Source of the DNA: Mytilus edulis
Taxonomy: Eukaryota
NCBI RefSeq assembly: GCF_963676685.1
Contig: NC_092356.1
Span: 72,602,001 to 72,666,000, forward strand
Reading direction: 5' to 3'
Length of the DNA stretch: 64,000 nt
A program made the position numbers and the translations under genes. The notes under the pieces are model-generated. The model saw only the letters and a list, made by a program, of their open reading frames with translations, did no database searches and was not told where the DNA came from. Shown here piece by piece: positions 1-64,000 of this stretch; the first letter of the stretch is position 1, and each line of letters opens with the position of its first letter.

Positions 1-474
1 CATTCGTACTTATAATTAAACGATACAATTATTTGTTTATCTATCTAACCTACTCTCATTTGTTAGAGTCCTTTTAATCTCTGATATAGCTATTCTATAC
101 AACTCCCGATGCAATGTGATTTCAATCCCTTATATATTCACATAAATGATGAACAAAAGGTTAGCAATTGAGAACATTTCGTTCACTTACGAGGTTAAAT
201 AAATGAAGACAGTTAATGTTTTTGCTGTATTGATATTTCACTGCAGTATAAATCAGAATCTTCATGAAAATGTGATTGCAGAATAACACATTTGTCATCA
301 ATGATTTCAACACCAATATATCATTTCTGTAAATGTTCGTAGCACATCTTCTTATATCTATCATATTGGTCGAAACCAACTGTATTATTAAATTACATTA
401 AATTAAAAAATAATGCGAGTACAATGATAAGTATAATAATAATAAAAATATTGTAATTTAAACAGTAGAATATA

Positions 475-770
475 ACATTTCTATGTATCTGCCTGTGCTA
501 AGTCAGGAGCCTGTTATTCAGTGTTTGTCGTTTGTTGATGTGTTACATATTTGTTTTTCGTTCATTTTTTGCTACATAAATTTGGCCGTTAACTTTCTCC
601 TTTGTGTCGTTTTACATTCGTTCTTTCGCGGACTTTAATAGCGGACTATGCGGTATGGGCTATGCTCATTGTTGAAGGCCATACGGCTTCCTATAAATGT
701 TAAGTTTTGTGTTATTGGTCTCGTGTGGAGAGTTGTCTTATTGGCAATCATACTGTATCTTCTTTTTTTT
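475..770 (+). mobile_element. Family A copy, 5'-truncated
   Basis: Starts near the P3 region (tatgtatctgcctgtgctaagtcaggagcc) and ends ttggcaatcatactgtatcttcttttt. Confidence 0.75.
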
Positions 771-1154
771 TGCGGTGTTTTTGAGGAAATTCTAATATAA
801 CAACCATTACTATCACAGTATATCTACATCAAGCGAATTATAACACAAAATTAACTGTTTCGGGTTACACCAACCTTATCCATACCACCCAATCAACGAC
901 AGTAAAACCTACTTTTAACGTATTTCTGACATCAAATGTATACACAATATACTATACCAATACATTCAATAGAATTACAAAACATGCATTTATTTCTTGT
1001 AATACTTTATATGCGAACAAATTATTCAAAGCACCGGTAACCTAGAAAGATAAATTGAGACCGAAGATGTTTTTATAACAAACATATGACACACAAAAGT
1101 TAAAATTGTCCTTTAAACTTTATCTTTTGATAAATAACTTTCTCGTTCGTCTGA

Positions 1155-1291
1155 TAAATAGTTATCAAAGGTACCAGGATTATAATTTAGTACGCAAGAC
1201 GCGCGTTTCGTCTACATAAGACTCATCAGTGACGCTCGTATCAAAATTTTTATAATGCCAAACAAGTACAAAGTTAAAGAGCATTGAGGAT
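1155..1291 (-). mobile_element. Hammerhead-bearing retrozyme / Penelope-associated non-autonomous repeat, 3' part
   Basis: Near-identical to 39770-39900 and 48731-48860; contains the hammerhead. Confidence 0.75.
1191..1237 (-). ncRNA. Minimal type I hammerhead ribozyme, intact core
   Basis: The reverse complement reads GAGCGUCA-CUGAUGA-GUCUUAUGUAGAC-GAAA-CGCGCG-UC^UUGCGUA, with one mismatch in stem I. Confidence 0.8.
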
Positions 1292-2552
1292 AAATGTTAC
1301 GCTTTTCTTGAAATTGTTAACGCTAAGCAATTAGCAACATAGATATACACCCCTGGTATCTTTATAGGTAGAATAAACATTTGTATTAATCACTTTTGTG
1401 TCTATTATATTCTGTTTTATTGTATCGAACTTTTAGTTAATTAATGAAGCACACAGCTGACTCGTTGGTGAAACTAATTCTCCTATTCATCAAATTTAAC
1501 AGTATTTTGTTCACAATGATACTTTTTGTTTGAACAAAGTAATGGCGGAAAATTGTAAGCAGACATTTTCCATTCGTTCCATCTAATTCGTACGGTATTA
1601 TTGTAGTTGCCCCGATTTCTGTTCTGTCAATCAATTTATGAGTTTTGAACAGCGATAAACTACTATTTCCTTTACTGCTTAATTAACTGCTATCGGTGTA
1701 CGCATCATGTTGGAATGTTTTGATGACAGTTAGTTAATTATATGTTGATTGTAGTTGCTTTTAATCGCAAACAGTAAAATATCAACAGTTTTGAAAGGCA
1801 CTGCTGTTTTTTCTCTCTCTTGCAGCTTATAGCATTTGCAATGTAAAATCCTCAGATACAAATAAATCATCAAATCTATATTTCATCAAATGTATGCCAT
1901 ATTTTGTAAATTCAGAAAAATCAAGGTTAATGTAATGCTTGTTATGTGTTTTTGAAAGTATTCTTTATCTCTGAAGCATTACGTAATCTACCAACAAAGA
2001 TACTTGAGTTTACCAATCTGATTTATAGAAACCTTTTGTTGATGAAAATAATTCAATAAGTCACTTGTCATTCGGTGCAATGAAGCTTATGAATGTTAAC
2101 AGAAACCTTGACAAAATGTTGTTAAGTAAAAAGGATTGGATAGAAAGTTCAAAGATTTAACAGGATTGTTCTATTAAGACAAATTTGAATATTAAGTTTT
2201 ATTTTGAAGCTGTTTTCTGTACTTTTACGACAACGAAATTTTAAAAAGGAATTTTCTAGATATTCATATAGCTACATGTACATTACCTTTTACCTTTATT
2301 TATACAAAATGCTTCAAAATTACATACTGTTTGTATTCATTTGAAATTATTTTACCGTAAGCAGAAGTAAGCGACTCGAAACATCTAGTTCAGGCTTAAC
2401 ACAATGTTTAAAAAGTTAAATAGCTAAAATACCGAAATACGAAGGAAATCTAAAATGTTATTAGCATTTTCTTATGTAGAAATTGAACAACTATCTATTA
2501 TCGTGACTAATAATTATTTATTATAACTAGGTTAAAGTATGAAATGGAGTAT

Positions 2553-2940
2553 ATTTTTATAGTTCGTTCTTATGTTGTACTGTTATACCACTGTCCCAGG
2601 TTAGGGGGAGGGTTGGGATCCCGCTAACATGTTTAATTCCGCCACATTATTTATGTATGTGCCTGTCCTAAGTCAGGAGCCTGTAATTCAGTGGTTGTCG
2701 CTTGTTATGTGTTACATATTTGCTTGTCGTTCATTTTTTTTTACATAAATAAGGCCGTAAGTTTTCTCGTTTGAATTGTTTTACATTGTCTTATCGGGAC
2801 CTTTTATAGCTGAATATGCGATATGGGCTTTGCTCATTGTTGAAGGCCGTACGGTGACATAAACTTGTAAATGTCTGTTATTTTGGTCTTTTGTGGACAG
2901 TTGTCTCATTGGCAATCATACCACATCTTCTTTTTTATAT
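2553..2940 (+). mobile_element. Short interspersed repeat family A (twister-module carrier)
   Basis: Highly similar to 61764-62200 and ends in ttggcaatcataccacatcttcttttt. Confidence 0.85.
2588..2694 (+). ncRNA. Putative P5-type twister ribozyme (repeat family A)
   Basis: CCACUG..CAGGUU-A-GGGG-GAGGG-UUGGGAUCCCGCUAACAUGUU-UAA-UUCC-GCC-(P3 CACAU..AUGUG)-CCUGUCCUAAGUCAGG-A-GCCUG..CAGUGG. P2 has two G-U wobbles. Predicted cleavage 2634/2635. Confidence 0.65.
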
Positions 2941-5900
2941 ATACCTTTTTTTAAATTGAAGATTTTTTGAATGCTTGTTGGGTGCCACCAATTACATTAT
3001 ATACAAATCAACTAATACTGTTCGACTTACTTCGGGAAAATGAATGAGGGCAAAAGTAGTATACCGCTGTTTAAATGTCATAAATCGATTAAGAGAAGAA
3101 AAAAATCAGGTCACAAACTAAATACGATGATATACATCAACTATAAGGGAAAATAACAGAAACACAATGAGCTAACTACATCATTGTCCTTATTTATTTT
3201 ATGCAATTACTTTTATAAATGTGTATAAATTGTTCTAATAAATCAACTTCTATACATTTTATTTTTTTGTACGTTAGTTTATAAACTTTGTTTTCTGCAC
3301 ATAATTGTAGATAACTATTTGTAGCAAATATTTATAATAGAAATACCAATAACTAAAAATGTTCATCTACATTCCCAAAAAACAACCATTGTAGAAAATG
3401 AAATGTTCAATGTTCTTTCTTTTGTATTCGTTTGTAGCTAGAATTTCAATGTCGATTACTATCTGAATTGTTAAGCCTTATAATAGTTATTGGTAATCTT
3501 ACCATTCCTCTGCAAAAATGTAGCTTATAAGACATGAAAATTTATCAATCTGTTATTGAAGTACATTATAACATCATTATAACATCATTTATATGAAATC
3601 CATTTAAACGTAGGTTGACCAAGACAAACTTTCATATCGGCAATCATAATAAACCATATATATAATGCTAAAAGTCACGTAGATAATTAATATCCTAAAT
3701 TGTCGTAAAATATCTAGAACTTTATAGATTTATAAAAAGTAAGATTACAAGGGTCGTCGAACTACATCCTGTTCGAAATCAGCTCCAGTTAAACTCAGCA
3801 TTATCCTTAAAATTCGTAGATTATTGCTTTATTCGTGTTATTTTACAATTTAGTATTAAAACAACTAAAACATCTATGAAATGATTTTGATGTGTTTCCC
3901 TCAGTTTTAGTTTGTAACCCGGATTGGTTTTTTTCTAAATCGATTTTTTATTTTCAATCAGCGGAATATTACTGTTGCCTTTATTATTTTTTTTGAAAAA
4001 GTAAATTTATTGCATTTACGCAATACCAAAGCAAAATATTAACTCATATATATTTAATGACTCTAATTTTACCATACACAAAGTATAGTTGAATGCTTTG
4101 TAAATAACACATGCCCAGTAATAAGTAAATAGACTTATTGTTGATACCTGCTGTTTACAATTACCCAAAATAAAAAACTGACTTTGTCATTAAATCGTTA
4201 TGTTTTGTTTTCATCCCATGTAAACCAAGCTTTGCACACAAAGGAGGAACTTGTAAATGCGTAGATAACAATGTACTAGTAGTATGACAATTTACTAGTG
4301 ATATGGCAATGTACTTGCATGATATGCTTCAACATCGTTTTAAGGCTTTGTTTGTTTTGATCTTGTTATCATCTTAGATTTAATGTTTGATAATTAGTTT
4401 ATAACATAATGAACAAAAGCTGTAAGAATTATAATATAATTTATAACACGTGACTTGACGTTTGTCTGATGGAGATAATTAGACGAACATTCTTCTGACG
4501 ATCAGTTTTATTCCTATTGTAATTAGTTAGTAACATTTCTATCAAAGAAATATGCATTTTATATGAAGAGCGAAGCTTATTCGATACATTATCTAACAAT
4601 CGCAAAAAATGTATTTCTGGTAGTTGGGCTAAATATTACCAAATTTTAGAAAACTTGCAAATGAAGAAAAGAACAATATAAAACAGTAACAAACAATGTG
4701 GCGAAAAAGTAATAAGTGATATGTGCATTGAGAGTATAACATATTTAACGGTTCCATGTCACACTTGTATTCAAACATCAAAGGGCAACAATAGGATCGA
4801 TTGAAAGCTCAACGCAGAACGACAAAATGCGTGTCATTACCATACAACATGTCATCCTGTAGGTCAATTTGTTTTAGAAATGCGCAGACGCGGTGCCTTC
4901 TTTTAAATTTATACAGCAATTATGCATAAAGTACCAGAAAAATATTGCAAGTGAATTTGTCAAATCAGAACAAGTAAAATAGGACCAATACTTGATTTAA
5001 AAAAATTTCAAACTACTTCTCATTATATATAATCGCATTTTAAAAATTCTTTCTAGTTGATGAAAAAAAAAATTAACGAAAAGATGAGACGCCTCAATCA
5101 ATAACATAATCAAATTTTGATATAGTTAAATGCAGGGCTGAAAACTTGTCATTATTCAATTTTCAGGCTGTCTTGTTGCCATCCTTTTAAATAAGCTTTT
5201 GAAATACAAGAATGACAAACAAATATCCGGACATGACTATTTTACCTTTATCTATAAATAAGCAAATATAAAAACATCAAAATAACTAAACTCAAAGGAA
5301 AATTCAAAAAGTTACATCCCTAATCGAATGTCAAAATCAAAATACAAAAACGAATGGGAAAGAACTGTCACATCCCTGGCTTAGTACAGGCGTTTCCGTA
5401 TGCAAAAAATTGTTTTATAGGTAGCAAAACATCGTCCTTGAATTACAGACGCATTGTCACAGAGTAAACAGACGTTGTTCAAAAACTGACCTAGCTACTT
5501 GGCTGATGAAACATTTTGGACTAAATATACGGAAACATCTACACTGACCAAATGACGGTGAATACGATAGTAAATGTCAAAGAGCATATCACGTGTTAAC
5601 GAAACAACTTGGTATCTGACATAAATACCGAAGTCTGTATTTAGATAACCATCTCACAGAACCGATATTTCTTAGAAATACTTGATTTATATATCATGAT
5701 ATGCGTAATTAAATTGGTGCCTTATATAGAAATATTATAGATAGTCCCCGTTAATTCACTTTTGTTCATAAAGGAATGTCTGAACAGAATGTTTTGACAT
5801 TTCAAATTGAATGGATTTCAAACTTTTAAAGATGTAATTTTCTGAATGCAAGAATGACACACGTTTTATTGACATTGTGATAATTGAATTCTACTTATGT

Positions 5901-8900
5901 TTATGAAAACAACGCACCTAACATTAGCATACATTGTACATCCAACTCGGTTTGATATCGTGTTCAGCAACTCATTGAAATTACAGATTTAACCAGATTT
6001 ACATATTTTTCTTTGACATGTCAATAAAACCGTGCATGCTTATCCTTTATTTGTATCTTAACTATTTCTTTATTGACATTATGTCATCAATATTTAAAAA
6101 GTGATGAAAAACAAATTTTAAAAATGTGAAAATAACAGAGTGCTTGACATGTCAACGCAAATGAAAACGAGGTTAATCAGTATGATGTACGAAAAAGGGT
6201 AAATGATATTGATAAAGAATAAAGAAGCACTTATAATGACCCCGCTTGATTTGATAATTTATCCAGTCAAAAAAAGAAAGGGACTAATGTCATATTTACA
6301 ACACATCCCATTACAAATGATACAAGGCGTACTAAACGTTTGAGGTTCTACGCAGGATAAAGCACACATAGTCATAAATAAAGGGATAAGTTCGGTTGTA
6401 CAGATATAATAAACTTCCGCCCTATATATTCAAACTATGTGTCTTAACTAAAAGTCTTATTAAGAGAACAATTGAATTAAGAAGCCCTATCTTGTACTTT
6501 ATTTACCACTGACGACTTAAACCGATCTTTATTGACTACAAACACATTGTTTGATCGGTGTCTTATGAAGTGAAAAAGTATAAATTTTACTAAAAGAAAG
6601 ATTAGATAACTAGTACCATAATCTTGTACACGGAGCACATGACATGGTCTATTTGAGAGAAAAAAAATATAATAGTTGATGTGTTACCCTCTGTTTTATT
6701 TTATAACCTGAATGTGTTTTCGCTCAATCGTTTTATGCGTTTTGAACAGCGATATACTATTGTTTCCTTTATTTATGGTTAAACATAACTTGCAATTTAT
6801 CAATATCAAATCGTTTGTAGCATTGACCAATTCGCACTGTGTAATAATTTGCATGTTAAATTTGTTTACAATTGGTTAATTATTTGGAAGATGCAGGGTT
6901 TGAACTATGATACACGACTCGATCGGCCCCCTTGACATGTACTTACATCAATTAAATATCTTCTTACAATAATTCGGGAAGACAAGCTAGATGTTTATGT
7001 TCTAAGATTTTGTCATCCCTTCATGGCCGTTTCAAAATTTTAATGTGGTTCAAGCGTAATTTTGCTGTTTTGAAACCAGAAAATAAGTTACTTCTTTGGA
7101 AATGGCTTAAATAAAAAGTGTGATGATTATCCGATGCAATTGAAAAGTAATATATTCCGAAGGTCAGTATCCAACTTAAGGCTACAACCTATGAGTATCG
7201 ATATGTACATAAAGAAAACAGGAAAAAACTAACAAACATTAACGATTTCGTAAAAAAGATAACAATCTCAATCTTTGAAACATTCTAATTAATGTCTTTA
7301 ACAATAGTTTTAATCGACAATTCTTTCTCGTATAATTAACGATCACATAATCAGACATAATCATGTCGTTAGTCGTTACAAGAGTACCCGTTAGTCAAGC
7401 GATTCTTAACTTCAAAGAGAAACTATCAACTGCTTTTGTATGATTAAAGTAATCATCTCCTTCATTTAATATCATCCAATATGCTATCATCTAGATTAGA
7501 AAGTTCCTGGAATATTTGCATGCTTGAACTAGCAAATTCTCTCTAGACCTTTAATGTTTGAAATCAGGATTTGCTTTTAAATTTTTCTAGTTGGCATAAA
7601 ATCAAATACACTGAAATTGCATTCCGAAAAAAGCTCTTCTAGAAATAGGACATAAAAAGGAAAAACTCATTTGTAATTCAGATTTTATTATAATTGCTGC
7701 AGTCATTAACGGTTTTGTATACACACTTATATTTCGTTGTTTTTTACAAATGCCAAAGAGTCTATCTGGATACAGTGTAAATGAAGTCTTTAGAACCGGA
7801 TTCTATTCACAAATCGTTATAAAACCAATACTAGAAAAAAGTAAAAACACAAAAATACTGAACTCCGAGGAAAATTCAAAAAGGAAAATCAATCAAAAGG
7901 CAAAATTAAAAGTTATTGAATACAGTTATTTTTCCATTTTATATCATTTAATTTATATATGTACATTATGATATCAGATTATTTGATTATTCAAATAAAA
8001 AAAAAGACGTTTTGCAAATGAAACAACAAAGGAATAATATGTCAAATAGTGGTTTCTTTTCACAACCTCACGATGTATACCAATATAAGAAGTTTATTAT
8101 AAAGTGCTTAACACAAAAACAGTTACTGTATTATTTCCTAATACAAAGTTCATCGATTACAGACAGACAAACAAGAAGTGACGATAACTTGGTCAAAATT
8201 TGTAAGCCAATTGTTTTACATAGTAATGCTGAATCAAATTCAAAAAGCCTTTAATTTTAGTTACGTTTTATTTAAATCACGTGATCTATACTTACCACCA
8301 CTGTAGACAGAAACCATTGTCAAATTCACTTTTCCTTAAAGTTCGGAAAGACATTGCTTAATTAGTTTAGAAATTGTTTTCACTTCTGCTTCCTTTTTTT
8401 ACAATCTGATGTTAGCGATTTCAAATCTTTCTACAGTACGATGATAAAACATACACAGAATCCTTATTGTAAGACGAGTCCTATCAAAAATGTCAACACA
8501 ATACGATAACATTGATACACATCTTCAAGGATGCTAAGAATCACGTCAAAGTTCGAAGAACAACCGTAAATTGTCACTTTTAATACTCGAAGAGCAAATC
8601 GCTTAAAAGGTTTACCTTAGCAACAGTGATGCAATGCAGACAACTTTTGAGTTAAATAATCTTTTACATGTTTTATATTATATTGTTTCTCGTCTCTTGT
8701 TTCTAATTAGCAATATCCTTATTCCTGCTCTATGTCAAATGTTTCAAATTAAATAAATTTATTATCCAGGAGCTAGAATTATAAACGGAAAAACAACCCC
8801 GTTGTCTTTCCAGGAAACATTTCCGGAATGTTATTCTACTTTTTGTCTTTTTCTTTATTCCATAACAATATAATAATACATGTCAGATCTAGAAAACCAT

Positions 8901-11900
8901 TACAGATTAGTTTCACGAGATGTGCAGGTGAATCCAGGTTCAATACTTGATCCAAAATCAGTTGCACATATTCTTTAGATCATATTTATTGCTGATTGCC
9001 CGAAATATGTTAATTAAGTTTATGTTGAAGTTCTTGGTCAATGGTAATTTGTAAGCATGAATTATACATATAACAAATGTCAGAATCACATGTGGTCAAT
9101 ATGCCGACGTTTGCAATTCTAGCATTAGCAAACAGTTTAAGTACCCGACAATAATCAGCATTTCCACTTTAAGTTGATTAAAATTTTTGCTTGCATATGC
9201 AAAAAAAAAAAACAAATAATATAGACGACGGAATTTTCTTAATCTTGTAATGGCAAAGCGATTGTCAAGTTGATTCTGAATTTGTAGAATATTTGAGAAA
9301 GTGATCTAACAGATTATTTCATAGAACTCGTTTTTTACATAATTTCATATATTAAATTAAGCTGCGTAGTTTTACATCTTCCCCTTAACGTAATTAAAAA
9401 CGGATGTAGCACCGAGCAGATTTACTAAGATCAGAATATTACATTATAACAAAAGTACAGTATCTTCAAGTGATAAATGATCGTCACGATCCAGAACTTT
9501 TATCAGGTTTCGATATTTGAAATTAATACATAATTTAAATGAAACACATTTTTATATGTCAGAAGTTGAGTATATTTATGATCATCACAAATTTAGAATT
9601 TTTATCAGGCCTCGATGTTTAAAACTTAATACTTGAAATTAATTTTCGTCCTATAGTCAAGTATAAACTGATCATGTTTGAACTGTTGAAGATGCATGAG
9701 TGTAGAAAATATGACATATACTATTGCTAGATGGTAAAGTTGAAACGTTAATAATTTGGAGTCAAGAAAACGCATGACAATAGTAGAGAGTTTTAAATAT
9801 TACTTCAACCCAATCGAAATAAAAAGATATGAAAACATTCATTTATTACTATACTATCATAAAGTATTCTTAGTTCATATGTTTTCGTGATAAATGGCAC
9901 TTACTGAAGCTTTTAGTGTCTTTTAATGATATTGACATTTCCAAGATAATGCAGTAATGACTGGTATAACAGCTGTCCACTGGACTTTTATTAACATGAT
10001 AATGCTAGCTGTACTTAGAGTCAATATCATACGAACGTGTACTTATAAGAACAATGGTCTGCGTAATTTACAATTATGTTTTTCATATCTTGAAATTATA
10101 TAGTATGTTCGAAAAGGTTATTAATCACATGAATATAAAAACTGAGAAATATTTATCCCATAATATTTATAAAAATGATACCAATATTCATTTACTAGTT
10201 AAACATAATTTTTGAATTCATCCCATGTTTTAAGTATTAGGTAAACTTTAACAGTGGCATGGCTTAGAAAGAGAAAGACAAACAGAAAAACAATAGTACT
10301 CAAATCTTAAGATAAAAACTGCAAATGGAATGCGCATTCGGCAGGTTTTATGTTTTTCAGAACCGGTTGAGATTTTAATTCAAAGTTATTTTTTTAAACA
10401 TATCAATACACTGGAAACTTCGTAAGGAGAGATCGTATATTTTAATTGGATTTCAGATAATTTAATTCCGTACGTTTTATGATTTTGAGTTTAAAATAAA
10501 AGAAGTTTGGCTGTGAACTTATATATATTAATTGTTTTTTAGTACCAACACACATCTTTTCGTGGGTTCAAGTTTGATATATTTTGCTAGTAAATAAGCG
10601 GAACAACATCTTACGACAATCTTATTTGATTTAACAATTTCTTAACATTAAACCTATGTTTTTTTCTCGAAACAGAAGATTTATTGTAACAGGTTGATAA
10701 AAGGTGAGCCAAATACTAAACTTTGTATTTCTTCTTTTGTTTTTGATTCTACAGTTTATAATGAAGTCAGCAAAACTTATCGGATGATAAAGATAGAAAA
10801 TTTTAAAATATGTTTAATTTTTTTTTTAAAGCATACAATGTATGAAGAAACGTGAAACATTTCGACATGCGAGTTTGTAAGTTTCTTGGTGTATTTGTCT
10901 TTTTGTTTCACTAGGCATAATTCGATTGCAAGATGATAATCAAACTTAATTAAAAGCCACCAGTGAATACATATATTATATCTTGATGTTTTCGGTTTAT
11001 TATTTGTTATATTTGAGGTAATTTCTCAACTAAAGCGCATACTTTATGCTAGATAAAACGTAAAACAAAAGTACAGCTCTACATAGAAGTAATATATAGT
11101 AATTGAAAATATGAAGTAGAGATACAATTCATATCAGTAATTCCCTTTACTCAAAGGGCTCAGACGCATTACACCGAAACACTTAATTTCATGAAAAGTA
11201 CTTATATTTGGTACACTCGCGTCTTTAACGTTTAACAGCTAAATGCACGTAGTTGATATTATGTAACAGGAAAGATATTCCCTGGATAGAGAGGATGAAA
11301 ATAGGTCTGGTGAAACGTTATGTGACTGTTATAATCAATGCAAACGTGATCTTTTCTTCGAATAAGTATTAGCGGTAATAACACTATATGTTTGAGTATT
11401 TTTGTTAATACTCTTATTTCCCGAATTAAATCCCTATGAGGTGTTGAATTGCAACACAAGCGTCACATCTCAGAATAATTTTTGAAATGAAAGTGAAATG
11501 AACATAGGTTATGTAATCAATTGAGATATATTTCTGACAGTTGCATTTCACTCACATTGACAGCTTGATTGCTATGTCTTGTAGCACTCCAGCATAGTCA
11601 GAAATAGATTTTTCTAATTTCGACAATTCTAATAGGATTTCCTGATGAGAGTTTACGGTTTGTTAATCTTTGTTACATTTACAGCACTAACTATGTCAAC
11701 CTACAGCGCATTCAAACGTTAAAATGAACATTTAAGGCAAAACGTGAAATGTTAGAGTTTCAATTATTCAATACTAGTCTGCAATTTCATTTCTATTGTG
11801 AGTTTCGTAACATTTTTATAGTTGATAGCATACAGCAAGAAATAATCATGAAGTGGTATGAAAATCTTTTCTCAAATACAAAAAACCATATCCTCTCTTT

Positions 11901-12261
11901 GAAAAACAAATATACAAAATGTTATTGATTCAAAAGAGAACAATTGTATTGCTTATGATTTTAAATAGTAACAGAACACATTAGCATGGGTGGAGACATA
12001 GTTACACCAATTTGACGTATATTTGTAAATATTTGAGTAAACGCTCGAGGTAAACACATACACATGTTATCGTATATAATAAATCAACTTTCAAAGATAA
12101 CAGCCTGAAAATCGGTACGCAAGCTACTCGGTAAGTCCACACTAACATTATTAAATTGCATGGAGCAGAAAATAAATGTTAGGTCAAGTTAAACACGAAG
12201 TTGAAAGGCATTGAAAATAAAGGAGAGTATTTCATTTGAAGCATATATTCAAGATATTTGT

Positions 12262-12595
12262 TTGTACGTCAAATGAAGGTTTCGTCTACAAAAATTCACT
12301 AGTGAATCTCCATTAAAAAAAATCCGTCAAAATGTCAAATCAAATACGCAGTTAAAGAGCATTGAGGATACAAAATTCTGAAAGGTTTCACCAAATACTT
12401 TTTACTAGGGTTGTAAACCTTGATAATTTCTAACATTGCAACCTACTGTTATTTTATAAATAGTATTATATAGGTTTCAGGAATTGCTGATTACTGGGCT
12501 ACTGATACTTTCGTCAGAACATGTATCGACCTAGTAATTTACACAATTTTGTACGCAAGGTGTGCGATTTGTCAACAAAAGATTCATCAGTGACA
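12262..12595 (-). mobile_element. Decayed retrozyme unit with two hammerhead remnants ~290 bp apart
   Basis: tttcgtctac..ttcactagtga at 12265-12310 and tttgtcaac..ttcatcagtgac at 12552-12594 flank the family body (gttaaagagcattgaggat; tactgggct..atcgacc). Confidence 0.55.
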
Positions 12596-15500
12596 GTAAT
12601 ATCATTGAGAATGAAAGTATATAGTCAGATAACTTCCATGTAAAATGACTGGTTTGTTACCTCACATTTCTGTCTATACATCACTTGTACTTAATGATAA
12701 TGGTTTGTACTGTTATTATTAAAAGGCATAATGAAAAGGATTGAAATTCATGGACACTACAACTCTGTTAAATCAAAGACAAACAGCAGAAATGCATTAC
12801 ATGGATGACAAGCTTACGTAATAAAGTACCATACATTGTGAAAATGTATTCAAATTTTATCGATATTATTATCTAAGTAATCAATGTTTTTTTCAAAAAA
12901 TGACTTTTCGACTCAACATTTGAATAAGAAAAATGACTCCTTGTCATGAATACCAGTTTTCTTGTTTTTAATCGAATGGACGTGACATACAAACAATAGT
13001 ATTTAAATAAAAAAATAGTTGTAGTATGAACCCCGATCTGCACCCTATGCTTAATAAATATTATAAACTTTAAGATAAACTCAAGACCAAACGCATGTAT
13101 GTAATACACTATTGACCTAGTTTGTTATTGTTCAATATTTCGTCATAGTATTTGTATCTGAATAACCTAAATGTTCCAGTTCCCTTTATAGAAAATTCTC
13201 TGCTGAATAAACGTTACAACACCTTATCAACAAACTTGCCCTCTAATAACATTACCAAGCACAATTATTATTTCATTTTGAACATTAATTGAATCATTGG
13301 TCGGTTGTCAAACTTTCGAAAAAGTTCAAGTGGCAATCTTCTACAAGAAAGTGATTCGTTGACTAGTATCATACGGTGCAAACAAAGTCATCACAGAAAC
13401 CAGGATTATTTTTTTTTATCTGAACCAGACGCACTTATCAGTGACGCTAGAATCAGGACACATTTCATACTTTCAGTTTTCATCGTCTGTTATCACAATT
13501 CTTGTTTTAACAGTAATATTTATTCCATTTTATCAATTATTAAACACTTCTTAAAATAGTATTTGTCAAATTTCTAGAACAGGTACAAAACTGTATGCAG
13601 TATATACAGGTTTGCATATAGAGTGTATGTTCATGGTTCCCTTAAAACTTTATATAACTATTAGAATTGAGAATGGAAATAGAGAAAGTGTCAAAGAGAC
13701 AAAACCCGACCAAAGGGCAGACAACAGACCAATGGGTCAACAATACAGCGATGAAATCCCGCACCACAAAAAGGGGCATCAGCTGGATTCTAAGAAAAAT
13801 GTACTAGTTGAGTTAAAATAACGTCACACTAAACTCAAAAAAATATAAATAAACTACAATTAGGTTCATTATTTGTCTGTTTGTCTTTTTTTCATTTTTA
13901 ACCATGACGTTGTCAATTCATTTTCGATTTACGAGTTTGACTGTTCCTCTTGTAGCTTTTGTCGCTCTTTTATCATTATAACATTGATTACTACACTATG
14001 ATTGTACGAACATTTAGTACATATTAAAAAAAAGTAAATACGTGACTTCTACGCTGTAATTGATGATTTGTTTTCTTTCACACTTTGTAGATGATAACGT
14101 TTAATCGTTTCTAATTTTTCTAAAATGATTAACTTCAAATTTGATACTCAGTTACAATAATGTTTGACATTATCTATATGTAAAATAACAATTTATTGGT
14201 AATGAAAGTTATCGCAATATGGTCGTCGTGGGATGTCTTTGTTTTATTCTGAACCAATTATTTAAACAAGAATATAAAAAAGAAGTTGTGATATGATTGT
14301 CAATGAGACTACTCTCAACAAGAGACAAAAATAACCCAGACGATTTCAAAAGAAATAAACAGAGCTACACAAAAAACAAAATCATAGAACGACAGGTAAA
14401 AGATAGTAAAAACAACTTATAGTTTCAAATAGCCAGCATTCGGCAAATTTGGATGAATATGGTTACAAATAGATATAACAGCATTTCTAATCCCTTCATT
14501 TAAAAAGAAAGATTAAAAGCAGGGCAACAATCGAACACTGGATCGATAAGCAAATTTTACATTTGATATTATAAGTAGTATCCGTTGTAGTGGATCTATT
14601 TCGTCTAGCATTTAATAATTTCGACATGTAACTAATTACTTGTAAAATAGTATAGCTACATCAGACTATAAAATGCCCTATTCTGACTAAAATTTCATTT
14701 GTCGGATTAACATAAAAGTGCGGCAAGAAATAGAATGGAAAAAAAAATTCCTGCTTTTTTTTATGCAATAGCTAAAAAGAAAAAGGTCGTCATAAAAGTA
14801 TTTAATCAATTTTCTTTTCAAAAGTAGATTTGATTCTACTTCATATTACAATAAACAGTAAAATGTTAACATGAATTATGTTCCAATATAATTTAACTAA
14901 GTTTTCAATTCAATTTTCAAATCGACATTTTCAGTACTTTTGATTTATTTCATGTTGATTTATTATTCAACTTAATGCACCTTATCCGTTTTCAGTAGAA
15001 TAAATCATCCGTCTTTTGTTGAAGATTCTATAAATGACACGAACATACAAACTCACTGTGCATAAACCGTCTTTAATTTATTGCATGTCTGTTATTGGGT
15101 TACAAAAATAGTGAAAAATACATCGTTACGAATGCATATAAAGAATTACATATTTTAATAGATTTTTATGATTTATTTCATGCTTTCTTTTAATCTTTTT
15201 TCTTAAGCAATATATTAAGTTTTGTCCATGAGTTATGGCAGTATTTGAGTGGCATTCGAACAATAGAATCTTAAAAATACGGGAACATAAAGATCTTCAT
15301 TTAAAATTTCGTAATTAGAACACAGATTTCTTTTCACTATAAATAAAAATATAGAGATTGAAAGTTTGAAATAATATATCGAATGAACAGAATGATAAAT
15401 TCTGATATCGTATTCACATGTACGATTTGTATTTATCAAATGTGTATGTGTTAACTCCATGTAAGAAATCAATATAATGTCTTCTCATCTATTTTGTTTA

Positions 15501-17431
15501 TTGAAATTTCCATGTTTGTTGAGGTTCAGTGTCTTTGGTGTTCATTGCACATATTCTTCTTAATAAGATCAACTCGTCAATTGAAGCTGTATGTTAATAA
15601 ACAATTTGATAGCTATACGAAAGCTTTGAATAAAAAAAACAAATAACATAATAGTTATGATATGATTTCGATTTTGCCATTTGATTAGGGACTCTACTTT
15701 TTTCAAATTTCCTCGGAGTTCAGTATTTTTGTGATTTTACCTTTTACATGATTTTGACTCTCCGCGCTTTTATATGTTTGTTTATTATTTGTCAAATTTT
15801 TATTTAATGTTATCTTGATTAGTTATTATTGGTTAGTTATTTCTTTTTATACTATAAGACAATGAACAGTCACATGACAAAAATAATGACATCACAAAAC
15901 AATTTGTTATCTACTAAACGAAATTTGTAGACGGTCAACCCCTAAAACAAAACACAACAACAAATGACTACAAGTTAGCATATGGTCTTAAAAATGTATA
16001 TGTGACTGTACATGACCTATAATGGTTTACCTTTTATAAATTGTTACCTGGATGGAGAGTTGTCTCATTGGCACACACACCACAGCTTTTTATATCTATT
16101 TAAGCTTTAACTCATCCCGATTTTTCGAAAGATTACTTATCGAAATAAATTCCTTAAATTAAATCGTACAGCTATCCATAAGAACATTCCGAAACCTAAA
16201 TTCCAGACATAAGAGCATGATGTCTTCCACTCTTATAAAGCATATCAATTGAAATCAGATGAAAGTCAGTTCGATAAAAATTACGTGCCCTACGCCATCA
16301 GATCAAACAAATTTGTGTTACCTTTTGTCCTTTTATTCTTTTAGTATTATTCCATGGGTACTTAAACTTTATAATAGAATGTTGTTTGAGAACTGCCATA
16401 TTTCATTGTCAATTCAGCAGAGGAATAAGGCGACCTACTTCATGTCAAAAGGTCACGGATTATTCGATTGAACTCATTTATACTTAAATATAAATTGATA
16501 AAAAGTAATAACAAGCTGTCAATTCAAGCCTTTACAAATCTAATATTCAATTTGATTAAAGAAAACACGAGAATAAAACAATTATAAGTTAAAATAATTT
16601 TAGACATCTGTTTAGTAACAAATGTAAACTACTATCTTCTGATTTCCTGCTGTATGTCAAATCTCCCAGATTATAATAAATTCATTAGAGAAGTACACAA
16701 ATAAATAATTAACAAAGCAATTTCTGAATTGAAAACAACAGAAAACACATTGAATATATAATATACAGAGACGTGGTATGATTGCCAATGAGACAAACGA
16801 AAAGTCGTAAAAATAAAGGGTACGTATACTTTACATCTTTCAACAACGAGGGATGTCAACAACTTAGGCAATTTATATGGCATGACATAAGTTGATAAAT
16901 TGTATTTACTGGCAAGATTCCTAACTTCTATTATAAAAGTGACGACGATGAGGGTTTTTTGTTAACCTTTACTACCCATTAGGGTCTTGAACGATCGGCT
17001 ATGGCTCGCACCTAACTTCTTGTATTAAAATGTGGTTAACATACGTAAGGTGAAAGCCAGGAACTTATCAATATGATTTATGGATCCTTGGAAACACACA
17101 TAATTTCGGGTGGATAGCTCCTTCGAGGACAAGCGGCAAATCAAGAGAGTTATCAATATGACTGGAAAAGTGTTTTGTGACACAATAGTAATGCGATAAT
17201 TCAGAGTAATATACCTGTATTAAACTGGCGCTGATCAATAAAATATTGCGACCGCGCCCAAATAAAAAAACACATGTTCATACGCCTATTTACAATGCCA
17301 TTAGTACGTAGATCGTACGACGTTTATGAAATATACTTCTTTCCCAGATATCTATAAATTTTCAAACCTTAACTACCTTGTCAATTTGATATAAAGAGAA
17401 ATATCTATATACTAGTATCTAAATTGTTTGT

Positions 17432-20352
17432 AAAACAATTGAAAGGTCTTTCCTGTAAAAGTGATGTTTTCGTAATGTACTTTGTACGACCTTTCGTTTG
17501 ATATACGACAAGCATACCTTCTGAAACGTTTCGCTTTTTACACTGAATGACCTCATCCGCCTACATTTTTGAGATCGGAATTATGATATATGTAACATAG
17601 AGTAGATGAGCTTTCATTTGACATGCGACAACGCCATGTTTTAGAAAATTTGATTTTTGCACTTAATAACACTATCCAACTAATTTTTGGAGGTCGGGAA
17701 TTTGATATTTCAAATGTACACAACATGACCTTTCATTTGATATACAACAACTCTATATTAAAAGAAAAGTTAGATTTTGCACTCAATGACCCGATCCAAC
17801 CCATTTTTGGGAGACGTCAATTTTAAATTTTAAATGTACACTTTATGTTCTTTCATTTGATATGCGACAACCTTACCATCTGCGAAATTTGAATGTTTGC
17901 ACTAAATGACCCCACTCGTCCCCCTGGGTTGATAAGGGGGTTTAAATTTTCATTTTTAAGTAGAGTTTATTAAGACCTACAATTTGATATATCAGATGAC
18001 TCAATTTGACAAAGTGCAAATAATGATGCAATATCAACTATATAAATAGAAGTTATGAAACTTACAAAGTCAATGCAAAACTTGAAAATTTCACATTGTT
18101 TTTTTGGTGTTTTCTTCCATGGAATGTTTTTGGTATTTGGTCAAACATATATCTATGTTAACCTCCTCAATTTCTAAAACATTTTAAGTGGTAACCTCTT
18201 GTTGATTCAGAAATACATGCCTCCGCTCGCAAAACTTCAAACTGCATTATCTCTAAAACGACAATAGATATCTCAAATCTGTTAAATGATAAATGATCTA
18301 CATTTGAAGGACAACATTATAGAAAAAGAATTGGGACAATTAATTCACCAAGGTCACAAGTAATCATCAAATATATGATGCAATACCAAACTTAAGAACC
18401 GGAAGTCGTAGAGACATGGGACTATCACCATTCAACTCAGGACCACTTGACCGTTCAAATATCACAAGGTCAAGGTCATTGTATACTGTGAAGGTCAAGG
18501 TGAAATTTCATCATGACCTGACATTGACGTCAAATTGAAAGTCTTTAATTACTGATCATCTTTGCAGTTTATAGAAGGTTGATATCTGTTACCTTTAAAA
18601 AGATATACACACACTACTATACTTTTAAGAATCATCCCGTTGTAAGTTTTGAACAGACAGTCGGACATTTTTGGACTTATCAAATAAAATGTAGAGCTCG
18701 TCGAGAGGAACATTTTATACGCTGTATGTATGCAACAAAGTCTTATCATTTTCCGAATATGTAAGCTTGAAATTACAGCGTATTTTTTTGGCACTCAGTG
18801 ACCTTTGACCTTGACTGCATATTAAAGGTCACACGAATTAAAGATTATTGGTGAAGGTCCCAAGTCTCTACGACTTCTGGTTCTCGAAATACAATTTTTC
18901 TAAAATTATGTAAAATATTTCAAGGGGGGTTACTCCTTATTAGGGTTAATAACAAAATGATTTTAAATGTTCATTAACATTGCCATCTGTTCCTGTACAT
19001 GTTGCCGTTTTCAAATGATTCTATCTCTTATACTGTTTGAGAAAAATGCAAAGGAAAGAAATTGTTTCAAGGGAATATAACTCTCATAGGGGACGATGAA
19101 ATCCTATTCAGCCTCACATGGTAATACATCATGATGAGATCTACATTTTGTTCAATTAAGGTCAAGATATCTTTAAAATCAATGGGGAGGGGCCATGTTG
19201 AAAAAAATCAATAAAAGGGAGATAACTCCTAAAGGGGATGATGAAATCCTTAACAGGGTCATTGGTAATACATCTTGGTGAGGTCTAGCGATGGTCCATA
19301 TTTGGTCTTAATAACTTCAACAGAAACAAGAGGCGGGCATGTCAAAAAAATGTTGGAAGAAAAAAAAAAAAAAACCAGAAAAATTAAATACCAATTGTTC
19401 AGAGAACAATTGAAAGTCTTTCCACCAGGTAATATCTATTTTTATATTAAAATATAAAAAATCAGTCTAAAATGTCAGTTCATATGGCTTTATGATGTAT
19501 AGATATGAATTTAAAGCAAAGGTCAAAATCTAGAACGTCAAATTAACCTATGACCTTGACCTCAATTTCAAGGTCACAAACTGAGGATCTCAAATCAAAA
19601 GACCCTAGGTCTCTCATATGTATGGTTAATAAGTTATATCACTTTACATATAATTTAAGATATGATAGGGACGAAAACTCCCATTCATTGTTTACGCACC
19701 CTTTCAACTAAAATTATTTAGTTACCACATGTCGCAACTAACAATTTATACAAAATAATTTGTCGATATCTTATAAGGTTAATGAAAATGAGTGAAAATA
19801 AGTCAAATTCAAAAGAATATGACCTTGACCTTTGATTTTGACCTAATTTTCATTTTTTGGACCAAGGACCTCAAATCAAAAGATCCTAGGTCTCTATCAC
19901 TTATGGTGTTCCAGTTTAAAATACATTTCAAAATTTCAAATACAAAAGAGGAAATAACTGTCATATGGAGCGTTCATATTGCTTCGGTGAAAATTGAACA
20001 CATCATGCGAATGATATAACGAGCAATTTTAAAAATTTGTCGTAATCTTTTACGGTTGCGAAGGAGTCGTGGACACAAGAAAAACAGTGTTTCGGGATAT
20101 AACTCCTACAAAGAAAAAGTATTCGGTTACGCAGGGTAAATTTCAAAAGCGCATAAACTGTTCGATATCATATACCAAATATCTAAGCGACATATTGCGA
20201 AACAAATATTAATTGCAAGAACAAAATTAGGCGGAAGAAAAAAAAATAATCAGAAAAAAACCATAGGTCTTTCAACAGAAAAGTGGAAAGACCTAAAAAA
20301 ACATTAGAAAAACAATAAGGTCTTTCCTCACGTGGGGGAAAGACTTTAATTA
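17432..20352 (+). mobile_element. Composite non-autonomous element(s), Helentron/HINE-like, rich in TGACCTTGACC motifs
   Basis: Recurrent aattgaaa(g)gtctttc sub-terminal motif (17438, 18533, 19408), terminal hairpins ggtctttc..gaaagacc (20266-20293, 20319-20346) and an internal ~120-bp tandem repeat at 17490-17990. Confidence 0.45.
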
Positions 20353-20930
20353 CAATTTGGAGATAGGTAACAGTATATTGAATTTTTACTTTAACTTAAA
20401 TAAATGATTCATGAGCACATGACTAGTCGAGTATTACTAAAATAGTAGGAAACTGTATTTAACCTATTTTTAAACCTCGTAAATCAATTTCAGTGATTCA
20501 AATTATGAGACATAAATCGGAGGTTTTCGGATGAACTCACAAGAAATAGAAATAAATTTATTTATGGATCTGATTGTCTGAAGATTTTCATAAAATGTAA
20601 TTTGGAGTCGATCTGTTTCATCAATTTTGGGCCTATGGGTATTCTCAAACGATGCAATATATATGTGCAGCTGATCGCAGAATGATTTTTGTGATCGTAC
20701 AAATAAAAAAAATTGTACATATAATTTCATTTGTAACTGATCTCCATCTTAATAAAAACGATTTTCTATTAATTTTCTTGTAGTAAGGAACTTGCTAGTT
20801 AATATAAATAAACCCATCCAATCTAACAAACAATGTCATCATTAATACAAACTGTTTTATCTGCCCTGCAGAGATTGCCATTAATTATCTGATTGATAAC
20901 CATATCTGACAATCGGAAGCGGAAATCTGA

Positions 20931-21600
20931 AACATGTTCTTGGATTAATTTGCACTTCTCATAAGTGCAAATTGGAACCACACTTTTTTTTGTCGTAGAA
21001 TCATCAAATTTGGCAATAATGTACCTCTGGGGATAAATAACACAATACAAAAATAAATTTGATATGGCTCGCCCGGTTCGGCAACTGGAGCGAAAACAGT
21101 GACAAAATCCTGTAGGATATTTTTTTCTCCCATAGGATTTTTAAAAATCCTACAGGATTTTGAGAAATCCTATAGGATAAAGTCATAATCCCGTAGGATA
21201 TTTTAAATATCCTATGGGATATATAAATCCTATCGGATTTATTTATCCTATAGGAAAATTTATCTCCTATGGGATTAAATTAATATCCTATGGGATTTAA
21301 AATCCTGTAGGATTTTCAAAAAAAGTGTTAAATCCGATAGGATTTTTTTTATCCTATAGGATTATCATGAAAGACTTTTTGACAGAAACTAATGTCCCTT
21401 AGGATATTTTTTTCTCCTAAGGGATTTATTTTGTCCTGTGGGATGTTTTTTTCTCCCATGGGATATTTTTTTCTCCTACCGGATTTTTTTCTCTCCCTTA
21501 GGATAAATTTTGTCCTGTAAGATATTTTGTTTTCCCTTAGGATTAACTTTGTCCTATAGGATTATTTTTTCTCCCATAGGATTAAATTTTGATACATTTT
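20931..21600 (+). repeat. Left arm of a long inverted repeat (conserved outer ~270 bp plus an inner array of palindromic ATCCTATAGGAT-like motifs)
   Basis: 20931-21200 is the near-exact reverse complement of 37120-37389, and the same translated text appears in both ORF-track entries. The inner region is a degenerate CCY(A/T)(T/A)RGG array. Confidence 0.85.
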
Positions 21601-21649
21601 GTCATCTAAGATGGATTCGTCAGTTTTGTTGGTATCTTACAAACGTTAA

Positions 21650-22244
21650 CAATTGTTGCTACATGGATATTGATCACTACGTAGCTACTACGATATTGAA
21701 CTCAACCTTTGTATTTAGCCTAGCTGCTACATAGATATTGATACCAGGGATCAGTTCTATATCGTAGCAGCTACGTAGCGACTATGTAGCTGCTATCAAA
21801 ATCTAAGTAATAACTAGTCTATAGCTACACGTTCAATAGTCAATATCTACGAAGCACTACGTAGCTGCTACGATATTGAACGCGTCCCAGGGTTGGGTTC
21901 AATATCGTAGCAGCTACGTAGCGGCTACGTAGCTGCTATCAATATTTATGTAACAACTAGTCTATAGCTACACATTCAATAGTCAAAATCTACGTAGCAC
22001 TTCGTAGCTGCTACGATATTGAACTCGACCCATCTACGTAACCGCTACGATATTGAACACGACCTTGGGTTGTGTTCAATATCTTATCGGCTATATAGGG
22101 AGGGCTATGTAGATTTATGACTTTTGAACGGGTGGCTAGCCTAGCTGCTACATAGATATTAATAGCAGCTAAGCTAGCTTCTCGTTCAATAGTCATAAAT
22201 TTACGTCGCACTACGTAGCTGCTACGATATTGAACGCAACCCTG
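21650..22244. mobile_element. Cluster of MITE-like units built from CTACGTAGCTGCTACGATATTGAAC inverted repeats
   Basis: TIR-like CAGGGTTG(G/C)GTTCAATATCGTAGCAGCTACGTAG at 21888 and its reverse complement ending at 22244; 25-bp perfect stem at 21857-21921. Confidence 0.55.
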
Positions 22245-22767
22245 AAAAGGGTCGTTATAGTTTTAATAATTATCGAAACGGATACATGGAAATATTACTT
22301 TATAGGATTGTGCAAATCTTGCCTTCGTATATGGTTTTCATGATATTAATTATTAATGAGTCTGTTTAATAAATATTGTTTGTGTTACGTCCTGTGGCAA
22401 ATATTACATGTATGTTCATAACGAGAACACAATAGGTAGGCTTTTCATAGCAAATATAAAAGGTCGACTGAGAGAATGGACATGGAACTTGGAATGGTAA
22501 TGCAAAATGAGGATATATTGAATAAAAAACAGAGCTGCCTCAATTAATTGTGCAAGAGTACCAAATGTGCAGAAGTCTTCCGTGCATGAAATCTATGCTT
22601 AAATCGACCATCGTTTTTCAAGTACAGTTTTTAATAATATCAACTGGTTAAATGCATTTTAATGGCTTAAATAAAAGGGAGAGTTCTTTTAGATTGGATT
22701 ATTTATAGCACTTTAGTTTTTTTGGTATGATACTATATTTCAGATTTCTCTTGGTTATGTTTTGCAC

Positions 22768-23085
22768 TTAGTGCGGGAAATCGTGGGTTCAAATCCCGGC
22801 CTGGTCAATCCAAATACGTCAACATTTAAAATTGCTGTTCCTCCGCTAAGCAAGTGGAATTAATAATTTAATTACACCTCTCCTCCATTACATGATATAT
22901 CTGTAAAAAAAGACTAGTATGCTCGAGTGGCTAAATGATGTCCAAATGCGGAGTGTTACCTTGTGAACTAGCACGTTAAAAATCTTTCTCGACACTATCA
23001 GTCTAGAACAGGGTTCATATTCAGTATAACATTTGGAACTTGAATTTGTCTCTGGACAGGTCTGGATATAAGGCATATTCAACGT
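22768..23085 (+). mobile_element. Decayed tRNA-derived SINE (mollusc Meta-domain type)
   Basis: B-box GGTTCAAATCC at ~22786, followed by ggtcaa.ccaaa..tgctg..ctccgctaagca..gactag..gctcg..gtgaactagcac.ttaaaaatc, recognised as a mollusc SINE body. Confidence 0.6.
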
Positions 23086-24249
23086 TCATTATATATCTAC
23101 TAAATCGTTAATAAATAGAGAAGTATTTTCCTTGTACTGATTTTTATTTCATGTACTTGGTTTGATTTCCACGAATTGATATTATAAAAATGGTATGGTT
23201 AAACTTTTCACAAAATATGTATGTGCCTTTTGTGATATTTTTAATGGCAGGTAATATGAAATTAGCTCCTTACTTTATTTATACATGGAACGTTTTTGTT
23301 TGGCTTGATAAGGTGTATAGGGATCTCTCTATAATAAAAAAAAAACCCAAAAGACTGTAAAAAAAAACTTTCAATATCTTGATTGTCTGTGTTGTTGGGT
23401 TGTTGTCTTATCAATATTTACTCTTAATCCCTTTTTTCGAACCCAAAGGGTAGACTTGAGCACAGAAATATTGTCCACTCTTGACTTCATCAGCTCGACT
23501 TTCGACTTAACCTTGCTGAAAAAGTAAAGCCCCCCCCCCCCCCCCCCCCCTATTCCTACCAACATGAAAATTAGTTAACAGACTAAGATGGCCACTACGA
23601 TGCTTTATGCTGTTGTTTTTTAATCGCTGCCTATTGCAGCTATTATTCCCGGTTTTGGACAGAATAAAAAGTAGATGTGGTTCGATTGTGAATGAGACAA
23701 CTTCAAACTATTGCTTTCCACCAAGGTCCACATGAAGCTGATGAACGCAAATTTATATAAAAAAAAGAAGATGTGGTATGATTGCCAAAGAGACGAATGA
23801 CATAGAAATTAACAACTAAACATGTAGTTCACCTTACGGCTTCCCACAATGAGCAAAGCTTTTGTATCTAATTTTATTTTATATGATTAATGTATTGCCT
23901 TGTGTCGTTTCTTTTGTTTACTAGTATATTGAATTTCTCTGGTGGTATGAATCTTACTTCATGAAATTTAAAATTATACCCTTTTTCAATAATAGGCTAC
24001 CGCAATAAAGATATAAGCTTAATAAAATAATTATTTCAGATTTTCACTCGTTCAGGAAATGTCATACGGAACAAGAATGAGTTTTAATGGCGAAAAATAT
24101 TTTTTTAAACAAATGTGCATGTGTAAGCTGTTTTGTGATGTTCTATTCTATCGGGAGTTTCAGAAAAGGGGGAATAAAAACAATTATGCCAAAAAACAGT
24201 TTAACTTGCGAAGCTTTCTTTGGTATTCAATGTTACAAAAATAGTTATT

Positions 24250-24500
24250 CTTTTGTAGATTTAGAACTTTGAACACAATTAAAAAAATGTCTATTGAAAT
24301 TGGTAGATGGCAAAATAGTTAAAGAGAACATTTTATTTATTATATATACTTTATGTAAAATTAGGTGAAATTGAGGACGAGTTTCATTATAAAGTTGAAA
24401 CAAAACGAAAAGTGTATTTAACGCTTTTTGTAAATAGCTTCTCAAATATTGAATTGATTTTATCAAAACAAAAAGTATAAGATCAAAAATTAAATTTTCT
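24250..24500 (+). pseudogene. Frameshifted 3' remnant of LINE ORF2
   Basis: Broken-frame translation CRFRTLN..KMSIEIGRWQN..TLC..GEIEDEFHY. Confidence 0.5.
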
Positions 24501-26614
24501 ATCAAGATTCTTTATTTCTTATAAAACCAAGTTTAATGGTACAAGGAACGATATTTTTACATATAATAACATACAGATTTTGCGCATGACAAGTTTGCAC
24601 AAAACGAGCAACAAGAATGAGAGATTGACGATCAACCTGGAGAACATACGTCTATATTGATATTTCTAATTAACTTACACAAATTTTTCAATACACGAAT
24701 ATTTTTTGAAATAAATAAAGTGCCGAATGTATATCTATACCACATCTTCCTATATCTCACACTCACACCACATCTTCCTATATCTATAACTTGCCTTGAG
24801 TATACTTTTTATGTCCCTATTCGTACAGGAAGTCCTGTGTTGTTATTTAGACGTACCGATCCACAATATCTGACACACATTTGCAAAACAGGTCATTTGT
24901 AATATAAGCTGGAAAAATTTCATAGTTTAAGAATAAAGCGGAGCATCGCAATTGCGTTAAAAATTAATATTTAATTTCCTACCAAAAGATATTGGTTTTT
25001 GTTTTCAATTCTTTCTCAAATTTAGATATAGAGTTGACACTGCAATGTTTTGTATCAGGTTTATTCCACTCAGGAACTATAGAAGGAATAAACGATTCAG
25101 GGAAAGCCTGCAAAATGGAACCACAATTCAAAATGTTTGTGTTTACTTTGCCTTTGTTTTATTTTGTTTCTAAGGAAATTGCTATGTAAGCTTCTTTGTT
25201 TATTTAAAGAAGCCAATTTTGAGATACAAAGTGAGAAACAAAGCTTTTGCGATTTCATTTCCTTATTTACAACACTAGAGTTTACAGACTATCATTATAC
25301 CTTGAGAGACATATGAGGAGAGTATGTGGCGTCCGTGGGGTACTTCAAATTCGATTACAGAAGTAATATAGAAAAACTCCAAGGGGTAAATACTATATTA
25401 CGTTTTTAAAAGAGAATATAAATCATAACTGTCTTCTATGAACGATAACTTTAAAACTGATGTCAATGCTTTTTTTTTTAACAATTCATCTTTATTCAAC
25501 AATTGAAGATGAATACCATTTTATTGTATAATGTAATAAGCAGTGATGTAAGAAATATAATTCACAATGTGCATGGGAGAACTAAATAATTTAGTTAACT
25601 TAATCATATGACTCTAAAGCCCGTTCTGTCATTATTAAGAGACGCTAAAGAACTGGACAACTGTGGAAATATAAGATTTTAAGATTTGGAAATAAATGAA
25701 ATTGGTGTCACAAATGGTATGTCTGCCTGTATTTGACTTTTTTTTATAAATATATATGATGCTCTTATACACAATTATTAATGGTTGTTTTACTTCGCTT
25801 AGTTATAGCATTTAACAAATAACTCTTCGTATTCTTATTTTCGGCATCAAATAAAATTTATAATGGAATATTTTTTAAAAGACAAGGAAAATGAAAAAAA
25901 ATATATACAACAAAAATAAGCAAAAGGAGATGTGGTATGGCTGTCAATGAAACACCTATCCACAAACGTTGAAATTGAAGTAGCTGTAAGAAATAAATAA
26001 GTCATATTTACAGTCTAAAAATGTGTTTAGCCGGGGCCTGAACATCAAATTACACATATCTATACTTGTAATGCATTTGTAAACAAGTTCGTACCCTAAA
26101 TATGTTCCTCTCCTAAACATGTCGAGGAAAGTGTTTAACCCTATATGTATTTAACCTGACCACATGTTAAAGATAAACATGTTTGGTACTGCCTCTTATA
26201 AATAAGTGAAACATTCTCAGTAAATCACATCAGAACTTAGATCAGACTAAAACCTCACTTAAACTGAATATATTTGTTTTTGTAGAACAGGAGTTTAGTA
26301 TCCCATAAAACATAAATCATTATATAGAGACCTAGGCAGCAAAGATAGTCATTAGAATCTTTTTGCATTTGCCTGTGTTCTATCCTTTTAAAAACCTTGC
26401 GGTGAGGCATGGTTTCTGACATCAGAAAAAAAAGTGAAGTATAGGCCACTGGACGTTAAGCAACCAAGTAGTAAACCTCACCTTTCCGTGAAGTGTTTAC
26501 AATTATTTGTATTTTTAAAATAAAATAAAAAAAGGATAAACATTTCCAAAAACTGAAAATATTTGAGAAGACGCTATTACCTTAGAAGTAAAAAATTTAC
26601 CAGACAGAATAAAC

Positions 26615-27439
26615 GGGCGATATCTTTTTGCGCCAAAAAGTAACTCATTTGCGCCACAACTTAATTGCGCCAATACTTCTTTTGCGCCACCTAATTTTCA
26701 AAACTATAGGTATCATTTGCGCCAATAAAATAATCTCGCTTTCTGACTCGTTACACAACACAGTCATCAATTTTGCAATTTTCTTCTTCAATTTTGAAGA
26801 GCTCTGATTTTTTTGATTTTTAAGGTCGCTCTGGCAACATATCGGTTGCTAAAAAATTTTTGCACGCAGTTCTCAAAATTTGACGTTCTTATTTCTGGAC
26901 TTTTGTTTCATGACATATAATAATCTAATTCTCCATTCAAAATAATTGTACACGATTCATTCGTGGATAACCTAGCACAACACGACTTAACTGTACATCT
27001 CCACCTTATTTCTCCAGTTTTTCTTAACTGTTACATCTCCACCTTATTTCTCCAGATTTCTGTACAAATGCCTGCGTGAATTTTGTGTTCCTCAACAATG
27101 ATAACCGGTTTTTCCTCTATCAGACTCTATTTTCTTGAATGGTATATCAGACACTCTTGACTCGTGAAAAAATATTCTATTACTAAACAATTTATTTTTT
27201 GGTGAGTTTTCTTAAATATGATGAGTGTTCAATTAAATCTTAAGTGGAAATTTTAATAATAGTACATGTATGATATAGGTAAAACATGTACGGGTATGAT
27301 ATATTAAGTAAAAAATATTTACAGGTAAATGTGGCGCAATTTCATTTCATTTATTGGCGCAATTAATACCATCAAAATAAAACAGAGTGGCGCAATTTAT
27401 ACCTTTTCAAAACTGCAATTGGCGCAAATTGATTGGCCC
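26615..27439. mobile_element. MITE with GG termini and an 8-bp TSD (Merlin- or MULE-like)
   Basis: TIR GGGC(G/C)A..TTTGCGCCAA. Subterminal TTGCGCCA repeats on the left and TGGCGCAA repeats on the right. TSD GAATAAAC at 26607-26614 and 27440-27447. Confidence 0.75.
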
Positions 27440-27939
27440 GAATAAACACGGCAGAAACAAACAAACGAAAAAAAACCAAGAGAACAATTTGAAATACCAT
27501 ATACATGTTAAAATCGGTATATACAAGCGGATTATAAACGGGACAGGGTTGAGCGAACATGAATTTCTACTGATTACACTAAAGGTGGCAATCAACCGAT
27601 TGAAGCACGTGTCGAGAAAATATTAGATAACTTTCTAATTAAAAATGACATAATTATGAAATTTGATTTTATGATTTTTTACAAAGTCTTCTTCTAGATG
27701 CCATATCCGTTGTGATATATAGTATCTTTCCATCAGGTCATTAGTGTACAATTTTGTTCTTAGTGCACTAAGGATCTCGAGTCCTTTGTAGTATTTCTAC
27801 GAATCCCATGATTTACATGTATGCTGAGGGAAAAGTCGCACATGTTTTTATAAGTAGGACGAAAGTCACAAAAATGTAATCAAAGTGTACACGTTGGGAA
27901 AAAGTCTGTGAGAAAGGTTTAAATAATTTTATTTAACAT

Positions 27940-28259
27940 CTTCATATTCTTTCTGCGAAATCATAACTTTGCTAGCCGTTAAGACGGAACGATATTCCAT
28001 ACCGCAGATACCATTTAATGATAGACTTTGTAAATTTTGTAGTTCGAACTGTGTGGAAAACGAAATACATGTTTTAATGGTCTGTCTTTTAGATACAGAC
28101 TTCCGATATGAACTTTTTAAAACATCACGTGAACATATTAACTTTGACAGAATGAACACAGAGAAAAGATGTATTGCTCATATGAACTGTAAATACAAAC
28201 AAAAGTTTTTAGCTCGTACAATAAATAGTTTTTTTATTAGAAGAAAAAATATTTTATGA
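27940..28259 (+). pseudogene. 3' fragment of non-LTR retrotransposon ORF2 (C-terminal CCHC-like domain)
   Basis: LAVKTERY..DRLCKFC....ENEIHVLMVC..FR matches the LxIETGRY..RxCxxC..EDExHxxxxC tail of LINE ORF2. Confidence 0.7.
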
Positions 28260-28487
28260 AATTATGATTTACAAACAATATATCTTCAGTATTATTTTTG
28301 TCTTTCTTTGTGCATATTTGTTTCTTACATAAAGGTTACTGTGATTTGTTTCAAATAAAATCCCAAGTTTATATACCTTTATTTTCTTTTGCAAAGATAA
28401 TTTCAATTGACAATTTTATTATAATATCCATCATCAGAATATTAGCATTTTAATAAAGATTTTATTCGTTTATTTTGTTACTTATAT

Positions 28488-28523
28488 CAGGGACATATAA
28501 TACATATGTATTATATGTCTCTG
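28488..28523. mobile_element. 36-bp palindromic transposon remnant (P-superfamily-like footprint)
   Basis: CAGGGACATATAATACAT|ATGTATTATATGTCTCTG flanked by the 7-bp direct repeat CTTATAT. Confidence 0.6.
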
Positions 28524-29160
28524 CTTATATCAAATGTGGATATTATTTTAATTTCATCAAAGATTTACTAAACAAATCCTGGATTTCATTGATAAAGATG
28601 TGTGTGCAACTATACAAATCCTTGTTGTAACTAATTCATAATTGTATATATTTTAATTAATTTTATTGTAAATTTAGTGTCTCGTAATTTTATGAAGGCT
28701 GGCTATCGATCTTTGTTTTAACTGTAAGACCAATGTGCGACACTATAATGAAATAATCATCATATTCATCTTTTATATTTAATCTCAATTACCAGAGTAA
28801 AATTTCACACCTAATTGAACATTGCAGATGTACGCTGACCACTATGTGTATATACCAAGAAACTGCTAGGTGTGAAAATAAGATGTGTCAATTGTATGAG
28901 GACCTGTACGGGGGTCCTTAATTCTATAACTGTTCAGTCTTTTTCTGTGTTCTTTATATATATAAGCACTTCGTCATTCTCTATTCCTTATCTTTTTCTC
29001 TATGTTTCTGTAGTCATTATTTATTTTCCTTTATTCGGCACTTTTAACCCATTATTCACTATTCATCGACCCCATCCTGACCCTCTTTTCTAATGAACCG
29101 TTAGCAAATACGTCTCGAAGGTGGCAGCATACATCACAGTCCACGACATTATAAACTATT

Positions 29161-29320
29161 AAGGCACACATACTGCTGGTGATCAACCTTTGATTTATAA
29201 ACTAGAATAAATATACTAAAAAAATTTAAAGATTATAGACTAGTATAAAGGCACACATACTGCTGGTGATCAACCTTTGATTTATAAACTAGAATAAATA
29301 TACTAAACAATTTTAAAGAT
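29161..29320. repeat. 87-bp tandem duplication
   Basis: aaggcacacatactgctggtgatcaacctttg.. at 29161 and 29248. Confidence 0.9.
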
Positions 29321-31049
29321 AATATATATTTTTTACAATTTCGTTCGTCCGTTTTTTATCGACAAATGGTTCAGTTTTTTTTCGCAGTTTTAAGTAACGT
29401 TATAATAATATATATTATAGAATATACAGATACATATCTTTATTTCGTGTCAAACCATTTCTTGGAATTTGTGAAGCTTTTTATGATAAATGGAATATTT
29501 TTTTTCCCGATTGACCTATAGATATCCATAATTTGTTTTATAAACCAATTGAAATACCAAACACATGACGAAAAAACAGTCGCCGAAAAAACATATTCAT
29601 AGACAAACTGTTTGTACACACGTGCGTGATTAGCGGTCCATGGTTGAATGATCATGAATTTCAATCGATTACACAGATTGCAATCAATATTGAACGTGGC
29701 ATGTGTCGATAAAACATTAAATTTTGTAATTCTTAAAGATGTTATTAATATAAAATATTGAATTATTTATTTTGAAATAGTTTACTTCTATAATTCATTC
29801 CCTAGTGCCAATTATATCATATCGTCTGGTCCCTTGTACTTGCATCACTTTTTATTAAAATTGTCATAAGAATCTTTCGACAATTTCGATCACACAGATG
29901 AAGCTTTAAAAAGTTGAAAAATATTTTCACGAGTCCAACAGTTGACGTGCTTTCTTTATCATGTTTAAGCATGCGAAAATGTATTCTTAAAAAATCTAAG
30001 AGACACAGAAAACGTAATACTACTAGTATACGAAATCATTCAATTTTGCATAAAGATGATAACTCTAACTTTAAAAAAAAAAGTTCAGAAATATGAAAAG
30101 GAAAAGATGGACTTCTTTCTTGACCAAAATACAAAACTAGTAAACGGTGAATGTATATGTACTATGGTAGACTTTGTTATGATGACCTTTAACTTAATAA
30201 ATATTTATTTTTTATTATTTCAATCAACAGGTATACCTTAATTAAATTTTTTCCGGAATAGTAATTTCTTTTTCTGGAAAAGTAATACCAATTTGCGGAA
30301 ACGTAAAAACGCCGCTACTTATTTCGGAAAAGTAATGCACGAAAATGCGGAAACGTGAAATTGGACTTTTGGAGAAAAAAAATAACTACTAAAGGACATG
30401 TTAGCGCCGACATGAGTTGTAAGAAAAGATTTCCAAAACAACCATATCATTAAGAAGGAATGTTTACATGCTATACTCTCGTACTAGTATTACAGGGTTC
30501 TTGTGGCGTTTACCTTAGACACACATCTTTTTAACGATGTTTAACAAGAAAATCCCTATTTAGCGGACAAGCAATTTTTTTTCTTCTGTTATTGAATATT
30601 GAGAAAGAAAATAAATCCCGTAATTAATTTGGAACTTTGATACTCAATAGTTTCCCATCAAAATATTCACAATTAGTGTTCGTCCAGTGGCATACATAAC
30701 AATCTTATTTCTATATGCAATCGACAATGAGCAAAACCTTAACCTTGTAGTCATTTATAAAAGACCCGAAATGATAAATGTAAAAACAATTCAAACGAGA
30801 AAACTAACGGCCTGATTTATGTACAAAATGTGAAAATTCCTTGATAACCTGAATTTTCTTAATTATTTGCCTACAATATATAAGTCACTGTTTAAGAAAA
30901 ATAAAAAATAAAATTCTGGGACTATTATATTAACGTTAGTATAATAGTCCAAGAATTAAAGTGTTGATAAAATAAGAGCCTCACATTTGAAAGTTTTAAA
31001 ACATTTCGAAGATAAAAAAAAAAAAAGTAAAAAAATATACAAAACAGAC

Positions 31050-31265
31050 TTTTTCGTTCATTTTGTAACATGAATGAGGCAGTTAGTTTTCTCGACTGAA
31101 TTGTTTTACATTGTCATTTCGGGGCCTTGTAAAACAGACTATGCGGTATGGACTTTGCTCATTGTTGAAGGCCGTACAGTGACCTATAGTTGTTTATTTT
31201 TGTGACAATTTGGTCTCTTGTGAAATGTGGTCTCATTGGCAATCATACCACATCTTTTTTATATA
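31050..31265 (+). mobile_element. Family A 3' fragment
   Basis: ttgctcattgttgaaggccgtac..ttggcaatcataccacatctttt. Further short 3' ends lie at ~14272-14330(-), 16010-16095(+), 23755-23860(-) and 49555-49640(-). Confidence 0.75.
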
Positions 31266-31476
31266 TTTAAATCATTTTACAAGACATCAAATTGTTATTT
31301 TGTGTTACTGTTGCAGACAATTCGTTTCAAATATTAAAAATTATTTTAATTAAATGGAATTTTGCATTTGCACCCGCTTGAAAAAAATAAAAACATATAA
31401 AGAAGCAACATCGAAATTCTCTGTACTTTAAGCGGCATTTTCACATGAGTAAAATATAAGGTCAACGTTTGAAACT

Positions 31477-32008
31477 TTTTCAGTCTTGTTCCGTCTTGTT
31501 CCATAACTTTCAGTCTTGTTCCGTCTTGTTCCGTATTTTTCAGTCTTGTTCCGTAACTTTCTACCCAGTCGTATAAACGAATCGTCGACAAGTGCGTACA
31601 TTTTTTGGAACAACGTCAAAATCGTTGTTTTATTAGGAACGTCGTGTAACGCTAAGTGGCACCAATACCGTGCGTAACGTCAATATAAATCTGTGAGTTT
31701 ACTATGTCCACAACTTCGATGAACCAAAGCAAGTTAAACATCGACCTGTATCTACATCAAATTGGTTCTCTTCTTCTTCTTCTTCGTCTTCTTCTTTTGG
31801 TATACAATAGTCTATCGACATTCGATGATTACATACTGTTGGCATACGTGGACTAGTCTATTTACAAACTTTTACCCCAATTTATTCAAAATATATGTTT
31901 TTTTCTTATGTTTAATGTATACATGTATATATTTTAAATTGCGCTATAGTTCTGTAACTTTCTACCCAGTCGTATAGACGAATCATCGACAAGTGCGTAC
32001 ATTTTTTT
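31477..32008. repeat. 30-bp minisatellite plus a ~55-bp direct repeat ~400 bp apart
   Basis: tttcagtcttgttccgtcttgttcc x~3; gtaactttctacccagtcgtata.acgaatc.tcgacaagtgcgtacattttt at ~31553 and ~31954. Confidence 0.75.
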
Positions 32009-33376
32009 AAATCAATATTTCTGGTATGTTCCAATCTGTCCTTCACTATTGACATCGAGTATATATATTACATTTTCCCAAAGTCAACCTTGGAAAAAAT
32101 ATTTAAATAGATTGTAATTTCATCAAATCTTATTTTTTGGGTATTATTTATATTTTTATTTTACACCAGAAATGTTATTTATAAACAAGCGTATGAGTTT
32201 AGTTATGACAAGTAAGACAGAGTTGTATATTATACATCTGATAGTTCAAAATGGAAAGTTATAAGTTATCGGCCGTGTACACTGAATATTACCTGCAGAA
32301 GTGAAACTTGCAAGTCCGACAGGAAATCGCTTGAATACCTGGAAGTGTCACCTCACACCCCTTACAATACCTTTGGAAGTAATACCTTAAGCCATGCTGG
32401 TGATCAGATGAGGGAAGATCAGAATTTATTTGAAAAAAGTTTATTACTTTAAAGAATTATGAACAAATTATATTTTCGAAAACAATTTTCACGGAACACT
32501 TATTCATGATTTCAACTTTGACTCTTTACTTAATTCCAATATTAACAGTTTAAAAACAACAGACCATGGTAATTTAAAAAAAAATGCAAACATTTTCCGT
32601 ATAAAGTTAGTTAGTCGAATAAAACAACAGTACGATTGACAAGATATCGACACGCAATTACGACTACCTCCTTATTCTTTCAAAAAGAGATTCCCAGGCA
32701 ACCTCAGAATATAAAGTTTCAGGTTTTGTAAATATTAGTAGACCTGTTACTATTCTTGCGGCCTCTAATTGCAAATTTTCTAATTTCCAAGGATCCGTGT
32801 TGAAGGCTGTTCTTTGACCTATTCAATTTTTAAATAAAATATATTTAAACTAAACGCAGCCTTGGCTATAAAAAGCCTCAAATGTTGAAGGCTATTCTTT
32901 GACCTATTAAATTTATAATAGTCTTCAAATTTCAACAAAATTCCGCGTAAGGGACCACAACTTGGAAATGGAGATAGGTTTTTATAAAAAAAAAAAAAAA
33001 TCAAAGAGAAGACAGAGTGTGTAAAGTTTTAAAATTTTTGATGGATACGAACATTTTTCTCCATTGCCAAATCAACTGTAATATTAGCACTCATACCACT
33101 AATTATATTTATATCTATTTTCAGCATAGAATATCTCAGTTTGTTATTGTCGACATTTCTATTACATTTTCTTGATAAAACTTTTTAATACATGTATAAA
33201 CATTTTAACAAGCTCACCATATTCTAATTTAAGAGTTGGCGCCCATCAAAGCCATGCACACGAAAATATTTATAGGAAGAGAAATAAAACAAAAGCAAAA
33301 TGATTTGTCCTTTTAATCTCTGAAATTATCAGCAATAATGATTTTTTTTTAAAGTTTTAGTTACGAATGATATTCT

Positions 33377-35521
33377 GGGTGTGTCTAAACACTGCTAAGG
33401 AGTCCTTAGTGCACTAAGGACTGATAACATGCCACTAAGAACTAGATGGAGAGCTGTTACATGCAATTTCTTTTCATATTACGGTAGAAATTGATATTTA
33501 ATGCATAAATTTCAAATTTTATAGAAAAATAATAATAAATTAAGGAGATCATATTCAACATTATTTAGACACGTGCCTGTTTTTCTTTGATATGCCGAAA
33601 ATCCATGAACCGTTTGACACGTGTCAAATTACATATTAATTGATTACACGGGAATCCTTTTGGTAAAGTTGGATACTGATAAATGAATTGTTGTTGAAAT
33701 TTTATTAACAAAAAAATCTGAATGAAGAAGTATTTTCTCAAGTGTATATTTCTTGTAAATAATAAATTTGTCACCAGAGAAATATATCTAATGTCCGTGT
33801 TGAAGTTTGGATAACCGGCAGATGCTTGTTGCGTTTTCATTAAATTCATCTTGTTATTGGGCTGTGATAAGCCCGGTAGTACCGAAAAATTAATCTAATA
33901 TTTCGTAGCGTTCTTTGTCTCTTGAACCAATTTTATTTTTCAGGTGGTCGGACACATTATCTATAATGTGTTTTGTACCCGTATCTCTATTCTGTTTATT
34001 TTTTCTTGCAAGCGTGCTTTAATGTGGTGACAGGCGACGACGGACATGCGTTTGAACAATAGACTGGTTTGGAGCTGGAACACTTTAGTTTGTTTCTTAT
34101 GGTGCACTGTTCAAAATTTATTTTCATATATGAAGACATTTTAAGAAATGTATAACTGGACAAAACGAAACCAATAAGATAATGCATTTTTACTACATGC
34201 AACACACTAAGTTCATATATGACCCGTTTGAGTAATATATTTCGGGCCTTCAACAGTGAGTAAAGCGCATAGCACATAGTCATTATTTCATAAATTATTT
34301 CGTACGATATGTTAAGCAGACAATTTGTTAAAAACAATACAAATCGGATTTCCTTCTGACATACTGTCTCAGAAAAAAAATTCCTATATACCTTTTCTGA
34401 GACAAGTGCCTGTGATACTTGTTCTTCTTTAAGAAAAGTAGATTTAAAGAAATTATAGTTGAAAATATTTCTGTCGGCTTTTTCTTTTTTTCGCGTGATA
34501 TATTTAGGTTTAAATATTCTGATTATATTGCATTACAAAAAATAATTATTTACACATCATGTGGTAAAGGCATATTTTCAAGGCATTCATACGAAGCATT
34601 CTCTTTCTCTGTCAGAATTATATCTTTAGCTCTAAATTTACACATACTGAAAAATAATTCGTGAATACTGTACTAAAAACTGTGGAACATTTTTTAAATA
34701 TTTGTCTCTTTTATATATTTGAAAATGAAACTTAATGTGACTTAAAATCGGGAAATGATTTTTTAACTTCTTTTACTTTTAGAAGAATAATAAAATGTCG
34801 AAATATACAAACAAATAAGTACCGTATGAAGCCTTTGTAAACAAATATCAAGCTGGTTGAAAACTAGTGGTTTGGATAAACCTTAAGAACGACACATAAT
34901 TTTCTCTCTCTCAATTCCATCGTATTGTTTTAGTGAAACCATTTGTATATATACACGCATCTTTGTCGAAATTAAAATAAAAACAAAACACTTATCAATA
35001 TATATATTTATTTTGTCTTCATATCTCTTACATAACAAGCTGACCACACTCTAACTTATTAGTCATTTAGTAGGCGCACATCAAAGTCGTGCACCTGTGG
35101 CAAATAACTTTGTCGGGAAAGAAGTAAAACTAAAACAAAATTATTTGTTCTGTAATCATTTTTCATAAGAACAACACATTTAATTATAAATTAAGCATAC
35201 ATTTTTTTTTTAGAAACAATTGTTTATTACCTAAAATAAAAAGATTATGATTGTTTAATGAATTGTTTTGTCATTTGGCACGTGTCAAACGGTTCATTGA
35301 TTTTCGGCATATCAAAGAAAAACGGGCACGTGCTTAAATAATGTTGAATATCTTGTTTATTTATGATTATTTTTCTATAAAATTTGAAATTTATGCATGA
35401 AATATCAATCTCTAACATAATATGTAAAAATAATACACACAACAGCACTCCTTCTAGTCCTTAGTGGCATTGTATAGTCCTTAGTGCACTAAGGAGTCCT
35501 TAGCAGTGTTTAGACGTACCG
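33377..35521. mobile_element. Non-autonomous Mutator (MULE)-like DNA transposon
   Basis: ~270-bp imperfect TIRs (33377-33650 / 35270-35521) and a perfect 9-bp TSD TGATATTCT (33368-33376, 35522-35530). Confidence 0.8.
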
Positions 35522-36624
35522 TGATATTCTAGCCTAACGTGTTGATGTGTCTGTTGTCAGAGATGCACATAGACCTAGGTGAACAATACTGTCTTTAGTT
35601 ACATCTAGTGTTTAGTTCCATAAAATTTCAGTTATTATCAAATTTTGTTGAAGAATTTATTGGTGAAAGTTAATGTAAATGTTCAGTTGCAAATACTACA
35701 TGCATATTGAGGACACAATAGAAGAAGTATGGTTACTGGCAAATCTATCCAGGCATCTCCACAATAAAAATATCTTCACGGAAAGCAAGCTATACTAAAT
35801 AAAAAAATAAAAAACACTTATGTACGATTTTCAAAGTTGTTTAAGTAATTGTAGTGTATTGGATATACCCGTTGGACGCATGTTTCTGTCTTGTCATTAC
35901 TTTCAATGAAAAGCTGGTGGTATTCTTAGCCCCAACACCATGTGTTGTTTTAAAATTGCTTCTGATTTTCTTCACAGTTTTTGTTCAGATGGTGTCACAG
36001 TCATGTCTCAGTACTCAACAAGTCGGTTGAGTACAGGAACCCTGATGAGTTCAAAATGATGAGTCCTCTATGCAGAAAGAAAATTCCGCACATAGAGGCG
36101 GGCCTCTTTTGGTCACTAAACAATAATGAATAATAGTTCAGAGAAATGGTTGCTACACTAAACACTAAAATGCACTTTTGAACTTAAATTGAAGAAAAGC
36201 ACATGAGATTACCAAAGGATAAAGGTTTCAGCTTTGAGACAGGCGATGGATGTATACTCATGACTTTTGATATCTCAACCGGCCCCTATTCCTTTAGCAA
36301 ATGAGGAATAAACAACCACAATGCATTAACAAGAGAAAACTCGATTTACAAGAAGCCAGAGTCAAATGTAGAAATAGGTAACAGAAGAAACTACGCAAAT
36401 GGCAATAATAAACATAAAATAACAAACGGACCAGTAGCAGTAACTCAATGCAAGCTCCATGTTTGAAGTACACTTATCGGTAATTTGTGTCATTGGTAGA
36501 AAAATTAACAATTCTTAAACAATAATATCTGGGAATATTTGGTCTGCTCCAATAAAATAATATCCTTACCTACTACAAAAACATATAAAACTATTCTCTG
36601 TTCTTTGGTTGAGTTCACAAATAG

Positions 36625-37389
36625 ATTTTTCTCTAAGATATTTCATTCTCCCATAGGATATTTGTTTCTCCTATAGGATATTTATTTCTCCTATAGGATA
36701 TTTCTTTCTCCCATAGGATTTTTTTTCTCTCTTATGAGTTGCTTTGATCTCCCATAGGATTTTTAATCTCCCTTAGGATTTTTAATCTCCCTTAGGATTT
36801 TTAATCTCCCTTAGGATTTATTTATTACCCTTAGGATTTATTTATTACCCTTAGGATTCTTTTTTATCCCACAGGATATTTTTTTCTGTTATGAAATCCC
36901 TTAGGATATTTATTAATCCTATCGGATATTTTTAATCCCATGGGATTATTTTATTAGACTAATATCCTGTAGGATAAAAAATATCCTATAGGAAATGCTT
37001 TTATTTTTCCTAAGGGATTTTTTTAATCCTAAGGGCGAAACTATATCCTATAGGATATTTTTATTCTCCTAAGGGATTATAAATCCCTTAGGATTTAAAT
37101 ATCCTGTAGGATATAAAAAATATCCTATGGGATTATGACTTTATCCTATAGGATTTCTCAAAATCCTGTAGGATTTTTAAAAATCCTATGGGAGAAAAAA
37201 ATATCCTACAGGATTTTGTCACTATTTTCACTCCAGTTGCCGAACCGGGCGAGCCACACCAATTTTTTTTTGTATTGTGTTATTTATCCCCAGAGGTACA
37301 TTATTGCCAAATTTGATGATTCTACGACAAAAAAAAGTGCGGTTCCAATTTGCACTTATGAGAAGTGCAAATTAATCCAAGAACATGTT
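36625..37389 (-). repeat. Right arm of the long inverted repeat
   Basis: Mirror of 20931-21600. CTGA lies directly outside both arms. Confidence 0.85.
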
Positions 37390-39639
37390 CTGAGTTAATT
37401 GGACGCTTAAATTGTCGATATGTCCGAGTCGTTGAAATGAAGTATTGGAATGTCGATGATTTCTACTTTGTAATATAATGTATTTTTTTATTCATCTTGA
37501 CCGACTATTGCAGACTGTTGTGATTAGTCTCACTTATAAATAAAAGTGTCAAATCCGGGATCTCGATAATTGAATGTGTATATCGAAAGTCTGTAGTAAC
37601 ACTATGTAAACAAAGTAAACGTCATGTTTTCGAAGTACATTATGGATAAACCTTCAACAGTAACGCGAGAATTCAATAACTTGCGGTCAGACAACAACAA
37701 ATAGATGGTATAGTTCGAAATATCTGAGAATAATCTGAAAAAGATACCCAACTTGCAATGGATGATATTGCGTACAAGGTTTAAATCACGACACCAGACA
37801 AAACCTCCTTATACCCAGCTGACAGTTACTATAAACCCATAGAACCGGGTTCACATGGAGAATTGTATTCTGTCTTACTTATTCGTTACGGCATTGCACA
37901 ACTAAGCAATACAAACATATTATTAACTATATCGACCATAGAAAATATTCAGACTGACATAAATTTACAACAAAACATATTTTATTTTTATAACACCATG
38001 ATAGATAAAGGCAACAGTAGTATACCGCTGTTCAACCTATAAATACTGGCATAAAGTCAATATAAAAAAATGACAAAGAACATTATAAACAATTAACAGG
38101 GACATCAAAATAAAATTTTATATTTGTTTCTTTTCTTTCCTTGTTTGCGAGGGGTGATTTTGATTTACAGTCGGGGCACAGGTGTTGTTTGCTGCCTCAT
38201 GACATAATAAGCTAATAAGAAGACATGTTGCTTCCAAAAAAAAATATTATTCGACAACAATAGCAACATATGTATCTTCCCATTTTCGTGGATCGAAAAA
38301 AACATATTTTTTAAATATCTTCTTTCCACATATTTAAGAAAAAGAAATTATTCTGTTTGTAAACAATAAATAATTTACTGTGATCAAACACTAGATAATG
38401 CCGAAAAGAATGGGCATTACTCGAATTATAAAAGCTATATCTTTGTATAGCCTAGTTTGTGCAGCGATCAATCGACATATAGGTTTACCATAACTTAATG
38501 GTTGTTATGTAAGACATAATTCTAATGAGATGCCAACTTATGAATTTTTTGAATGGATATATATATAGAGAGAGAAGAATGCTCCTAATAAAATGCTCTG
38601 AACAAATCCCGATCTAAAAAAGAAAAAAACCTACCTAACAAAATCCCGTGAAAACGGTCCTGTAGTAATCCTCACACTTTAATTAAATCACGTCTATATA
38701 TATAACCTGATACTGTAATTTGGGGTTTGAATATAGAATCACTGATGTTTTATCCAATAAAGTTTCATGTTCAATTTCATTAAGATATGTCTGGGTACTA
38801 ACTGTGATATTAATGGAATGAAAACAATATTAATTAAATCTTCATGTAGTTTTGTTGTTGTCAAATTGGAAATTATTCCTTTATTAAAATATTATATAAC
38901 AGGTTAGCATTCCTTGTCTTTTAGATAAACATTACAACAAGGACAACGTTGGTTAAGAATGCGTACACATAAATAATTAACAATGTTTAATTCGTTTCTG
39001 AATTGAAGTCATCATGCATATTTATAGAGGTTTATTTTATTTGAGGTGCATAATTATCAATATTTATTACTAATTACTTATTTTATAACCTTTTAAAGTC
39101 GACCTTGAATATGCTCCGCACAGTATAGTAAACATTTTACAGACGGGAAAGAACACATCAACGACAATACCGTTATCAGATTTCTGTATTCGTGTAATTC
39201 TAACCAACAAATAATCATGTTTAACTCATTGTTTAAAAACCAAATTTAAAGAAGTGAAATTTAAAACGTGTATTAGACGGTATAATTAGAAATATCATGC
39301 AGTTGGTAAAATAATTTAAATGTTTTTTGTATTGAAAATAGAGAACCACATTTTATGATTTTATCGCGGACATTTGTCATTTAAACATTAGACAGACACT
39401 GGCGAAGGTCACTCTGATTCGAATTGCCATAAAACTATGATATGAGTTTTGATTTCTCATTGGTATCTTTCGCCTTTCATTTATCCTATTGTTTTTTGAG
39501 CGACCACAAAAATCCTGAAACTGATCTAAACCATTCAAAAATAAAGAAACTTTCCAGCCAGAAAAACATAATATGCAATTTGTTTAAATGCTTGTTCATA
39601 AAAGTGTTAGATGTTCGTTCTTTAATCGTTGTTATAGAT

Positions 39640-39900
39640 GTAAGATATGTCATTTTAATAAATTTCCTGTTACAAAACTTTTAATTTTTCGAAAAACTAA
39701 GGATTTTCTTGTCCCAGGCATAGATTACCTTAGCCGTATTTGGCACAACTTTTTGGAAAAATTTGGATCCTCAATGCTCTTCAACTTTGTAATTGTTTGG
39801 CTTTATAAATATTTTGATATGAGCGTCACTGATGAGTCTTATGAAGACGAAACGCGCGTCTGGCGTATAAAATTATAATTCTGGTACCTTTGATAACTAT
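39640..39900 (+). mobile_element. Hammerhead-bearing retrozyme unit (5'-truncated)
   Basis: Family body (ttcgaaaaactaagga..ttggcacaac..tcctcaatgctcttcaac), then the intact hammerhead, then the ggtacctttgataactat end. Confidence 0.8.
39821..39867 (+). ncRNA. Minimal type I hammerhead ribozyme, intact core
   Basis: GAGCGUCA-CUGAUGA-GUCUU AUG AAGAC-GAAA-CGCGCG-UC^UGGCGUA. Stem I GCGUCA/UGGCGU, stem II GUCUU/AAGAC, palindromic stem III ACGCGCGU. GUC cleavage after 39860. Confidence 0.85.
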
Positions 39901-40198
39901 ACATGTATTTATCAACAGTATATGTATTGATCGTAGTGTGTCAAATAGTTAACAGCTTTGTAAGATATGTTCTTTCTACACATGTATTTATCAATAGTAT
40001 ATGTATTGATCGTAGTGTGTCAAATAGTTAACAGCTTTGTAAGATATGTCCTTTCTACACATGTATTTATCAATAGTATATGTATTGATTGTAGTGTGTC
40101 AAATAGTTAACAGCTTTGTAAGATATGTCCTTTCTACACATGTATTTATCAATAGTATATGTATTGATCGTAGTGTGTCAAATAGTTAACAGCTTTGT
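39901..40198. repeat. 79-bp tandem repeat, ~3.8 copies
   Basis: acatgtatttatcaa.agtatatg.. at 39901, 39980, 40059 and 40138. Confidence 0.95.
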
Positions 40199-41419
40199 GT
40201 TATTCTATGTTTAACATTATAAAAAGAAGAAAATCAGAAAATAAGTGTTTTCTGTGAATTAAAATTGTGAAGTCAATCAAATGTCGTTATGGTTTGCTTT
40301 ATTGGCCTTTGTTTTGTTCCGTTAATTGATTCTTTTCTTATTGGTAGTCTTTGTAAAATATTTCCCGCAGCATTCTATGTACTTAATCTGTTCTGTCTTC
40401 TTGTATTAGATGTAATCCTATTAATTACATCCCTCGCAATAATTTCTTAAAGCCGGTTTATCCTAAGGGACTAATTTGACATTCGATATTCCAATTATAG
40501 TAATAATAAAAACTAATGCAACTCCTTTCAGCGCCGTAGTGCATTACTTTCATGTCAGTGATGTTACTCCAGTGTACCAGTCCATGAGTTTCTAAGTGTT
40601 CTTATTGTAAATTAATTTATAAAAAAAAATCGTGATTTGAGTAGGAGTATTTTATTAACCCTTGTCTCCTCAGACTGGACATTTATCGAATGTTAGATAT
40701 CGTTTATTTAAAATATAATTGCTTAGCGTTTTTAATTAAATTGGATAAAATTGACAATCACGATTAATTATTAAAGGTTCACACTTCAGATAACAACTTC
40801 CGATAGCACCTGAATTCCCTGTAGTTTACATTTATTTCAATATAAAATAAATAAACAATTTTGAAACTGGTTACACACATTAACCAAATTCTACTGAAAT
40901 ATTTCTAATATGCATTTAACATATAACTACACGATTTGTGAGTTAAAAATGAAAAAGGTTGAATCTTTTTTTCTTCATTTCCTCGCCATTAAAGATATAG
41001 AAATGTTTTACTCATACTCCTTCGGGACACAATTAAAATTGCCAAAGTGTCCTATGCAGCTTATTAGTTATCTCAATAACTACACTCAATAAGCGACTGA
41101 ATATTTTCTATTTCACTGGTAATACTATTCTGCTGTGTTTTGTCATTGGTACTCATCGTTTTAATCTTAGTTAATTGATACAGGTTGTCACCCTTTGAGT
41201 GATCTTAGATGTCATATTTAATATCTTTACAATGATCTGACATTTAAAGACCTGCGGTCATAAAACTTTTGAGTCAGTTTTTTATACTCATACTCGAAAA
41301 TCAACCAATCAAAATGTTGGATTTCATGTTTCAAGCATTTTGATTGTGCTCCGAGCACTGAGCAAAGATTTATGACTTCAATCCCAGACAATAATCTGAC
41401 ATTTAGTGACCATTATTTA

Positions 41420-41837
41420 TTTTCTTTTGTTACATCTTTTGACATCAGACTCGGACTTCTCTTGAACTGAATTTTAATGTGCGTATTGTTATTCTTTTAC
41501 TTTTCTACATTGGCTAGAGGTATAGGGGGAGGGTTGAGATCTCATAAACATGTTTAACCCCGCCGCAATTTTGCGCCTGTCCCAAGTCAGGAGCCTCTGA
41601 CCTTTGTTAGTCTTGTATGATTTTAAATTTTAGTTTCTTGTGTATAATTCGGAGTTTAGTATGACGTCCATTATCACTGTACTATTATGCATATTTTAGG
41701 GGCCAGCTGAAGGACACCTACGGGTGCGGGAATTCTCGCTACATTGAAGACCCATTGGTTGCCTTCGGCTGTTGTTTGCTCTATGGTCGGGTGGTTGTCG
41801 CTTTGACATATTCACCATTTCCTTTCTCAATTTTATG
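41420..41837 (+). mobile_element. Short interspersed repeat family B (twister-module carrier)
   Basis: Shares only the central module with family A. Its 3' part (ggggccagctga..ggtcgggtggttgtc..ccatttcc.ttctcaatttt) recurs on the minus strand at 13660-13860, 56517-56685 and 61588-61763. Confidence 0.8.
41516..41598 (+). ncRNA. Putative twister ribozyme, circularly permuted (P5-type), best-preserved copy (repeat family B)
   Basis: Order: P5 AGAGGU - A - GGGG (P2') - GAGGG - [UUGAGAUCUCAUAAACAUGUU] - UAA - CCCC (P2) - GCC - P3 hairpin (CGCAA-UU-UUGCG) - CCUGUCCCAAGUCAGG (P4/L4) - A - GCCUCU (P5'). This matches the twister core motifs UAA/GCC/GUCCCAAGY/GAGGG. Predicted cleavage U41555/A41556. 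Confidence 0.72.
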
Positions 41838-42814
41838 GTTTATCATTATCTGTATCATTTAAAAAGAAAACAAAATCAAACTGAATCAATAATCTTCAAT
41901 TCTTACATATTTATAGATTGTCTACCATATTACTTTCTCTTCCGTGTGCATACAATAACTGTTCAGTGTTCTATTTGTTGTGTTGTATATTATTTTATTC
42001 TTATGTCATTGTTATAAAGTAATAATTGTAGTCATTGTGTTAAATGTAAAACCCGTAACAGTCCATAATTTGATTATTATATTCTCTTATACTTATACAG
42101 TTATCATTTAGAGAGACACACACTTTTGAAATGATTTTTTTTTCTGAGTATTAATTGTTGATAATAGAATACTATTTCTAAACAGTTTGTGAAAACAAAC
42201 ATTATATAATTAACAAATTAGCTCTCAAACTCACTGATTTCTCTTAGATGGGTGAAAAAAGGACAATTGCATACCAAAATCAATTTATAATACTTTTTGA
42301 CATGTTTTGAGCTCGGTGTAACCTTGTTCGTTTTAGATACTCTGATTGATTCGTTTAAATAAAAGCAACAGTAGAATACTGGTGTTCAAAATTCATCAAT
42401 CGATTGAGATAAAAACAAAATCAAGGTTACAGGCTATAACATATTCAAGTGCTTATAGAATAAAAAAAAAAGAAAAGAAAAAGAATTCAAATGTTCCACT
42501 ATGATATATTAAGGCAACACTAGTATACCTCTGTTCAAAAGTCATTAGTCGATTGAGAGATCCACTTGTATTCATGCTGTTACATAGAATTAAAGAAAAT
42601 GCCATTTGAAATGATTATCATGCAAAATATTTTCTTTTAATACAATGCAGTCTATTAAACTACACATTGTTATTGTTCTGGAAAGATTTGTTAGCGATAC
42701 AACCTTAATCTATGAATGTTAACCCACAATATTGGATCACGGCACCTAATCAACCTATTCTCAAAGAAAAAAGGTAACAACTAAATTAAAAAAGTCTAGG
42801 TGTGGATTTTTTCC

Positions 42815-42990
42815 AAATAAACTCATCATAGATATCAGGACTGAAATTTTATATTTACGCAAAATGTACGTTTCGTCCACCAAAAAAAAAAGGAAAATCA
42901 CAAAAATACTGAACTCAGAGGAAAATCAAATACCTAATCACATCAGTGATTCATCAAAAAGACTCATCAGTGACGCTCGAATAAAAAAAA
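42815..42990 (-). mobile_element. Retrozyme fragment whose hammerhead is split by a family C insertion
   Basis: The gtttcgtc (42870) and gactcatcagtgacgctc (42961) halves are separated by a family C end (aaaatcacaaaaatactgaactc.gaggaaaat). Confidence 0.6.
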
Positions 42991-43924
42991 ATTAGTGTAT
43001 AATTATGTTCCATAAATAAAGCTCTTTCTAAACTAGAATTATAATGGACTATGACAGACACTCAGTTGCTCCGTGTGTTGTCTGTAATGAATATTAACAT
43101 CATAAATTAGAAAACTGTTGTTCAACAACAAATTTCTCGTAATTTTATAAAAAAAAACGGAATTTAGAAACAGAAATTTGTTCATCATACATAAACTGCT
43201 CAAACAGAGTTATAAGAAAGAATTAGCGAAATCAACACAACACGGTCACCATAACGATATGTCGTCATTAGTGGAATATGACAGTTTTTGTCCATTCGTT
43301 TTTGATGCGTTTTGTTATTAGATTTTGCCATGTGATTATGGACTTTCCCAATTGATCTTCTCTAAGTTCAGTATTTTTGTGATTTTACTTTTTGTCACGG
43401 GCTATAAGTTTAGTCGTCTTATGTGTTATTTTAACGTGTGTGTCTATTCAACTCCAGACAGCGACATTTCGACTGAACGTGGATGCGCTTGATGGATTAT
43501 ACATGAATTACAAGATATAATAAACACCAGTCTTGCTTCTTTGAGAGTTCATGCGATTCCCTCAGTTGTTTTTCGTTACCATGATAAGACCAACAGGGGA
43601 AAGCCAGCTGACTGTCCCTGTTCCAAATCAAGATTGCAGAGCTGCATTAATTTGTGTCATTTAAGACTATTCGACCCTATAACAGATTCTGACAATTCTA
43701 CCGCTTTGCAGATCAGTGAGAACAGTACCATCATAAAAAACATTTTACAGTTATATCTAAAAACTGTTACGGATATTTCTTTCATTGAAATAATTTTAAA
43801 TGTTGCCTTATGTGTGTCATTAATAACTGTTCTACTCGCGAACAGTCCGGCATGCTTAAATAAAACAACTCGGGAAAGTTGTACGCAGTCATGCCATTAA
43901 GAACTAATCTGTAATTCAAGAGAA

Positions 43925-44330
43925 AAAGGCAACAGTAGTTTACCGCTGTCGGAAAATCATAAGTGCCTTGAGAAAAAAAGAAATCCGGGTTAAAAAAACT
44001 AAAACAGAGGGAAACACATCAATTATAAGAGGAAAACAACGAAACAACTGGAACAGTAAAGTTCAACAAAAAACCAAATGACAATGTAACACACACGGAA
44101 ACGAACTATAAGATAAGAACTGCCATTTTCCTGATTTGGTACAGGACATTTTATCACAAAAATGGTAGCCTTCATCTGCTTTATTGGCTAGCTTAACCTC
44201 GCGCTTTTATGGTAATTCTTAATATAACACTGAAAAGACAACATTAGATCACAGAGGACTAAAGTACAAATAAATGCAAGAACATTCAGAAAACAGAAAT
44301 ACACAAATAGACAATACAGTAATACATTTC
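43925..44330 (-). mobile_element. Short interspersed repeat family D
   Basis: aaggcaacagtagt.taccgctg..aaatccgggtta..cctgatttggtacaggac. Other copies: ~1610-1675, 3050-3170, 3890-3985, 6680-6775, 42358-42560, 46215-46440, 51425-51560, 58970-59240. Confidence 0.7.
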
Positions 44331-44340
44331 GACATGCTAA

Positions 44341-44570
44341 AAGTAATCAAGGTGCCCGGCAAATAATTTAATTCATTTACATACGACTCATCAGTGACGC
44401 TCAGATAAAAAAAAAAGAAAGAAAGTCAATCAAGTATAAAGTTAAAGAGCATTGATAACTCAAATTTCCACAAAGTCGTGTCAATTTCGTCTAAGGTTAT
44501 TAATGCCTCGGATAAAAAAATCTTTAGTATTTAGAATAGTTCTTTCTTTTGCAAACAGTCAATTAATAAG
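44341..44570 (-). mobile_element. Decayed retrozyme fragment (hammerhead half deleted)
   Basis: gactcatcagtgacgctc plus body (gttaaagagcattg..ctaaggt..atgcct); the GAAA half is missing. Confidence 0.55.
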
Positions 44571-45313
44571 AAGAACAGTTATCAGACAGACAGTTCTACC
44601 AACGACAGAAAAGAAAGATCAGTTACAATGTAGAATCATTTTGACAGTTATATCTAAAAACTGTTACGGACATTTCTATCATAGAAATAATTTCACAGCT
44701 GTTCTTATTCATGTCATTCATAACTGTTGTATCTTCGAACAGTTCTGCATTTCTAAAACAAAATAGGTCCGACCAGTTGAACCCTAGATTATCCTGCCAG
44801 TTTTGTAGGTATTTCATTAAGAACTGTTCTGGCCTTTAACAGAGTCTGACAGTTTTACCACAAAAAAGAATCGAAACGGTTTTAACCTAGTTTATATATT
44901 GTTCTATTGAAAACCCGCTTTTACTGATTCTCACAATCCACTAAATCCCTTCAATTTGTCTTATCTATTTGGTTATAATGTACATGTATGATATATAAAC
45001 ATGTTGCATCTGATCACGTGACAGCGTCGAATGTTTCGTTTATCTAGACGAAAGTGTATTCAATTTTAACATTTCTCAATTTCAGATCAATATTACAATA
45101 ATCAGTACAAATTATCCAAATCAGAAATTCAATTAGAACCGACAGAACCATATTTATAGCTTGAAATGGCAGGCTGTTAGCGTTGAAATGTCATTAATTG
45201 TTTCATGGCAGGCTGTTGGCGTTGAAATATCATTAATTGTTTACGTAATTGGCAGATCAGTCTGTACAACTATAGTTCAAGATTTGAAGGGTTTCCGAAG
45301 AGTGTTGCACGGC

Positions 45314-45672
45314 GGGAATTCATTGTTTGAGTGGACTTTCAACCATGTGTTTGAGTGGAATCGTATGGTTATTGACCTAATTTAGGGAATCATTGTTTGA
45401 GTGGACTTTCAACCATGTGTATGGGTGGAATCGTATGGTTATTGACCTACTTTAGGGAATTCATTTTTTGAGTGGGCTCTCAACCATGTGTATGGGTGGA
45501 ATCGTATGGTTATTGACCTACTTTAGGGAATTCATTGTTTGAGTGGGCTTTCAACCATGTGTAAGAGTGGAATCGTATGGTTATTGACCTACTTTAGGGA
45601 ATTCATTGTTTGATTGGGCTTTCAACCATATGTATGAGGGGAATCGTATGGTTATTGACCTCCTTGAGGGAA
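45314..45672. repeat. ~71-bp tandem repeat, 5 copies
   Basis: gggaattcattgtttgagtgg.. at 45314, 45385, 45455, 45526 and 45597. Confidence 0.95.
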
Positions 45673-45742
45673 GTTAATGACCAGTCATTATATTTGATTG
45701 CGCATTTAGATTATTGGAAATGTGACACGGTTTTAAATTCTC

Positions 45743-46026
45743 CAGGGTATAGTTTGACATGAATATCATAATGTGGTAATTTTTATAACTTTCCAATTTA
45801 AAAAACTTTGAATTTTTCGAAAAACTAAGGATAATCTTATCCAGTCAAAGATTACCTTAGTCGTATTTGGCACAACTTTTTGGAATTTTGGATCCTCAAT
45901 GCTCTTCAACCTTGTACTTGTTTGGCTTTATAAGTATGTTGATATGAGCGTCACTTATGAGTCTTATGTAGACTAAACGCGCGTCTGGCGTACTAAATTA
46001 TAATACTGGTACCTTTGATAACTATT
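45743..46026 (+). mobile_element. Retrozyme unit with inactivated hammerhead
   Basis: High similarity to 39640-39900. The core at 45946-45992 reads CUUAUGA and UAAA (G5 and G12 mutated). Confidence 0.75.
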
Positions 46027-46489
46027 TATATTAGGTTTACTGACGAATTTATTGAATTTTATCAAATATGACACTGTTTTGCTTGTAAACAGATTATTAT
46101 TAAAATAAAACTGTATAAACTTTGTGATAAAGATTGACATGAGCCATGCACGACTAAGGATAATGTACAAACAATAGCAACAATAGTATTTGGAAAGGAA
46201 CATTCATCTAATCAAGCCAATAGTATTAAAGCGATGTTTAGTAGTCATAAACCGATTTAACTGAACCAAATCTGGGTCACAATTTAAAACCGAGGAAAAC
46301 ACATCGTATATAAAAAGAAAACAACGGAATAACATACACACTGAACTGCTACAAAACCAAACGCAAACATACATAGACACGGACTATTTGGTAACAGCTG
46401 CCTTATTCCTGATCGAGTACATGACGTTTTATGGGAATATGATACAGTAGCAGGGGCAGACAATAACGTTTTCAAAACTTTTCGTGTTG

Positions 46490-46650
46490 TTTTCGCGAGT
46501 TTGCTAGCCATAACGTTGTAAATCGCGATATTTCATTTACATTAGCATTTTGCGGAATATTCACTGACGTCATTACTCCGGTTGCGCGAATTTTAAAAAA
46601 AGTACCTGCTTAAAAGGCGGTCATGCCGTTTCTAAAAGACGCCGTCCGAA
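46490..46650. promoter_or_regulatory. CpG-enriched promoter-like patch with a CRE and adjacent ETS-like site
   Basis: TGACGTCA at ~46566, read on the minus strand as CCGGAGTAATGACGTCA. Flanked by divergent ATGs at 46511(-) and 46623(+). Confidence 0.3.
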
Positions 46651-46835
46651 GAACAGGGAGATCAAAGGACTTGAAATGCATTAGACAGTCCATGTACACA
46701 GAGAGAAGAAAACTTATTGCTTTGCTGAATATTTATAACAAGATATGTCAAAAGAGAAGAAAATAGAAGTTTTTGCTGATTATAATTTAGCCACATAAGT
46801 TGAGATCACAATTACCTAATTGAATATAATTTTGC

Positions 46836-47140
46836 AAAAAAAATCATCACGAAAGTACTGAATTACGAGGAAAATTCAATCGTAAAGTCCCTAATCAAAT
46901 TGCAAAATCAAATGACAAAACACATTACACGAATGGACAACAACTGTCATATTCCTGACTTGGTACAGGCATTTTTAAATGTAGAAAATAGTGGATTGGA
47001 CCTGGTTTTATAGCGCTAAACCTTTCACTTATATGACAGTTGCATCAAATTCCGTTATATTTGCAACGATGCGTGAACAAAACAGACATAATAAACAAAA
47101 GTCAAAATATGGGTATAGCAGTCAACACTGTGTTACTATC
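46836..47140 (-). mobile_element. Short interspersed repeat family C
   Basis: aaatcacaaaaatactgaact.cgaggaaaattcaaa..cctgacttggtacaggca. Other copies: ~5265-5480, 7836-7910, 15665-15745, 43280-43392, 50805-50865, 52280-52460, 53500-53660, 58512-58970. Confidence 0.75.
46943..47040 (-). ncRNA. Twister-like variant module (repeat family C), probably degenerate
   Basis: The minus strand reads ACUGUCAUAU..GUGAAAGGU-UUAGCGCUA..CCAGGUCCAAUCCAC-(P3 AUUUU..AAAAU)-GCCUGUACCAAGUCAGG-A-AUAUGACAGU, with a perfect 10-bp closing stem. GAGGU is mutated in this copy but present in the 58840-58935 copy. Confidence 0.45.
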
Positions 47141-47776
47141 TAAAAACAATCTTAGATTCTTATTAATAACTTGTCAACAGGAAAGTAATACCAATGTGTT
47201 GAAAATAATTTCAATACCAAGCACCAACTTCTGGGCTGGTTATTTCTTTTGGGACTTTCAATCATCATGTAGTGGTAAAAGATGAAGTAACATTGCATAA
47301 ATGAAATGCTAATCCTCTTTTATTAGTTATACTGTTACTTGAACAATAATGATGCAATAAGGGCAATTTTTTATCTTTTTAATTAAATATTTTCAAACAT
47401 CGAAATGCATTGCATTTATTTCAACGTAGGCGTTTGTTATCGAATTACGCAACTTGTGTAATGATATTTATTCTTCACTATCTCATTGCTTGTTAAAATA
47501 TAACCTTTCGGAACGAGCACTATCTAACTGTGTTTGCACCTGCACTTCTGCACATTTTATTGTTTACATAATGAAGATTTAATTAAGATCTGTATACACA
47601 ATACAAATGAATAATAAATGTTAAATAATCACTACTAGAGATCTAACTTTTACAGTGCATCATCGTTCGAATTAAGTTTTTGGATTCAAAAATTTTGACC
47701 AAGAAGTAAAATCGGAGAAATTAAAGACGATATCATGACCTTTACAATAACAGTGAACACTACGATCCGCTTTTAA

Positions 47777-48130
47777 TGTTGTAATACCACCTACGTTAAC
47801 GATGTAGTGTTGGCTTTTTATGGCTTTGTCACTGCACGGACAGTGTAATACCACCTACGTTAACGATGTAGTCTTGGCTTTTTATGGCTTTGTCACTGCA
47901 CGGACAGTGTAATACCACCTACGTTAACGATGTAGTGTTGGCTTTTTATGGCTTTGTCACTGCACGGACAGAAGTTTGATGTTGTAATACCACCTACGTT
48001 AACGATGTAGTCTTGGCTTTTTATGGGCTGTCACTGCACGGACAGAAGTTTGATGTTGTAATACCACCTACGTTAACGATGTAGTCTTGGCTTTTTATGG
48101 CTTTGTCACTGCACGGACAGAAGTTTGATG
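47777..48130. repeat. 64-77-bp tandem repeat, 5 copies
   Basis: tgtaataccacctacgttaacgatgtagt..cactgcacggacag; later units carry an extra aagtttgatgt. Confidence 0.95.
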
Positions 48131-48730
48131 ACACTACTTTACTGGTTTCTTTTACGTTTGTCGTAGCTATAAAATAGTCTTGACAATAGAGTAGTCTGTT
48201 TCTGATCAATTGATGTCTGCGTTAAAAGCGAGTAAAACGAATGATAGATCATGTCTATAGAACCTCATTAGTGGAAACATATTTCTGATAAAGAGATTAC
48301 GTTTACAATTTTAATTCTTCGAGACACGAAAAAAAACTTATTCAAAGAACAAAAATGGTATTAAATGACTTAGGACTTGAACGCTTTCGGCAAGATATTC
48401 TACAACAAAATAAAGCTGCAGACTGACTTACTAAGAATTAAACCCTGTAGTTAAATGGAATAATAAACATGTTTTGATTTTACTTAACAATAGACCGTTG
48501 TTCAAGGGACATAATGCAAACTTATAGCGAGTCCTAAAAATAGGATTTCAAAAAAATATTCTTATCGACACACACTTAAAATCCGTTTGATGTGTATTGA
48601 TTTATACTTGCATTAAATCTAATTGGCTCTTAATCAACTCTCTGAGACTGCTAGTAGACCAAGTTCGGTATTTTGTGTCTTTTTTCATATTAGTTCTTTA
48701 GCTGGCTAAATTATTTGTGTGTCTGTCCCA

Positions 48731-49070
48731 ATAGTTATCAAAGGTTCCAGGATTATAATTTAGCACGCCAGACGCGCGTTTCGTCTACACAAAACTCATC
48801 AATGACGCTCATATCAAAATATTTATAAAGCCAAACAAGTACAAAGTAGAAAAGCCTTTAGGATCCAAAAAAAGTTGTGTCAAATACGGCTAAGGTAATC
48901 TATGCCTGGGATAAGACAATTCTTAGTTTATTCGAAAAATTCAAAGTTTCGTAACAGGAAATTTATAAAAATGACCACATTATTGATATTCATGTCAACA
49001 CCAAAGTTTTGACAACTGGGCTGTTGATACCCTCGGGGACGAAACGTCCACCAGCAGTATTATCGATCCA
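48731..49070 (-). mobile_element. Near full-length retrozyme unit (hammerhead C3 mutated) nested in a family A element
   Basis: The core on the minus strand at 48764-48810 reads UUGAUGA..GAAACGCGCGUC. The flanks rejoin to gtctgtcccaa|gtcaagaacc, the family A core. Confidence 0.75.
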
Positions 49071-51000
49071 AGTCAAGAACCCTTAATGCAGTTGTGGTCG
49101 ATTGTTTTTGTTTGTCCTGTTTGTTTATCATTAATTTTTGTTTATTTATCCGGCCTTCATTTTTTTTGGGAGTTGTTTCACATTAGTCATTTCCGGTTCA
49201 ACTTAAAGCGTATTGTCAAGTATGAGTTTTGTTCATTACTGAAGGTCATTTGTTTGAAAAATGTAAACGGTTAAGATAATGATATTATGAACGGATAAAA
49301 CATATTTATTTTATTTATAATATGAACAGATATAACATACAGTACTTATATTACTATTATGAACGGATATAACGTACTTATTTTACTACAAATATGAAAA
49401 GAGAAGAAATACTAATTTAACTAATATGAACGGATAAAACAAACCATTCCAACAAATGATTGAAACAAATAAAACAGCAATGGAAATAAAATAGGAGAAC
49501 TAATAGAACACACGTATCGAACTAAAAATAGGAAAATATGCTAAAACTGTTTTAATATATAAGAAGATGTGGTATGATTACCAATGAGATCCCTTTCCAT
49601 ACAGGTAACAATATGTAAAAGTAAACCATTATAGTTTATTTAAATTTTTCACGCATAAGAAACATTTGTTTTTATAAAAATAGGATAAAAATATATTAAT
49701 TGGTCAATTAGTTCATTTTTATTTACAACAATTGATATTACTTACCATGTTTCTGAACATGATAGATCCCGGTCGTAATGATTAAGAGAAGCCACCATCA
49801 CGATAATTGCCCGTCACTAATAAAATAAATGTTTACAACGGAAATGGAAACTCTGGCAATGCAACTTATATAACGATAGTCTTATGATCGCCGTCTCAAC
49901 TTATCACCTTCAGGTGTCACGCGTATTTGTAACGATGAGGTCACATGACTAAGAAATAGCTCATCTGCAAATTTCACATTAGTTACGTTGAAATATTAAA
50001 AAAAAAAACACAGTAATTTATCAACTCCAATACATTGTCAATATGAAATTGAAATTCATGATTTGACATTTATATAAGCAATTTAATTAACTCACACAGT
50101 GTAAAAAGTTCGATAATCAAATATAGTACAAAAATCGTAATACGTATTATAAAGATAAATTGCTCCTACAATAAAATTATGTTTGATTCTGAGCAAAAAT
50201 TGATTTATACTTATAGATAAAAATGTCATGATTATGCAGTTGTCGCGCTGATTAGAGTTGATAACTGTTTGTCATGTTCTTGATTGTTTCTTTTGTAAAC
50301 GCTTATATGTAAATATGCCATATCGTTTTTTGTTGACGTTTGGTATTTATTGCAGCAGGTTTGACGATAATGTAGCGGAAACTAGGGACTAAAATCTCAA
50401 ATGATATCATATTCTTAACTATAAAATAACTGATTAAATAAACACCCAAGTGACATGTCTAGCGTCTCAATGACATAGTTTAAATCTTTCCTTCGAGTAT
50501 TAAGTTCAGTTATCTGAATATGTTTTTTTATTAAAAAAAAGGAGATGAAAAACAGATTTCCTGCATTTAATAGGCCTTTAGCATAATATACAAAACCGAT
50601 GAAAGTCGAAAGCATTACGACTGGTGTACGAAAAATGGTACAACGATTACGATTGTCGAGTACAAAGAATCCTACAATCTACGAAAGCATGCCTACATTA
50701 CGTGAAGTCGTGCCTGACGATATGCACCTTCAAAACTTCAAGTAACATAGCACATGCCTTTAACAATTGATAAGTGGTAAAAGACAATAGGCCGAATAAA
50801 AATAAAAGTAAAATATTGATCTCCGAGGAAAATTTAAAACAAAAAGTTCATAATCAAATGGCAAAAGAAGCGTTACTAACTAACTTAGAAATTCAATTCA
50901 AGTACATGTGCAATGATATATCCAAGCTAATGATAATTATAACAGCAGAAGTAACCAAAATTCACTGTAGTTACAGTGACTATAATTTTGAACGCTTAGA

Positions 51001-51100
51001 AGAGCACTTCGTCTTCAAAAGATTCATTAGTGAGGCTCGAATAAAAAAAAGTGTATAGGAAAAATACGAAGTAGAACAGCATTGAAGACTCAGAATCCCA
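51001..51100 (-). mobile_element. Highly decayed retrozyme fragment
   Basis: ttcgtcttcaaaagattcattagtgaggctcgaataaaa..agcattgaagac resembles the family. A similar remnant lies at 13386-13455. Confidence 0.4.
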
Positions 51101-54100
51101 AAACGATATGACTTCATAACTTTAAAACAAATAGCCAATTGTTTACCAGAATACAAATTGAAGTCAGAACGAAAGCTATAATTAGTAGTTATTGCTATAA
51201 TTGTTTTAGAACTGCTATATCATCTGTTAAGACATTTCTGTAGAGTCTTGAATAGCAGGTTAGTCGTTTCGTCTTTTACCGGGTCATTCTGACTGAGTCA
51301 GAATTCGCTTGTGGGAGGTGCATGTTAACTAGAAAACGCTTGTTGTGTCGTTGCATCCAGTCTCTTTTTGTTTGGTGGTTATATGAATCCCTTGATTTTT
51401 TGTTATCTTGATTTAAGATTTTAAATAAAGGCAACAGTACTAGTAGTATACCGATGTTCAAAACTCATAAATCGATAGAAAAAAAACCAAATCCGGGTCA
51501 CAAACCAAAACCGAGGGAAACGCATTTAATATAAAAGGAGAATGACGACACAACATTGACATATTGTAAACTCATGTCGCCTGTTTTTAAAACGTTCACG
51601 GTCGCATGTGCTAGTGCGGATATGTATGTACATAATTAAAAGTAGCTGAAACATTAAAGCATAAAGTTCAATTAGGAAAACTCGTAAAATCCTTTGTTAT
51701 TTCTTTTTCGGTAATGAAAATTAAGCAAACAAATTAAAGGCAACCCTAAATAACTCAATTGTGGCAATAAATGGTGACATAAGAAACTGTTAATTAATTA
51801 ATTATAAGTATTCAATTAACAAAAGATATTAATTGGATATTGATAAAAGAATGATTCCGACAATCAGTAAAACTGACATATTGATATACTGCAGATGATG
51901 ATAACATAGCAAAGATTTCTTAAGTCAGAAAGTGATATAACCTCGACATATAATAATAATTAAATGTAAGAAAAAAGGTTGGAAGGAAAGTACTTCAAAA
52001 TATATATAACTACAATTGATAAAAGCATCAATCATGTAGCAATATCAATAAAAAAGGAAAAGATTATTTTTTTAAACATAGCTTCTCAATTTTATATTCT
52101 TTTTACTGCAAATAAAATGTGTTTCTTGAGAAAAAAAACTTCACTTATGACTAATTCTGTAATAGTGTTTGTCAGAGGCTGCAGTACCATTGAACATTGT
52201 TTTACCTTTTATGTCTGTCAGTTTAACTTAGCCATTGCTGTCAATATATATGATATAGTGAAATAGTATGCGGATTTCATGCAAGTTAGCTGTTAAGCTA
52301 GCTTTAAAACTAGATGTAATCCACCATTTTTTACATATGGAAATGTCTGTACCAAGTTGTTTCTCATTCGTTTGATGTATTTGAGATCTTGATTTTTACA
52401 TTTTTAAAGAACTTTCACATATAAATTGGAGTACGTTTTTTTTTTGTTATTTTACTTTTTTATATATAATTATGGAAATATTTACGAAAAGTGACGAAAA
52501 TTCATTGTTGGGATCAGTTCTTATCTCCAAGAGACTAGAAATAATCTCTGTAATACTATCTAGATCAGTTATCAAAAATATGTAGCACAGTGCCTGTCAG
52601 AAGGTGTTCTACATTGGAACACCGTTTGTTGATTTTAAGTATTGGCCAGATATACCAATAGGGTAAAGATCATATGTGCTGATTCCATAGGCTATAACTA
52701 TCCCTCTTGAACTTGATATAGATTTATATTTTCACCGAATACAAATAAGAACCAGTAATAAAACATTCTAAAGAAATCCACTATATGTTTACATAGCATT
52801 ATGTACTTACTCCAGCGACGTTGAAAAATGATTAAATGTGCATCAGACAAAAATCAATACATGAATTCAAAACATTATATCAATCAATCATGCAAACATT
52901 TTAAAAGGTAAAATTATCCGATATCTGTAGCAAATACATTGTATATAGGAAACCGCAATACGCCCAATTGTATAGTTTTCTCAAATGAAAATGATACCAG
53001 ATATGTTGATGAATTATTATTTCAAATGCATATTGAAAGCAGGTACATTGAAAAATAACAAAACCCGAACCTTACCGTTGGTCGAACTTGTAAAAATCGG
53101 TAATTCCACGCTTTTGAATGCAATTCGAAATTTCGATTCGATTAAGTTGTCAAATGAAACCAATGACATGACATGTCATTTTTCTGATTTCAAATTCACA
53201 AGATGTTTAAGATATGAATCTACAGCGATTCCTGTTCCTGTATATAAAAACTGTGTTCAAAGTTAAAACCATAAACAATTAAGCAAATTAGTTGAAATGT
53301 TTTAGATTAAAGCAAACATGTACTATTATAAAGGTTTAAACATATAATATATAATCTTGGAAAACAAAATGAGTAAACAAAAGAAATAGTTAAATTATAT
53401 ACGAAATTGAACTTCATAAATGAATTTGAATTTAATTAGAGGCATCGCCATAATCTGCAAGGATACTTAATTGAAGTTGTAGATTAGGTGAATTGTGAAC
53501 AGCAAATAAAATCTCAAAAATACTCAACTCCGAAGAAAATTCAAAATGCAAAGTCCTTGATCAAATGTAAAAATCAAATGATTGAGCCTGCTTTTATAGC
53601 GCTAAACATCTCACTTATAAGACAGTCGCATAAAAGAATATAATATATTGACAACGATGCCAAGGTACAATATAGTTAATTAACGTGTTAAAAAAAAAGA
53701 TGATATGCATTATTTTTGGGATGGTTCTCTCAGACATATCTTCAACACTAAAGGGGGAAATATAAACAAATTAAAACAGAGTAAAACACAACATGCATTT
53801 TTATCTTCATAAAACATTAGTGTCAAAGAACCTAGTACAGTGGGAATCGACCATTTATATTCTACAAAGAGATAAACAACATTGATGTCGAAATAATTGT
53901 AATTTACCCAACAGCTTGCTCAAATTAAAATACTGTTTTGTCGCAAATAAAGTATGAATTGAAAAGGCAACAGTCATTTATTAACCAATAACGGCCAGTT
54001 TAAACGGTTTTAATGTGTTACTAAGGAACCATATAAAGTAGCAAATAGACATTAACTAATAACTATTGCCAATTTGTAACCATACACATGCCTTCAGTCA

Positions 54101-55294
54101 ATAACTTATATAATTTACCATGTTTGTATTGTTTTATGACAATTATCAATGGAATACTCGTGACGACGAACCACAAAAAGAATTTCAGGAAACAGATGAC
54201 GTGTGTATATATAATTAACATTTAAAACAGATATAAAAGCAAACATTTATGTCTGATATGCTTTGGAAATGATGGGTAAAACATAAAACTATATAAATAG
54301 AAAACATTGACCTAGACTAGTAACAAACAAACTGACAAACAAGTGGTCAGTTAAGCGACCTATAAAAACAGGTTCAATCCATCATTTTTTGGAAACAAGA
54401 TTGATGTCAAATGAATGATAATGTTGTCAAAACCCCGAGCCCAAAGTTCACTCGCAGTTCTAACGATGGAGTTGGTGTTACTAAATCTCAACTTTTCTGT
54501 GTCGTATTGTTTATTAAATGTTCATTTTTCGTCTTATGGCTTTCGTTTGTTCTATTTTTTTCCATTTTTGTATCTGCTATCGTTCGAAATTGCTGATTGA
54601 GGCGAGAAAGCACTGACACATTGAAATGAAAGCTGTTTGTTTCGAGCACCTGCTGTGTACGATAAGATAATTATTTCTAGACAAACGAGTTAATAGAAGA
54701 AAAAATCTATTTACACCGAATGATTATTTGTTACTATTGCTTCTTTACCTTTTCATTTCTTCGACTTACTTTAGATATTGCCGTTTCTGGCTACATTTGT
54801 TGTGATAAATAGCTCTGACTTAAATCGGACAGAAGGAACCTAATCAACGAGTAGACTGATTGATGAAAAGTCTGTGAAAATAAACGACATTTTAGCAAAT
54901 AAAATGAGATGAACCTTATGCTGTCTACATAATCATGATAACATTTACTTTGAACACATAGTTTACGTTTAGGTATAACCAATAGAAATAGAGATTAGAA
55001 GAGTTATTCCATGACTGAATTTATGAGAGGTGTATCTTTATATTTATAAAAGCGTAGTACATGAGCTATTCCTTACTACAAAGATAAGGAGATGTGATAT
55101 GATTTCCAAGGTCTGTCAGAGACATTCGTTGATGCAATGTTAGCGCTGGAGACAATAATAAGTTTCCCCCCGTTGTAGTATCAGTGTGGTCAAAATACAA
55201 ACCGAAGTTATTCCTGAATGCATTAATATTTTTCTATCGAGAGTGTTACCGTTATCTTCAACCTAAGCTAACATTTGAAAATACATGTTCAACA

Positions 55295-56900
55295 CTAGTT
55301 TGTTCAGTTTAGAAGAAATGTGTCAATATTCAAATGCCCAGATACCAAACAGTTTTCCAGAATGGAATATCAACCAAAATCTTGTTTGTTTACGAGATAA
55401 TAAAGTACGGATGTACTGTTGTGATATCTTATTTACTTACACAATCTATTTACAAGAATTGTTGACATTTGCTTTCTATCTCACAAAATAAAAATCACAT
55501 GCAAATCTGGAACTATATCAATGTCAATAGTTATAAATTTAATAATGGTTCCTTCAAAGTAAAGCCTAATGCATTTCAATTAGGTATGCGCAGAATATTC
55601 TTATATCTGAAACCCATGTATTAATTCAATCTGATTTAAAGATTTGAAAGGATTATGTTGCAGACCTAGTTTACTAAAAAGAACTCAGCATTTACGTATC
55701 ATATATTCTTTATGTGTGTTTTTGTCGTTTAAAAATGTATGTATGCTTCTATCAAACAAGCTACACCGCAAAATAACTTTAAAATATATTGGAAGATGTG
55801 GAATGAGTGCCAATGAGACAACTCTCCATCAAAGTCACAATTTATAAAAGTAAACCATTATAGGTCAAATTACGGTCTTCAATACCAAACCGCAAGCTTG
55901 ATAGGACCCAAAACAAGTATGAACCACATTAACAAACGACAAATCAGATTCCTACCTAACATAGGAAAGGTGAAAACAATTGCAGCAGCTTTAAACGTTT
56001 TAATAGATATCAACCATCACCTTTATCGGAAACAATAGTGCAACACCATAGCACAGAAAGACACTATATAAAATTTCAATTGAAATGGCTTAACTCAACT
56101 CTAGTTTGTTTAGTAAAAAAGAAATGTGTCATTGTTTAAACATGTTAAATGCCCAGATACTAAACAGTTTTCCAGAACGAAATCTCAACCAAAATCTTGT
56201 TTGTTTACGAGATAATAAAGTACGGATGTACTGATATGATATCTTATTTACTTACACAATTTATTTCCAAGAATTGTTGACATTTGCTTTCTATCTCACA
56301 AAATAAAAATCATGTGCAAATCTGGAACTATATAAATGTCAATATTTTTAGATTTAATAATGGTTCCTTCAAACTAAAGCCTAATGCATTTCAATCAGGT
56401 ATAGGTAGAATATACTAATATCTGAAACCCATTTATTAATTCAATCTGATTTAAAGATTTGAAATGATTATGTTGCAAACCTAGTTTACTAAAATGAACT
56501 CAGCATTAACGTATCATATAAAATTGAAAATGGAAATGGGGAATGTGTCTAAGAGACAACATATCGACCATAGAACAGACAACAGCAGATCGTCACCAAT
56601 AGGTCTTCAATACAGCGAGACACTCATGCACCCGGAGGCGTCCTTTATCTGATCCCTTAACAAATATCTATATCTATATATATCATTTATGTGTGCTTTT
56701 GTAGTATACAGATATATGTCTGCTTCTATCACACAAGCTACACCGCAAAATATCCTACCACGGAAAATTACATTTTACTCACAAAACAACCTGTCACAGA
56801 AAAGTACATTTTACTCACAAAACAACCTACCACGGAAAAGTACATTTTACTCGCACCATTTATGTAATACACTACCGCTTAAATATTTAGAAGATGTTCA
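55295..56900. repeat. ~480-bp local tandem duplication with independent insertions
   Basis: 55295-55775 aligns with 56101-56752. A ~33-bp minisatellite lies at 56755-56855. Confidence 0.85.
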
Positions 56901-57047
56901 ATACTAATAAATGTTAATAAACAACAATAGTTTAAAAATATCAGCACGTTGAGTCCACTGATCAAACGTTTAGTAATTTTATACATTTTTTATATTTCCA
57001 AGAGACCCTGATTTACACTTTAATCGAAACTTCTAGTTGACCTTAAT

Positions 57048-57337
57048 AGATATAGGAAGATGTGGTGTGAGTCCCAATGAGATAATTCTCCATCCAAATA
57101 ACAATTTATAAAAGTAAACCATTATAGGTCAATGTACGGCCTTCAACATGAAGCCTTGACTCGCACCGAAAAATAAGCTATAAAGGGCCCCAAAATCACT
57201 AGTTTAAACCCATTCAAACAGAAAAACTAACGGTCTAATCTATATAAAAAACGAGAAACGAGAAACACGTATAAATAACATAAACAAACGACAACTACTG
57301 TACATCAGATTCCTGACTTAGGACAGGTGCATACATT
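57048..57337 (-). mobile_element. Family A-related subfamily copy, 5'-truncated
   Basis: ggaagatgtggtgtgagt.ccaatgaga..ttcctgacttaggacaggtgcatac. A sister copy lies at 55785-56098. Confidence 0.75.
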
Positions 57338-60300
57338 GTTTACTTACTAAAATATTCCACTTAACACCTTTCATTAAGAATTGCTTCACATAAGATATTG
57401 CTAAGGGATACTACTCGTATTGAAATATTAAATTGGCAGGCAATATCTTTAAGATATTTTATAATGTCAAAATAAAAATCCATCAACTATTAAACCATAA
57501 TGACATGAACGGTGGGAGGGTGGATGAGAGATAAAAATATTACAAATATAACTATCAGATGAGAGAAAAACAAAACACTTCACCAGATTGTGATTATGTT
57601 ATACTCCTGACTAAGCGGTACAAACAGTATCCTTTATTTTCAACCTTTAACATGTTTAATATATGCTTAGTAAGTCAATCAAGGTTAACAGATTCTTCTT
57701 CTAGTGCATATAAAGTGCCGGTTTTTTTTTTGAATCCATGCAATTTTAAACTTATAAAAATCATTGCTCAATTCTTTGTAAAAATACTTTTCAAAATATA
57801 AAACAACATACCTTTTATCGTTATAAAATATCAGCAGGCCATTAGTACGTAATTTAAATAAATGACTGGTAGTTAGTCGCACCTGTTCCAACCGATGCAT
57901 CTATTACAGTAATTGGACATCATTAGAAAACGCACCTGGCTATAAGTCGCAAAACCATGAAATATCCATTTATAAACAAGCTAGAACAATCTGACCAACA
58001 GACAATAATCATCTTTTACGGCTTCTGTTGTTAAATGACAAAAAAAGACAACTAATTAAGGATAGAATATGTCAACAACTCATCATTAGTAGAACTAATT
58101 TGTGCAGGATTGTTTGAAGAAGCCAATGACTTCCGAGAAAAGAACAAACTCAAAAACAGGAAAATTTATACCTTTCAGCTGCAAATACTAGAAATATAAA
58201 TCTGATGGCAAATGTGACATATTGATTAAGGAACCGTATCTTGTGTGCATTTTCTAAATCACATGACAAGAATGAAATCATCTAACCAGAAGACGGTACG
58301 TAATATATATGGAAGTACGAAATAAAAAAAATCGTCTTCTCATGATTTCTCTTAAATAGTTGAAATAAGGAGATGTGAAATGATTTCAATATAAAACAAG
58401 AAGAGCCCAAAGGTTGAAATTAATATAACTAGAAGACAATTTACGGAGTTATATAAAGATACAATATTTACAAGGTTCTTGGTAAATAAAGGCAAGATTA
58501 GTACATGTATAAAGTAAAATCACAAAAATACTGAACTCTGAGGAAATTTCGGAAAAGTTCCTCATCATATGACCAAATCAAAAGCTCAAAATCATCAAAC
58601 GAATGGATAAAAACTGTCATATTCTTGACTTGGTAAAGACAATTTCTTATGTAAAAATGTTTCACTTAGTATACCCGTGTTCAAAAGTCATAAATCGATT
58701 GAGAGAAACTAAATCTGGGTTACAACGTAAACCGAGGGAAAGTAAAATCACAAAAATACTGAAGTCCGAGGAAAATTCAAATCGTGAAGTCCCTAATGAA
58801 ATGGCAAAATCAAATGATAAAACAGATCAAACGAATGGACAACATATTCTTGACTTGGTACAGGCATTTTCAAATGTAGAAAATGATTGATGGATCCTAG
58901 TTTTATAGCGTTAAACCTCTCAATTCTTTGACAGTCGCATCAAATTCCGTTATATTTACAACGATGCGAAACACATCAACTATAAGAAAAAAACAAAGGA
59001 ACAACAGGAAATTAATATGCAACAAAAATAAACGCAAACATACATAGAAACGAACTATTTGATAACAACTGCTATATTCCTTCTTTTGAACTGAACATTT
59101 GAAAAAAAACATGGTAGGTTGGACCTGTTTTAATGGCTAGCCAAACCTACTGCTTTATGACAATGTTTAAAAAATATCGCTAAATGACAACACAAAGTTA
59201 CCGAAACACAGCACAACCACAAGCAAGAACATTCATCACAGAGAAACGCTCTGTTGACACAGCATGCAAACCGCAGAACAACAACGAATATATTCCACCA
59301 AAGACAAACACCACAGTATATTAAATACTAGTGTATTAAAATATATGTAAAAGTTTCCCTCTTCTGGTCAGTTTTTATCAGTTAAAAAAGGTTGGCCTGC
59401 CCAGTTTGGAAAATGGGGTTTCAATTAAGATTGCAGCAAGGTTTTTCAATCTAGAAAAAACAACAGTCTCTTGCAAAATATCTGAACGTTAGTGATGCCA
59501 ATAAACACTTAAACTTATCAAAGATTCAAAAATTGAGACAATAGCAAAAGTATAGGTAGTAACCAATACCTTCACTAAAATTAATTTGGGTCGTTTAATT
59601 TTATAAAACTTTGACAAAGTATTTACTTTGACCATTTGACAAAAACATAAAAATTTAAAAAAAAAATTATCCAACCAATTTATCAGAAGAATTACAATGG
59701 TTATATAGAAGTTATACAAACACTAATTATGATCATTGAGAAGCTTAATATTCCCTTTTAAAAAGAACACAACGTAATTATCACCCTGTAGTATTAGGTA
59801 CCATCTTAATTGGTTTTGACTAAGGTCATGGCAAATAATCCACTTGATTAGAATATTTTATTCTTTAAGTTATAAAAACATGTAACCCCATCTTGTTCTG
59901 TTCTTGTTCTCATATATTTGGTATACCAGTAGTGCGCATAACGTATAATGTTAACAACAACAAAAATCGTTTAACACAGTTTTCACTGTCTTGTGCTCTT
60001 CTTTGGCTTACGTGCAAGAACTTTATCTTATCAACTAATATTGAACACAAAGGGTTGATAATTACAGATATCATACTTTTTATTTCTTTAGTTTGTGAAG
60101 CAATCATTTTCTCTTCTGTTAAAATTGGAAAATTATACTAGAGATTAATCCATGTCAGTTAATAAAGCGCCAAGAAGAACGTGCATAGTTACTCAATATA
60201 GTTCATCATATCTCTGAAATAATTTAAGACGCTGTTGATTGTAATGGTTTTCAAATGTCAAATTATTTTCACTGAACGTTCCGTGTTATGAACATTTTAT

Positions 60301-61763
60301 CATTCAAATAGAATTATCTTTAATATCTCAAGACAGTTATTCTAATTAGTTATAACAAACTGTATCTGAAATTACAATCAGTGACAATTTCTTTTTGTTT
60401 GTGAAACCAAAGGTTTTGTAAAGGAAAAAAACCCACAGTAGCTGAAAATCTTTAGAAAAAATGAAAACTGACTTGACAGATTTACAGATATTTGATGTAT
60501 CGATCTAAGATCTGTGTTATATACCTATATAAGGGAGGTAACTCAAATAAATCTTTATATCACGTTTAATCAATTCCTGATCACATTTCAGTGTATTCGT
60601 AAAAGACACATACATCCACGAAGCACTGTGTAATATACATAGATAAGGGTGGTAACTCTAATTTTAACGTTAAATAAACTCCTGGACCCAACTCTATTTA
60701 TTCGTTTAAAGACAAATACATATTTGAAATGAATATTAAAGATAAAACTCAAACAATTAGTTTCTATAATGATACAACAAGCTTCTAAATTGTAACGCAT
60801 ACTAAGACCAATATCAAGTATCTAAAACAGCTGGAAATACAATTGAAACAGCAAGTTTGCTTTTTGGATCAACGATACAAAATAGTCATTTATCTAGTTT
60901 GGTGCAGAAATATATTATCAAAAGCAAACGTTTTAATCCTTGATGTTACTGCTTCATCTTCCAATAAGAACCCAAGTATTTTCAAACTATTTACATACAA
61001 ATTCATGTTTACTTCTTTGTTCTATATTGTACTTTTCATCTTGATATATTTATTTAAGGATTTGTATAGGGATATATTGATTTATTACAGAGCATGCCAG
61101 TATTTATCTTTATGTATTGTTCAATAAGTGTATCATTTACATGTACAATGTGTGCATTAGGAGACAGGTTTGTAAAAGCAAATGTGTTTGTTCTTAAATC
61201 CTTGACATGTATTTCAACTGTATTCGTTTGTTACTTAATGATTAGGCTGAATAAATATCTGTTTTCAGTTATTGGATTACATTGTAATAGCATTGAAAAT
61301 ATGCACATTAATGAAAGATATTCGAATTGTGAGTTGGTCAATGCTTCTTCACGTCAAAAGAATTGAAAAATGAGTACTTGATTTCATTTTTCAAATGACC
61401 TTTCTATTTTGGATTGGCAATAACATAGTTTCAGTGGTACTTTACATCATACGTGTAAGTTTTAAGTTGATATATCAATCTGCGTTTAACTCGGATTAAA
61501 ATCCGTAAAGAACATTTATGAAATTACCATTTAAAAAATTAAGTTACTAAAGAACCAAAACGTACAAATTATATAACTTTGAATAAAACTAGGAATGGAA
61601 ATGTGGTATATGCCGAAAAGAGACATACAACCCGACCAAAGAGCAGATAACAATCGAAAGTCACCAATGTGTCTTCAATGCTGCGAGAAAATCCCGCACC
61701 CAGAGTTGGCCCTCAGCTGGCCACTAGATAAAAACGTGTACTAGTTCAGTGAAAATGGACTTC

Positions 61764-62200
61764 CACGTCCACGTATTTTTGTCCATCCGATGAGTTAAGC
61801 CTTTTTCAACTGATTTTTATAGTTCGTTCTTATGTTGTACTGTTATACCACTGTCCCAGGTTAGGGGAGGGTTGGGAACCCGCTAACATGTTTAACCCCG
61901 CCACATTATTTATGTATGTGCCTGTCCCAAGTCAGGAACCTGTAATTCAGTGGTTGTCGTTTGTTTGTGTTACATATTTGTGTTTCGTTCATTTTTTTTT
62001 ATATAAATAAGGCCGTTAGTTTTCTCGTTTGAATTGTTTTACATTGTCTTATCGGGGCTTTTTATAGCTGACTATGCGGTATGGGCTTTGCTCATTGTTA
62101 TAGGCCGTACGGTGACCTATAGTTGTTAATGTCTGTGTCATTTTGGTCTTTTGTGGACAGTTGTCTCATTGGCAATCATACCACATCTTCTTTTTTATAT
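61764..62200 (+). mobile_element. Short interspersed repeat family A, longest copy, nested in a family B copy
   Basis: Same sequence as 2553-2940 plus a 5' extension. The flanks (..gaaaatggac | tcatactaaac..) rejoin into family B sequence on the minus strand (61588-62235). Confidence 0.85.
61848..61953 (+). ncRNA. Putative P5-type twister ribozyme (repeat family A)
   Basis: Same module as 2588-2694, with UAA-CCCC-GCC and CCUGUCCCAAGUCAGG. P5 is CAGGUU/AACCUG. One G is missing from P2'. Predicted cleavage 61893/61894. Confidence 0.62.
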
Positions 62201-62649
62201 TCATACTAAACCCAACATCATACTAAAATTAAAGTCGAAGAATTGAAGTTCATTTCGAGTCAGAGTTTACAACTAAGATGTTGCATTGTATTCATTAAAG
62301 CGTTGATTGCCTTAATTGGACTGAAAAACGCAATAGCACTTTTACATTTACCATCTTATTATATAAGATTGGTAATCTCCGTATTTTGTATTAAATCATT
62401 TGATCAAATAAGATTGCCCTACTTTAAATGTCGTAATAAACCTCCGCAATTTGTACCAAAAAATATGTTGTAATGTTATTATATTGAAGCACTAAATGTT
62501 CCATTTTTCGAAATTCCGAAAATTGACATTGTTGTTAATAAAGTTTTTAGTACAAACATTTAATTTAAATCTCATTTTTGAATTACTTTCTCAATCTCGG
62601 TTTATTTATGTTATCACACAAAATAAGAAACCAAGATTTGGAAAGTCTT

Positions 62650-64000
62650 TGCCTGTAAGGAGGTAGTTTGTCTGTCAGAAAGTAGTTTTGCTGTCAGAAA
62701 GTAATTTTGCTGTCAGAAAGTAGTTTTGCTGTCAGAAAGTATTTTCCTGTCAGAAAGTAGTTTTGCTGTCAAAAAGTATTTTCCTGTCAAGTTTGTCAGA
62801 GAGTATTTGCATGTTACCAGGAGCTTTTCATGTTAGAATTGTCAGAGATTATTTTGCATGCCTCAAAGTACTTTTAGGTCGAAGAGTACTTATCCCGTAG
62901 AAGAGTGTTTTGACTGTCCGCGAGTACTTTCGCCGTAAGATGGTAGTTTGCCTGTCGGACAGTATGTTTACTTTCATAAAGTACTATACAAGAAACTGAT
63001 AAAGCGTACCTGCCTGTCCAAGAGTACTTTTTCCATATGAGGATGTTAGGCTTTCAGAGAGTAATTTCCCCGTAAGAGACTATTTTGTCTTTCATAAAGT
63101 ATTTTTTCCGTAAGAAGGTATTTTGCCTGTTTGAGAGTACATTTTCGTAAGAGGGTATTTTGACTGTCAGCGAGTACTTTCCAAGTAAGATGGAATTTGC
63201 CTTTCAGAGAGTACTTTCCCCATAACTAGGTATTTTCCCTGTCAGAGAGTATTTCCCCGTAAAAGGGTATTTTGACTGTCAGCGAGTACTTTCCAAGTAA
63301 GATAGAATTATGCCTTTCAGAGAGTACTTTCCCCATAACTAGGTATTTTCCCTGTCAGAGAGTATTTCCCCGTAAGTGGGTATTTTGACTGTCAGCGAGT
63401 ACTTTCCAAGTAAGATTGAATTATGCCTTTCAGAGAGTACTTTCCCCATAACTAGGTATTTTCCCTGTCTGAGAGTATTTTCCCCGTAAGAGGGTATTTT
63501 GACTGTCAGCGAGTACTTTCCAAGTAAGATGGAATTATCATGCCTTTCAGAGAGTACTTTCCCCATAACTAGGTATTTTCCCTGTCAGAGAGTATTTTCC
63601 CCGTAAGAGGGTATTTTGACTGTCAGCGAGTACTTTCCAAGTAAGATGGAATTATCATGCCTTTCAGAGAGTACTTTCCCCATAACTAGGTATTTTCCCT
63701 GTCAGAGAGTATTTTCCCCGTAGGAGGGTATTTTGACTGTCAGCGAGTACTTTCCAAGTAAGATCGAATTATCATGCCTTTCAGAGAGTACTTTCCCCAT
63801 AACTAGGTATTTTCCCTGTCAGAGAGTATTTTCACAGTAAGAGTAGAAGAGTAATTTCCACGGAAGCGGGTATTTTGACTCACAGAGAGTACTTTCCACG
63901 GAAGCGGGTATTTTGACTCCCAGAGAGTACTTTCCACGGAAGCGGGTATTTTGACTCCCAGAGAGTACTTTCCACGGAAGCGGGTATTTTGACTCACAGA
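62650..64000. repeat. Satellite array with 19-bp monomers, 38-bp dimers and 112-117-bp higher-order units
   Basis: ctgtcagaaag has period 19 (62672, 62691, 62710). gactgtcagcgag recurs at 63162, 63274, 63387, 63501, 63618 and 63735. gaagcgggta has period 38 from ~63863 to the window end. Confidence 0.9.

Follow-up and report, generated by a model that had tools for sequence, protein, structure and literature searches.

Type-P5 twister ribozymes have their termini in P5 and contain P2, P3, P4, T1 and T2, together with a U/AA cleavage site and conserved G-A and A-A-G nucleotides (PMC5408937). The motif described here shares all these features and differs in having no P1 hairpin, the place of which is occupied by a 20-23-nt linker carrying two palindromes. 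The P1 stem is listed as essential in the twister consensus but has been shown to be dispensable in vitro, twisters without P1 being reported to cleave at almost the wild-type rate (PMC5408937). P1 imperfections had no effect on cleavage in a large set of natural twisters (PMC11662667), and cleavage in the absence of P1 has been described as inefficient but possible (PMC8501958). Truncated twisters have been found on RTE elements, and in the accessible parts of two papers RTE elements and bacteria are the only carriers with which twisters are connected (PMC7761336; PMC6765202). The T-variant twisters of the Perere-3 element of Schistosoma mansoni resemble the present motif in their weak or missing P1 and in their association with a retrotransposon, but they lie at the 5' end of an RTE-type LINE, where P1 is made by the target-site sequence; the words "dimer" and "palindrom" are absent from the available text of that study (PMC8501958). 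The motif studied here, in contrast, is internal to a 3' tail and P5-permuted, and its genomic copies do not start at the cut.

Penelope-like elements are known for their dimer-dependent, minimal type-I hammerheads, which form a domain-swapped dimer and lie in the pseudo-LTR region, with a palindrome making up the helix beside the cut (PMC4209133). The location of the ribozyme, the position of the palindrome and the dimer logic (which is predicted here from the sequence) are the same in our case, whereas the ribozyme class is another one, and two palindromes, with cores that would stay in cis, are present instead of one palindrome with a domain swap. The Naiads, a group of Penelope-like elements that dominate bivalve genomes, were reported to have no canonical hammerheads, an absence that was read as a hint that these elements may do without the ribozyme or that it may be a parasite (PMC8557442). 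The word "twister" is absent from the available text of that paper and one supplementary table, as well as from the accessible part of a 2026 retrozyme preprint. In the literature consulted, neither a twister in Penelope-like elements nor a dimeric natural twister was found, although a prior listing among natural twister candidates is possible; the Naiad tail motif, the like of which we have not found in print, is a new form of the twister, a known class, in a host new to it. Retroviruses and Ty1 carry palindromic dimer initiation sites by which two RNA copies pair. The Naiad words are likewise short and self-complementary, but they sit inside a ribozyme, at P1.

The window, i.e., the whole stretch of 64,000 nucleotides analyzed, contains copies of the motif belonging to several families, of which the family-B copy is set out in most detail (Table 1). 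Its linker is bounded by the T1 3' strand GGG on one side and by T41555 followed by AAC on the other, GAGGG (41529-41533) lies directly 5' of it, and palindrome Y ends one base 5' of the predicted cut. The G of the conserved G-A is presumably the general base, a role taken from the twister literature, and the numbering and residue roles used here follow the rice twister scheme. The tail copy has neither an ORF nor a SECIS element; longer genome copies of the same tail carry an RT ORF upstream.

Table 1. Positions of the twister motifs, their predicted parts and the hammerheads in the window.
Feature	Position	Strand	Basis or remark
Family-B element tail, 5'-truncated pseudo-LTR region	41413..41835	+	same extent as copies elsewhere in the genome, which share one 3' end and differ in their 5' ends
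P5 5' strand	41512..41520	+	pairs with 41594-41602; fold prediction; P5 paired in A, C, D, E despite changed sequence
P2 3' strand GGGG; conserved G-A; T1 3' strand GGG	41525-41528; 41529-41530; 41531-41533	+	anchored pairing
21-nt linker of type-P5 twister core, family B	41534-41554	+	Naiad-type 3' tail
Palindrome X, TGAGATCTCA	41535..41544	+	subfamily-specific; predicted copy-copy helix; homoduplex -15.6 kcal/mol
Palindrome Y, AACATGTT	41547..41554	+	second predicted copy-copy helix, -7.0 kcal/mol; variant AACTAGTT known
Predicted cleavage site U/AA	41555..41557 (cut 41555/41556)	+	homology to twister: U-A in UAA L1 loop
P2 5' strand; T2 5' strand; P3	41558-41561; 41562-41563; 41564-41575	+	anchored pairing
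P4 5' strand; T1 5' strand CCC, then AA; T2 3' strand; P4 3' strand	41576-41579; 41581-41583; 41586-41587; 41588-41591	+	
P5 3' strand	41594..41602	+	fold prediction and pairing in other families
Family A: X GGGATCCC (2615-2622), Y AACATGTT (2626-2633)	2615..2633	+	core intact
Family C: X TAGCGCTA, Y partly decayed	46999..47018	-	core intact
Family C, decayed	53597..53604	-	P4/L4 lost
Family D: X TGGCTAGCCA	59134..59143	-	decayed core
Family C, 10-mer subfamily, decayed	52295..52304	+	without GAGG and P4 3' half
Type-I hammerheads, palindrome ACGCGCGT	39823-39866	+	Rfam, below gathering score
	1192-1235	-	same
	48765-48808	-	same
	45948-45991	+	same

The first-pass annotation had proposed that P1 is replaced in every family by a different palindromic word located just after GAGG(G/U). 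All six words were found where it had placed them, those of the C and D copies at 47011, 53597 and 59134 being on the minus strand. GAGG(G/U) does not precede the word in the copies at 53597, 59134 and 52295, and these copies are not intact ribozymes, since the first two have no P4/L4 core and the third has neither GAGG nor the P4 3' half. The word AAGCTAGCTT, which had been listed beside those of families A to D, does not define a family of its own but belongs to the TAGCTAGCTA subfamily as one of its variants. The second word is palindromic (AACATGTT) in families A and B, as described; for families C and D, whose second word had been called near-palindromic, most of the genome copies listed read AACC-A-GGTT, which is an interrupted but perfect palindrome, and the window copy at 47011 has decayed to AACCAGGTC.

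The 186 copies that we anchored came from targeted loci, from 112 unselected 10-kb stretches and from the window itself; pairs were counted in 183 of them after three mis-anchored copies had been dropped. The pairs of P4, T1, T2 and P3 are kept in 160-180 of the 183 copies (P4 in 171-176, T1 in 171-180 and T2 in 170-173), rates that are partly due to construction where the part of the core used for anchoring, including P4, is concerned. The first two pairs of P2 occur in 167-168 copies, the third in 134 and the fourth in 113 of 139; in families C and D, P2 is shortened to 2-3 bp. Base-pair swaps are unaffected by the anchoring, and they were observed between families in T1 (C-G/A-U and C-G/U-A), T2 (G.U/A-U), P3 (C-G/U-A) and P2 (C-G/U-A). 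The N/AA at the cut, the G-A and the A-A-G loop nucleotides are present in the intact window copies, where they also served as anchors. P5 closes the fold in every family with a family-specific sequence, pairing being retained in A, C, D and E, and the permutation is therefore type P5. Since none of the Rfam twister models matched the window, either at the gathering score or at E<=10, the identification as a twister rests on the anchored pairing. The core proposed earlier for these tails thus pairs and covaries, and so does the absence of P1 hold: the would-be P1 pairs form in only 1, 4 and 43 of the 183 copies, the first of them being T.T in 182. An intramolecular P1 was ruled out by these unpaired positions and by the weak pairing of X with Y, which are not complementary within the same linker. 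The X and Y words fill the P1 slot in all families, beginning one or two bases past T1 and stopping one base before the cut. Judged from its sequence, the 3' tail motif is a type-P5 twister fold without P1, in which two self-complementary words are present instead.

Palindromy is maintained in both words across about ten amplified subfamilies while the letters change. The X words are GGGATCCC in family A, TGAGATCTCA in family B and TAGCGCTA, TAGCTAGCTA, TGGCTAGCCA or TGGCATGCCA in families C and D; the Y words are AACATGTT, AACGTT, AACCAGGTT (the AACC-A-GGTT form of families C and D) and AACTAGTT (eight genome matches). The central hexamer of X is fully palindromic in 151 of the 183 anchored copies; among 1488 control windows taken within these copies, 71 are palindromic, the copies being related and not independent. 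When single linkers were shuffled (3000 trials), both palindromes arose in 0-2.7% of the trials in the case of 13 of the 14 linkers, the 14th having a decayed Y. Among the 100 family E/F matches listed, the X core was counted by hand as GGATCC in 46, GGTACC in 34, GGGCCC in two, GGCGCC in one and other sequences in 17; within the GG-NN-CC frame, the four self-complementary centers thus account for 83 of the matches listed and the 12 other centers for four. The nearest variants are joined by seven double substitutions, all of them complementary (a chance of about 5e-4 if the second base is free among three and the events are assumed to be independent), and by several symmetric central indels. 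The claim that palindromy is kept though the sequence changes is thus borne out by compensatory double changes in both X and Y, genome-wide. When a tree is built on nothing but the flanks, the distribution of the words mostly follows the clades, and each change therefore corresponds to about one event, not to hundreds. The sole difference between the near-identical E subfamilies is an AT/TA center, and the sole linker site dividing two large groups of family B is an unpaired spacer base.

Single changes that break pairs were found in inserted copies, namely in 17 of the 100 family-E matches listed and in 10 of the 24 family-A copies. Since old insertions lose the pairs one change at a time, the constraint lies with the masters that amplify. 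The recurrent one-sided variants (GGGATCCT, AACGTGTT) mostly affect outer pairs or retain a G.U. Genome searches with family patterns, which may slightly overlap, gave 2150 matches for E/F, 12136 for C/D, 2659 for the A type and 7051 for B, and none with the reversed-pattern controls; over all families, the twister motif has more than 20,000 pattern matches. In sequencing runs under three organism labels, 73-97% of the sampled words of the family-B tail were recovered. We consider it likely that copy-copy pairing via X and Y is under selection.

The host was found by searching the genome with the B-linked ORF; a genome search with Pfam RVT_1 gave other retroelements. Family-B copies have a common fixed 3' end and differing 5' ends. 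An RT fragment lies at most 1.5 kb upstream on the same strand in 7 of 23 unselected family-B matches, and on the opposite strand in 1 of 23; in all eight loci picked for a long RT frame, the motif occurs about 290 nt past the stop codon. The family-B host protein shows a KR block and, upstream of the RT, CxC and DKA motifs, all read by eye. In all seven host copies, an in-frame TGA occurs eight residues past DKA (L151:4693-4695, for example), which is the place of the selenocysteine described for clam and spider Naiads (PMC8557442). A SECIS-like hairpin, detected by eye and by folding, lies between the stop codon and the twister (L151:6196-6265), upstream of the latter, and would thus remain with the ORF after cutting. 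GIY-YIG-like words were seen at the N-terminus of the L152 frame, where Pfam gave no families, and the C-terminal frame gave no RT match. In families E and A, the motif comes after RT ends that share 68-71% identity with the B protein at three loci; in families C and D the linkage with the RT is weak, partial RT matches being found upstream of 4 of the 27 targeted copies. The KR block, CxC, DKA, UGA eight residues past DKA, 5' truncation and partial tandems are all shared with the Naiads in the parts available of their description, to which the putative endonuclease-like region at the N-terminus may be added, the difference being the twister tail (PMC8557442). To go by its ORF and tail, the host of the twister is a Naiad-type Penelope-like element, so that the earlier comparison with the hammerheads of Penelope-like elements was an apt one.

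Tandem copies were found in L158 (575 nt apart) and L012, and three C copies occur 207 nt apart, but clear same-word tandem pairs number only two among the 186 anchored copies and most copies are solo. Three family-B motifs on one strand with a spacing of about 4750 nt (G000:C1:6233577, 6238326 and 6243076) possibly form a long-unit tandem array. Many copies of the 10-mer subfamily of family C (L249 and L260, for example) appear to have their 5' limit in common, where P5 starts, 74-77 nt upstream of the cut; this may reflect only where the reference copy begins. A second Naiad-like family, defined by the RT of L032, shows no twister and has a multi-way 3' fold drawn by eye (L032:6814-7100, L207, L194, L040, L206), with a covarying loop-loop contact (GGATCT:AGATC versus GGAAAT:ATTTC) and a covarying palindrome (CCACATGTGG versus CCGTATACGG; 7428 pattern matches). 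This fold is possibly another ribozyme or a pairing signal, and the motif was not found within the 64-kb window.

As regards the pairing energies, the linker alone has a minimum free energy of 0 in 10 of 14 variants and above -1.3 kcal/mol in 13. The X:X homoduplexes of the 14 variants are predicted at -12.4 to -19.4 kcal/mol and the Y:Y homoduplexes at -4.1 to -7.2 kcal/mol in 13 of them, the one with a decayed Y giving -2.4. The E1xE2 heteroduplex reaches -6.2 versus -13 for self-pairing; cross-subfamily duplexes are weaker in general, yet some amount to -10 to -13 (D1xD2, -12.9). Copy-copy pairing is the simplest reading, since AACGTT has no room for a loop and the central bases are self-complementary without a hairpin needing them to be. 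When nine copies were folded as whole motifs without constraint, the resulting fold was in every case more stable than the native-like nested one, by 4.2-9.8 kcal/mol, and occupied at least two of the three T1-strand bases with p>=0.55. Half of the summed X:X and Y:Y duplex energy amounts to 8.6-13.0 kcal/mol, from which the topological price of joining two closed loops through both helices would have to be met. The folding program leaves out the T1/T2 pseudoknots, loop costs and topology, and a canonical twister control is not among the folds; these energies therefore make gating possible and no more than that.

We accordingly put forward, with about as much confidence as doubt, a model in which P1 is replaced by two words that would pair between copies of the same subfamily, this pairing promoting cutting. 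In a lone RNA, the 20-23-nt linker would be nearly unstructured and would tie up the T1 strand in competing helices, which in family B would also hold the cleavage-site adenines. An encounter of two copies would let X:X and Y:Y form, which would free the linker from these helices; each core would thereby be closed in cis, a three-way junction taking the place of P1. With both words paired, strand connectivity places the T1 strand of each molecule beside its own cut site; since two separate palindromes cannot build one domain-swapped helix, we infer that each core stays in cis and that the dimer would be a kissing dimer. Cutting would be favored in tandem (pseudo-LTR) transcripts, giving unit-length RNA that could circularize, as proposed for the Penelope hammerheads, templates with only one copy would in part escape it, and differing X words would keep the subfamilies from cross-pairing. 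The wider proposal, namely a first natural dimer-gated twister with a two-helix kissing contact for P1, a code of subfamily words for self-recognition and palindromic sites that may be general in Penelope-like 3' ends (hammerhead, twister and a third fold), is one that we would hold only tentatively, as slightly more apt to fail than to stand.

In order to look for signs of cutting, four raw RNA-seq runs, three from one study (X21, X22 and X23) and one from a second study using random priming (X24), were mapped on the central family-B copy L123:2844-3203, in which the predicted cut lies at 2999/3000. This copy is covered by reads of both directions, as expected from read-through of scattered copies. 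Between 2989 and 3003, the first-mate-minus depth, which is that of sense RNA if the usual stranded protocol is assumed, rises from 219 to 351 in X21, from 336 to 453 in X22 and from 242 to 388 in X23, and the other direction is flat (405 to 414, 492 to 491 and 371 to 370, respectively). The rise across the predicted cut thus amounts to 35-60% on one strand in three of the four runs, all from one study, and X24 shows no step there (241 to 250 and 173 to 180). Between about a quarter and more than a third of the same-strand depth begins at the predicted cut, most same-strand reads spanning the site. No pile-up of read ends was found at the threshold at any single place in L123, and an earlier mapping in 41-nt bins gave only a dip in the strand ratio. 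On the opposite strand, a step of similar size (48-92 reads) occurs near 2928, away from any cut site, and 21-37 chimeric reads begin at 3010-3013. No back-joint at the cut, the sign of a circle, was listed in these fragmented RNA-seq data on a reference too short for a unit-length circle. Of 55 family-B genomic matches, none has its start in the interval from -89 to +22 relative to the cut, and truncated DNA copies are therefore an unlikely cause of the step. Genomic copies starting at the cut in the manner of Perere-3 were also looked for among 281 matches from six families and found no support, as there was no pile-up near 0. The depth step suggests, with moderate support, that cutting occurs at the predicted site; the same picture may arise from a promoter or other start site, from a stop of the reverse transcriptase or polymerase, or from cuts made while the library was prepared.

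Whether pairing gates the cut is where the readings diverge. Gating is weakened by the reported dispensability of P1, by the fact that the copies are mostly solo and by a geometry unlike the domain swap of the hammerheads; an RNA step in a mostly solo family also fits monomer cutting at least as well, which speaks against strict gating. It is possible, though we would not expect it, that the monomer twister cuts by itself and that the palindromes signal RNA dimerization in some other step of retrotransposition, where they would hold two templates or cut ends together, as the retroviral and Ty1 dimer initiation sites do, so that templates can be switched, ends ligated or particles assembled. 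The dispensability of P1 (PMC5408937; PMC11662667) and the step seen despite solo copies agree with such a signal, as does the position of X and Y, which after cutting would sit at the extreme 3' end of the ORF-bearing RNA. The twister-less Naiad-like family, with its different 3' fold and its covarying palindrome (CCACATGTGG/CCGTATACGG, 7428 pattern matches), also suggests that RNA pairing may matter apart from the twister. However, a signal of this kind does not account for the location of X and Y exactly at the P1 position in all families, the predicted monomer folds block T1 in nine of nine copies, and most same-strand reads still cross the cut site. For these reasons on both sides, a role of X/Y pairing in promoting cleavage seems to us to be evenly poised.

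The symmetry might also have another origin than selection for RNA pairing, since template switching is known to perfect quasi-palindromes. It is improbable in our opinion that the words are DNA or double-stranded sites for the element's protein, or products of template-switch mutagenesis. Each subfamily has its own RT-endonuclease, with which such a site could drift along, and the pairing of the palindromes is known here from sequence and predicted energies; but the inserted copies lose pairs singly (in the E and A counts given above), so that symmetry is not restored in DNA, and the near-identical E subfamilies differ only by their AT/TA center. The one-sided variants mostly spare inner pairs or keep G.U, an RNA-type tolerance, unless they are recurrent mutations. 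Finally, X and Y could be two small local hairpins standing in for P1 in the monomer, since an 8-10-nt palindrome can be drawn as a hairpin of 2-3 bp and L042 gives -3.4 kcal/mol. This is very improbable: the minimum free energy of the linker is 0 in most variants, AACGTT leaves no loop, and loops need no self-complementarity, yet the two central bases covary (AT, TA, GC, CG).

A twister in the place where other Penelope-like elements have their hammerhead, more than 20,000 pattern matches and signs of cutting argue that self-cleavage belongs to the cycle of Penelope-like elements, in which it would have been solved at least twice. If pairing does gate the cut, this would be a twister that senses copy number in nature and whose pairing words are orthogonal, which would make it useful for RNA switches; if it does not, X and Y would still be candidates for an RNA dimerization signal in a non-LTR element.

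The window also contains four type-I hammerheads (Table 1), two of which have core changes. The palindrome GAAACGCGCGTC that had been ascribed to all of them is present in three, the fourth reading TAAAC. The palindrome TCCTATAGGA is the basis of the 19-20-nt units that make up AT-rich arrays at 21050-21582 and 36628-37389; these arrays, with long inverted repeats 16 kb apart, are the source of miRNA-like Rfam matches. Tandem repeats were found at 62648-63999, 39897-40277, 45314-45668 and 47780-48130, their periods being about 38, 79, 71 and 64-75 nt, respectively.
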